From: Octopus vulgaris
Lineage: Eukaryota
Direction of reading: 5' to 3'
Length of the DNA: 64,000 bases
Assembly (NCBI GenBank): GCA_951406725.2
Contig: OX597825.1
Span: forward strand, 51,460,001-51,524,000
Shown: positions 1-64,000 of the stretch, piece after piece
Layout of the letters: each line of letters opens with the position of its first letter
Position numbering within the stretch: the first letter of the stretch is position 1
Program-made: the position numbers and the translations under genes
Notes under the pieces: model-generated
Told to the model about the DNA's origin: nothing
The model's input: only the letters and a program-made list of their open reading frames with translations
The model's database searches: none

Positions 1-184
1 ACAATATGATAAAAGGAGGACTGGACTCAGGTAGCGTGACACTGGAGCGTATAAGTATTGCGTGCGTTCAGTTTGGATCTCCTTAATAGGAAACAAAGTG
101 TGTTTTATAGAATAAAGGCACAGTTGACAAGCATATGACACTATCAAGTACAAAGGCAAATAGAGATCTCCATTTAGGGATAAG

Positions 185-499
185 GGTAAAAAGACCCGCT
201 TCGGTCATGAATGACCTAGAAAGTTGTCCTCAAAGCACAAGTCCGAGTAAGGTTGATTTATGGAAGACCAGCAGTCACCCATGCATATTAGCTGCCCCCC
301 TCCTCGCCATCAATGTTATCCAAACGAAAGGCAAAGGCCGATGCAGCTTGGCACCAGTGACGTCACAACTCATCTCTACAGCTGAGTGAATTGGAGCAAC
401 GTGAAATAAAATGTCTTGCTCATGAACGCAACACAGCCCAGTCCGAGAATGAAATCACAAACTCATGATTCTGACCCCAACGCTCTAAACACTGAACCA
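185..499 (-). mobile_element. tRNA-derived SINE (cephalopod-type), decayed
   Basis: The minus strand starts GGTTCAGTGTTTAGAGCGTTGG (A-box-like tRNA head), then a degenerate B-box and a CORE-like GAGCAAGACATTTTATTTCACGTTGCTCCAATTCACTCAGCT. The same core recurs at ~14385-14450. Confidence 0.7.
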
Positions 500-1344
500 G
501 ATTACTGGATTCAGAGGCCAGAGTGCTCACCATTACACTCGGAGAAACGAAGACGTGATAGCCTAATGTTTAATGTTAGATTCACTTACAAAAGTCCAAG
601 GATTCCAATTCTAAACTGAGCAAAGGTTTATGGAGAAGGGTGCTTCATTTCATGGAAATCAAGTAGATGTGAGCCGTCAAGCTGGGAAGGTAGTCGATAT
701 AGAGCGACGCGTACCTCTATTGGGTTGTGATCGTTTCCAACCAAATATCAACAGTTTTGTCGTTTTTCTTTTTATTCTCTACTGACAAAGAGAATGAGAA
801 CGTGGTGGACAGATAACAGCTTATTTGCTATAACTCTACCCATACCTTTTAGACTAGGCCCTGCTCCCATGGTTTCAACCACCATCTCACACCTTCACAG
901 AAAATATTCCTGCAACACATTCAGTGTCACTACAAATACTTTTACTACAAATACTTTTAATGTAGATATTATATGTGCGTGTATGTACTCAGTCTTTTTA
1001 TTTAATTAACAAAAATGTAACAAATATACGTTTGCGTGTGCTTGTGTATGTATTATTTACATCACAAAATATAAAGTAATTGAAGTATGTTTTTACTAAA
1101 ATAGTGATGAAGGGATGTTCACTGATTTCTGCTATGAATTCAAGGACTTCTACGTAAGAAACACATTGAACTTCATATAACAGGAAGGAGGAATTAAAAT
1201 TACAACTTCAGATTAAATAACAGAAAAGTCACATTTGATTCCTACTGAACATTAACATGAGGCAGCCATTTTGCTTTTGTCTTTTTAATTAGAAAAGACA
1301 GCTGGTTGGCATTTGTTATTGGCATTTACATACGCATACGCATG

Positions 1345-1477
1345 CGCGCAAAGACACACACACACACATGCTACATATGTACACAGGTGCATGCATATAT
1401 ACATATGTGTACATATATATACACACATATGCATATGTATATCTCTCTATCTCTCTATCTCTCTATCTATCTATCTC

Positions 1478-1554
<77 letters not shown>

Positions 1555-1600
1555 AGATACATACGTGTGTATGCACAAATATGTGAAGACATGCATATAG
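1345..1600. repeat. Compound microsatellite (CA)n/(TC)n/(TA)n
   Basis: Direct reading; explains the YIYI/SLSL ORFs. Confidence 0.95.
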
Positions 1601-3774
1601 ATATATGTATATATTTACGCAAGGATATATAGACATTTGCATATCTGTGGGGACGAACACTCGTATGCTGATAAGTGTGTGTATGAATGGTGGTGGTGGT
1701 GATGGTGGTGGTGGTAGGGTGTTTCTATTAATGAATAATCGATTATTTTTAAGGAGATTACGAAATGAAATGAAACTAAGAATTATCTGACGAAAAGTAA
1801 GCTGATAAGAAACTCTCTCTATGTCTTATATATTTAGGTGTCTCTTTGTATACGCGTGTGCATGTGCATATACCAAAATATCTCTGTGCACTCTTTGTTC
1901 ATTTCTGCAAATATACACATACACATCCGTATATAATTGCGTATATATGTGTGTGTATGTCTATGTGTGTGGATGTTTATATATGTGTATGAGTAGGCAT
2001 ACAAGAGAAACACACACATTAAGGCAGCTATAAAATCTCATTGGTTTCCTTTTATGGAATTGTAAATGTACGTCTTATGTAACCTTGGAAAAGATTAGTA
2101 TTCTGATGGATACCATTTCCTATATTTAGCCCCACTGCTAACATACACACATCTATTACAATTTTGTCATGCAATTCCTTAAATCTGAAATTGATACCAG
2201 GTTTTCATATAAAACACTGATTGGCAGATTCAAACCAATTTATTTCGGTACTGTTACTGATCATGGATTGCTGAATAATCCCATCGTCTGACACCTGTCA
2301 TCTGGTTTCGACATATGAACGTTGAGTTTTCTAACTTAATAGAATTTCAAATTCTCTGTCCACGCAACTATCCTTAAAGCCATACCTCCGACACGCATTC
2401 CTGTTCTTTATGCACACATCCATGAAGAATTTGTCTACAATTATCTATCTAGGACAATCATTTGTTTAATAAATCATGCTTCAATTCATGCATACACACA
2501 TTTCTTTAGTTTTTCCATTCATTCCTATATATCACCCCTTAGTCATCACCTTATGAACACTGTCATATATCCTACACGTTGTATAAACGCACCAACAAAG
2601 GATGTTGATACGAGTTCCGATTGCTTTCAAATTATATATTCATTTCTTATAAATTCTCTAAAAATATGTCCCCAAACAATTACTCTTCCATTTCGTCCCC
2701 TTATATTAGTTCCCTCTTTTATCCCAAGCCACAATCTAGAGTACGGGTCACACCTGTAGAGCAATGCTGCTATTTCATCAATTCCGGTGTACTGCGACGT
2801 TTCTTTAGTGATCTAAACTTTATTGTGGTGCAGTAATGGCATCTTCTCTCCTTTTTGAACCCATCCTCGACCCTTTCTTGAATCTTGGTGTTCTCTCTTT
2901 GACTTAGACATTATCAATCCTGATTGAGTTATCTCTGATTCTCACACTTTATCTTTTATTTTCAATACATTTTAGAGTTCTGCTAATATTTCATCAATTC
3001 CGCTCGTCTCTAGCTTTAACTTTTTTCAGCCATACATTTTTCCTATATATCAACAACTTACTTGATGTTTCATTTAGTCGAATAAAGATCACGGTTTCTT
3101 TCTTGTTACATCTTCCGCATTCAGATGGTGCACATTTGAGCTAAAGCATTCATGACAAACATGCGCTGATGAATCCATGAACAGGTGATCCCAAAACGTC
3201 TGCCGATATTTTATACTAATGTACCGGATTTCAACAGTAAACTAAACAAATGGCAGCCTCCACTTTATTTGTTCGATAATATATGCAATTATATTATATT
3301 GATTGCTGAAGCGATATCTTAACATAAATCATTCGGAGCAATTGTTTTATACAGGTCTGTATTCAACAAGTCAGAATAAAATAACTTAGAGATCTGTCAG
3401 AGACTTCACAAGCTTACGACTACTGATACTTGGGAAAGCTATTCTGCACTTGAAGAACTGTGGTTTCATGTCGGTCATTAATAATGGATCAATTGAAATA
3501 GATAAATTGAAATCAAATCCATATAATCGTATCGAAGCAAAACCTTCCAAACTTCTCGCGGATCCAAAGAATATTGATTATTCTTGGGTTTCCTTGTTGC
3601 TATTCAAATTAAGATATTTGAATATTATCACGTTATTGAGACCTTATCCCTATTTGATAGTTTAAACGAAAGAGAAAACAGATGAACCCAAAACTAAAAA
3701 AATTGAAGATTCTTATAAATGAATTTTCCTTTGATCTTGTCGTTTTTATTTACATATTTATAGAAACATTCCCG

Positions 3775-5960
<2,186 letters not shown>

Positions 5961-7114
5961 CATTCAACTATATTTTTATTTTAGATTTATTACATCGAAT
6001 TCAGCCCAGCTTACATAAGGTGTACACCAACTGACAGCTTCTAAAGCTTGTTAGACTGACCAGAATTTTGTATGTAGAAATTAAATTAACAAAATCCTGA
6101 AGAAGTAAAACAGGCTAGCAGCGAAAATGGTAAGATAAGATCAAAAGCAATTGGAAAATTAACTATAATTATATTGGTAACTGATTCAGCAATAAAATCA
6201 AACAGAGATAAAGGCCGAAAATAACCACAGAAATCCCGGCCACTCGATGCTGGTGTAATGACGACGAAGACGACGATGTTGACAGCTACAACAACATTAA
6301 CAACATCAAAATCATGTCGAAACAATCTCAATAATAACATCAACAACATGAAACACCAGTAACAAAAAGTGTAACAACAATAACAACAACATCAGTTTTG
6401 TTAATATTTCTCTATTAACATACTTGCAGCAAAATGCGTCTGTTTTACTGCAATAATGAAACTTAGACACACGCATACACACATACACATACACACATAC
6501 ACACATACACATATGCTTACACACGCACAAATAGATATACAAGAATAAATGCTAACGTATACACACACATACACACACATACACGTCCGTACACATCTGC
6601 ACACAAAATACTACCAGAACAAAACGAAACAAATAGAATAGAATAGAAAAAAAATATTTTAAATTGATTCGACTTCAATAAAACTAAAAGGGTGGGGTTT
6701 AGAAATGGTATAATTAAAATGTATAAATCACAGAGAAAGCCTTTTAAAGGTAGAATGATTTATGTGACGATTTCAAGAGAATGGTACGGCATTGTTACTG
6801 GAATAAAAACAAGGGAAAAAGAGATGAAATGAGAAAAAAGCAAATAAAAGAAATGAAATAAATACGATGATAAATGTTTTGAAAATAAATTATAGGCTCA
6901 GCAGAGTAACATCAACGGAAGCAAGCATTTCTGAGGCAGGAAGATGAAGATCAGAGGCAGCGGACGCAACAACTAAAAGATGTAATATAATTGGTTAGAT
7001 TTTTGTATGTCATCAAAACAAAAGTTTGCAGCCATAGTGACTGCAAAAATCAATTAAATTCTTAGAATCGAAAATATTTGCATCTGGTTGCGTAGAAATA
7101 ATACTGCAAAACCA

Positions 7115-7480
<366 letters not shown>

Positions 7481-8719
7481 TCGTCTGTGCGTATGTTTGG
7501 GGGTGTAGTTGGGTTAGAAGTCCATCCAAAATTGTTTTACTACAACATTTATTATTATAGCCTAACTCTTTAAGATAAGTAGTTTATATGTGTGTGTATG
7601 TATGTGTATTTTAAATGATTGCATCAACAGATCCGGTAACATATTTCTTTAGAAATGTTTGCTCAATGTATTAAAGACAATATAGAAATCTTAGTGTTGT
7701 TTTGTTGTTGAAATATTTTTACAAAAACACTGCGTTTCTAGCATCCATCCATTAGCAACTGAAAACTTTTGATCTTTAAAGTAATATCGTCTAAAATTAC
7801 TAGTTATGAGTTACAAATTAGATAAAATAACATCACGAGACATCTTTAATAAGAGTTGGGGAGCTGGGTATAGTTTTTCCCAGTAATGGAGAAACACACA
7901 ATATGAAACTAGCTTTGAAAAGGCTTTTCATGCGGCATCACCTATAAATAACAGATGCAGCCAATATTTCAATAAAGCACTTAGTTTTAATCAGTATAAA
8001 ACCCAGCGTCCATTTACATTGAAGAGCCGCCGCTAAAATTCCTCTGCATGTGTTAATGGATGACAGAGAAATTACTTTCAATTTATTGATAATTTCCTAA
8101 CTTTGAAAAATATTATTATAGTTTGTCGGTGGACGACAAATAAACGGAATAATTTTGGTTTCATTTTTCATGTTATCGACGTATTTGTATTAATTTATTC
8201 TCATTTCGATAAATGCAGATATCTATCAATACATGGAGTATGTATCGGTTACTGCTTGTATGTTCATACATATGTATTGTATGTATACATGCGTGTGTGT
8301 GTGAACCATTATGCGAAAGTAGATACCAGACAAGAAAAACAGCGCAAAATAATGAAAACACACACACACACACACACACATATATGTGTGTTTGTATGTG
8401 TGTGTGTGTGTGTGTGCATATATATGTATGTATGTATGTGTATGGAATATTCCAAATAGTGAAGAGTAAATCATAATTTAGCAATTTAAATCCTTTGACG
8501 AAATTTGTTTCTCTTGGAATATCTGTGGTGTTATAATGTTGACATTTTTTGTTGTTAAATCTTGCTTAAATCCTCTTGTTGTCAACACTTACCATTGCAA
8601 TGACGAGAATAATGAATGATTAGGATGATGACAACACCGATGTGGAGGAGGACACGGTCGATAATTGATGATAATTATGACCTTAATAACAAGCAAACTA
8701 TGCAATATTGGTTTGGACA

Positions 8720-10230
8720 ATGGCGTTATAACATGCATAATGAACTACCGTGTGCCGCCAAATGTATTGTTCTGGAGTGTGCAGTACTCTCGTCTGAAAG
8801 CAGTTAGTACGGTGGTTACCCGCATGTGACAAATCTATTTGACAGAAGTTGAATGCAGATACAAAATTACAGTTACAATATTACACTCAATTTTTAGGGC
8901 AAGTTTGTTATAACATGGCAAGTAAAACAGACTTGATCCCTTATTAGTTATGACAATTTCAGTGAAATCTAAAAATTTGAACGCATAAAAAACATACTAT
9001 AATATAACAAGTGTATTCACGTCCAAAAACGCAGAAACTCGTAGAACACTTAAGAGCACATCTACAATCATCACCATCGTATGCTGAAATCCACCTATTT
9101 CCACATAGATGAAATAATACAAAACCTCTGCTCCAATACGGCTACTATTTATTCTGTACAATACCCTAAACATCTACAGAAACAAAAACACTATGCTGTG
9201 GCAGACAATCAACGTGCTTGCAAAACAAAGCGACAAACCTTTTGGCGGCTATCGATGGATAGGCGATGTAATGTGTAATTACAATTCACGACGACTATTA
9301 TAAAAATGAGTATCATTAAAACCATATTCCTACTACTGAATAAAATAAACACAAACTAAAGGAATATTTTTCGCAGCTACATTTAATATCAATGATCTAT
9401 AGTCCTACAAAAATATTTCACTGTTCTTCAGTATGTCATTTTTCAAACATGAAACTGTTCAAGTGTTTTGAGGATAATAAAGATGATTCTGTTGCTAGAG
9501 GCAGCTTATGGTCTGCTACATTATGTTACACCAGGGGGAAAGACATTGAAATCCCAACAGCCATCTTCATCTTGCTGTAAATAAAATCAACGGTGCCTAT
9601 AATTCGATACAGAGTATGTTCTCTTGTTATTAACACTAACTGTAAATATAATTTCAGACCTCATACCACTCCTTTGTTTTGCGAATAACTTCGTCACCCC
9701 CACAAGGTTACCTTCGCAACAGTTTTTTACCCATTTCATCCACGTTCTTAGATGACATGCTGTGTAGGCAGAATGGTCACGGTTGGTAAACCTACGGTCA
9801 AACGTCAAGGCTGCCTTGTTGCTACAAAAATCGTATTTACCGATGATATAAAGAGAAGGCCTTTACTCGTCTGAGTAGAAAAAGCAAACCAGTGATTTCA
9901 AATCACCCAGTTTCAGCTAACAACTATATGAAATACGAATCTCCCAAAACAAAAAAAAATGTTTTCATAAACTAAGACGCGATCGGCATGTTTGGAATGC
10001 ATTGCATCAAAAATCCTTTAGACTTAGCTTAACCTGAGAAGTATAGTATATCGTCTCTTTTTAGTCACTCTTCACCTGTAAACAAATCTGGGACGTTTAC
10101 CTATTAATCGTATGGCACCATCTTTAGACGAACGCTTGAAATAACTCGAAGTGTGGACCTGAAAGTAAAACAGTGCTACTTCAGATGCAGCTGTATACAA
10201 AAGTGTTCTGTTTTATGCTCCAGGGAAACA
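8720..10230 (-). mobile_element. Highly decayed hAT (Buster/Charlie-like) DNA transposon remnant
   Basis: Minus-strand KDGAIRLIGKRPRFV (~10080-10125) resembles the TDGAPAMxGKRSGFV transposase motif. GTGTGCCGCCAAAT near 8750 is a subterminal-type motif. Confidence 0.45.
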
Positions 10231-10409
10231 CGGTAATTCTTATTATTTTGGTTCGATATAAAGAAAGTCATTTCTTAATGGTTTTGTTACGCTTTTAGTT
10301 TTGTTTTAATGAGAGAAAGAAAATTCTTCTTTATAAATTATTTCTACACGAAGATAATTCGAGAACTCACTATTTTTAATAACGATGCATGATTAAAAAC
10401 AGAATTCTG

Positions 10410-10584
10410 ATCACTAACACACACACGTGCACGCGCGCGCACACACACACACATACACGCATATACACATGTGTATGTAATTTATATACGCCTGTGTCTG
10501 TCTCTCTCTGTCTCTCTGTATATATTTGTATAGAATGTATATGTCTGTATCTCTCTCTATATATATGTATATGTATATATGTAT

Positions 10585-10645
<61 letters not shown>
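10410..10645. repeat. Compound microsatellite (CA)n/(TC)n/(TA)n
   Basis: Direct reading. Confidence 0.95.
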
Positions 10646-10646
<1 letters not shown>

Positions 10647-11799
10647 ATACACAAAACAAAAACTGTTTTGGGTAATATACTTTCGAATAAGGATATCGTA
10701 TAAATAATAACTACGTGATGAATCGAATAAAACTGACTCAGTTGTATCAAGTAAGACAGAAAAAGAAAGAAAATGAAAAAATAATTATGATAAATTGTTT
10801 CAAAAATATAAAAAGATGTCAGAATTGTATTTCAATACGACTAAAAGATGGATGGAAAAGAGACGAGATTTCTTATTAAGAAAACAAAACAAACTAATGG
10901 AGAAAACATGGATCCTTTGAAATTTGAAATAAATTCTTGGAACAAAATAGAATTTTAAGTTTTTTTCTAAGCATTTGTTTGTATATATAAATTCTATAGT
11001 AAAGAAATTCTGAAAAGACAGATTTGTGTATGAGCAGAGTTTTATCGTGCAAACCAGTCGAGTAACACTTACTGTCACCCACTTTGAAATATTATCACAT
11101 ATAATCAGCCTTTTAATATATATGTGTGTATGAATGCCTATACATGCATACACACACACATACACTAACACATAGACACACATACTCCTATATAAACACA
11201 CTCACATAAATATACATAAACGTAAACGTCGAACGATAAAAATGAGTGTATAACACAGCATTGATAGATGGAATTTCTCTATTTGTGTATTACGGCTACC
11301 ATTGGATTCATGTTAAGAAAAATAGAAAACTATTTTAATATCGTAACAACTTTTCAAGCCGACCACACGACGGAATGGTTTTCGTATCCATTTTGAATTA
11401 AAGCAGGAAGTCTCGTTGAATTTGCGGAAATTCTCGTATATTTTTCAACGATGTTCTTATTTCGTGTTTTTTCCATGGTTTGTTTTGATTCTCTTTTCGT
11501 GTTTAGTGTTTAACCGGTGTTTGAGGAGGTCGGAAGCATTGATACGCAAATGTCAATCGATGAAAATAAGTGGTCGAAACTGCATGCATACGCACATACA
11601 TACATACATACATACATACATACATACATACATACATACATACATACGTTTATATATATATATGTGTGTTTGTGTATATGTGTGTGTATGTGTGTGAGAG
11701 AAAGAGAGAGATTGAGAAAGAAAGGTTAACAATTATATTTTTTTAGAGGAATTTTAATTCTGTGCATAAAAATTACGGAATCAACTGTACAGTACATTC

Positions 11800-13800
11800 T
11801 CTCAAGTTTGCAACTGTTCCACTATGTCAATGAGAATCCTGAACCGGCAACACAATGAAGGAACTGTAAGAACGATTAAGTAAAGAAGAGTCACAGCAAT
11901 TAGAGCAGAAGTGAGAAAATGTGCCGGTGTGCGACTGTAATCATTAATCTCCAGAATATGTAAAGTCAATTAAAAACAGATGGGAGGCGGCACAAAGGAA
12001 ACACTTAAACAAAAATTAGTCCTTTATCAAACGTTTCACGAAGGATTCTAGTAGTTTGGACGCCTATGAGAATTATGCATTTTAGGGGCATGTTAAAGAA
12101 TTGATACATATGGAAGCAAGACGCATCAGATACACATAATTGAAATTTACCGCCTGGGGTGGAAAACAAAAGAACAAGAAACACTATGTCCATGATTATT
12201 GACAAGGACACAATAAGTAGAAAATTGACATAGATCTAATTACTTTAAAATAAAATTAATGCATAAATGTTTTAGGATAAAATAGTCGACTGCGATGCAA
12301 ATGAAAGACCAAATGTTAGTGTAACCACAAAATACACTTGTCAAGGACTTGGACGAATATGTCAAGCAAAGAAATCAGAAGAACGAACGATACGTATCCT
12401 CACTATGTGAGTTGAATGGCAAGAAAGACGTTAATCATCACAATCTTTCAACTGTAAGACAATGTGCGTGTATACATATACTTCCAGGTAGTGGCATAAT
12501 GTATATATGTGATATTGCGCAATTTGCTACATAATATTGGCCATTCTTGTTAAAGACAATTTCTGTTAACTAATTTTTATCCCGTTAAACCCCTAATTAT
12601 GTTTCGTCTTATATATCAAGTTTCTATTTCTATAAATTATATTTCTCTAAATAGGCAAGACACAAGAAAATATAATCTGGGAAAAGTAATGAAATTTTCG
12701 CTAACTCTGTAAAACGACATATAACTTCTGACCAGTGACACTGCGCAGTATTCTATCATTACGTTCATGGAACATTTTGGAAAAAGTAGATAAGACAAAG
12801 TGAAAGATAACATAGAAATCAATTACAGAACAAACCGAAATAATAAGAGATAAAAGAAAAGAGGCAGAAACTGATGACGCAAAAGAAAGAAATGAAAAGC
12901 AGGAGTTGTGCCAAATATTCTCGATCAGCCGAATATATTTAGAATGATAGCCAAACAAATTTATATCTCAAAAATCAGTATCGCAAATGATTTGTAGTTG
13001 AGGCAACAAAGATAAAAGAATCACAAATTTTTGGTGAAACGGTGCCAGTTTGGAACCTTCATGGAGAAATGTTAATGGTTAAAGAGATAGGGAGGGAAGC
13101 AGACACTATTTATCAGACAGTAAATAATGTCGAAAGCCAACATTTCCGTCTTGCTCTAATTAATCAGGTGCCACCTATCATTTATATTTCTAAATTGCGC
13201 ACTTTAAACTACAATAGTGAGCAACATAACAGCATAAATTATTTAATTCTTTTTTTCTTAGTTAAAATTCAATTATCTGACAATTTGAAGTCGATAACAG
13301 TTATCGACGTAAAGATTGTTCCATACGTAAAGCTACAGCTTATGTATATTAATGTTGTCCACTTTATTATATTTATTTCTTACCTTATTTTATTTTTGTC
13401 AGGAATAATATGTGTCATATTGTTTTTATTTTTACAACTATGAAAACATTTGGAAATCAGTTCAAAAGGAGTGGAGACAAATAATAACTTTGAAGAATTG
13501 TTAATATTGAGCTGTAAAATCCAATTTGCTAATAACAGGTCCTTCGAGGCACTCGTCCAAGAAATCGCGAGCCAAGCACATCATTTATGTCTTCTTCATA
13601 ATTCATAAAAAGTTAACTTCATGTGTGACGAACAAGTAAACTATGATTGCAGAACATGAACTTGTTCAATCAATATAGAAGCAATAATCATCCAACAGAA
13701 TATCTTAAGGAGCTAAAATAACGTAGGTGACACACTGCAGGCAAGTAATGTTAAAAGGAAAATGTAGAAACGAACATTAAATACTAGCATTTACTCCACA
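11800..13800 (+). mobile_element. Possible very old non-LTR (R4/Dong-like) remnant
   Basis: Weak fragments only: YVKSIKNRWE (~11960), PVWNLHGEMLMVKEI (~13045), IIHKKLTSCV (~13600). Confidence 0.25.
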
Positions 13801-14379
13801 GACGTGATTTCAATTTTGTGTAAACTAACGTTTGTCTATTAGAAATGTTGCATTTTTCACAAGCTAACCGTTCCAATTTCTTTAGTATCTCAATTCAAAA
13901 TTGAATGGTAACTGCTATTCTTATGTTTATCTCTGTATGTTATATTGTCTCTGTGATTATACATATTTATTATATATGTGTTCTCCTGTTGCTACTACTG
14001 GCATTGATTCATACTTCGCAGATATATTTAAATAAAAGAACATCCGGTCACATCATTTTAATAGCACTACTCTTTGTCTGAAACTGAAACATTTACTGGC
14101 AACGCGCTTTAGTTTAACACTAAGAATATAGCAAGGAAATTGGCATATAAAATTGGGTATACTGAAAGAAATGAGAATTTTATTACCTGTGACGCGTGTC
14201 TTTTCCTATCATTACGAGCCAATATAGATACTAAATCGGCAATGAATGGTCAATTTGTACCTTGCTTTCACGAATTGTTTTATATGTCTATGTCGTCGAG
14301 AGCAGACATAAGCACCTTCTCGACACACGTGATAAAGAGGAGCATCCAGGAAGTGACACCTTAATGTGAGAGGGCTGTA

Positions 14380-14500
14380 TTCAGGGCTCAGCTGAGTAGA
14401 ATGGAGCAACGTGAACTGAAATACTTTGCATAAGATCACAACGCACAATCTAAATCAGAAAATGAGCCTTCTACCACATAATTGTCCGTCCAGTTGCCTA
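14380..14500 (-). mobile_element. SINE fragment related to 185-499
   Basis: CAGCTGAGTAGAATGGAGCAACGTGAACTGAAATACTTTGC aligns to 379-420. Confidence 0.6.
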
Positions 14501-17406
14501 ACCGTGAGGTCACGCGTAATACAACATATACCACAATAGGTGGCTAAAAGATAGATAGACCTGTAATATAGTGTACAGCAGCGCAGTCTCGATAATGTTA
14601 TACAATCTCTAGCTAGCAAAATCTTTTCGGAGACAGAATTCCTACTCTTCTCTTGAAATATGTTCAATCAGCCGCCAGAGAAAATTTACATAAATATTTT
14701 GATTATGTCTATTTCTGTAATCGACTGAGGGACATTAGTCAGAAAAGTTCTCCAAAAGATATAGTAAAATTCATCAGAATTCATAGTATTTCATATAATC
14801 TCTTAATAAAATGGTTTAATCAGATTGTATTTACAATACCTAAACAATGTGTAACATTATCAGTTGCTAGAAAGCTAAGATATGTAAATATGAAAAATTG
14901 TATTACGTTGTATGCTGTGTGGTGTATTGTATATTTAAGCACAGTTAACGTTTTCCAAAGTCTCACTATTTGCCATACATAATGGGATATTCATGTTTCT
15001 CTATAAAATAATAAGGGACATAACAGACACAAATAACAAACATAAAAATTCTAGTTTCTGATAACCTCTAACGAAATGACGTTTTTAACCCGAGACAAGA
15101 TCGGGTCTAATTGTATGTATATAACATAAAAAGTCTTAAACAACCTCATTTGTGTCACTACGACTCGGTGGCTCATATGATTTATCATTACCATGTTTTA
15201 AAGAAGCCTTAGTATATGTACGTGCGTGCATATGTATGTGAGTTTGTGTATGTGTACAAGTGAGTGAGTGAATGTGTGAGCCTATATCGATCTGTCTCTT
15301 GTTATATTCAAAGACATATAATTAAAAAAAGGTTGAAGAGAATAGTTGTGGCATATGTGGCCAAAACCTCATTAATGTATGATATTTATAAATGTTACTT
15401 GAAGCGATCATATCTTACCACGCACATTTGGTTCTGCACTCTACACATTGTGAACTCACCATTAGTAGAGCTCTGCAAACATTAAAACAGAAAAAAAGAA
15501 TATCATGAAACATTAAATTTCAAAAGCTTATAAAGAATACATTATACACTAAATATCAACATCAATTTGAGGTTTGAAGCAGTGTGAAGAGAATGCAATT
15601 ATATGAAGAGGGTCAAACAACTATAAATTTCACCAGAGAATTGGAGCTCCCAGTTTGCAATTTACTCACAAGAGTCAGACGGGTGATATGCAAAAAGAAA
15701 AAGAAAAATTAACAATAAAACGGAACGAAAAACACTAGCGTAGTGAATTGTGAAATAATCAATAGTTTCAATAATTACAGAAATAACCTGAGGTTAAAGC
15801 CTGTAAGACTGAATGAACATTATAATGAAATCTATATATGTAAGAAAAACTATTGAGACACAAGTGGCGTTGCGTATATTAAGCACTTCCTTCGTACCAA
15901 CTCTTCAAAACAGTTCATATCTTTAGTTTGGATAATGTGCATACATTTTTTTCTTCTGAAGTGAAAATAATTTTGAATAAGTTTTACTTGAATGTAAATC
16001 GATTGAAATGTATAACTTAAAATCTGAATATAAATTCGAGTGAGAAACGTGTGAGGTTAATGGAGATAATTTATTCAACGGAATTTTAAGGTCTCAAAAA
16101 CGCAAATTTTACTCGGTATTTGATAGTAAAAATTGTGATTAATCATGCTTATTAATAGTTTCATTTTTTATATTCTGCTCTTGCTTTTACTGTTGCTGCT
16201 ATTTTATATGGTAGAGAATGGGAGAACTATCCGAGTATTTTACAGTTTAATTAAAGATGGGAAGAGTAAGCCTATAACTCGAACTTTCAGGGCCTCCAGC
16301 ATTTGTGGGAGATCTGGTTTCAGTGTACTCTCCTAAAGAGTTCAGAGAAACCAGATGTTGGTGTTAAGCCAAGTAAAAATAGATTAAGTTTAATTGTCCA
16401 TTATATCAAACTCTAATGCACGAGTGACACTATATTGAATATTGATTGATGAAAAGCAACACTGAATTCACTGGAATTTGAACTCAGAACGTAAAGGTCC
16501 GTAATAAAATACTGTTAAGTATATGTCAGATGTTTAGGTTTATATATGATACTATGACAAATGAATATACTGTTAATTCATTATTGAACATATTTATATT
16601 ATATATTCAGTCGTGCATACTTTTGTTATTGGAATTAGATACCTGCGCACACGGGAAAAATCGCACTCCAGTTGATAGAACTGCTGTCTCTGGTACAGGA
16701 ATGTCTACATATTACCTCAGGCACATAACTATTGATCTACTTTATACTTTTTAACAAAGCAAAGTTAAGTGATTACTCTATCTTTTTTCATAAAAACAGA
16801 CTTATGTTAAATTAGGCAATATATGTGTGTGTGTGTGCGTGTATGTGTGAATTATGAGACTTTCTGCATCATATGAGGATGCATCATGGAAATTCACGAT
16901 TTTCAAAAAGGACACGGATTGTCGTGTATTTTGGAGACGTGGCAGGCGAAAAAGTTTAAGCGTCATACTGGAAATTAACCTTGAGAATTAACGTGATGAA
17001 AACTAATCGTATTTCTTTGATACCAAATAACTTTTAACGAGATTAAATTAGATCAGACATGAAATGTCTGCAACCCGTGTGCACGGACTCTTTAATAAAA
17101 TATAACTACACATATACTCACACACACGCGCACATGCCAAATAAGACAATCTATTACACATTAAGGCACGAATTCTCGCCAGGACGTGATTATGTGCCCT
17201 GTACATTGTTATTTAAGAAGGACATTAATATGTGCTATATTAATAAACATTCCTAAAATTTAATTGAAATTAAAAGTTTTTATTTTCATTAGCGCTTATG
17301 AAGTGCACATAACATACGTTTATAATTTAATTAAATTCAAAAGTAATGGTCATATTTTGGTATAGACTAATGATTATGTAACCATAATATATATAATAAC
17401 GGATAT

Positions 17407-17510
<104 letters not shown>

Positions 17511-17849
17511 CACTCATCACCCAGTTTTGCATTCAATCTCATTGTTTGTTTACATCTGACATCTCGATACCAAACGTTGTAGTAAAATATGTTGTAACAA
17601 AAATCAGTCTGTAGAATGTGTATAAAAATACCCTTAACAGAATATATTGGTATATTTACCCGCTTACCAAGTGGAGTGTTGTGGTTCCACTGAAGTATTT
17701 AGTAATATAGGAACAAGTAGACAATGGGTAAATAAAAGCTGTATCTTATAGAAGTATCTTCCTCTCCCGAGAAAGAACATATTTCAGCACAAAACTATTG
17801 ATAATCTTCTATATGCATTGACCTTGCGATAAAATACTACTCTCATATT

Positions 17850-19850
17850 TAGGATTGTGCGGCCATTACAACCAGGCACACTGTTATCTTCAGAATGACA
17901 ATTGATTCAGTGACAGTGACATGGAATCACTTACTGATATGCTCCAGCTTTCCCCTCCAGCAAACATGCTGTTATTTACTTCGCCTTTCCTATCAACACT
18001 ACAAAGGCCATGGGTCCTGAAAGTTTTTCAAAGTGAACATAAGCCATATCAACTACGTCTGAAGACCTGCGAAAGTCATTAGAACAAATCACTTTCCTCT
18101 TGTATACACGAAAATAAATGAATCTTAGGTTATAGTTTTTCATGAAAGTTGATGCCTTCATACTTCAGATTTGTGTATATTTTGTGCAGTCAAGAAATAT
18201 TTACAATGACCTCATTTACGGCTAGACAGACTATGGCATTGAATGACAGTCTATCATTGGTGATGATATATTGACTTTCTAAAAGCAAAACATAGCAAGT
18301 TGACCAATTAGAGAGTAAAGAAACGCCTATTCATTTCTGGAATGGAGAAGGTAATTAGATTAATCAGTGGGAGGAGCAGTTAAGTGAAAAGTAATTCTGA
18401 AAGAGGTCAACCAAATTTAAATGTGAAAATTGAAGTAAAATATATGCCATAATATAATATTCAGTATTGTCTAAAGAATATCAAGACGATAGGTCATTAT
18501 GGAAATGATAGAGATCTGAAATGTAGATTCCGAAGTTCCGGTTTTTGTTAGATTTTGATGACGTGGAAAAACTGTAGAGCTACGATAGAGAAAACAACAT
18601 TAGCGAGGTATTGCTGACTGATGAAATTTACGTTGACTACAGTAGTGAGTATCACATACATGAATATGTTGGTATTTGAGACGACAGTGACGATTATAAT
18701 AGTGAGAGAGATGTGCAGTCAGTGAATGAAGAATAAATTGATGCTGTAAAGCATATTCAGTGAATACCACCATCACGGTACTATATTCCATGCTGAAAAG
18801 GAGAGTAAAAGTTGTCATATTGTGGAGACAAAATCGTGAGCTAGAGTAGTGGTTGCTGGCTGATTAATGAACCTGTGGCTACCAACACGCATTGTTCAGC
18901 AACAGTCGGTACTGACAATCTTTTGCAACTAGAATTAAACCATAGGAATGGAAATTTTTTGCAAACACTGCCATCAGTAGTTTTAGTCAATAAGAAGTCA
19001 AGTTTATTTCTCCCATATGGGATTTTTTGTGCCATGAATGGTGATCGTATATTAATTCATCAACTCCGTTATTGAATTAGCAATAGCTATTTTCTTCACT
19101 TTACATGTGTTTTACGCACATTGTAAAAGTGATTAGGTGGGGATAATATTTTCCAGGTTATGAGTAAATGATTGTATGACAAACTAGAGATCTTGAAGCC
19201 TTAATATATTTCGATGTCTTTTCGAATATTTTTGCTTAGGAATTGTCACGGTACGTCTACATTCCGAATGTTTTCAGGATCAACATATCTCAACAAATTT
19301 TGCCTTCTGGTAAAGTATGCGAACTGTAATTCAAGTATTGCGTAGGCTTGCCTTTGTCAAAAAATACATACATTCAAGGAAGTCAATACGTAAGAAACCT
19401 CTTGGCCCTCCGGTGTCGGTAGGCTAGATACTAGTAATGTTCCGTATAAAGTATATCAAATAAACAACTACTGACGAGACTGGCACAGAGATTTCAGAGG
19501 AACGTTGTCTTAGGGAGGAAGGAATGGGTATAACGATTAATGCTAAACCGGTGTTTGGTGCAACAAATTGACAAACATGGATAAATAAATGAGTCCGGAT
19601 GGTGAGAGTGATGATGGTGCGAGACCAGCTAGATTACAAGGATATAGTCCAAGAGAACTTCGTATATAGCAGCAACAGCGACATTTAGAGCAGTACTTCA
19701 TTACAGGCCGCATTTGAGCCGGGTAGGCTGTTACCACGAACTTAGGAATGAAATATTTTCAAGCCCCTAAGTGAAGGTTTAGCTTTGAAGATGCGATCTT
19801 ACCTGTACTAAGGATGTACTTCCTCCCGATGATGGCAATGCCTAGCATTT
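17850..19850. mobile_element. Rearranged CR1/Jockey-group LINE fragments
   Basis: Plus strand ~17990: INTTKAMGPE (K-A-x-G-P-D motif). Minus strand ~19030-18960: IPYGRNKLDFLLT (end of APE domain). Minus strand ~19765-19680: KYFIPKFVVTAYPAQMRPVMKYCS (LYKAQVRPxMEYCS motif). Confidence 0.55.
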
Positions 19851-19948
19851 ACAATAATTGTAAGTTGTGTATGTATGTGTGAGGTGGGTAGGTGGGATTT
19901 TATAACGACTACTCTCATAACCAAGTGAGTATTACGTGGCGCTTATAC

Positions 19949-20125
19949 TATTAGGTTGTCAAGAAAGTTCTTGCGGTTTTTAATCTTTAAATTCAGATGC
20001 ACATATCTCGGCTCAAACAAAACTTAATTAATCGAAATAAACACCATCATAATCAACACACTTTTACCAACTCAAAACAAGTTTACTTATGCTAGTAGCG
20101 TAAAAATCTTGCTTTTGGTGACGAT
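19949..20125 (-). mobile_element. mariner transposon 3' end with TIR
   Basis: TA followed by TTAGGTTGTCAAGAAAGTT TIR. Minus strand reads DFYATSISKLVLSW*KCVDYDGVYFD*, the mariner C-terminus. Confidence 0.8.
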
Positions 20126-20738
20126 TAAGTCACGGACACACGGACACACAGAGACACACACACACACATCTGCACAAAACGATCATAGAAAGTATGACCC
20201 CAAATGACATTTGTCCGGCCAGCCTACCCACCAACACACACTCAGTGACACCAGAATGGACAGAGAGCTAAAATTCTTAGAAAACCCTAGGGGGTCCAGC
20301 AGGCCAAAGGAAATACTTCTTCTTTCCTCTCCCCTCCCCTTTTTCTCTTTAGCCTCAGATACAAACGCACACACACACACACACACATACACACACACAC
20401 ACACACATACACATACACACATGTTCTCTCTCTCACTTCCTCCTCACCCACCTCACCCTCTTATACTGTCTTATTCCTCCCCACTACTACGAAACTCTAT
20501 AGAATGACCAAATTCCCCACAAAGGAATTGATTTGATTTGAAAACCCCACTGGAATGGGAGAAAGCGCTAATAATCCGAATGATATGATCTGAATGATAT
20601 GATATATATATGTAAAAAATGTAATATATAAATAAATATCTATAAATATGAACCATCCGATCTGATTACCTCATTTCTTCTAATATATAGTACCTGTACA
20701 TCATCTCCAAACCTTCCAATATATATATATATACATAC

Positions 20739-20800
<62 letters not shown>

Positions 20801-20917
20801 TGAGTCAACATAGGCACAGTGATCGCCCATAAACCACATAGGAGCTTCTGATTGGTGTAAATTAGTAAATATTCTTTAGCTAAACATTCGATACAGGCAG
20901 AACACTAATGCAAATTT

Positions 20918-21048
20918 TTGCCTGAAGAAACGAACACATTTATTAATATCTCCCCTTAAAATCCATGTATATTGCAAATCATTCTTGTAACATTCCATAG
21001 AGGGGGAATACAACAATCAGAGCATGTAGTTTGTGGAAACGTAAGTAG
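20918..21048 (+). ncRNA. Degenerate type I hammerhead-like motif with long stem II
   Basis: CUGAAGA at 20922-20928; 20930-20939 pairs with 21024-21034 (one bulge); GAAACGUA at 21036-21043. Stem I pairs only if one extra A is allowed. Confidence 0.4.
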
Positions 21049-21099
21049 TTATACACTTAAAGGCTTATAAATTTCCATCCAAAAGATATTGTTGCTAAT

Positions 21100-21880
21100 A
21101 ACCATCCCATAAACTTATTCTGGAAGATGGAAATAATAAGCGGTAGCCGGATTAAATAACAAAGTTCGGTGGTCCAAAATAATGATTGTAAATTGCTTCC
21201 ATCGTCGGATGAGACGAGTCTCCATCTTCACGGAAGAAATCATACATTTGAGGTGCTGACAGTTAGGAGATTAACATGTAATGATTTTGTGGAGAGCTAA
21301 GCGTATTCGAGGTGGGGAATTCGGGAGATATTCAGATAGACAAAAATGAGAAGAGAAAACAAATTTCAAGGGATAGGGGTGAATGAGGCTAGTAGGGAGG
21401 CATAGTAATAGTAGAAGAGGGGGAGGGTTGTTTAGGTAGTACGTGAATGGTAACTTTTGTGTTTGTTTGAATGAAGGCTATAGAATTAATGAGTAGAGTT
21501 GGGGGAAGATGACATCTGTCTGGTATTATTTAGTTGAATGGGGTTACTAAGGGTTGTATTATTGCCAGTAGGTGATTTAATTTGGGTGCAGAGTGAGAGC
21601 TTGGGTGTTCCGAGGACTTGTGTCAAAGTTTGCGTTTGTTTGAGGAGGCGATTATAGATCCGAAATTAGCTGTAGTGGAGTAGGATATTTTTACAGTTGA
21701 TTTCTTAAAAATAGGATATTATTTATGCTGTGATGGAAAATTAGATTTTAGGATTTTGAAAAGGGGTATAAATGGAGAAAGGTGGTGCGAATCATAGCAT
21801 TTCCCATTTCCTCAGAATGTTTAGAGTGTGTGGTTTTTGTAGGTTGATCAGGAGTGGGGAGCTTGTAGTTATGTATATCC
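21100..21880 (-). mobile_element. Decayed Penelope-like element fragment
   Basis: Minus strand: FAPPFS...FKILKSNFPSQHK*YPIFKKSTVKISYSTTANFGSIIASSNKRKL, homologous to VIWFTPPYS...RHFPVNHTYRKLFNRHNLKISFS in the 30.2 kb element. Confidence 0.65.
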
Positions 21881-21989
21881 TATAATTCTTGTGCCAACGA
21901 AAGTGCCTCGATGTAGTGGATTGAAATACTGAAAATAACATTCAGATCTCCTCAAATCCCACCGCAATGTCTTTAAATAGTAAAGATAC

Positions 21990-22650
21990 ATTATGCTCTA
22001 TCTTCAGCAAATAACATGGGATGTCCAAGACTGGCAAAAAAAACCCACCTGCATCCGATTTCAACCTCATCCACATTGCTGAACCTCTGCCCGTGTACGG
22101 AATGCCTCCGAAAACGTGGTGATCTGATGGTACAAAAATTGGACATTAGGTAGCGCGAGGCAACACAAACAACACACAACAAAATCTTTTCAAACCGCTT
22201 TTGTTTGACAACAGTTTCTGAAGCTTTGTTTGAATGGAACCACTGATATCACTTATTTGGATTACGAAAATAGATCCATTTTTCATCTCCGGTTACAATT
22301 TGAGACTAAAGTCGGACATCCCAAGGTTTTGCCAGCAGTTGTTTGCAAGTCTTCACACCTCATTGAACTTAATCATTGATTAGTTCATAAGAAAGTTCTC
22401 GACAGTGTCTATTTACAAGGCCGAGTTTATGGAAGTATCGATTGATAGTGCTTTGTGAAGGACCAAATTCTATCGACAATACTCAAGTGCTTGTGATTGG
22501 CTGTTCAAACATTTCAAGCAAGGCCCATCCTCCACAACAGGTGACCCGGACCTTGGTGTCACCTTCTCTAAAATGTCTGAATCAGCTTTGAACTACAAAT
22601 TCATTGACAGTTCCTTGCCCTCCCACATCACTAATATCTTTTGTCACAGC
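21990..22650 (-). mobile_element. Internally deleted mariner transposase pseudogene
   Basis: Minus strand contains SQIVTGDEKWIYF (first catalytic D motif) and VPSDHHVF / HGQRFSNVDEV (APSDYHLF region). Confidence 0.8.
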
Positions 22651-23499
22651 CGTTGCACTCAGTTCTTTTGTACCACAGCTAGATTAACATGTCTCTACTT
22701 GCAAGTTTTTCCCCTTTCATCATCATATATGCAAAATAAAGAATATACAATTTATATTTTTATATTATATATGAAAATAAATAATAAAAAATTCAACAAT
22801 CCGAAAAAAGCATTTGCTTCAACTGGTAATTAAAGGTGATGAAATCAGCATTTATCTTGTTCTTCTACCATTGCTTCTGATATTACGGCGCCTGTTACTT
22901 TCATTTGTGTTCTATTAGAATATGTGCTAGTGACATACCGTGGTCGATTATAAGCTACAAAGACGAAAGTACCTTGAAGAGCGACGATAGTTACTTAATT
23001 ATTGAATTGTGGATATCTTATTGACGTTAGGAACTTCTATCATAGCAACGAGTTGATGCTCTTTCCTAATATATTCATAGATTATAGATGCAAATCATAC
23101 TTTAAAATTGGAAGGATGACAATTTTAGCACAATACTGCAATCGTTTGTTACTGTAAAAATTGTAAAATAATTATGAAGAAATTAATGAAATTATTCATT
23201 CGTGTTAATAATAAAAGCCAAAGAAAACAGGACTAAAATTTTCACCCTGCAGCACACAGCAACAATTAATCGCTTGAAGCTGTGTTTACTAATAAAAAAA
23301 ATGTCATTCTTAAAGAAATTTCCGATACTGTTGCTATTTTTTTATAACATTATTCCTTGTATGAAAAAACTTATCCCTTGGAGAATGTTTTAAGCTATTC
23401 CGTCTTATACTTGAAGGTATATAATAAATACACTGTTGAAAAGATTTATTAAAAGTACTGTCTGCAAAAATGAAGTAACACTGTCTGTTGGAAACATCT

Positions 23500-23501
<2 letters not shown>

Positions 23502-23562
<61 letters not shown>
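23502..23562. repeat. (CA)n microsatellite
   Basis: Direct reading. Confidence 0.95.
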
Positions 23563-23564
<2 letters not shown>

Positions 23565-24034
23565 ATGACACATAGCTTCAGTAACAATCACAACGTCAAC
23601 TTGCGCTCTCCCCACATACGAGTCAGACCAACTTACATTATATTCATGCTATTAACACTAACACCACGAAATAACTCCGAAGTAAGTAAATAAAATTTCC
23701 TTCGTTTATTTTATTACTTCACCGACGAAAAGCAGAAGAAACATACAAGTGAGAAGTTATTGATTCTGTGTAAGAGGAACCAACTAACTCTAGCTGAAGT
23801 ATAAGACTGTTTGCAGTTATCCAGGAGAAGAAAATGTGAGAAAATACTTGTAGTGAAAACAACGGTCAAAGATTGTAGCGTTTATGTCCTGATGCCAGTT
23901 TTAGCTGCCTATCCTTATATCGTCAGAGTGAGAGCATCCTAATTTTGTTATTTATTGACTAGGAATAACAAGGAATAACAAACTAAGCTGCACGCTAACA
24001 AATATTACCCACGCCAGCAATATATATATATATA

Positions 24035-24202
24035 TTTGATTTTTTTTGATTTTGATTTTTCCAGTTTCAGCTAATGAGCTGTGGCCATGCTGGGGCACCG
24101 CCATTTTAATTCTCATTACGGGAGATGGACGATCGAGCGGCGGCGGCTCGCGTGCGAGACAATGCGGGCCTCGCGGCGAGCGCTGCCCTTTCCTGCGACT
24201 CC
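24035..24202 (-). mobile_element. Chimeric retrocopy: GC-rich segment fused to a SINE/LINE-type 3' tail
   Basis: GGCGGTGCCCCAGCATGGCCACAG...TGAAAC plus an A-rich tail matches the SINE 3' end at 35641-35700. The upstream 85 bp is ~72% GC (hand count). Confidence 0.6.
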
Positions 24203-24442
24203 ATATATATAAGTTCAGCAAAATTTAGATTCAAATGAATATGGTACTTAAGTTAGATGCGCCAGAATTGCACCAGAATGTCATCAATTGATATGAAAAT
24301 TATGTATTAATGGAAAACCTCTATCAATGGCTGGTGAGTGCTCAGCATTTTAAACTGTTGTAATACTTACAACATTTAATAAAATGATGTAGCGTGAAAC
24401 GATCGTACCAAATTACCGAAGTTATTCTTGTTGCTTTTTTTG

Positions 24443-24489
<47 letters not shown>

Positions 24490-24514
24490 TGTTGCATTTA
24501 GGAATGGTCATTTT

Positions 24515-24600
24515 GTATATATGCATGTAATATTGTAAATGTATATATGCATGTAATATTGTAAATGTATATATGCATGTAGTATTGTAAATGTATATAT
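24515..24600. repeat. 26-bp minisatellite, about 3 copies
   Basis: GTATATATGCATGTAATATTGTAAAT repeated at 24515, 24541 and 24567. Confidence 0.9.
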
Positions 24601-24659
24601 ATGCGTGTATATACATATGTATGCGTACATATGCACGTATATATGCGTAAGTGTGTGTG

Positions 24660-25393
24660 CATCCCCTCACTACTATCCACACAGGCCTTGCCAGAGCACG
24701 TTCCGGAGACCGTGCATCTGCTCTCTCTACCCGCACCCGCACCACCGTTGCCCGTCTCCCGTTTCCCCTTACCTACCACCACTCCACCTTGCTCTTCCAA
24801 CGCAGCATTCTCCGAGCCTTCCAGCGAATCCAGTTCGACCCATCCATCTCGTACATCCTTTTCCATTTTCAAACGAGCCCACAACCTGCCTGACCTCCTA
24901 GTTGACATTTTTTCTCTAACCCCACCTCTCAGCCTGGCTCGTTCCCCTGCTCCCGCCCACGCTGCTGCACGTTCCCCTGCGTCTCTAACACCACTATCCT
25001 CACAGGCACCCACCATCGTTCCTATCATATCACCGACTCCTTTACCTGCACTTCTAGCAACGTTATTTACTGCATCTCCTGCTCTTTCTGCCCCCACCGT
25101 CTCTACATCGGTAAAACGGGACGCCGCATAGTTGACAGGTTCGCGGGATTGTTTTTGCAAAATGGCCATCTGTACTCTCGCATTCGACGTGAACAGAAAT
25201 TTATCTTCTCTCCTTTGCCCCACATGGGCTCAACTCCCCTCCTCTCTTCATATGACTCCCTTCCTATCCTCTCTTCACTCCTACTCACATTCTCTCTTTA
25301 TTGATACCAACCCTTCCCCATTTACTCACTTTACCGAGTGTCAAACTCCTGCTGCTGTTCATAGACCTGTCTTTTGTGTTTCTGTAAATTTCA

Positions 25394-25395
<2 letters not shown>
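24660..25395 (+). mobile_element. Penelope-like (Neptune-type) 3' fragment with GIY-YIG endonuclease
   Basis: Frame starting at 24933 reads PGSFPCSRPRCCTFPCVSNTT...DSFTCTSSNVIYCISCSFCPHRLYIGKTGRRIVDRFAG (Cys-rich linker, VIY...YIG). FKRAHNLPDLLV lies upstream, and the element ends in (TA)n. Confidence 0.85.
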
Positions 25396-25426
<31 letters not shown>

Positions 25427-25427
25427 G

Positions 25428-25458
<31 letters not shown>

Positions 25459-25784
25459 ATGTATGTATACGTATGCATGTATGTATATGTATATATATAT
25501 GAATGCATGCATATATATATTTGTTTGTGTGCGCGTGTTCGTGTGTGTGTGTTCGAGTGCAATATGATTGAATGATCATATTAAGAAGCCGACTATACAA
25601 CTTTAAGGTCACTGGATCAAGAGCAAAACTGCCTTGACAGAAACCTACATAGAACACGGTCGGATGGATTTATATTTAGTGTAAATATACGGTCTTGTCA
25701 TGCACTGTTTCACAATTACTCTCTACGAGAATTGCGTTAAGAGTACACGCGTCAGATGAATATTCACTCATATACACGTTTGAC

Positions 25785-26093
25785 CACAGGGCTCCATATC
25801 AAACTTTTAGGGCCATGTACTCAAAATAGTAAGTTAGGAATTCACCGTATTGTTTTAAGCACCCGTGGTAATTGTTATTTTGCATGTATTTACTGCAAAA
25901 AAATGGGTAGGTATCATTCACTAATGTGTTACATAATTCAACCTACGCAAGCTAATGTGTAAATAACCAAATAGTAGTTTTCAAAGAAGCATCTATAAAA
26001 CTAGTTTTCAAACAACGAATGACAATGGGGGTGAACCAGAATAGAATAGTAATCAAAGAGATCCATACATAAAAAAATGGTTGCGAACCACTG
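25785..26093 (+). mobile_element. Non-autonomous hAT-like MITE remnant
   Basis: Ends GGTTGCGAACCACTG followed by ATTTAG, a hAT-type TIR (reverse complement CAGTGGTTCGCAACC). The left TIR is not recognisable. Confidence 0.4.
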
Positions 26094-26334
26094 ATTTAGG
26101 AGATATATTATTTGATCGTACAACTGAAACCCCTTATCTCTACAAAGGCTACTTTTTTCAAGAACTCAACAATCTAGTACTGTTCCGTTTAAAATTACAC
26201 GTCCCGACACTTTGAGAGATCTTCATTTGGTAATTTATATTACATAAGAATTCATTAATTTTCGCAAATGAAACGTAGATAAGATGGCATAACTATCTTA
26301 TAAACAATCCCTAAAATTCATATATGTATGTGTC

Positions 26335-26388
<54 letters not shown>

Positions 26389-26417
26389 CACACACATATA
26401 TATCTATATATATCCAC

Positions 26418-26451
<34 letters not shown>

Positions 26452-26749
26452 GTATGTATATATATATGTATATATGGATGGGTTGAGGGATGGATGGATG
26501 GATGGATCAAAACAGTTTGATTCAATTTTGTTAGTACTCTTGGGTTCTTAGGGCGATGGTAGACGTCAGCCATTTTAAATTTGACTATTGTTTGTGGAAA
26601 GTCACGTGGCGTTGCGGTTTGATGTTCGTATGTGGGTAACAGTTAGTTGGAAAATACTGTTTTCATCCATACATGCAGCTCCCAATAAATTGGTTGTGTG
26701 TCCTTTCGTTTGGTCACTCACTCGTGTATATATATATATATATATATAT

Positions 26750-27320
26750 ACCACTCCCCTCCTCTCCGCCTCTCCCCTTTTCCTCCTCTCCCTCCTCCTC
26801 ATTCTCCTCATCTCCCCCTCCCCTCTCTTCTCCCCCTCTCACTCTCCCCCATCCCCCACAACCCCCACTCTACCCCAAACCCCAGCCGAACCCACACCCC
26901 ACTTGGGCTTTCCCCACTCTCGCCTCCCCCATCTCCCCACATCTCCACACCCACACATACATACACGCACACGTCCAGACCACCAGCCCTCTTTCACACG
27001 CACATACATACTCTCTTATACACACACGTAACTTTGTGTTCTGGGCACCATCGTTTTGGAAGTCACTTGACCCTGTAATCTCCCCTACTGTCCCTCTCGC
27101 GTCTGACCACTGTCCGAAGTCAGGACGCCATGATAGATAGTTAGATCCTACACGCACTTTTTTCTCTCCTTGTTTTTTTCTGTGTATCGTTCTGTCGAAG
27201 AGCATAGGCTCGAAACATAAAAGACTTATTCTATTTATACTCCTGAACGCCATACTAATACATGTGTTTGCTTGTACTGCACCTGCCTTCGTCTTTTGTT
27301 TATTTTCGTAAACCTTCCCG

Positions 27321-27322
<2 letters not shown>
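26750..27322 (+). mobile_element. PLE 3' UTR/pLTR fragment with hammerhead-like motif
   Basis: C-rich tract and terminus (GTCTTTTGT...GTAAA then (TA)n) parallel 25220-25395. CTGTCGAAGAGCATAGGCTCGAAACATA at 27192-27219. Flanked by (TA)n on both sides. Confidence 0.55.
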
Positions 27323-27369
<47 letters not shown>

Positions 27370-27374
<5 letters not shown>

Positions 27375-27610
27375 ATATAGAAGGAGCTTCTACAGGACTA
27401 GTACTGTTTCATTCAAGAGAAATCTTCAGGAAGTATGTAGGTCCCGGGTTGATTCGGGGTTAACCACAGTAAATAAGGTACTCAATACATAGCAGAGTAA
27501 AATTAATTTATTATATAGAAGGAGCTTCTACAGGACTAGAACTGTTTCATTCAAGATTTCTCTTGAATGAAACAGTTCTAGTCCTGTAGAAGATCCTTCT
27601 ATATAATAAA
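27370..27610 (-). mobile_element. Non-autonomous 138-bp hammerhead-containing retroelement (retrozyme-like): partial tandem plus inverted 5' segment
   Basis: Direct repeat with period 138 (27387 vs 27525). 50-bp inverted arms at 27507-27556 and 27561-27610 with one mismatch. (TA)n on both sides; no ORF. Confidence 0.75.
27387..27433 (-). ncRNA. Type I hammerhead ribozyme
   Basis: Minus strand: CUUC-CUGAAGA-UUUC(UCUU)GAAU-GAAA-CAG(UACUAGUC)CUG-UA/GAAG. The catalytic core is intact, stems I and III pair fully, stem II has 3 bp plus a basal U-U, and the GUA cleavage site falls after 27391. Confidence 0.8.
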
Positions 27611-27654
27611 TATATATATATATATGTATATACTTATATTGATATATATTATCG

Positions 27655-27998
27655 TTTATCAGTTTTAGTTGTTAAACTGCAGCCACGCTGGAAATATTTT
27701 AGTCGGATGAAACGGTCCCAACTACGTATTTTTCAAATAGCTGTTACTTATTCTATCAGTACCTTTAATAGATCCCCAACTTACAGGGTCGTAAACACAC
27801 CAACACAAGTTCTAAAGCGGTGATGCAGGATAAACACACTGTGTCACACACACGTCTATATATACGACGGGTTTCTTTCTACCAGATCTATTCACACAGC
27901 TTTAGTAGGAGATATTTGATCGAGATTCCACACAACGGGACTAAACCCAGAACCAAAGGTTGGGAATGTAACTTCTTTCCACACAGCCACACCTGTGC
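27655..27998 (-). mobile_element. Old SINE copy, same family as 35276-35700
   Basis: Degenerate alignment through CTGCAGCCACGCTGG, TATTCTATCAG, TATATACGACGGG and ACACAGCCACACCTG. Confidence 0.7.
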
Positions 27999-28019
27999 TG
28001 ATATATATATATATATAAG

Positions 28020-28990
28020 AAATTAAAAAAGGAAAATACACACACTTTACATAGTTTTAAGATAATTTTTAATATATCGACCGGTTTCGCTTTCGCTATT
28101 CGTGATATTAAGTCTTACTTATTTGAATGTGTATTTTCTTAAGAGGAAATTTTTGTCGATGTTGTGTGTTATGATACTTACAAGTGAATGACTCCAAAAG
28201 TAGTAAAATAAGGGGAGGTAATTGGTTATCTTTAACATTGTTATTGCTGTAGGCAAGGGAGATAACTGTTCATCTTTCGGTAAGGAGATAGGAGTATATA
28301 TATATATACACACAAAAAAGTTTTGAAATACTTTTTTAGTGATGAAATCGTGAATTGAAATCTTTAAAAAGATAAAAGCTGGTTATGTGCGCATATTAAG
28401 ACGTGTTCTGTTTTTTCGATGAAAAACTTTGCCGTATTTAAACGGTCATGTGGAGAAATTGTGTCTTTGCACTGGTAAAGGGAAAGTTCATGAAATTTGG
28501 TCTGATGTTATCGGCACATTTTTCTATATGTTCACCGAGAAGAATTTGCCTGTATTGCGGGAAACGGATTTGCTCTTTATATAAAGTCGTTCTCCGTCTC
28601 AAGGTCATACTCGTCTGTCCAATATATTTGTGTCAACTACCCGAGCAGTTTATTACATAAATTAGGCTCCTAGAGGCACAAGAGAAACTAGTTTTAATTG
28701 TGAACCTCTCTCTTTGTTTGAAAAGGAAATCCGAGCCTTCAAGTAAGTTGGGGAAGGTTCCACAATTTGGGCGTCCACATTTTTTAGCCGTTGGATTCGT
28801 GGTTGTATTATAAAGCTTTGCATTTGTTAGCAGTCTCTTTAGTGACTTGTGTTGCTTTTTACATTTGATGAATTTGTGCGTTTCCAGTATGTCGTTCATT
28901 TTTGGATCTCTAGTTAGTAAAGGGAGATTTTGCACAATATTGTTGAATGCTTCACTGTTTCTGGGGTTATGTGTTGATATAAACAGTAGT
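28020..28990 (-). mobile_element. Penelope-like (Neptune-type) 3' fragment: linker, GIY-YIG, pLTR
   Basis: KKCGRPNCGTFP...LIYVINCSGS*HKYIGQTSMTLRRRTTLYKEQIRFPQYRQ; same family as the 49.4-52.3 kb element. Confidence 0.85.
28074..28108 (-). ncRNA. Minimal type I hammerhead-like motif, degenerate core
   Basis: AUAUC-ACGAAUA-GC(GAAA)GC-GAAA-CCGG-UC/GAUAU. Palindromic ACCGGU replaces stem III; the core has 3 mismatches to CUGANGA. Confidence 0.5.
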
Positions 28991-29023
28991 GTTTTGAGTC
29001 AGATGGTTTATAATATATGTATG

Positions 29024-29081
<58 letters not shown>

Positions 29082-29172
29082 TAAAACGGTAAGATAACAA
29101 AAGAAAGAAAGATACCTCAATATTATATAAATAGAGGAAATTTATCTATACAATAATTTGTTACATTACTCG

Positions 29173-29245
29173 ATAGCCAAGATAAAACTCTGAGTTTCAG
29201 ATGCCGAAGTGGGAATCCACGACATCTCTTCGGTTATCTGGCTAT
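29173..29245 (-). ncRNA. Variant type I hammerhead in the inverted pLTR
   Basis: Mirror copy of 30959-31031. Stem I extends to AUAGCCA-GAUAA / UUAUC-U-UGGCUAU. Confidence 0.6.
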
Positions 29246-30958
29246 TTGAAAACACTATGAAAAAATACCGTTATACAAAGGGAAATTACTGTGTTATAAC
29301 TCTGCTTGGCTGCGTACTTATACATCGCTCGCATTTTTCGCCATAAAAATTATATAAAAATACATAAAAAATATATAAAAATATATAAAAATATATAAAA
29401 TTTTCTTGGGACATAACATAGAAAACATGTTCTATCTGTTTTCTTTAGGGGACCAAAAACGTAACAGAAATTTAGTCTCACGTGGGCATGATCCGAAAAG
29501 TTCTGTCCTTGTGTTTAGACATGTAGTAGGGTCTAAGCTGCTTTTCCAGATAAGCCATCTCTCCATGTCGCATAGACCGCACCTTCCGCTGCCGTTGGTA
29601 TAGGGCTTACATCTGGCCAAAATCTTCCAATGTATGTTATAATCGGCACCTTTGTCTCTTAAAGACCAAATATGATTAGATAATTGTGTCGCTTTTCTTT
29701 TGTTCCAGTGCCTAAAGATCAAAGTGTGGTTATTGAACCTGGCCTTGAAGTTACCCTCTGTAAGGCCCACGTATTTCTTCGTCGAAAGGCGAGGGCATCA
29801 TCTTTGTAGATGGCGAAATGTACGTCTTAACAGCTAATATGTACGCCTTAACAGCTAATAGAAATGGACCAGCACAAGATCGTTTTAGGAAGGATATTAT
29901 CCAGTTAATGAAATACTTCGGACTTAGTATAACTATAGATACTAACCTGACGGTTGTCAATTTCTTAGACGTTTCCTTAGATCTTAATAAGAATATTTAT
30001 AAGCCTTATAGGAAGCCCAATGATAGACTAAGTTTTATTAATGTAGGTTCATACCATCCCCTTATAGTATTCAAAAATTTAGTTTAAAATATTAGTAAGA
30101 GGATTTCTAGCCTCTCCTCTGATAAGGACATCTTCAATAGCGTTGCCCCAGTTTATAAAAGATAGTGGTTTTAGCGAAAAAATAAAATATACACCCATTA
30201 CTAGCCCAACAGTAAGGAAAAGGAATAATAGTAATAGGAAGGTCATCTGGTTTACGCCCCCTTACTCACCCGAGGTGGCCTTCAATATAGGTAAATATTT
30301 CCTAGCACTGATAGATAGACATTTTCCAGTTAACCATACTTATAGGAAACTCTTCAATAGACACAATTTAAAAATTAGTTTTAGTCCACTACATTAGTTT
30401 TAGTTTTAGACACCGTTTCGACGAAGAAATACGTGGGCCTTACAGAGGGTAACTTCAAGGCCAGGTTCAATAACCACACTTTGAGCTTTAGGCACTGGAA
30501 CAAAAGAAACGCGACACAATTATCTAATCATATTTGGTGTTTAAGAGACAAAGGTGTCGATTATAACATACATTGGAAGATTTCGGCCAGATGTAAGCCC
30601 TATACCAACGGCAGCGGAAGGTGCGGTCTATGCGACATGGTGAGATGGCTTATCTGGAAAAGCAGCTTAGACCCTACTACATGTCTAAACACAAGGACAG
30701 AACTTTTCGGATCATGCCCAAATGTGACTAAATTTCTGTTACGTTTTTGGTCCCCTAAAGAAAACAGATAGAACATGCTTTCTATGTTATGTCCCAAGAA
30801 GATTTTATATATTTTTATATATTTTTTATATATTTTTTATGTATTTTTATATAATTTTTATGGCGAAAAATGCGAGCGATGTATAAGTACGCAGGCAAGC
30901 AGAGTTATAACACAGTAATTTCCCTTTGTATAACGGTATTTCTTCATAGTGTTTTCAA

Positions 30959-31031
30959 ATAGCCAGATAACCGAAGAGATGTCGTGGATTCCCACTTCGG
31001 CATCTGAAACTCAGAGTTTTATCTTGACTAT
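30959..31031 (+). ncRNA. Variant type I hammerhead in the PLE 3' pLTR
   Basis: GAUAA-CCGAAGA-GAUGUCG...CGGCAUC-U-GAAA-CUCAGAG-UU/UUAUC: U4C core change, extra U before GAAA, near-palindromic stem III. Confidence 0.6.
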
Positions 31032-31054
31032 CGAGTAATGTAACATAGTATTGC

Positions 31055-31117
<63 letters not shown>

Positions 31118-31265
31118 GCCTGTTACTACTACTATATAATATATATATGCAAAGGGACCATTTAAGGCGAATATATATATATATATATATACTATAGAAA
31201 TAGCAGATGCCTGAAAGTTTGGGGTATATATATATATATATATATATATAATAGATGCCTGTTAC

Positions 31266-31315
<50 letters not shown>

Positions 31316-31826
31316 CATGCCTGTTACTACTATATATAAATATATATATAATAGATGTATGCCCAAGAATATCGTTGAAGTCAATGAAATGATAAAGTAT
31401 CAATTTAGTTGTTGAATTAACGAAATCCCTTTTATTTAAATTAAATATATGAATGTACAATACGGAATATTTTCCTTGGAACTGCGCAATACCTAACATT
31501 GAGATTATTTGCAGAGTATTTCAGATTATATTTGCGTAAACAAGGTTAGTATCATAGCTCGTATAAGCATATATGCATGCACCCCCTCGCTCATATGTAT
31601 GTGCTATGTATAAATGAAACTATAGAAATTCAGGATTGCATTTTATTATAGTTCCATGTGTTGATCTATAGAATTTCAATGAGAACCTATTGACAAAGAT
31701 ATTGAATATATAATAAAGTTAGGGAGAAAGCGAAAGGGATCTTAGAGTAGGTAAAGGTGAGGTAAGGCTGGAGTCACATATATATCGTTATATAGAAGAT
31801 TGTTTAAAATGTTAAACCATAAAATA

Positions 31827-32037
31827 TTGGTTTCAAAGTTTGGCACAAGGCCAACAGCTTCGGGGCATGGTATAAGTCGATTAGATCGACACCAGTGCTC
31901 ATCTTGTACTTATTTTATCAACCCCGAAAAGATGAAAGACAAAGTCGACCCCCGTTTGCATTCGAACCAAAAATGTAAAGACGGACGAAACGCAGTCAAG
32001 CATTTTCTCTGGAGAACTAACGATTCTCGCCGACTCA
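31827..32037 (-). mobile_element. SINE, second family (ATT-tailed)
   Basis: TGGTTTCAAAGTTTGGCACAAGGCC...TACTTATTTTATCAACCCCGAAAAGATGAAAG...CTAACGATTCT matches the copies at 32100, 53650, 61050 and 63533. Confidence 0.75.
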
Positions 32038-32099
32038 TTCTTTACAACGTAAGATATAGATTAAAAATTTTGGTAAAAATCCAGGAATTTCTGATGACG

Positions 32100-32281
32100 T
32101 GTTTAGTCGATGAAATCTACCCCAGGCTCATATGTCATTTATCCATCTTTGTTTTTTCCATTTAAAGGGATGAAAGGCAAAATCGACCTCGGTGGAATTT
32201 GAACACAGGATATTAAGACGGACGAAATGTCGGTGAGCAAATTGCACGGCCTGCTAACGTTTATACCAGCTCACTGCCTTA
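32100..32281 (-). mobile_element. SINE, second family (adjacent copy)
   Basis: GGATGAAAGGCAAAATCGACCTCGGTGGAATTTGAAC...GCTAACG...CCAGCTCACTGCCTT, the reverse complement of a tRNA-like head. Confidence 0.75.
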
Positions 32282-32461
32282 TTGCTACATAAAACATCAA
32301 GACCTGAACAGTTTAATTATAGATCTGGAAAGTAGTTATAGAATATAGCATGACTTCTGTGTAATCATGTCTGCCACTGTAACAAAACGTTGTCTGGAAA
32401 CATTATATAAGTATTTAGTTTGATAAATAATGGAAAATGATTGCGCATTCAAAAACATATC

Positions 32462-35441
32462 CCTGGGGTCGCCAAACTGCAGCAGGCGACCAGCATGACT
32501 ATTGACTATTTGACTATTGACTATTGTGTCTTTGACTATAGACATGCACCTAATTGACATTGAAGATACGTTGACTGAGTTCTTATTTTATATATTTCAT
32601 CACCCTGAATATAAAAGTTGAAAGTTAAATAAAAAAAACTTCAAGCTTTATATTTATTCATTGATCAGCTGTGTAATGCAGTCCAATCGCTTTTCTTCAG
32701 TTTCAGGAAAGGGGAACGACATTCCCGACAGTTTCAAATAAATCAAATATATAATTGTAATGAATTTTTAAATTTCTCTACTTTTGTTTTAGTTGAGTTT
32801 TGCACTCTCCGACTTACCATGTTTCCCATTGAAGCTGTAATCAGGTAGATACATATAAGACTATCGAGATGTGTCGTTTGCATGTATAATGTTATTTTCA
32901 AATCTCTTTGCAAAACACGCAACATTGAGTTACACACACTTGAAATTGACAATAAATGGGAAAATTTTTATCTTTCACTACTTGTCACAATTATTTTTCA
33001 GCAATATTCGCTGTCATATTATCTGCTTAAAATAATGTTGCTATCCTTTATTAACTCAATAATTTATATTGTTTTGCTTCTTAATTAAACACATATCACC
33101 TAAAATAATGAGCAACATTTCTAAACGTAATGCTAGATCTGAGCGGAGCATTGTTCTTTAATGCTGAGGGTAGGAAAGGTGGGAAGCCGAGGGGTTAAAG
33201 AAATTTATGGCCAGTAAATGTTACAAAAGGACCTTTGAGTCTTATCTGCCATATGTCACTTAGTCATTACAAAGCTAGCATCTTGAAACGCTACTATGAA
33301 CAAACCACGAACACTTTACGCTTGATTATCTACCTAAATTAGAATTAAGGAAAATCATGTTAATTAGGTTAAAATCATCGCTAAATAGCCAACATACACT
33401 GTTGACACAGGTGAGCAAGGATGCTGATGCAACTACTGAAGCCAGATATGTTATATTATGGAATATTGCTTTTGCTAAAGGCCCGTATTCTGATTGTGAA
33501 TTTGTTAGGGTTATAGTTAATGTTTCTGCAGGGTTATGTCCAAATAATATAAACACTTCAGAGACTAAGTCTCCAAACACCAGTTTCACGCTACACTACA
33601 GAGAGACCTGTTTCTCAGGTCAGTGCTAATGTAACAAGCAAACAGCAAAGTCATTAAAAAAAATCTCTTGCATTCAGTTTATTGATTGACGAATCACACT
33701 GACATACAAGATAACCCACAACTGGCAGCGTTTATTCATTACACCACTTCTCAGAAAACTGAAAGAAGACACATTGGAATTGGCGGAATTAAAAGAAACA
33801 ACTTGTGATGTCGATATAAAAATGCGCTTAAAAGAAGCCTTAGAAAATGCTGTTGTTCGCCTGTTAGGGTGTACAACCGATGGAGCTTCTGCAAAGGTGA
33901 GGGAAAAGTAGGCTTAATTGCACCTATGAAAACCAACCCAGCTATCCAAAACGTCTCCCAGTTTAATTTACTATTAGTCAAGATCACCTGGTAAAAAAAT
34001 TCTCTAAGTTTGGAGACCTTATTAAATCTAACCTTGAAACTGTGAGTTTCATACGGTTAAATAGGAAGTTCCCACCGACAGTTCAAGAATATTAATGAAT
34101 AACTAGAACTTGAAGATAAACACAATGATGTATTATTTCATTGAATTGGGAGATGGCTATGAACCATCTTGAGCAGTAATGGTTCTCTGTTACAACATAT
34201 TCTGAACCGCAAAAAAAACAAAAAAAACCGCGAGACGTGTGTGACAGTCAAATGTGTTTTATTTTCACTATGTCAGAGATAAGTTTTGATAAATATCATG
34301 AAGTCAATTTCTTGGAAACATTTTGACCACAGTATATGAATCGTTGTCCTGTGTTCTGGTGGTGGGCGAATCAGGCACATCGAAATTGTAGGGCGTGACC
34401 TGTTCAATAACGTGTATGACCTCCGTGGATATTCAAAACTGCCATACACTTACATCCCCGAAGTAAATTTTCAGAGTTTACCATATAAAAATGACTTTTT
34501 AAAAAATCGTATTTTCTCTTTTTTTGTAGTTCAGTGTATTATTTATTTTCTTAAGCGAGACAAATGATCCTATCCCCAAGTGGAAAATAATGAAAGGATG
34601 CAAGATGTGATGTTCTTTAGTGCTATAATGAATCACGACAAACTCTCAACTTGGCATTCCACTCGGGAGGATAAGATTATTTTTGATCTTAGATAGTTAT
34701 CTGCTTCCAGAGAAAAATAAAAGCTTTTGAAAGAGGCGTATTGGTGAAGTTTGAGTCACCTTCCCATCTCATAAATAGAGTAAAAATATTTCCTGGTCCT
34801 AAATTAAAAACCTACAAGCTGGAAGAATAAAAGAAAGTAATACAAGGACTGTTAGTTTCCTATTCAGGTCTGATGACTTGCAGATGATGAAGCCCAGTAT
34901 CAACTCTCATTTATATCCATCCATAGTTGATGAGGTCAATGTGTTCAATGTGGTCAATGATGGTTGTCCAATTTTCTAACCGCTTGTTACGATGTCCTCT
35001 GTTGTAGAAATACAACTAAGGGAATTACTGGAGGCATAAAGATGATCCATATATCTGAGCCAAGATGGAAACCCATGCGACTTCTGCTAGCAGTAAATAA
35101 CAGCTTTAATTGTCTGATACATGTTGCATTGGCTGTTTGTCATAGGAATATCACGATAAGACTAAATTTTTAAGGTAGTAACTTATTTAAAGTTTTCTAA
35201 TTTTATTGATTTTCTTTTCTACATATTTTCCTCCATGTTTTGGCTAGATATTTGAGATAAATAAATATCATTAATAGGCGTTGAAGTGGCTGTATTGTAA
35301 GTAGTTTGCTTATGAAACTCAAGGTTCCGGGTTCAGTCCCACTGCGTGGCATCTTGGACAAGTGTCTTCTACAATAGGATCGGGCCAATCAAATCCATGT
35401 GAGTGGATTTGGTAAACGGAAACTGAAAGAAGCCCGTCGAA

Positions 35442-35472
<31 letters not shown>

Positions 35473-35860
35473 GTAAGTGTTTATATATGTTTGTGTGTCT
35501 GTATTGTTCCCCCAACATCGCTTGACAATCGATGCTGGTGTGTTTATGTCCCTGTAACTTAGCGTTTCGACAAAAGAGACCGATAGAATAAGTACTAGGC
35601 TCACAAAGAATAAATCCTGGGGTCGATTTGCTCAACTAAAGGCGGTGCTCCAGCATGGCCACAGTCAAATGACAGAAACAAGTAAAAGAGTAAAAGAGTA
35701 TTCATATTTTTTCCTCTTCCCTTTCTGTCTTGATGTCTAAACTTAAGTTACTAAAATGCAAATTTGCTCATTTTTCTTAGACATTTCTGCGGTTCATTAC
35801 CGTATTAAATACACTAAAACTTACGGTGCATAAACTGAAAGTAATAGAGTTTAAGAGTTT
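32462..35860 (+). mobile_element. Decayed hAT transposon (SPIN/GTF2IRD2-like transposase) with internal insertions
   Basis: Left TIR-like CTGGGGTCGCCAAACTGC. Transposase from ATG 33108: HYKASILKRYYE, ATTEARYVILWNIAFAKGPYSDCEFV, FSLLIDES, CTTDGASA, HRQFKN...GRWL, QDVMFFSAIMNH. The right end is approximate. Confidence 0.8.
35276..35700 (+). mobile_element. Full-length tRNA-derived SINE with internal (TA)n/(TG)n (OR-type octopus SINE-like)
   Basis: A-box GTGGCTGTATTGTAAG, B-box GGTTCAGTCCC, core GGACAAGTGTCTTCTAC, 3' GGCGGTGCTCCAGCATGGCC and tail (GTAAAAGA)n. Confidence 0.85.
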
Positions 35861-36469
35861 AAAATAACTGCATACATGAATAAAAAATATATACATAATA
35901 AAAAATTGTGTATGTAACAACTAAAACATTCTTTTATTTTACGGTTTCCAATCATTACATTGAGGCAATACTAGGGTACCCACTCATATCATCTCCCTTA
36001 GTTATTTTGTCGATTACAGGACATAAACGCAAACACGTACTCAAAATTAAACGTTGTACAAAATTTTGTTCATGTGTTGCAGCTCCCAAACAGGGGAACG
36101 TTATCGGATATGGCTCTTAGTTAAGCACGTTCAACCAACCTAGTCGTTGTATTCCAGAAGGTATCATCTGTAAAGGAGGCTTGAAGGAAGATATTTCCTG
36201 ATGATTACTAGTGCTCCGTTTCTGGATTTGTTTTAATGAATGTATTCAATTCTGAAAAACTTTTGTGTCTGCATTTATGTATTTATCTATATACTAAAAT
36301 AACAAGTTTTTTTGTATAACTATATTCATTTATTTACCACAGAAAATTTGGGGTACCTCTTTCGACGTGATGATGAACTTCTGAAATTTTCAAGTTTATT
36401 ATATAAAGTTGGTAAGGTTGCTGGCGAACCAGGAGTGCTAATACAAGATTTGTAAAAAGAACTGATGAT

Positions 36470-36600
36470 TAAAGTGTGTGAGTGTGTGTGTAGAGTATGT
36501 AAGAGTTGTGCATGTATGTCTGTGTGTCTGTTTATCTGGCTGTTTATCTATCCATCTGTCTCTATCTATGTACCTATCTATTTATGCATACGTGTGTATT

Positions 36601-36632
<32 letters not shown>

Positions 36633-36638
36633 TATACA

Positions 36639-36676
<38 letters not shown>

Positions 36677-36850
36677 TGTATATGTATATATACATGTATA
36701 TATTATATGTACTGTATATATATATATGTATATATATACTGTATATATGTATATATAGTATATGTATATATATACATATATATGTATATATATATATGTA
36801 TATATATATATAGAGAGAGAGAGAGAAAGAGAGAGAAAGAGAGAAATAGA
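36470..36850. repeat. Compound (TG)/(TA)/(GA) microsatellite
   Basis: Direct reading. Confidence 0.95.
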
Positions 36851-38913
36851 GATTTTGTATGTGTTTGAACTAGGTAGTTTAATTTATGTTGCACTGGTCT
36901 ACTTCTGTGTATCAACCTAGTGGTGGTTCAGCTACATAGGCGCCTATAAAACAATTTGTGAAAGCGTGGTACAAACTTATGAGAGATGGCTAAGATATAT
37001 ATATATATATATATATATATACGCACAAGCACACACCTACACAATCTTATGCACGATTGTATGTTCGTAAATGTATAACTATGTATTAATAGAATTGTAT
37101 ATAATATGGGAATGGTGAGTTTACAGAGTAAATAAGGATGAGAGAAAGATAGTTTTATTGTAACTCACGTTTATGGAAAATATTTATAATCTCCACTGTC
37201 TTCTTCTCGTCACCTTCAGTAAATATACCCATTAGTGTATGAACAAAAGTTGATCCATTCTCTATAGAATTCATGTCCACAATTGTTATAACTACCTATT
37301 TATTTTTATTCAACTAACATCAGATTTCAAGACACCTAGACTACATTTGCTAGACATCTTTTTTTACTTAGTCTACCACTTGCCGGACCTTAACTTCAAT
37401 ATCTTTTGTATTATCAGCTTTCTGAAAACAGCATTGATTAACTTTCGTGTTTATTCTCTCATTTTCTTTTCGATATGTTTTCTTTATATTGCACTTATTT
37501 TATTTTTCATCTTACTCTCTCTCTCTCTCCCTCTCTGTTCTTGCGCTCTCTCTGTCTTTCATTTCCCCCTTCTCTCACTCTCTCTCACTCTCCTTTATAC
37601 TTCTTTACTTGCCATCTCGTGTTTTAACGTCACGACATTACAACTGATGAGGCCATAGCGGTTTCCTAACTCTGATAAATGTGCCAGCATCGTGCCACAC
37701 AAAATCAAAGAGATAGACAGACAGATTGGATAGGGAGATAGATGTAGAGAAAACCAGTGCGTAGAGGAAAGAGACGAAGTGGAAGACGCACACGCAAACA
37801 ATTCGCTTTCTCTCTCTCTCCCTCCCTCTCTCCCTCCCTCTCTCCCAAACACAAATACATACACCACCACCACCACTAACAACAACAACAATTCCACACA
37901 TCATTTGCGTGTATTTTGAGAACCATACATATATTCCGTTACTTCTTTTCTTTGTAACTGAGATTTTGCTGTATAAATGTTAGTAATGCTATCTCTGAGT
38001 AATGTATGTGTGTGTGGATCTCCGTCAATTTCGACGGCAAGGATTCATTTGATGCTGTAGCTTAATAGCCTTTATGCTATGGAAACATTATATTGATGAA
38101 AATCGTGCAGTAAAATTGTTTTACTGCAGCGCCACACGTATTTTATTCTTAATATTAAGCAATAATATCGACTGAATATTTGTTCACGAAAGCGACGGAG
38201 TTTCATACGCGTGCACGCGCACATCACATATAATGGCATATACAAAAGAAGTCTTCCCACATCGTGAGATACATGAAGTGGCTATTGTCAAGGTTCTCGT
38301 CCTCTTGCAGTTCTTTCTGCCCCTATTCAAACGTCTGTGTGGTTGATATATTTCCCGAATGTTCGACTGCACAACATTCTTGAAGTGGTCCTTTTTATCT
38401 CGTTTTCTACTTCTGATATACTCATTGAAACTGTTGTTTGCTGTGTAGCAAGAAGTCACAAAATGTCACGTACTTGGGGAAACAGACGCAGCTCCACGAT
38501 GGATTGACTTCGTAAAAAAATTGTTATATTTTCTCTCTCCAGGAGTTTGGGGCAATCTTCCTTAGCAAACGCTGATGGAGTGTGTCTTGCATGAAAACTT
38601 CCCCTGCTGTCATGTTCTTCTTGCTGGCTTCATAGAATTATTGGCAAAATTATTACACTAGAAGGTTGGCTCTTCATTGCAGACTCGATGATTACAGTAG
38701 TCCAGATTTGGCATGTACGCTGGTTTATAGTTCTTCCTGTTCACATTATTTTCAATGCTTTCAACATAGCTGACCAGGCTGCTCATCTACTTGAAATTGT
38801 CAACATCCTCCACAATCTGCTGAATGTATACTATTAATTTATCAGGGACTTCAATTATGTGAATACGGTTTTCTCTGTACAGTCTTTATATATGTATGTC
38901 AAAATAGTTTTTA

Positions 38914-41900
38914 TCTACTACATATGTGGGAAATTGTGTCTCTGGGTGTGTTTGTTTGTGGAGTTGTTAGCAAACTCCTCCTACATCATTTTATCGATTT
39001 TGATGAAACTTGACACGTGAGTAGAACTCATGTCTGGATACTTCATGGCATACTCAGTTTGTTGAAAAAGTCGAAAATAGGGCCCCTGGAAGGGTTTCTT
39101 ATATACACCTAATATATTTTATTTAACAGCCAAGGGAAATAACCCATCTATTTTCCTACATTATTTGGTATAAATCAAATTGATTTCTTAGTATTTGAAC
39201 TGTTACAGTTATTTTCGCAATTTATCCAGTATAACTCTTAAACAAGTAAATAGTATTTTCCTAAGCAATATACCCACTTATTTCGGTTAATGACTTATTC
39301 ACGAATATACCATGTATACCACGAATATACCATGAATGACGATGTCTTTCATGTCACTTCAGCCAATTGACAAGAGCTGCAAGAAGAACAGTTCTGATTT
39401 TAGACAAATGCACTGTCAACACAAGGGTCACGACCTGTTTAAATGTAGGAACAGCTTCTTAAATTCTATCTATATATCTTGAAAATGCCCAGCGTGTATA
39501 TATCACAGACGACAATGCTAGAAACGTAGTTCTGAATCCATGAGAAACCACTTTGACAGCTTTCTTCAAATTATGCCAATGTGATCTGTTTGCCCGAACA
39601 CTGTTGTATGTTGAGGTTCCCGTGTACTATACCTGAGCCCACAAAAGATGGAACAGACGCAAGAAAGGAACACGCACTGAGGGATGGGAAGAAGATACTG
39701 TATTTAGAAGTGGGGCCATCGGGCGGGTGTACACTGTGCACCCTGATCAGCAGGGGTGCTTTTTCTGCATCTACTTTTCCACGATGTAGAGGTCCTACAT
39801 CATTCACAGACTTTCGAAGACACAATGGGTAGTAAAGAAATATATATATTAATGTGTGGGGGTGGTGGTAACAGTTGATGAAAGAACACTTGTGTGCTGA
39901 CTTGACATGCTAGAAATAGCAATGAAATCTCTCAAATTACTTCCCACTATAGAGAAGCCTGTGCCAAACATGGACTACTGGAGGACGAGGATGCTCACTG
40001 GGACCAGACAGTGGAGGGGGAAGTAGTCAGCACAGCACTAAGTCAACTACTCTAGCTATTTTCGATCATGTTGATAATATGTGGCTTGTGTGAAACGTAC
40101 AAGATTTGGGCGATCCACAAAACCAGCATGGCAAAGGACATCTAGAAAGGATTCAAAGGCAAACCTCAGCGGAAATTTCCACGTTTAATAACGCCATTTA
40201 CAATGAGGTATTGCTGGACTTGGACACCCGAATGTAAGATATGGGAGGTAAAAGCAATTCCATATTTGATCTTCCTTAACCGGAGCAGGCAGCAAACAAT
40301 TTCGCAATTGAGTACCTGCGAGAAATCATCTATGACATAGAGGAAATGATGGCGTAGATAGCTGATAAAGAATACAAACTGATGGAGAACCAACTGGGTG
40401 TTTGCAACAGTATTATTAAGTTGTGGTCGCACATCTCATTCCTGTCTCAAACTCTCTTTGGACCTGTCTAAGAAAGAGAAGACAAACTACAAAATCAGTC
40501 ATGGTTCTATAAGTCTGAGACACAACATCAGGCTCATGAGAGTTGCCACAGTTTTGCTTGCATGAGTTCCAGTGATTCCAAAGGGGACATGAGCTGATGA
40601 AGTAAATGCCAGCATAATGTTGTCCTACCTAAGGAGCAGTGTGTAAAAGCTAACGCCCACAACCAACATGAGAGTACAGCACAGTGGTGATGATACCGAC
40701 AGAACATTTTCAAAGCAACAGTTGGACGTCGGTAATGGCATTTCTGTTGGAGAGAAATATGGCCGGGTAAGCTTTTGGACATATGGTATCTCATTTAAAG
40801 AAAGTAATGAACAAGGTGTTTCCTAACCCGAGGAATCAGTTTACATACCACAACTGGCTGAAAACCCGTGTCATTTTAGCCCCCAAAATGTGGAAGTTGA
40901 TGATTTGAAATTTAAACTTCTGGAACAGTCGCCAGGTGAGCGTCACATCTACAATTCCATTGATTCTGTACTCAACATCGATGAAGCTGTGAATTATCCA
41001 GCTGAATTCTTTAATAGTCAAACACCACCTGGCCTCCCACCTCACAACATGCACCTCAAGGTTGGGGCACCAGTTATGCTGCTTCGAAACCTCGATCCAC
41101 CAAAGCTTTGCAATGGTACGGGGTTTATAATAAAGAAGATGGTGCCAACAGTTTTGGAAGAAGGATTTTGACTGGTAAAGCAAGAGATGAGCCTCTATTC
41201 ATTCCTAGAATTCCACTTACTCTCTTGGATATACCTTTCCAGTACAATCACCTAATATTCCCATTGAAACTTATGTTTGCAATGAGTATTAACAAGGTCC
41301 AGGGACAGTCCTTGAGCGTGGTAGGTCTGAAACTTGCGGAACCAGTTTTCTCCCATAGCCAACTTTATATGGGATGCTCAAGAGTCGGTAATCCTAATGA
41401 TTAGCTTATTTACGCCCCACAAGAAAAGAACAAAAATGTTGCTTATCAAGAAGCTCTGCAAATTTCTTAAGATTCACCAAAACATCAGGTGTTTACTTTT
41501 TAAATGTTATATTTGTAATTGTTTTAAATGTATTGATAATCTCACATGTTATTTTATTTTTTAAATCTATATAGAGATTTATTTGTATGTCTACTGTAAA
41601 ACTAAATGTCAGTCTGTTTTTACATTCATTGTAAATCTAGTGCCCCTGAGGGTAATATTCTCTGGGAACGTACAAAAGCCCTTTTCAGATTTATTTACTT
41701 TGAATGTTTATTAACTCATATCTGATTATTCTGTTATTACGTAACATGCTTCACGGTTTTAGTATACACACCTTATTGGTATTTCCTCTTGCGTTCTATA
41801 TACTCTGGGAACGCATTAAAGCCCTTTTCAGGGCTACTTTATTTGAATTCTTACTATCGGGTAACTAATTTCATGTTATTACATAACTGACTTCACAATT

Positions 41901-42097
41901 TGTGCATTCATAACTTATTGGCAATTCCTAAAAACAAGATCCTGTGTAAGACAGTTCAGTATTCTCTGTAAATGCACAAAAACCGTTTTACGAGCTACGT
42001 ACTTAGTATTGTTGTTATTGGATTAGCTAAACAGTTATGAGAGCGGAACCAAGGGATAAGCCTCGCTTTTACGGGAATTACCGGGTACGTCATCTAG
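38914..42097 (+). mobile_element. Internally deleted Helitron with Rep/Pif1-helicase remnants and both termini
   Basis: Start A|TCTACTAC at 38914; end ...ACGGGAATTACCGGGTACGTCATCTAG|T at 42097 (A-T target, decayed subterminal hairpin). Motifs FARTLLYVEVP, IGRVYTVHP, GPTSFTDFR, PPGLPPHNMHLKVGAPVMLLRNLDPPKLCNGT, FAMSINKVQGQSL and PVFSHSQLYMGCSRV. Confidence 0.9.
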
Positions 42098-42921
42098 TTA
42101 TACATACAGGCAATTGACTAGGCATTCATAAATAATTATGGAAAATGGTTCTGTTACTAGACATCTAAGAAAAACGACGGTATTGATATTTATCACAATG
42201 TAGTTACTATGACAAGAAGCATGCAAACAATAGTATAAACATTTTAAACATTTGTAAACATATTCTCTGCTGTTTCTTAGCTGCATACAGTAATATATCA
42301 TTATCTACAATGATACTTCTTCAAACAGACACTGATGTCCATATAAGCGGATATCTTTGAAAAGTATAAACTATGAAACACAAGGGATGACTTGATATTG
42401 TTAGAGAATAACAAAAGAAAATATTAATTAAAATATAAATCTCACAGTTGCAATCATGTGACCTATCAGTGTCTTTCTTTCCCTTTCTGATTTTAAACAA
42501 GCTACTTCTTTCGTGAAAAACTATACATCTTTCCTAACATAGTATCTATTAGTACATACGCTATGGTTTATAGGATAGAATTATTGTGAGAGGCTTTACT
42601 TCAACACAATCCTCATAATACATCTAAACATAAAGCACGGAATTCGTGACTCCAATAATCTGATATCAATGAAGCTCCTTATGAAAACAGAAACTACAAT
42701 TGTGTTGTTGCTAAGCACGTGCTCAAATGGTAAGCTATAGGTTTTTAATGAAAATATTTCTTCGGACCAACACTAATTATTCCCACATAAACAGAATTTA
42801 AGCATTCATATTCTGAGTGATGGAAACTATAATTATTTTCACACACACACACACGCACACACACCACACACAAGCGTGCGTGTGCATGACACCACGTGTG
42901 ATTGAATCTGCATGCGCGCGC

Positions 42922-42966
<45 letters not shown>

Positions 42967-43429
42967 ATGTGTGTTTCTGTTTGTGTTTATATCATTTTAT
43001 TATATCATATTTCATGGCAAATTAATGTTACTTATTGGAAATATAGAGGCAATTAAACGTATTATTTTCAAGACTAACATAGTCATTACCCTCATTCTTC
43101 TTCTTCTTTTCTTTCTTTTTCTTAATAATAGTGGTGGTGTCATCATTAACATTATTATTTTTATTCCCAACAATATTATTGTTCCAATGTGAGTGCGCGC
43201 GCACATCGTGATGTGTCCTTAAGCAAGAAACTTAACTTTCTTTGCCCCAAATCTCTCTTCAATCAAATAAATGATTTCTTCCTATTAGTCATCTTGCTCT
43301 TCATATTGTTGTTGGTTTTGTGCTGTTGGCAACACTATTGTTGTTACTGTTGTTGCCTATATTGTTGCGATTGGTATTGTTTATTAGAACTGTTGTTGCT
43401 TTCAATATGAGGAGATTTTTCTCATTGAT

Positions 43430-43441
43430 TGTGTGTGCGTG

Positions 43442-43479
<38 letters not shown>

Positions 43480-43662
43480 CGTGTGTATACAGATATATAT
43501 ATATAATTATACACGCATACATATATATGCATATAAATACATACACACATATATGTACGTATACATGTATATATGCATGTATGTATATATTTATATATAT
43601 ATATACATACATATATATATATGTATTTATATATGCATATGTATATGTATATATATATATAC

Positions 43663-43697
<35 letters not shown>

Positions 43698-43792
43698 CAT
43701 ATACATATGTATATGCACGCAAATACACACATAAACACATGTACCCCCCACACATGCATATGCAGAGACACACGCATATACACACACACACT
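43430..43792. repeat. Compound (TA)/(TG)/(CA) microsatellite
   Basis: Direct reading. Confidence 0.95.
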
Positions 43793-45249
43793 TCGACCAT
43801 TGTTGTGATGAACTTAACAATTATGTTCATTAATATATGAAGAATATATTCGCCTCTATATTCACTTCCCGTCGCCGTAGGTGTGTACACACATCGTTGT
43901 TGACTATTGATTCATTGATATAGTTCTGCCAATGCTTTTTCAACGAACTACATATTGTACTCTTCGTCATACACTTTTCTTGTACTCTTTCTTTACCTAA
44001 ACTTCTTGTAAATCATTAAGTATTTGCAAAAGCGTTTATTTGTTTCCCTCATCAAAGCTATTGTATCAAATTACTCTGGTAATTGTCCTCGCTTACATAT
44101 CGATATCATAATCTGTTTACCGATTCCTAAAAGTTTGTGTTAAAAATATTTTTTCTTCTAAACATTTATTTCCCTCTCCTTTCCTGATATTTCTTTAATC
44201 CCGTGGACTAGGAAATTATTGCTATTCACAATCCTTTTATTTAATCACCTTTTTTTCACAATCCTTCCGGATTTTTTTTTTTTTTTTAGTTTGTCTTCTG
44301 TTAATCTCATTAGTTATTCCTCGTTTCAGCTGCTTCAATCATCTTTATTCTATATTTCATTAAAATCGAAATCTTCCAGTACAGTTCTTTTATCAATTCT
44401 TTGTTAACTATGTTATTTCTATCATTACTTTATTAATCATTATTTCAAAAATAATTGATCTTTGTTTCGAAAATTATAAATAGCAATATTTTGGGGAAAT
44501 TTTTTATACCTATGATCAACATCGATAAATAATACCCAGGACAAAAACTGCCATGTGAATGAACTGAAATACTTACATATCCAAGAATGGTTGTTTTCTG
44601 GAATAAATAGCCTGTCGCTTTGTCCACAGAAGTTACTCTGCTTCATTCTAGTTGCACCAGTCACAAGTATAAACTTCGACGAAATGTTTTAATTCGAAAT
44701 AAAAAAAAAACGTTGTCAATCTTTCGTTATTCACCCAACAACAGGATTGTCATTTGCAGTGTCGAAAATCAGTAAGCTACTATCATAGAAAATTATATCA
44801 GAATTTTTCTTTGGAAAAGCTGTTTATTTATATGCTAATGTTCCATAGCATTTTTCAGTGAGTCATTTTCTAAAAGAAGCGCTGTTATATCTGTACCACA
44901 AAACTTTTTTCGTTGAAACTGTTGGTATGAAGAGGTCGTCGTACGAAGGAAACCTATGCCTCTTCGAGTATAATTTGTAGTTAGTGTAGGCATTTCTCAT
45001 GAATAAGTTTCATTTTTTATTATTATTATTAGATTCGTCTCAACAGAGCCTACTAACAATCTCATGTAGTTATATGTCACTAGAGAGTCGGGTTAAAAAG
45101 CTTTGTCAGGTAAGCTTACATAGGCGACCGATTGACAAAATAAATTGGTATCAGAAATTTACGATGAAATATTATATCCTAAACACATTGAAGGGAAAAA
45201 TCAAATTTGACATGGGTTGAGGGGAGCGCCATGAAACTGGCAGAGGCAC

Positions 45250-46430
45250 TAGGAGCGAATGCAAAATACCATAGGTTGCATCGTAAGTAAAAACGGGAGT
45301 CGCAAATTGCATCATCATTCTATCTTTATCAGTCATAGGCTGCCAAACTTAAGGTTTTCGGGAAATTTCACGTTCTAGATCATCTAGTTATATGAGCCCA
45401 CATGTAAAGGTGGATAATAAGGTGGATGAATTAATTAGGACCTGGATGAAGTGCTAGCTCATAAATTCACATACACTGTCATGATGAGAGAATGCAATAT
45501 AAAGTGGAGAAACATGTCGGAAATTTTGGATTTGCAAAGATAAATAAAAGTGGAGAAATGTTAATTAGCATGGTAAATATAAAAGAAATTTACACCGACA
45601 AAAGACTGTTTGGAAAATATCTGGAAAAAGTTGGGCCCGAGTAACACCAAAAGCTCAGCACAGTAATTAAATTAATTACACTATGATTGACAAACGATGC
45701 ATAATAAAGCATCATCCAGCACATCGCTTTCTGCAGACAAGCTCGTCATCGTTGTGATAAGACAGAAAAAGTTATACACATCTCGATGAAGATCTAACAT
45801 ACAAATTCTATATAAAGCAGTTGCAGGATGCTATTAGAAATGAAGTCCGAAGGCATCTTAAAGAAATTAATGACGATAATGATTCATTGGTCCAGAAAAT
45901 GAAAGCCTAGTGTGTAATTCAACAACAGTAAATGTGTGTGAACGAACGGAATGATATCAGAAGAACAGAAAATCGCAATGCGAAGAGGCGGGAAGATCAA
46001 CTTGAGTATTACGTTCTCAGCAAGAAAGAAAGACATCTGGAAATTATAGACTGAAGAAGCTTATGCGGTTGAAAATGTGAGGAAATATCGAAAGTGACAT
46101 GTGACAGATATGGCACTAAATAAACTGGACATGAGGACTCACATGTATATAAACGGTCACATAGTAGGGGACAAAAAAATGAAGTAGATGAGGTCTCTGG
46201 AAGTTTCACATTAAGGAACGGTATTCAGCCCTCTGCCATCACAATCATGGAAGGACAGGTTCTTCTTCTGGTCTGTGAAATAGAGAATGATTTAAATCTG
46301 ATGAAATGACATACAACTCCAAGGGAAGATATCATAACAGAAGTGTTCAGGAGTGGTGGAGAACAGCTGACTGCTAAAGAAATATTTGAAATTCTGTTTT
46401 CATTCCCGTTATCACAACTTTCACGAACGA
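45250..46430 (+). mobile_element. Decayed RTE-like LINE (APE end and linker)
   Basis: VGNFGFAKINKSGEMLISM (GxFG...NxxGExL motif) and EIENDLNLMK*HTTPREDIITEVFRSGGEQL (KAPGEDxITAEL..GG motif). Confidence 0.6.
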
Positions 46431-47014
46431 CTTATCAGTCATATGTTGTCGATATTTCTTGCAAGTGGGCAACGTACACATATCAGTATGTATATATATA
46501 TATATGTATATATATCAGAGTATGCATGTGTATATATGGCAAGCTTACACGCATATCTAATCGCTATGCTTGAACACGTGTAAATATTGATAAGTTTCTC
46601 TGTATTGATTCGTTTCCGTGCATTGAAAAGTTTCTGTGTATTGATATAGTTCTGTGTACATGCACGAAAAACAAAAGGTTCTTGTTTCATATAGAATCAC
46701 AGGATTCCTCAAAAATTATATTCCAATTTCAGATGTCGGATTCTTAACCAGTTTTAAAGAATTCTCTTTATACCCAGTGAGCAACATGATAGAACAATGC
46801 AACATGGGATATCCTAAATATTGTAGAGATAACATATATATTGGACAGGGAACATTCGTGAGCTCGCTATTATGCAGATTAGCTGCTGTTCAATCTGAAG
46901 TTACCCTTTAGCAATTTTGCATATTATCCTCGGACAATTGGTTCAGTGGCATCTCAACCAAGTACTTAAATCTGAGAGGGTGTTCCATCCATTCGATCCT
47001 TTAGGCTTCTTTAT

Positions 47015-47410
47015 TACTATTTTACTCTTTTACTTGTTTCAGTCATTTGACTGTAGCCATGCTGGAGCACCGCCTTTAGTCGAGCAAATCTATCTCAGAC
47101 TTATTCTTTGTAAGCCTAGTACTTATTCTATCAGTCTCTTTTGCCGAACCACTAAGTTACGGGGACGTAAACGCACCAGCATCCGTTGTCAAGCAATGTT
47201 GGGGACACACACACACAAACATACACACACACATACATATATATATACGACGGGCTTCTTTCAGTTTCCGTCTACCAAATCCACTCACAAAGCTTTGGTC
47301 GGTGCGAGGCTATAGTAGAAGACACTTGCCCAAGGGCCACGTAGAGGGACTGAAGCCGGAACCATGTGGTTGGTAAGCAAGCTACTTATCACACAGCCAC
47401 TCCTACGCCT
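47015..47410 (-). mobile_element. Full-length SINE, same family as 35276-35700
   Basis: The reverse complement aligns over the whole length; head AGGCGTAGGAGTGGCTGTGTGATAAG. Confidence 0.9.
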
Positions 47411-47789
47411 ATTGTTAAAAATTTTCTGATTTATAGAAAAGGGTAGAGTATAAACCTGAAATATACATACTTTACCAGTCGTAAAATTACTTCAAATTCT
47501 AATTTCCAAGTTATTAATGATTCTTTCTAGTTTGAGAAGCTCACCTTCAGGCAGTTAGCTACATGAACAATGACCAGTATTTATAATTATATAATCTATA
47601 ATTACAGTTATAAATTATATAAATCTATAGTCCTGTTGTAGTGTCTGCAGATTTCTCTTTAATTCAGTATAGACATTGGTCGATTACATATGTGCCCAAT
47701 ATAATGTGAAAGGCTATTACCATGTACACCTTTATCTCTGTTTTATATCAATGTTCTATATTCTGCAGAAGTCTTGATCTAAGCACACG

Positions 47790-47848
<59 letters not shown>

Positions 47849-49280
47849 TCAGTACCGAATTAAAAAAGCAGGTCTAGTGTTGTTTGTTTGCTAGTTTGCT
47901 GCTGTATAGTGCTTAGAGGACAACTTCCTCATTACGATGGGTAAACCTGAAAGTCATAGACAGGTAACAAGCTCTCCTCTGGCGAAATTGAGGAGTGATG
48001 GATACTGATATTTCTACATTTTTGTGGCTTTTGAATAACGTACATAAATTGAACTAGGGCCGAATCGAATCACCGATCTACGATCATATATATATGATAT
48101 AAAACTATTTACTGATGAACAGAAATAGTCATTCAAGCAAAAATGAAAAATGAAAGCTAGAAACTGGTTAATTTTAATACAGAGGAAGGTGTAACTACTA
48201 ATGTAAATTGTTTTTCTTGCTAGTAAAGACTGGTTTGAACAGATTTAGTGACGCCTTCTCTTGCACGTTTAAACGACCAGTGATATTACTATCGTTGACA
48301 TTGAGGCTGCTGGTAATTATCCTAAGGATCTAAAATCATTGCTAAAATGTTATACATTCTAAAATATATGTACACTGTTGGTATATCTGAGCTTTTTTGG
48401 TAGGTCTTTCAGTTGTAAAAAAAGATCCTGCCCAATCCTCTAATACTGTTGGTGGGGTGAAAAGAATGTGAACCCTTATTTACACACCATTCTCGAACTT
48501 AAAGGACTTGAAGGTTTAAGTTTAATCTGTATTGATATTCAAATACCAATGATTGGACGACTATAAGACTTTCCAAAACTTGAAAAGAAATGGCCAGGCA
48601 TAATATTTCTAACAAAGGTTTGTCCTTTTTAGAAAAGGCATTAAGTAACCCAGTGAATTTAGATTACCCTGTAATGTAAGGATGGAATGTATTCTCACGA
48701 GTACAGCTTATTTGCTAATGCCAATGGATCAAGGGATAATAGCTAACTTCAGATATATTATTTTTGCACTATCTATATATATAGTTATAGACTAGCTATT
48801 CGATTGGTCCCCGGTTCGATTCAGGTATGCAAAGTTGATAATCCACTAAAATGGTGAAATGTCAGTATCCATCATTCTGGAATATCTCGCTTGGCTATAG
48901 CTCTCAGGTATTTTAATACCCAACATAATGAGGGAGTTGTCCCCTTGGCTTTATGAGGCAGCGAACAGGCGAACAAACAAAGCACATATACCGTGTATGT
49001 GCTGTCAGTAATACACACATACACATACACACAGAATTTACTGTTCCGTTATTGTAGAATAAAACAGAATAGTAAACAATCCACCGAGGAATAAGCATCA
49101 TTTAATATATACGAGATTTAAATATTTAAGAGCAAAAAGCAATTAGATTGATGTGTTTGAAAGGGAAATGCCCGGACAAGTATATGTGTTTTCCTGTAAG
49201 TACAGGGTACCCTGTAAAAGTGTCTTCGACTATTATATTTGCAAGGTATGAAACTAATAGCAGCTCTCTTTTAAAATTTT

Positions 49281-49424
<144 letters not shown>

Positions 49425-49425
<1 letters not shown>

Positions 49426-52352
49426 ATTTAGAATTATAAAAATATACAAAGTGTAAAGATACTGAAAATTCAGTATACAACACGTGGCAAAATTGTGAGT
49501 TGAAAATATGTGGAAAAAAATATAAAAAGTGGAAGAGAAATGCCTTCATTTCATATAGTTTAATATCTTTTTATAAATATATACATATTGTATGAATGTC
49601 GTGAAATCCAACCGGTTTTCGCTATTTAAAATGCTTTTCAAGGGACACTGTACAGTAATCAGTTCTCGTGACTGAAGGGTCTCGTCATTTTGGATGTTTG
49701 AAGAATAAGAAAAATGAGTCTAGAAAGTAAACCAAGAGAAGCAACAGGTGGCAAGGGGGGACAACTGGCTCCTTAGAATATATTTTTAAAATGGTCAAAT
49801 TTGTATATTGAGGTGCGGTCTGTACTTTTGCATGAACAGGTTTTCCTTGTTTAGGCATTCTTGTACTGAGATTGAATATTTGCATTGGTATGATGGGAAG
49901 ATTTGAAAATTCGGCGTTTTATTACTTGCGCACCTGTCGATATGTCTGTTCAGTGTCATCTGCCTGTATTGAGGGAAACGAATCTGTTCTTTATGCAGCG
50001 TGACTCTGCGTCTCAAAGGAAGGCTCGTTTGGCCCACATAATTGTGACCACAATCTGAGCAGGTTAGGACAGAGATAGGTTTCTGGAAAGCACATGTGAA
50101 GTTGGTCTTAATTGAGAATTTTTCTGCTTGCTGTCATGTGAATTCCGAGTCTTCAGTTAGGTACGAGCATGTACCACAATTAGGTCGTCGGCATTTTTAA
50201 CTGTTGGTATCATTTGTATTGAGTATAGTTTTGCATTTGTTAGGAGTCTTTTGAGTGATTTGTCTTCTCATTTGCATTTTAGTAGTTTGTGTGTATTTAG
50301 GATGCTATTCATTTTCGAGTCTTGAGTGAACAGGGGGAGATTTTGTATAATTGCGTTGTATGCTTCATTGTTTCTGGGATTGTGGGTTGATATGTGTGGG
50401 AATGATTTAAGGTGAGGTGTTTTGTTTTGTTTAGGTTTCTTCAGTGTGTTTGTGTCCACTTTCTTGGCATGTTTAATTCCATGTTCTATAAGTGTAGATG
50501 GGTAGTATTGTTCAATGAGTGCTATTTTGAGTTCTTGTAGGCGAAGTTCCCGAGTGGCTGTGTCAGATACAATTGTGCAGATCCTTTTTGCTAGAATCAA
50601 TGGGATATTTATTTTGGTGTGTTTAGAATGGCATGAACTGAAAAGGAGATACTGTTTTGAGAATGTTGGTTTGTAGTACATGTCGCTTGCAATTTCGTTG
50701 TTGGACTTTTTAAAAGTCAAAATGTCCAGAAATGGGAGGTGTTCCTTGCTATATTCTATAGTAAATAGGATGTTGGGTGTTTATATTGTCCAGAGTGGAT
50801 TTGAAATCCAGGAGTGTATCATAGGTTTCACTCTAGATGATAAAACGATCGTCTAGGTACCTTTTCGACTTCTCTTTTATATACTGATTGAATGGGGTTC
50901 CAAACCTTTTGAGCGAAAGTTCATATAGGGTAGATTCAAAGAACCCCATTATTAGGTTCGCAAGGACAGGTGCTGCTTTCGTTCCTATCGCAATACCGCA
51001 TTGTTGGCGGTAGTATTTTGTATCGAATAGGAAGTAAGTGTTTTGTAGGATTAATTTCAGGGATTCAATGACAAAAGTCTGGTATATGCGGTCCGGGTAG
51101 AACTTCGGGGTATTTTTCTAACCAGAATTTTATTGCTTCTATTCCGTAGTCATGTGGAATGTTAGTGTAGAGGTTAATGACATCGAAGGAGACTAATAGA
51201 GCTCCTTCGTTGGTGGTTTTTGGTAGATGCATGTCCAGATCGTCTCTAATGAAACTTTTAATGTATTTGAGGAAAGGTTTCAATAGTATGTCCAGAAAGA
51301 TGGTTAGGCAATACATCTATGGCTCATAGATGTATTGCAGGTATACAGAGCAACCTGTTCTTACTTGAGAGTATTGTTACTTATTAACACAGACCTGGAT
51401 TTGACTTGCAGGCATTTGTAATTATTTGACTCTTGTGGATTTTGAGGAGGCTATAGAAAAGGCTTGGTTTGAAGTTTCTGATGTAGTCTTTTCCTTTTTC
51501 TGTCAGGCCTTTTCCATGTTTGAGGATTAAAGTTGCAAGATTTTAAAAAGGTTTTTGCTGCCTATAATTTGCAAATTTTTCATAAAAGGAGTCATTTTCT
51601 AGCATGGACAATGCTAGGGCTTTATAGTATTCTGTGTCCATCATTACTCTGCTTCTTCGATTGTCAGGTCTTTGTCGTTTTTTAGCTATAGTAGGTACTT
51701 CCATTGTATGTTGTTGAAATTAGGTACAATACTTGGTTTATAGATAGTGTGAGGAAAATTCTGGATACGGTTGCAGAAGTCGTCTAGCGTTATGTTCCTT
51801 CCTTTGAGTGGTAGATAATTACTTTTGTTTCTCACTAGTGATTCATCATCGTTGCTGTAGTTGGTTAGTACTTCTGTCAATCGAGGTTTTCTACAGAATT
51901 ATACTATATTATCTTTAATTGCATTGGCGTTGGGTCTACGTGGAGTGGGTGCAAATTTTAAACCTTTAGCTAAAAAATGAATAATGCAAAGATTCAATCT
52001 CAGTACAAGAACGTTTAAACAAGGAAAACCTGTTCATTCAAAAGTATAGACCACACCTCAATATACAAATTTGACCATTTTAAAAATTATACTAAGGAGC
52101 TAGTTATCCCCCATGCTTCATGTTGCTTCTCTTGGTTTATTCTCTAGACTCATTTTTCTTATTCTTCAAACATCCAAAATGACGAGACCCTTCAGTCATG
52201 AAAACTGATTAGTGTACAATGTCCCTTGAAAAGCAATTTAGTTAGCGAAAACTGGTTGGATTTCACGACCTCCATATAATATGTATATATTTATAAAAAG
52301 ATATTAAACTATATGAAACGAAGGCATTTCTCTTCCACTCTTTATATTCCCC
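49425..52352 (-). mobile_element. Penelope-like (Neptune-type) element with RT and GIY-YIG, pseudogenised, with a ~370-bp inverted pLTR
   Basis: LAKGLKFAPTP, FYSLLKIHKS, VSFDVINLYTNIP, GIAIGTKAAPVLANL, RYLDD, LPFLDI, YYKPT, CRRPNCGTC, CSDCGHNYVGQT. Arms 49519-49886 and 51983-52349 are inverted. Confidence 0.92.
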
Positions 52353-52392
52353 ACACACACATGCATATATATGTATGTATTATATATATATG

Positions 52393-52453
<61 letters not shown>

Positions 52454-53649
52454 GTATGTGTGTACGCGTGTGTGTGCGTGCGTTCCTAGTTCGTGTGTGT
52501 GTATGTGTATAAAGTATTTATTATTCATATTATCAGTATGGCTCATAGATGTATTGCAGGTTTACAGAACAGCCTGTCCTTACTTGAAAGTATTCTTACT
52601 TATTAACATAGACCAAGCGATCTTCTTATCGTTTTACATTTGCGGACAGACAAAATCCTTTACTTTTATCCCAACAGCATATCCAAGATGTGACAGCTGG
52701 GAGACAGAAATTTGCACCAGCACCTGCTGTTATATTAATTTTCTGCTATGTAGGTAAGAATGCTGCCAAATAAATTGTACAACACACAGTCTGGTCAATA
52801 CATTGAGCATATACATTATGATAAGAGCTTGAATATCCAATCATTACGCCATACGCAATTTATTCTGTGCTGGTAAAGCTGCAAAAAACTATCACCTGAT
52901 TTTTACATTTGAGTGTTAAGAATGTTCACAATTTCTAGACATGGCAGGTTGCAGTTAGATGGATATGGATGCTTTATCTCCGGAGCCTGTTCAGACCACA
53001 AAGTGAGATGCTATTACAAGGGCTTTGGCCGCTGAATGGGAGAATATTAGAGAACGTAAATGCGGTGGTAGACTTGGCTACGTAAGGTAGAAGTTTTAGG
53101 GAAAATTGAGTGTTGTTAAAGATTACAATGAAGTTATATATGTTATTGCAATATATAGCTGTAGCCTTAATAGCTAATAACTTGTATAATAGACTATATA
53201 TTTCTTAGCATGTATTATTTTGGTATGCCTGTGCATATATGTGTGTGCCTTAAATTTATATATATGTCTCTACATGACCAACATGTCTTTCCAATTTTTG
53301 AATATCCTGTTCTTTTCTGTTTTTGCATTTCCCTCGATCCTTTGTTAGCTACGGCATTTAGAGTTTTATGAATATAATCTGCACAGTATTAATGCATTCA
53401 TATTTTCAAACTTTACTTGTAAGTAGCTGACAGTTTGGGTTAAAAGAATTCTGGGCACAAAACTACAAATGTACTTCTGTGCGTATGTATGAATATTATA
53501 TAGATAGATAATTGTTTTCATACTATTAGCATTTATACAGGAATGTATTTTGTCTTTCTAACCCGAATTTTTGTCGTATGTTTTTGTGTGCAAGCTGACA
53601 ACTAGAACGGAAAGATAAAAAAGAAAAAAACCTATATCCTCGTAGCGAC

Positions 53650-53846
53650 CAAAGCTGATCAAGTGCTTTGCGGCATTTCGTCGGTCTTTATGTCTTGCGT
53701 TGAGATTCCGTTAAGGTCGACTTTGCTTTTCATCATTTCGAGATCAATGACATAAGTACCAGTCAAGTACTGAGATCGATGATATCGATTTACCCCTCTC
53801 TTGAAACTACTGGACTTGTGCCAAAATCTGAAGCCATTATTATTAT
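53650..53846 (+). mobile_element. SINE, second family, with (ATT)n tail
   Basis: GCGGCATTTCGTCGGTCTTTA...GGTCGACTTTGC...TAAGTACCAGT...TTGTGCCAAAATCTGAAGCC(ATT)n. Confidence 0.75.
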
Positions 53847-53877
53847 AAATATTTTGTTTTTGTTGTTGTTGCTGTTG

Positions 53878-53913
<36 letters not shown>

Positions 53914-53915
<2 letters not shown>

Positions 53916-54110
53916 TTATGTTTGACTTTCGCTTTACATTTGTACAAGTTGGCTCCAAGTCTCACCCAGAGATCTCAAGAGATAACAAGTTGGAAGTTCA
54001 TGTTGGTGTTATGCCTAGGGTGCCATATATTTGGTTCTGTACATAGTCTTGTTCGAGAGAATGTTTAAGAAACCATAAAAAATCATGCTCGTTTTAAAAC
54101 TTGAGATTAC
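53914..54110 (-). mobile_element. Probable 3' UTR fragment of a (TAA)n-inserting retroelement
   Basis: Unique sequence bounded on both sides by (ATT)n within the Dong array; no ORF. Confidence 0.45.
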
Positions 54111-54134
54111 ATTATTATTATTATTATTATTATT

Positions 54135-54677
54135 GAGTAAGAGAGCAGTGCATGCCATCAAAGTGAATGGGGTAAAATATACGAAGCCCAATATACCCAT
54201 CATGACTACCCGTCTGATAAGGGTACACCAGGCACATGCATCACAACCATATGTGCGCGACATGGTGATCTCATATCAAGATAAACAGCACATGACCTTG
54301 CAGGTGGGGCCCAGTTAGAATTTTCTTCAGGTTGAGTAGCCCATCCCGCTCAAAAGGTTCCTGAATAAGGGTTGTTTAAGGATGTTGAAAGAACCACCCA
54401 TGTTTCCAGAGGTGAATTATTCAAACCCCAAAGAATCCCTCTCAACACATGGCTATGATGCTCCCCCACTACTTCTGCTCGTGATCAGAGATGCACATAT
54501 CGTCAGCCACTAAGGGACATGCTCAACTGGTTAAGGTCAAACAAGTGACAAGCAAATCTGTGGTATTGAGCAGAATATTTGCTGTAGCCCATCTTTTATA
54601 CCAAGACAAAACAATGTACATGATAACACTTCCAATCAGTTAAGATCAGAAGCCATGAGAGCCACTGCCTGGTACTG

Positions 54678-54680
<3 letters not shown>
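54135..54680. mobile_element. 546-bp non-coding element embedded in (TAA)n
   Basis: Sharp boundaries with perfect (ATT)n on both sides; higher GC than the surroundings; no convincing ORF. Confidence 0.55.
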
Positions 54681-56021
<1,341 letters not shown>

Positions 56022-56443
56022 CAGTAGTTTTATTTTTATAGCGTGCTTTCACTTCACTACCGAGCACAGCTCTGTGTGCCTTGGGTATGTGCTGTGATTT
56101 GTTGTGATGCTCTGATGGTTATTGTATGGAAAGTGTTCTGCGTAGGATGTGTGCAGTGCCTAGTAGTGCAATTTTCTGTATGTTATATGTGTTTGTAAGT
56201 CCTGGTGTTTTTGTTATGTATTTGTCTGAATATTTTTTTATCATGCTTAATGCACCTACTATGATAGGAATTGTTTCTGTTTACAGATTCCACATTCTAG
56301 TTACCTCTATTTCCAGGTCTTTGTATTTTGAGAGTTTCTCCATTTCTTTTAGAGACACGTTGTCATCAGCCGGTATTGATACATCAATTAGAAAGCATTT
56401 TTTTTCTTCATGATCTCTGACAATTATATCTGGTCTGTTGGCC
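56022..56443 (-). mobile_element. 5'-truncated R4/Dong-like element (RLE C-terminus plus complete 3' UTR)
   Basis: ANRPDIIVRDHEEKKCFLIDVSIP...EKLSKYKDL...QKIALLGTAHILRRTLSIQ* (PD-x-D restriction-like endonuclease); same family as 54748-55415. Confidence 0.9.
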
Positions 56444-56552
<109 letters not shown>

Positions 56553-56569
56553 CGTTGTTGTTGTTATCG

Positions 56570-59483
56570 TTGCCTCTGCACATCTAACGCTGGAGATATA
56601 CCACAGTGTCAGCTGCTCATTACCAGTGAACTTATGTAAAAACCTTTTAGTTTTCGAGCACCTTCCGGGGTATTCGAGCGGTTCGAAGCAGTGCTGTTTT
56701 CTGCAAGTGTTTTACCCTTATTGCAGCACCCACTTATTCCATGTACTTCTCGAAATTTTACTCACTATTCTCAGGGATCCGACAATTATTGGTACCACTA
56801 CCACCTTTTTCATCGACCACAACTGATTTACCTCCCAAGCTCTGTCACACCGATCGACTTTTCTTTCTCCCTTATCGCATATGTCGTTGTTAGCTAGGCA
56901 TGCTATATTTATGATCCAGCATAGTTTACGTTCTCTCTCAATTAAGACTATGCCTGGCGTCTTATTTTCTAACTCATGGTTGCACTGAATCATAAAATCC
57001 CATAAAATCTTTGCATTTTTATTTTCGACGATGCCTTCAGGTTTGAGGTCGTACCAATTTTTTTCTTGTTGCAAAGCGTCCAATGTACAAGCCTAGCTAT
57101 ATTGTAGTAGCGTCTCCTATATTACTTCTGGGTTAGTTGCGTACATTGGCTGGTAATATGCAATACTGTTTCACCATTTTTTCTAGATATTCTGCACTTA
57201 TCACTTTCTGGTGTGTTGTCTGCTCTGTATTTAATGCAGATTGTTCTTAGTGCTTTCTCTTGGGGAGCACAAATTAGAGCCTCTGTTTCTGCTTTTAAAT
57301 CATTTTTAGTCATCCACGGCCATCTTTTTTTCTGTCTGTTGTATCTTCAAAATAAAGAAATTCTTTTCATTACCCACCTATATGACCGTGGCATTTCTAC
57401 ATACCATGCTATGTTAATTTCTTCTGTTCTGATGTTGTGTTCGCATCGAGTAAATTATCTTCCCCCTCATTTTCTTGGTACATATAGTCTGTATGTGTCA
57501 ATTTTGGAGTGGTGTGTCCCATATATAGTTAGCAACTTCCTGGTCTTTCTGTCTAAATTATTTATCTCGTCTACTGTTCATGCGATTACTCCTGCTCCAT
57601 ATCTAAGGAGTGAAACCGCACAGGTGTTGATAGCTTCAATCTTATTCCGTCCGTTTAATTTCGACTTAAGGATCAGTCTCAGTCTGCGCAATTGCTCCGC
57701 CTTAAATTTTTTTGTCCTTTCTTTCTCCTTCAATTTATCCATTTCCAAAATCTCCATCTCTTTTATCTGCTTCATAATCTCCCCCGACGATATCGTTAGC
57801 CCGTCCATACATTTGAGTTTGCCTCTCTTCAAGACTAACACACCACACTTTCTCAGTCCGAACACCATTCTGATATCAGCACTGACTTGGGAACTGACGT
57901 GTGCTTCATCATAAAGTTTGAGGTCATCCATGAATAACAAATTGGTTGTCGTTTTGTTGGCGGCTTTTGAGTACATACCCAGCATATTCTTTCCTCAGAA
58001 TCAGTGTTAGTGTTACCAAGCACAGTACAAAGATCAGTAGGGACAGGCAGTTCCTAGGAACATGCCTCTCCTAATTTCTACTGTCCCTAAAATTCTTCCG
58101 TATGCTGTCAGGTCCGTCCTCCAATTCACCGTACTTTTTCAAAGCAATCGCTCAATATTCGATGCAATACCAAATAGGTTCATACATTCCATTATCCAAG
58201 AATGTGGGATCATATCGTACGCCTTACGGTAGTCGATCCATGACATGGCTAATTTACTTTCCCTCCTCTTGTAGTCTCTAAGTACAGTTTTGTCTATCAT
58301 GAGTTGATCCCAGGTAACTCTACACTTACACTTCTTGATAGAATCCCTTCTGATCTACTCTGAATAACCTATTCTGGTAATAACCCTTCATTCTTTGGTC
58401 GTATCTTACCATGTTTGATTGCTTTGCAACGAGGCGCTGTTTCACTTCCTCCATTACCATACTCAGGCCCTCTCTTTCAATATTACACTTTATTTTCCGC
58501 GCCCTGTATCTTTGTTCGCTTTTATGCTTCCTTTTCTCTTTTCAGTTTAACACAGAGATTTCCTTCGAGAGCATGTCTAACTCTGCCTTTGTTCTTGTTT
58601 TCCACTATGGATCTTTTCTTTTGTCACTACCATTATGTTTCTTTTTCTTCATGTCAACACCCACGTTTTCTGCTGCAAAATACTTTCTCCCTTGATCAAA
58701 TTGTTTGTTTCTGTGACGTAGTTTTTTCAGATGTATTTCAGAATTTCAATGACATTTTTCGTTTCTTGGTTCAATGTCCATCGATCAACATTTTTAATAT
58801 TGCAAATAATGTGGCTATTGTTCTCCTGTAGTTTTGCCTTTTGTTCATCTGTCATGTCGCCATTAGTTTTATTTTCTTTTTGGTCATCTATATGTCTCTC
58901 ATCAAGTAAACTACCCCTGTTCCTTTCCTGTGCTATGAGATTACTATTATTAGTAAGACCTGTATTTTCATCGTTAACTCTGCTGCAATTTTCCAAGATC
59001 CATCTTTCGATAGGTTCTAGCTCTACTTCTGCCAACCAACGATTTTTCCTATTGCTCTAGCTTTTTCTCATAGTCTCTGTTCCGTGAATTGAAAAAATCC
59101 GTTTTCTCTCCAATGATCATATATACGTTTTCGGTAACCCGTAATTTGGGCACCATTTTCATCTACCAGGCTGCTCAAGTAGTAATACTCCATGAACACA
59201 GCATTAATTTGCTTGCTCCATCTATGCCATGTGTGGTGGTCCCTTTCTGGATATCGACAGGCTGGAACCGGACCAGAATCTATCAACCTGCCGGGTGCAA
59301 CACTGTCACCATCATTGGCTTCAGTTTTATTACCACCGTTATTCACAATATTTTGCTTTTTCATTGTCACTCATATGAGGTATCATTATTAAGTTGCGCA
59401 ATTACCAGTGTTTTTATTGTGACACCATCATTAGACGCATCATTGATCAGTCCGTGGGAGGCTCCACCCGTTTCCTTTCATCG
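56570..59483 (-). mobile_element. Near full-span, internally deleted R4/Dong-like element (second family)
   Basis: N-terminus RWSKQIN...GYRKRIYDHW...TEQRL; RT WIDYRKAYDMIPHSWI, LSLL, LLFMDDLKLY, FGLRKC; ETEALICAPQE, CRIS...ETVLHITSQC, KILWDFMIQC, VVVPIIVGSL, QKTALLRTARI. Confidence 0.92.
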
Positions 59484-60026
59484 TTATTATTATCATCACT
59501 GATATCAGTGATATTATTGTTTTTTATGTGTAGTGGCAGCAGTGTTGGCAGTAACAACAACAGTAGCAGGGGTCATGGTAGTTTGTAAATGTGGTAGTTG
59601 GGCCTTAGATTCCTGAGCTATCATAATACTAGTAGTTGTAGTATTAGCTGATGCAGCATATTATTATTACTTTTATTTTTATCATTATTTGCATCACTAC
59701 CACTACCACTGTTATCATTATTATTAAAAGATTTTACTAAATGTTCTTTATCTTCAACTTTTGTCTCGTACTTGAGATAATCATAAATATGTGGTTGCTG
59801 AAGGAAATAGTTGGGTAGCAGCTTGGCGAATAGATCATATTCTACAGGTCTATAAATAGATTCCGCAGATGGTGGGGAGGTCAGCAATAGAGACAAAAGA
59901 AACTTCGCACCGTTTGGGTCAGCAAAGATCAAATGTGTTTACTACTACCACTGACCACTGAGGGCGCTCTTTTGGCCTTGAAAAAAAGCAATTTAACCTG
60001 TTCTATTTGTAATTACTGGTAGAAAA

Positions 60027-60070
<44 letters not shown>

Positions 60071-61049
60071 TGATATTCACGTCGTTGAATCTTTGAATTT
60101 CTGAATTCAAATGTGTTGTTGCAATAAAAAGTGGGTATACGTATTTGGGTAATATATTAAAGTTTTTAATTATTCTTGAGATGTTCGTTTTTCTATCCAG
60201 TTGGAGAATGCAGTAGGACTTTTGCAATGGAAAGGATTTTTACATTTTCGAATACTCAGGGAGAGTCAAAAAGAAAAGGAAACAAGTCGTAAATAGTAAA
60301 GTTTTGAGATTTATTATATATGGTCTTTTGCATGAATGCACAGAAAGAAATGGTAGTATTCTAAGAATAAAAAGGTGGATGATGTTTAAATTTTCGAATA
60401 CTCAGGGAGAAAGGAAAGGATAGGTATTCACAGTAGTTGTAGACATAATCTTTTTTTTAATGCTGAGCTTGTGGATTCGAAAGCTGTAGGTATGTAAATT
60501 TCCTCACTTTGTTTTGTTTTGAGGAAGATTTAAAATATTCACAGAAACTAGTAGATATTCCAGTCTTTGGGAATAGTAGAAGGAAGAGATGTTCACCTTG
60601 TTGGAGTTTCAATTTCTGAATTTCTTTTTCTTTTTCTTTTGGAGTTTTTCTTTTCTTTTTAAAAGTGTTACTGTGCTTTAGTTTTTGTAGTTGTGCAGTA
60701 TGTATATATTAGTAGGTGCCTACTTCTTAAATTTTTTATCGTGCATTTAATTGTGTTGTTTCAATAAAATTCATGTTTACATATTCTATTAGTCAGGGAA
60801 GAAGGAAAGATAAAATGTTCACACAAAATTGGAGACTTAAATTTCTAAACTTTTTGAGGTGTTTGTTTGTATGTCCGTTCAGTGAAAACTGTGGTGTTTT
60901 TTGCAATAAAGAGAATGTTTACATTTTGGAATATTCAGGTAAAAAGGAACGGAAAGAAAAGGAAAAAAAAGTTTTTGCGGAGAATGTTGTAGATATTAAG
61001 GTTTTTAAATTTACTGGAAAGTGTCAACTGTTCACAGCTGCAAATTCCA

Positions 61050-61168
61050 CATATGTCGACTTCTTCCCTTCGAGGTCAATAAAATAAATATCTGTTGAAT
61101 ATTGTTGTCGTTAAAATAGACTAAATCGCCCATTTAATATTTCTGGCCTTACACCAAAATTCGAAAGA

Positions 61169-61246
<78 letters not shown>

Positions 61247-61290
61247 GTTGTTGTTGTTGTTGTTGTTGTTATTATTATTATTATTATCAA
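61050..61290 (+). mobile_element. SINE (second family) 3' part with expanded (ATT)n/(GTT)n tail
   Basis: GTCGACTT...CTTCGAGGTCAATAAAATAAATA...GGCCTTACACCAAAATTCGAAAGA(ATT)n. Confidence 0.65.
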
Positions 61291-62934
61291 TATTAATGTT
61301 GTTGTTGCTGTTGTTGTTATCATTATCTTTGGTCTTTTTGCCATACTAGCACTTTCTGTATCTTCCTAACCAGTCCACATATTTGTGATCTCTACCATGT
61401 TACCAACATTTGATAAATGATGTTGTAATCTAGCGATGGCGTTTGTGCTGAAAATCATAGCTCATTCTTATTTCCGATAGTTTCCACATTGGTTCGATTA
61501 TCTTTCAGGTCACAAGTATAAATGAACCAAATTCTACTTGGAAATATTCCTTTATAACCTCTTCCCACCTCATAATTCTTCTCTTTTCAAACACATAACT
61601 CTGTTCTATTCTCTATCAATTGTTCCTAGTTTTCTGCATCAAGTTATATTATTCAACGCAGATTACTGCTTATACTTATAGTTTATTTCATTTATCCTCT
61701 ATGTATGTATCTCTATAGCTTTATCTTCCGATAACGTTATTCGTTTTACAATTTGAATCATTGAAATATTGTGGATTCATGCTCGTCAGTCAATCAATAT
61801 AAGTTTACATATGAGTGATTTTTTTCTTACCTTATTGATACTCTCTTGCCGCGCTTAGACATTAATCTTGTGCTTCTGAGAAAACTATTGATCCCAATCT
61901 GGCCTCAATCTGTTCAATCTAATACATCGTCGTCGTATTATCTCTGTATTGACGGTTCAGCTAGCCAGTTTATCCTTTCGGTTCTATTTCTAGCTACGAT
62001 ATATTCTGTCTTCACGTCTATCAGATATCTTCCCGTATCGCTGTTGTCATGGATCGAAATACATTTCAGTTGTTTCACTTTAAGTTCAAAGTGATACTAT
62101 GGAGTCTTAAGAAGTGTAATGGAATGAAAAAAAAACACAGTTATTAAAATATTACGGTTGATTATGATGGATAGTGAAATATGGCCTTCATTTATCGACT
62201 TTCTGTGAACGACAAACCTGGAAAAAGTCCGAAATTACGTCATAGTTTCTTTGTACAGAAACCTAATTCGCCTAAAATGACTGTGGTTATAACAACTTTA
62301 TCTTAATACTGAAGTTTTGTAAAAATAGGGATTTCTGTAAACATCGTTTGACAGATGTTATTTTACGATAAAAAAATAGTAACTGTTTAACAATATCAAT
62401 ATTAAAATACAATGATGAGGATCAATACCAATACTGATTAAATTGTGAAATGTTTCTTTATATTTTCTACGAATTAATTCAGTAATTCAGTTTTAAGTAT
62501 TCTATATCAGTTTCACGAATATTGTTATCTCACCATTTTTTTTATCAATTATCTGTCTTTGAGTAATAATTGTGGAGTACACAATAAAATATTAGAGTAT
62601 ATTATATACCTAACGAGTATAATCTATATTAGTACTGCAGGTTATATACCAGTAACTATAAAATATATCAGTAGTGTATACTGTATGCCAGCAGAGAATA
62701 TACAGACCAGTAGACTATATTACATGCGAGCAGAGTGTAGAAAAAACTGTCGAGTATATAGCAAATACATACGAATGGGATAGAATATATAATAAATCCA
62801 AATATTATAAATACAAAATATATATTTTCAATGTTTACAATATACTATTAGTGTAGTATAGACCGAATAGAAGTAAGATTATTAGTAGAGCGTAATACAC
62901 CCGTATAACAGGCTGCAATCTGCCACAATCGTTA

Positions 62935-63427
62935 GCACGCACATGTTCAATTCAGACGTTAGGATTGCTTATACGGACCCACACGACAGACCAATAGCAT
63001 CATATCAGTAATTACGTTGATTGTCCTCCGACAATACTTATGCACAAGCTGATAGGTTTTCTCCACATTTCCTGTGCTGACACTCGTGGCAGGTTTTCCA
63101 GATATGTTTTTCGCTTTTGAAGTGCCCGTGCCACTCAAAGCTTGCCGAAGAAGGCTCAATGCCTCTGTAGTAAACTTCTCGAGTTTAACGCAACATTTCA
63201 CGTTGGCACTTTGTTCAAACTTCCTGTCCATGACAAAATCGCAGACTACAGTATACACGTGATCACAAAAATACATATTTCACAACTTGCGACGTAAACA
63301 CAGCAATGTCACTCGGCACACTACCTAATGAAGGTCACTGCTAGCTCTCACTGCGCACACAAGCGTATGCTGCAAACCGCTGGCGTGCTACAGAACTTGT
63401 ATGGGGACTATTTGATATCACCTCGTA
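62935..63427 (-). mobile_element. mariner 5' portion (TIR and HTH region)
   Basis: TIR TACGAGGTGATATCAAATAGT; MDRKFEQSANVKCCVKLEKFTTEALSLLRQA matches the mariner N-terminus EQRANIKFCVKLGKSATET. Confidence 0.8.
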
Positions 63428-63532
63428 CGAGTGTAGTTAGATCATATGCCAGTTGAATTATATAATATATACCCGTAGAGTATATTATATATCAATAGAT
63501 ATATGAGTAGAATATATTGGTTTCAAATATAT

Positions 63533-63697
63533 TGGTATCAAATTTTGGCAGAAGGCCAGCAATTTCGGAGTAAGGGATAAGTACATTGATACTTATTTTA
63601 TTGGACCTGAAATGATGAAAAGCAAAGTGTATCTCGGCGGAATTTGAACTCAAAATTTTGCTTGGCGTGCTAACGATTCTGCTAGTTTGCCGCCTTA
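63533..63697 (-). mobile_element. SINE, second family
   Basis: TTGGTATCAAATTTTGGCAGAAGGCCAGC...GGAATTTGAACTC...CTAACGATTCTGCTAGTTTGCCGCCTTA. Confidence 0.75.
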
Positions 63698-64000
63698 TAG
63701 AAATATATTATATTTTGTATTAGTAGAATACATTATATACCAGTAGCATAGAAACTGGACAGTAATTTTGAGGTGTATCGAATATCTTCAACGCGGGATT
63801 CAGTTGCTATCTATTTGAAGATTGTGGTAGAGTAAACATCGGTGGTAGGCGTTTGAAGACAGGCATAAGTTGACAATATTTCTGGTAAAGAATATCATAT
63901 GCTAAGAATAGTTGCTGGAGTAGATGTAATAAGAAACTAACTTCTTATAGGTTGGGAGACGGAATATTTTGCTGGCATTTTGTTGTTCCATCTAAACACA

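Follow-up and report, generated by a model that had tools for sequence, protein, structure and literature searches.

A hammerhead-bearing 138-bp tandem in the Octopus vulgaris genome as a probable end-stub of a young Hydra-clade Penelope-like element

The window analyzed here is a stretch of 64,000 nucleotides of Octopus vulgaris DNA (contig OX597825.1, positions 51,460,001–51,524,000). At positions 27370–27610 it holds a compact insertion of 240 bp that consists of pLTR sequence only and lacks an ORF, placed between two (TA)n tracts recognized from the sequence, one adjoining the first terminus (27322–27369) and one at the other end (27610–27649). Read on the minus strand, the insertion is composed of an inverted A, a truncated A, a B and a complete A segment. 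Segment A (27370–27433, minus strand, 64 nt) is a complete hammerhead arm running to the first, tail-less terminus of the element; its onset lies 2 nt inside the native stem I. Segment B (27434–27507, minus strand) is the 74-nt tail to the second terminus and, in full-length copies, continues into the 5' UTR and the start of the ORF. It is followed by a second copy of A (27508–27556, minus strand, 49 nt), truncated at its 5' end, and by an inverted arm of A on the plus strand (27553–27609, 57 nt, 96% identical to the first arm), joined at the stem II region through a 4-nt microhomology overlap with the direct arm; the same inverted pair can alternatively be described as 51-nt arms with a spacer of 4 nt between them. 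The 138-bp period originates from the tail-to-hammerhead junction at 27433/27434 (minus strand), and the corresponding direct repeat (27370–27418 and 27508–27556) is 49 nt long with 98% identity at a spacing of 138, so that the tandem amounts to 1.35 copies (187/138). The first-pass annotation had reported a 138-bp unit without ORF in about 1.35 tandem copies, a 50-bp inverted copy of its terminus and a location within (TA)n, all of which are present, the inverted copy measuring 57 nt.

The same annotation had recognized a type I hammerhead with intact core and paired stems I and III, and this motif is indeed found on the minus strand (27387–27433), as judged from sequence, pairing and fold energies. 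The core CUGANGA/GAAA/NUH with its three stems is present in the form CUGAAGA (27429–27423), GAAA (27410–27407) and GUA, with a predicted cut between 27391 and 27390. Stem III has 4 bp and a loop of 8 nt, stem II has 3 bp and a U-U pair, and stem I is only 4 bp long at the locus versus 6 bp in the native pLTR, the junction costing two pairs. The hammerhead fold is accordingly less stable at the locus (-3.4 kcal/mol) than in the native pLTR (-7.8 kcal/mol); the minimum-energy fold of the latter includes stems I and III, whereas at the locus the hammerhead fold is not the minimum. The truncated upstream copy has no CUGA core, which leaves one complete hammerhead at the locus, not two. The core pattern occurs once in the 64-kb window against 0.05 occurrences expected, and 5 of 100 shuffled sequences also reached one occurrence. 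Folding of the 47-nt motif is no better than that of shuffled sequences (z +1.27), nor did the 138-mer give a significant z-score against its shuffles. A scan against Rfam returned no hammerhead family among 23 matches at E≤5, the matches being hairpin-driven ones of miRNA type under their gathering scores. Comparison of 63 arms from 44 loci not chosen by the core reveals frequent changes at N7, loop II and loop III, a different base at the G of the stem I 3' arm in four arms, and differences at the first core bases in a few arms probably cut short at that point; compensatory stem changes were not found among these young copies. The assignment to the type I hammerheads is made from motif and context, and catalysis is a prediction.

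The origin of the unit became apparent from a search against its own 2.8-Gb genome, in which 40 of 86 candidates were scored. The pieces occur elsewhere in the other order, A then B. In most of the 29 further loci retrieved the sequence is (TA)n, inverted A, A, B, (TA)n, and B followed by A was seen in none of the 29. Longer copies have other sequence upstream of A; in one of them (L032) it spans about 3.3 kb of microsatellite-rich DNA and reaches a frame of the GIY-YIG nuclease type, and in two others (L046 and L067) B continues into the start of an ORF. A full-length copy (L099, G000:C4:75253000+) combines these parts between direct pLTRs (pLTR 367–728, ORF 772–2913, pLTR 5151–5510) and is the only one of six full-length copies read with an intact ORF (713 aa, RT/GIY-YIG), the other five being frameshifted. 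Its pLTR differs from segments A and B of the locus at one position in 138 (63 of 64 identical over segment A; 123 of 123 over 27434–27556), in line with the youth attributed earlier to the insertion. Its ATG lies about 140 nt past the predicted cut, with both termini within the 5' UTR. The family has two termini 74 nt apart, the end of A and the end of the tail B. Its insertions lie in (TA)n and mostly consist of two arms placed head to head, one of which bears the tail; 5'-truncated insertions with an inverted arm and a one-sided tail are found. By these sequence comparisons the 138-bp unit is identified as the pLTR of a young Hydra-clade Penelope-like element (PLE), namely the hammerhead followed by the 74-nt tail that forms the 5' UTR. 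The Penelope-type anatomy proposed for the locus (tandem, inverted arm, (TA)n) thus recurs at other loci of the family, and the suggested search for an autonomous PLE sharing the terminus leads to L099, a partner in the same genome whose reverse transcriptase could do the copying. What does not hold is the idea of a stand-alone unit without ORF, since the unit is in substance the pLTR/5' UTR of an ORF-bearing PLE most copies of which are truncated and without ORF.

The L099 protein contains the motifs RWR, DKT, YRDD, CxCx5C, VY..YIG, CxxC and CxH and, judged by eye, no CCHH; the same set is given in the description of the Hydra clade (PMC8557442). At E≤0.001, 1,117 homologues were obtained among 7,992 scored candidates, and the full-length homologues listed are about 38–43% identical to it and nearly all unnamed. 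Pfam yielded no relevant match for the L099 ORF or its halves; among four homologues submitted, two (P0040 and P0087) match GIY-YIG/RVT_1. An initial guess of a Neptune identity, made from an N-terminal motif, was dropped because the Hydra motifs fitted. By its terminus and motifs, and by similarity to the published Hydra alignments (PMC8557442) judged by eye rather than from a tree, we assign the element to the EN+ PLEs of the Hydra clade. The L099 unit of about 4.8 kb exceeds the short length (<3 kb) of that clade because of a 3' region of 1.8–3.6 kb (L032, L099–L104) that consists largely of (TA)/(TG)/(TATG) microsatellites; the element likely spreads microsatellites, its own target included. 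Related sequences were also encountered. The window contains a decayed fragment of a diverged element of the same kind in inverted arrangement (29400–30870, 35–48% amino acid identity to the L099 ORF) and a short fragment 44% identical to this ORF (21590–21760). An N-terminal frame of another Hydra-like family lies beside a full-length copy (L102:1-450, minus strand), and at two loci (L063 and L064) the hammerhead is preceded, at a distance of about 310 bp, by another minimal motif of hammerhead type, which is unrelated to it and is probably the end of a different PLE family.

Exact matches to the hammerhead core number 6,524 in the genome, which corresponds to thousands of insertions, many of them two-armed. 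The tail-to-hammerhead junction, on the other hand, has a single match, the locus itself; if a gap of up to 30 bases is allowed, three matches at two loci are obtained. A single-copy locus, which the first-pass annotation itself had named as evidence against its mini-retrozyme, is thereby found outright. None of the 32 pieces listed among contigs of four sequencing runs on the window (9,819 more being outside the list) bridges the junction, which is uninformative either way, and four runs guessed to be RNA gave no joints with the L099 5' region, contigs being blind to ends and circles.

A second line of evidence comes from the loop III base, which marks two subfamilies, 'A' and 'T'. In 78 of 80 arms its identity goes together with that of a base in B (T-T in 66, A-C in 12), the arms being taken from 116 loci after exclusion of overlapping loci, the window locus, the array described below and the six full-length copies. 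Moreover, both arms of a fold-back insertion agree in this base in 45 of 47 cases and disagree in two. At the locus the complete hammerhead is of subfamily 'A', whereas segment B, the truncated copy of A and the inverted arm are of subfamily 'T'. Successive laps around one circular template should match; those of the locus differ, which is most simply explained by two source elements and speaks against the earlier proposal that a 138-nt circle was copied more than once around. A point mutation is possible for a marker difference of a single base.

The positions at which the family's copies begin give further insight into the RNA that is copied. In about half of the hammerhead copies the sequence starts with the 5' arm of stem I. 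Native upstream bases are kept in 3,029 matches, a count obtained with a pattern four bases shorter than the 6,524-match core, so that the comparison is approximate. Among the first 100 core matches listed, 45 have the native upstream sequence and 55 (43 loci) do not; 40 of these 43 loci were read by eye. Every one of the 40 has its start at the 5' arm of stem I, give or take a few bases; an inverted arm precedes the start in 37, a direct B in none. Where such a start abuts (TA)n, the base in between is G in 37 of 51 cases (A in 5, C in 8, T in 1), and neither the target nor the native upstream sequence supplies this extra G. A single G at the start was counted in 468 copies, a number that has no matched control and is weak alone. 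Full-length L1 insertions can likewise show an added G at their 5' junction, which has been attributed to the mRNA cap (PMC11702581), and, by analogy, the G seen here is likely a copied cap; alternatively, it may have been added without a template or copied, as 1 nt, from the stem I cDNA hairpin. We infer that the RNA of the element is capped, is copied uncut and starts at the hammerhead, the cut lying about 45 nt and the ATG 183 nt downstream of this start. No PLE start-site signature of this kind was found reported in the open-access literature. At the locus the arm lacks such a G, and its start falls 2 nt short of the stem I hotspot. A search for 5' ends at the predicted cut site gave 412 matches, of which 100 were listed. 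Read by eye, about half or more of the 100 are small deletions beside the cut; GAAG is intact at the junctions of about 20, and in about 11 the break comes 1–4 nt later; as the terminus is self-complementary at the cut site, such breakpoints are not evidence of in vivo cleavage. About 40 of the 100 listed matches, again by eye and in both subfamilies, show a loss of two bases exactly at the predicted cut, which may come from a slip of the reverse transcriptase, repair of cleaved RNA or a sequencing error in the palindrome.

Hammerhead starts joined to unusual partners are not restricted to the locus. Elsewhere they are joined to pieces of the ORF start of 33, 106, 193 and 307 nt, and five loci (L069, L070, L072, L073 and L078) carry internal deletions in which the hammerhead start is joined to varied points of the ORF start, each junction being private to one locus among those examined. 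A further locus (L108, G000:C7:106788700-106789220) is a trimer of hammerhead and tail with unequal units of 154/157 bp, which suggests that its junctions were made separately. Jumps of the reverse transcriptase between templates would explain both the private junctions and the unequal trimer.

Taken together, these observations lead us to propose, with a probability of roughly two in three, that the 138-bp tandem was made once, by a template jump of the reverse transcriptase between two RNAs of the PLE; that the locus is an end-stub of this element and not a retrozyme family appears very probable. An in vitro precedent is provided by a Poseidon PLE, which cuts both strands of AT-rich DNA, has two internal sites of reverse transcription start by which the tail is delimited, and takes mostly uncleaved RNA as template (PMC11167929); the precedent being from the Poseidon clade and not from Hydra, its transfer to the locus is by analogy. 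A capped RNA starting at the first base of stem I would be copied uncleaved after the endonuclease has nicked both (TA)n strands, with cDNA synthesis primed by each 3' end at one or the other terminus. A cDNA begun in the 5' pLTR would run off the 5' end of the RNA after about 66 or 140 nt and leave stubs, the two cDNAs being joined head to head through microhomology, and a cDNA that reaches the RNA 5' end would sometimes jump to another template position. At the locus, the cDNA primed at 27370 would have run off a subfamily 'A' RNA once 64 nt were copied, switched to the end of the tail (the B terminus) on a subfamily 'T' RNA, of which 123 nt would have been copied, and then been joined to an oppositely primed 57-nt cDNA via the 4-nt microhomology. 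Such a product would need no circle and is probably a dead end.

An alternative is that the same family inserted twice into one (TA)n, first as a one-armed 'A' stub of 64 nt and then as a two-armed 'T' stub landing flush on its 5' end; this would account equally for the subfamily mosaic and would again leave nothing other than PLE debris. The left 178 bp alone have the standard structure of the family, one-armed stubs abutting (TA)n do exist (51 matches), and reinsertion in the TA flank of an earlier copy is seen in L106, beside the C8 array described below. However, the TA tract between the two inserts must then shrink to 0–1 repeat, and successive insertion cannot yield hammerhead starts joined to internal positions of the ORF, so that template jumps do occur in the family; we consider this sequence of events rather unlikely. 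A considerably poorer prospect is the reading put forward initially, in which a 138-nt circular RNA, cleaved by the hammerhead, was reverse-transcribed for 1.35 rounds by the PLE enzyme. The exact 138-bp period, the intact core and an autonomous helper in the genome would suit it, circle-templated tandems have been proposed for PLEs (PMC4209133), and an origin of retrozymes from pLTRs has been argued for (10.64898/2026.07.22.740005). Against it stand the single-copy junction, which leaves no donor tandem in this assembly, the differing markers of the laps, and a stem I cut down to 4 bp in a weakened fold that is not the minimum-energy one. Moreover, the single complete hammerhead falls short of the two consecutive units by which retrozymes are recognized (10.64898/2026.07.22.740005), and 138 nt lies under the 150–450 bp range given for the repeats (PMC7229834). 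A local duplication of the hammerhead arm of a stub at the DNA level, or an assembly artefact, is likewise most improbable, as the extra arm is longer than both its neighbours, holds bases they lack, has the other subfamily marker and ends exactly at the terminus against (TA)n, even though palindromic TA-flanked DNA is error-prone and some copies within long inverted repeats contain clustered indels.

With the tandem of the locus read as the product of a single template jump, what survives of the first-pass annotation is the hammerhead, the PLE anatomy, the youth of the insertion and the PLE reverse transcriptase, and what finds no support, given the single-copy junction and the differing laps, is the 138-nt circular retrozyme. 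The locus itself is ordinary retroelement debris. The idea of a circle is better suited to two other tandems of the family. The first (G000:C8:91475000-91483400; L105, L085–L098) is a single array of a 271-bp unit with the full 6-bp stem I, composed of 43 nt of the upstream pLTR, hammerhead, tail and 89 nt toward and into the ORF start. About 5 units point one way and about 26 the other; the head-to-head arms extend to the two termini of the PLE, within (TA)n, and the 31 matches of its junction are all found there. A comparison of 29 full units showed 10 to be identical, with variants returning every 6–10 units, a period that points to a multimeric template or a duplication at the DNA level rather than to a single pass on a monomer circle. 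The array may be an assembly artefact; it is nevertheless the best retrozyme candidate seen, better than the 138-bp locus. The second (L107, G000:C15:44664020-44664330) is a 125-bp tandem of about 2.5 units with an identical junction twice. This junction falls on the predicted hammerhead cut, at the only such locus under that pattern, and is possibly a trace of cleavage in vivo. Both tandems are signs that the family can form cleavage-dependent or rolling products.

More tentatively, and with a lower confidence than an even chance would imply, the family might be read as showing the birth of retrozymes. The reverse transcriptase would run off the cap or the ribozyme-cut end of the RNA and jump, yielding mini-tandems without ORF and with private junctions (periods of 125, 138, 154/157, about 176 and 247, and 271 bp, and longer); those with a full stem I, such as the C8 array, would be nascent retrozymes copied from multimeric or circular RNA, the locus representing a failed draw. 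The family may be regarded as a natural experiment on how PLEs form tandem and inverted insertions and on the origin of animal retrozymes. It supplies an intact young ORF, a graded series of one-off tandems that extends to a long array, and a base-exact genome-wide signature, half of the arms stopping at stem I and an extra G being present in 37 of 51 starts that abut (TA)n, that predicts a capped, uncleaved RNA.

Several features of the locus have been described for PLEs in general, namely solo and opposite-strand hammerheads from truncated elements (PMC4209133) and tandem or inverted structures, tails and a (TA)n bias (PMC8557442); for the octopus family itself, no description was found in the open-access literature. 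The closest resemblance is to the EN+ PLEs of the Hydra clade as presented by Craig et al. (2021, PMC8557442), which share with it a single ORF with the RT followed by a C-terminal GIY-YIG, the motifs RW[K/R], DKT, a CxCx5C linker, CxxC, CxH and a nuclease core without CCHH, as well as a hammerhead in the terminus, (TA)n targeting, tandem or inverted insertions and a one-sided tail. The octopus element differs from that description in its unit length (about 4.8 kb versus <3 kb, the latter a general and not a strict value), its longer tail (74 nt versus 30–40), RWR in place of RWK, and its thousands of copies. Hydra-1_Obim, the sole cephalopod family among the Hydra elements listed there, has another N-terminus and another hammerhead, as judged by eye. 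The Poseidon element PAc (Frangieh et al. 2024, PMC11167929) resembles the octopus family in the two termini separated by a tail downstream of the hammerhead near the 5' region of the RNA, in its AT-rich targets and in insertions that keep the hammerhead uncut; in that account the start sites lie inside the ORF, which begins in the hammerhead, whereas both termini lie in the 5' UTR here. The hammerheads of pLTRs and truncated PLE ends reported by Cervera and De la Pena (2014, PMC4209133) likewise comprise thousands of solo motifs, often in close opposite-strand pairs, with an extra base at the start of stem II, but the minimal forms described there combine a long stem II with a stem III that is short or missing, in contrast to the 4-bp stem III with its 8-nt loop and the short stem II found here. 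Finally, the locus shares with the metazoan non-LTR retrozymes, as portrayed by Cervera and De la Pena (2020, PMC7229834) and Li et al. (2026, 10.64898/2026.07.22.740005), a type I hammerhead in a short, AT-rich, pLTR-derived direct repeat that is devoid of an ORF over its 240 bp. It departs from them in comprising 1.35 units of mixed subfamilies with one complete hammerhead, where retrozymes have two or more units in succession, every one with a full type I hammerhead, and in a monomer junction present at one locus, where that of retrozymes is inherited across loci or arrays.
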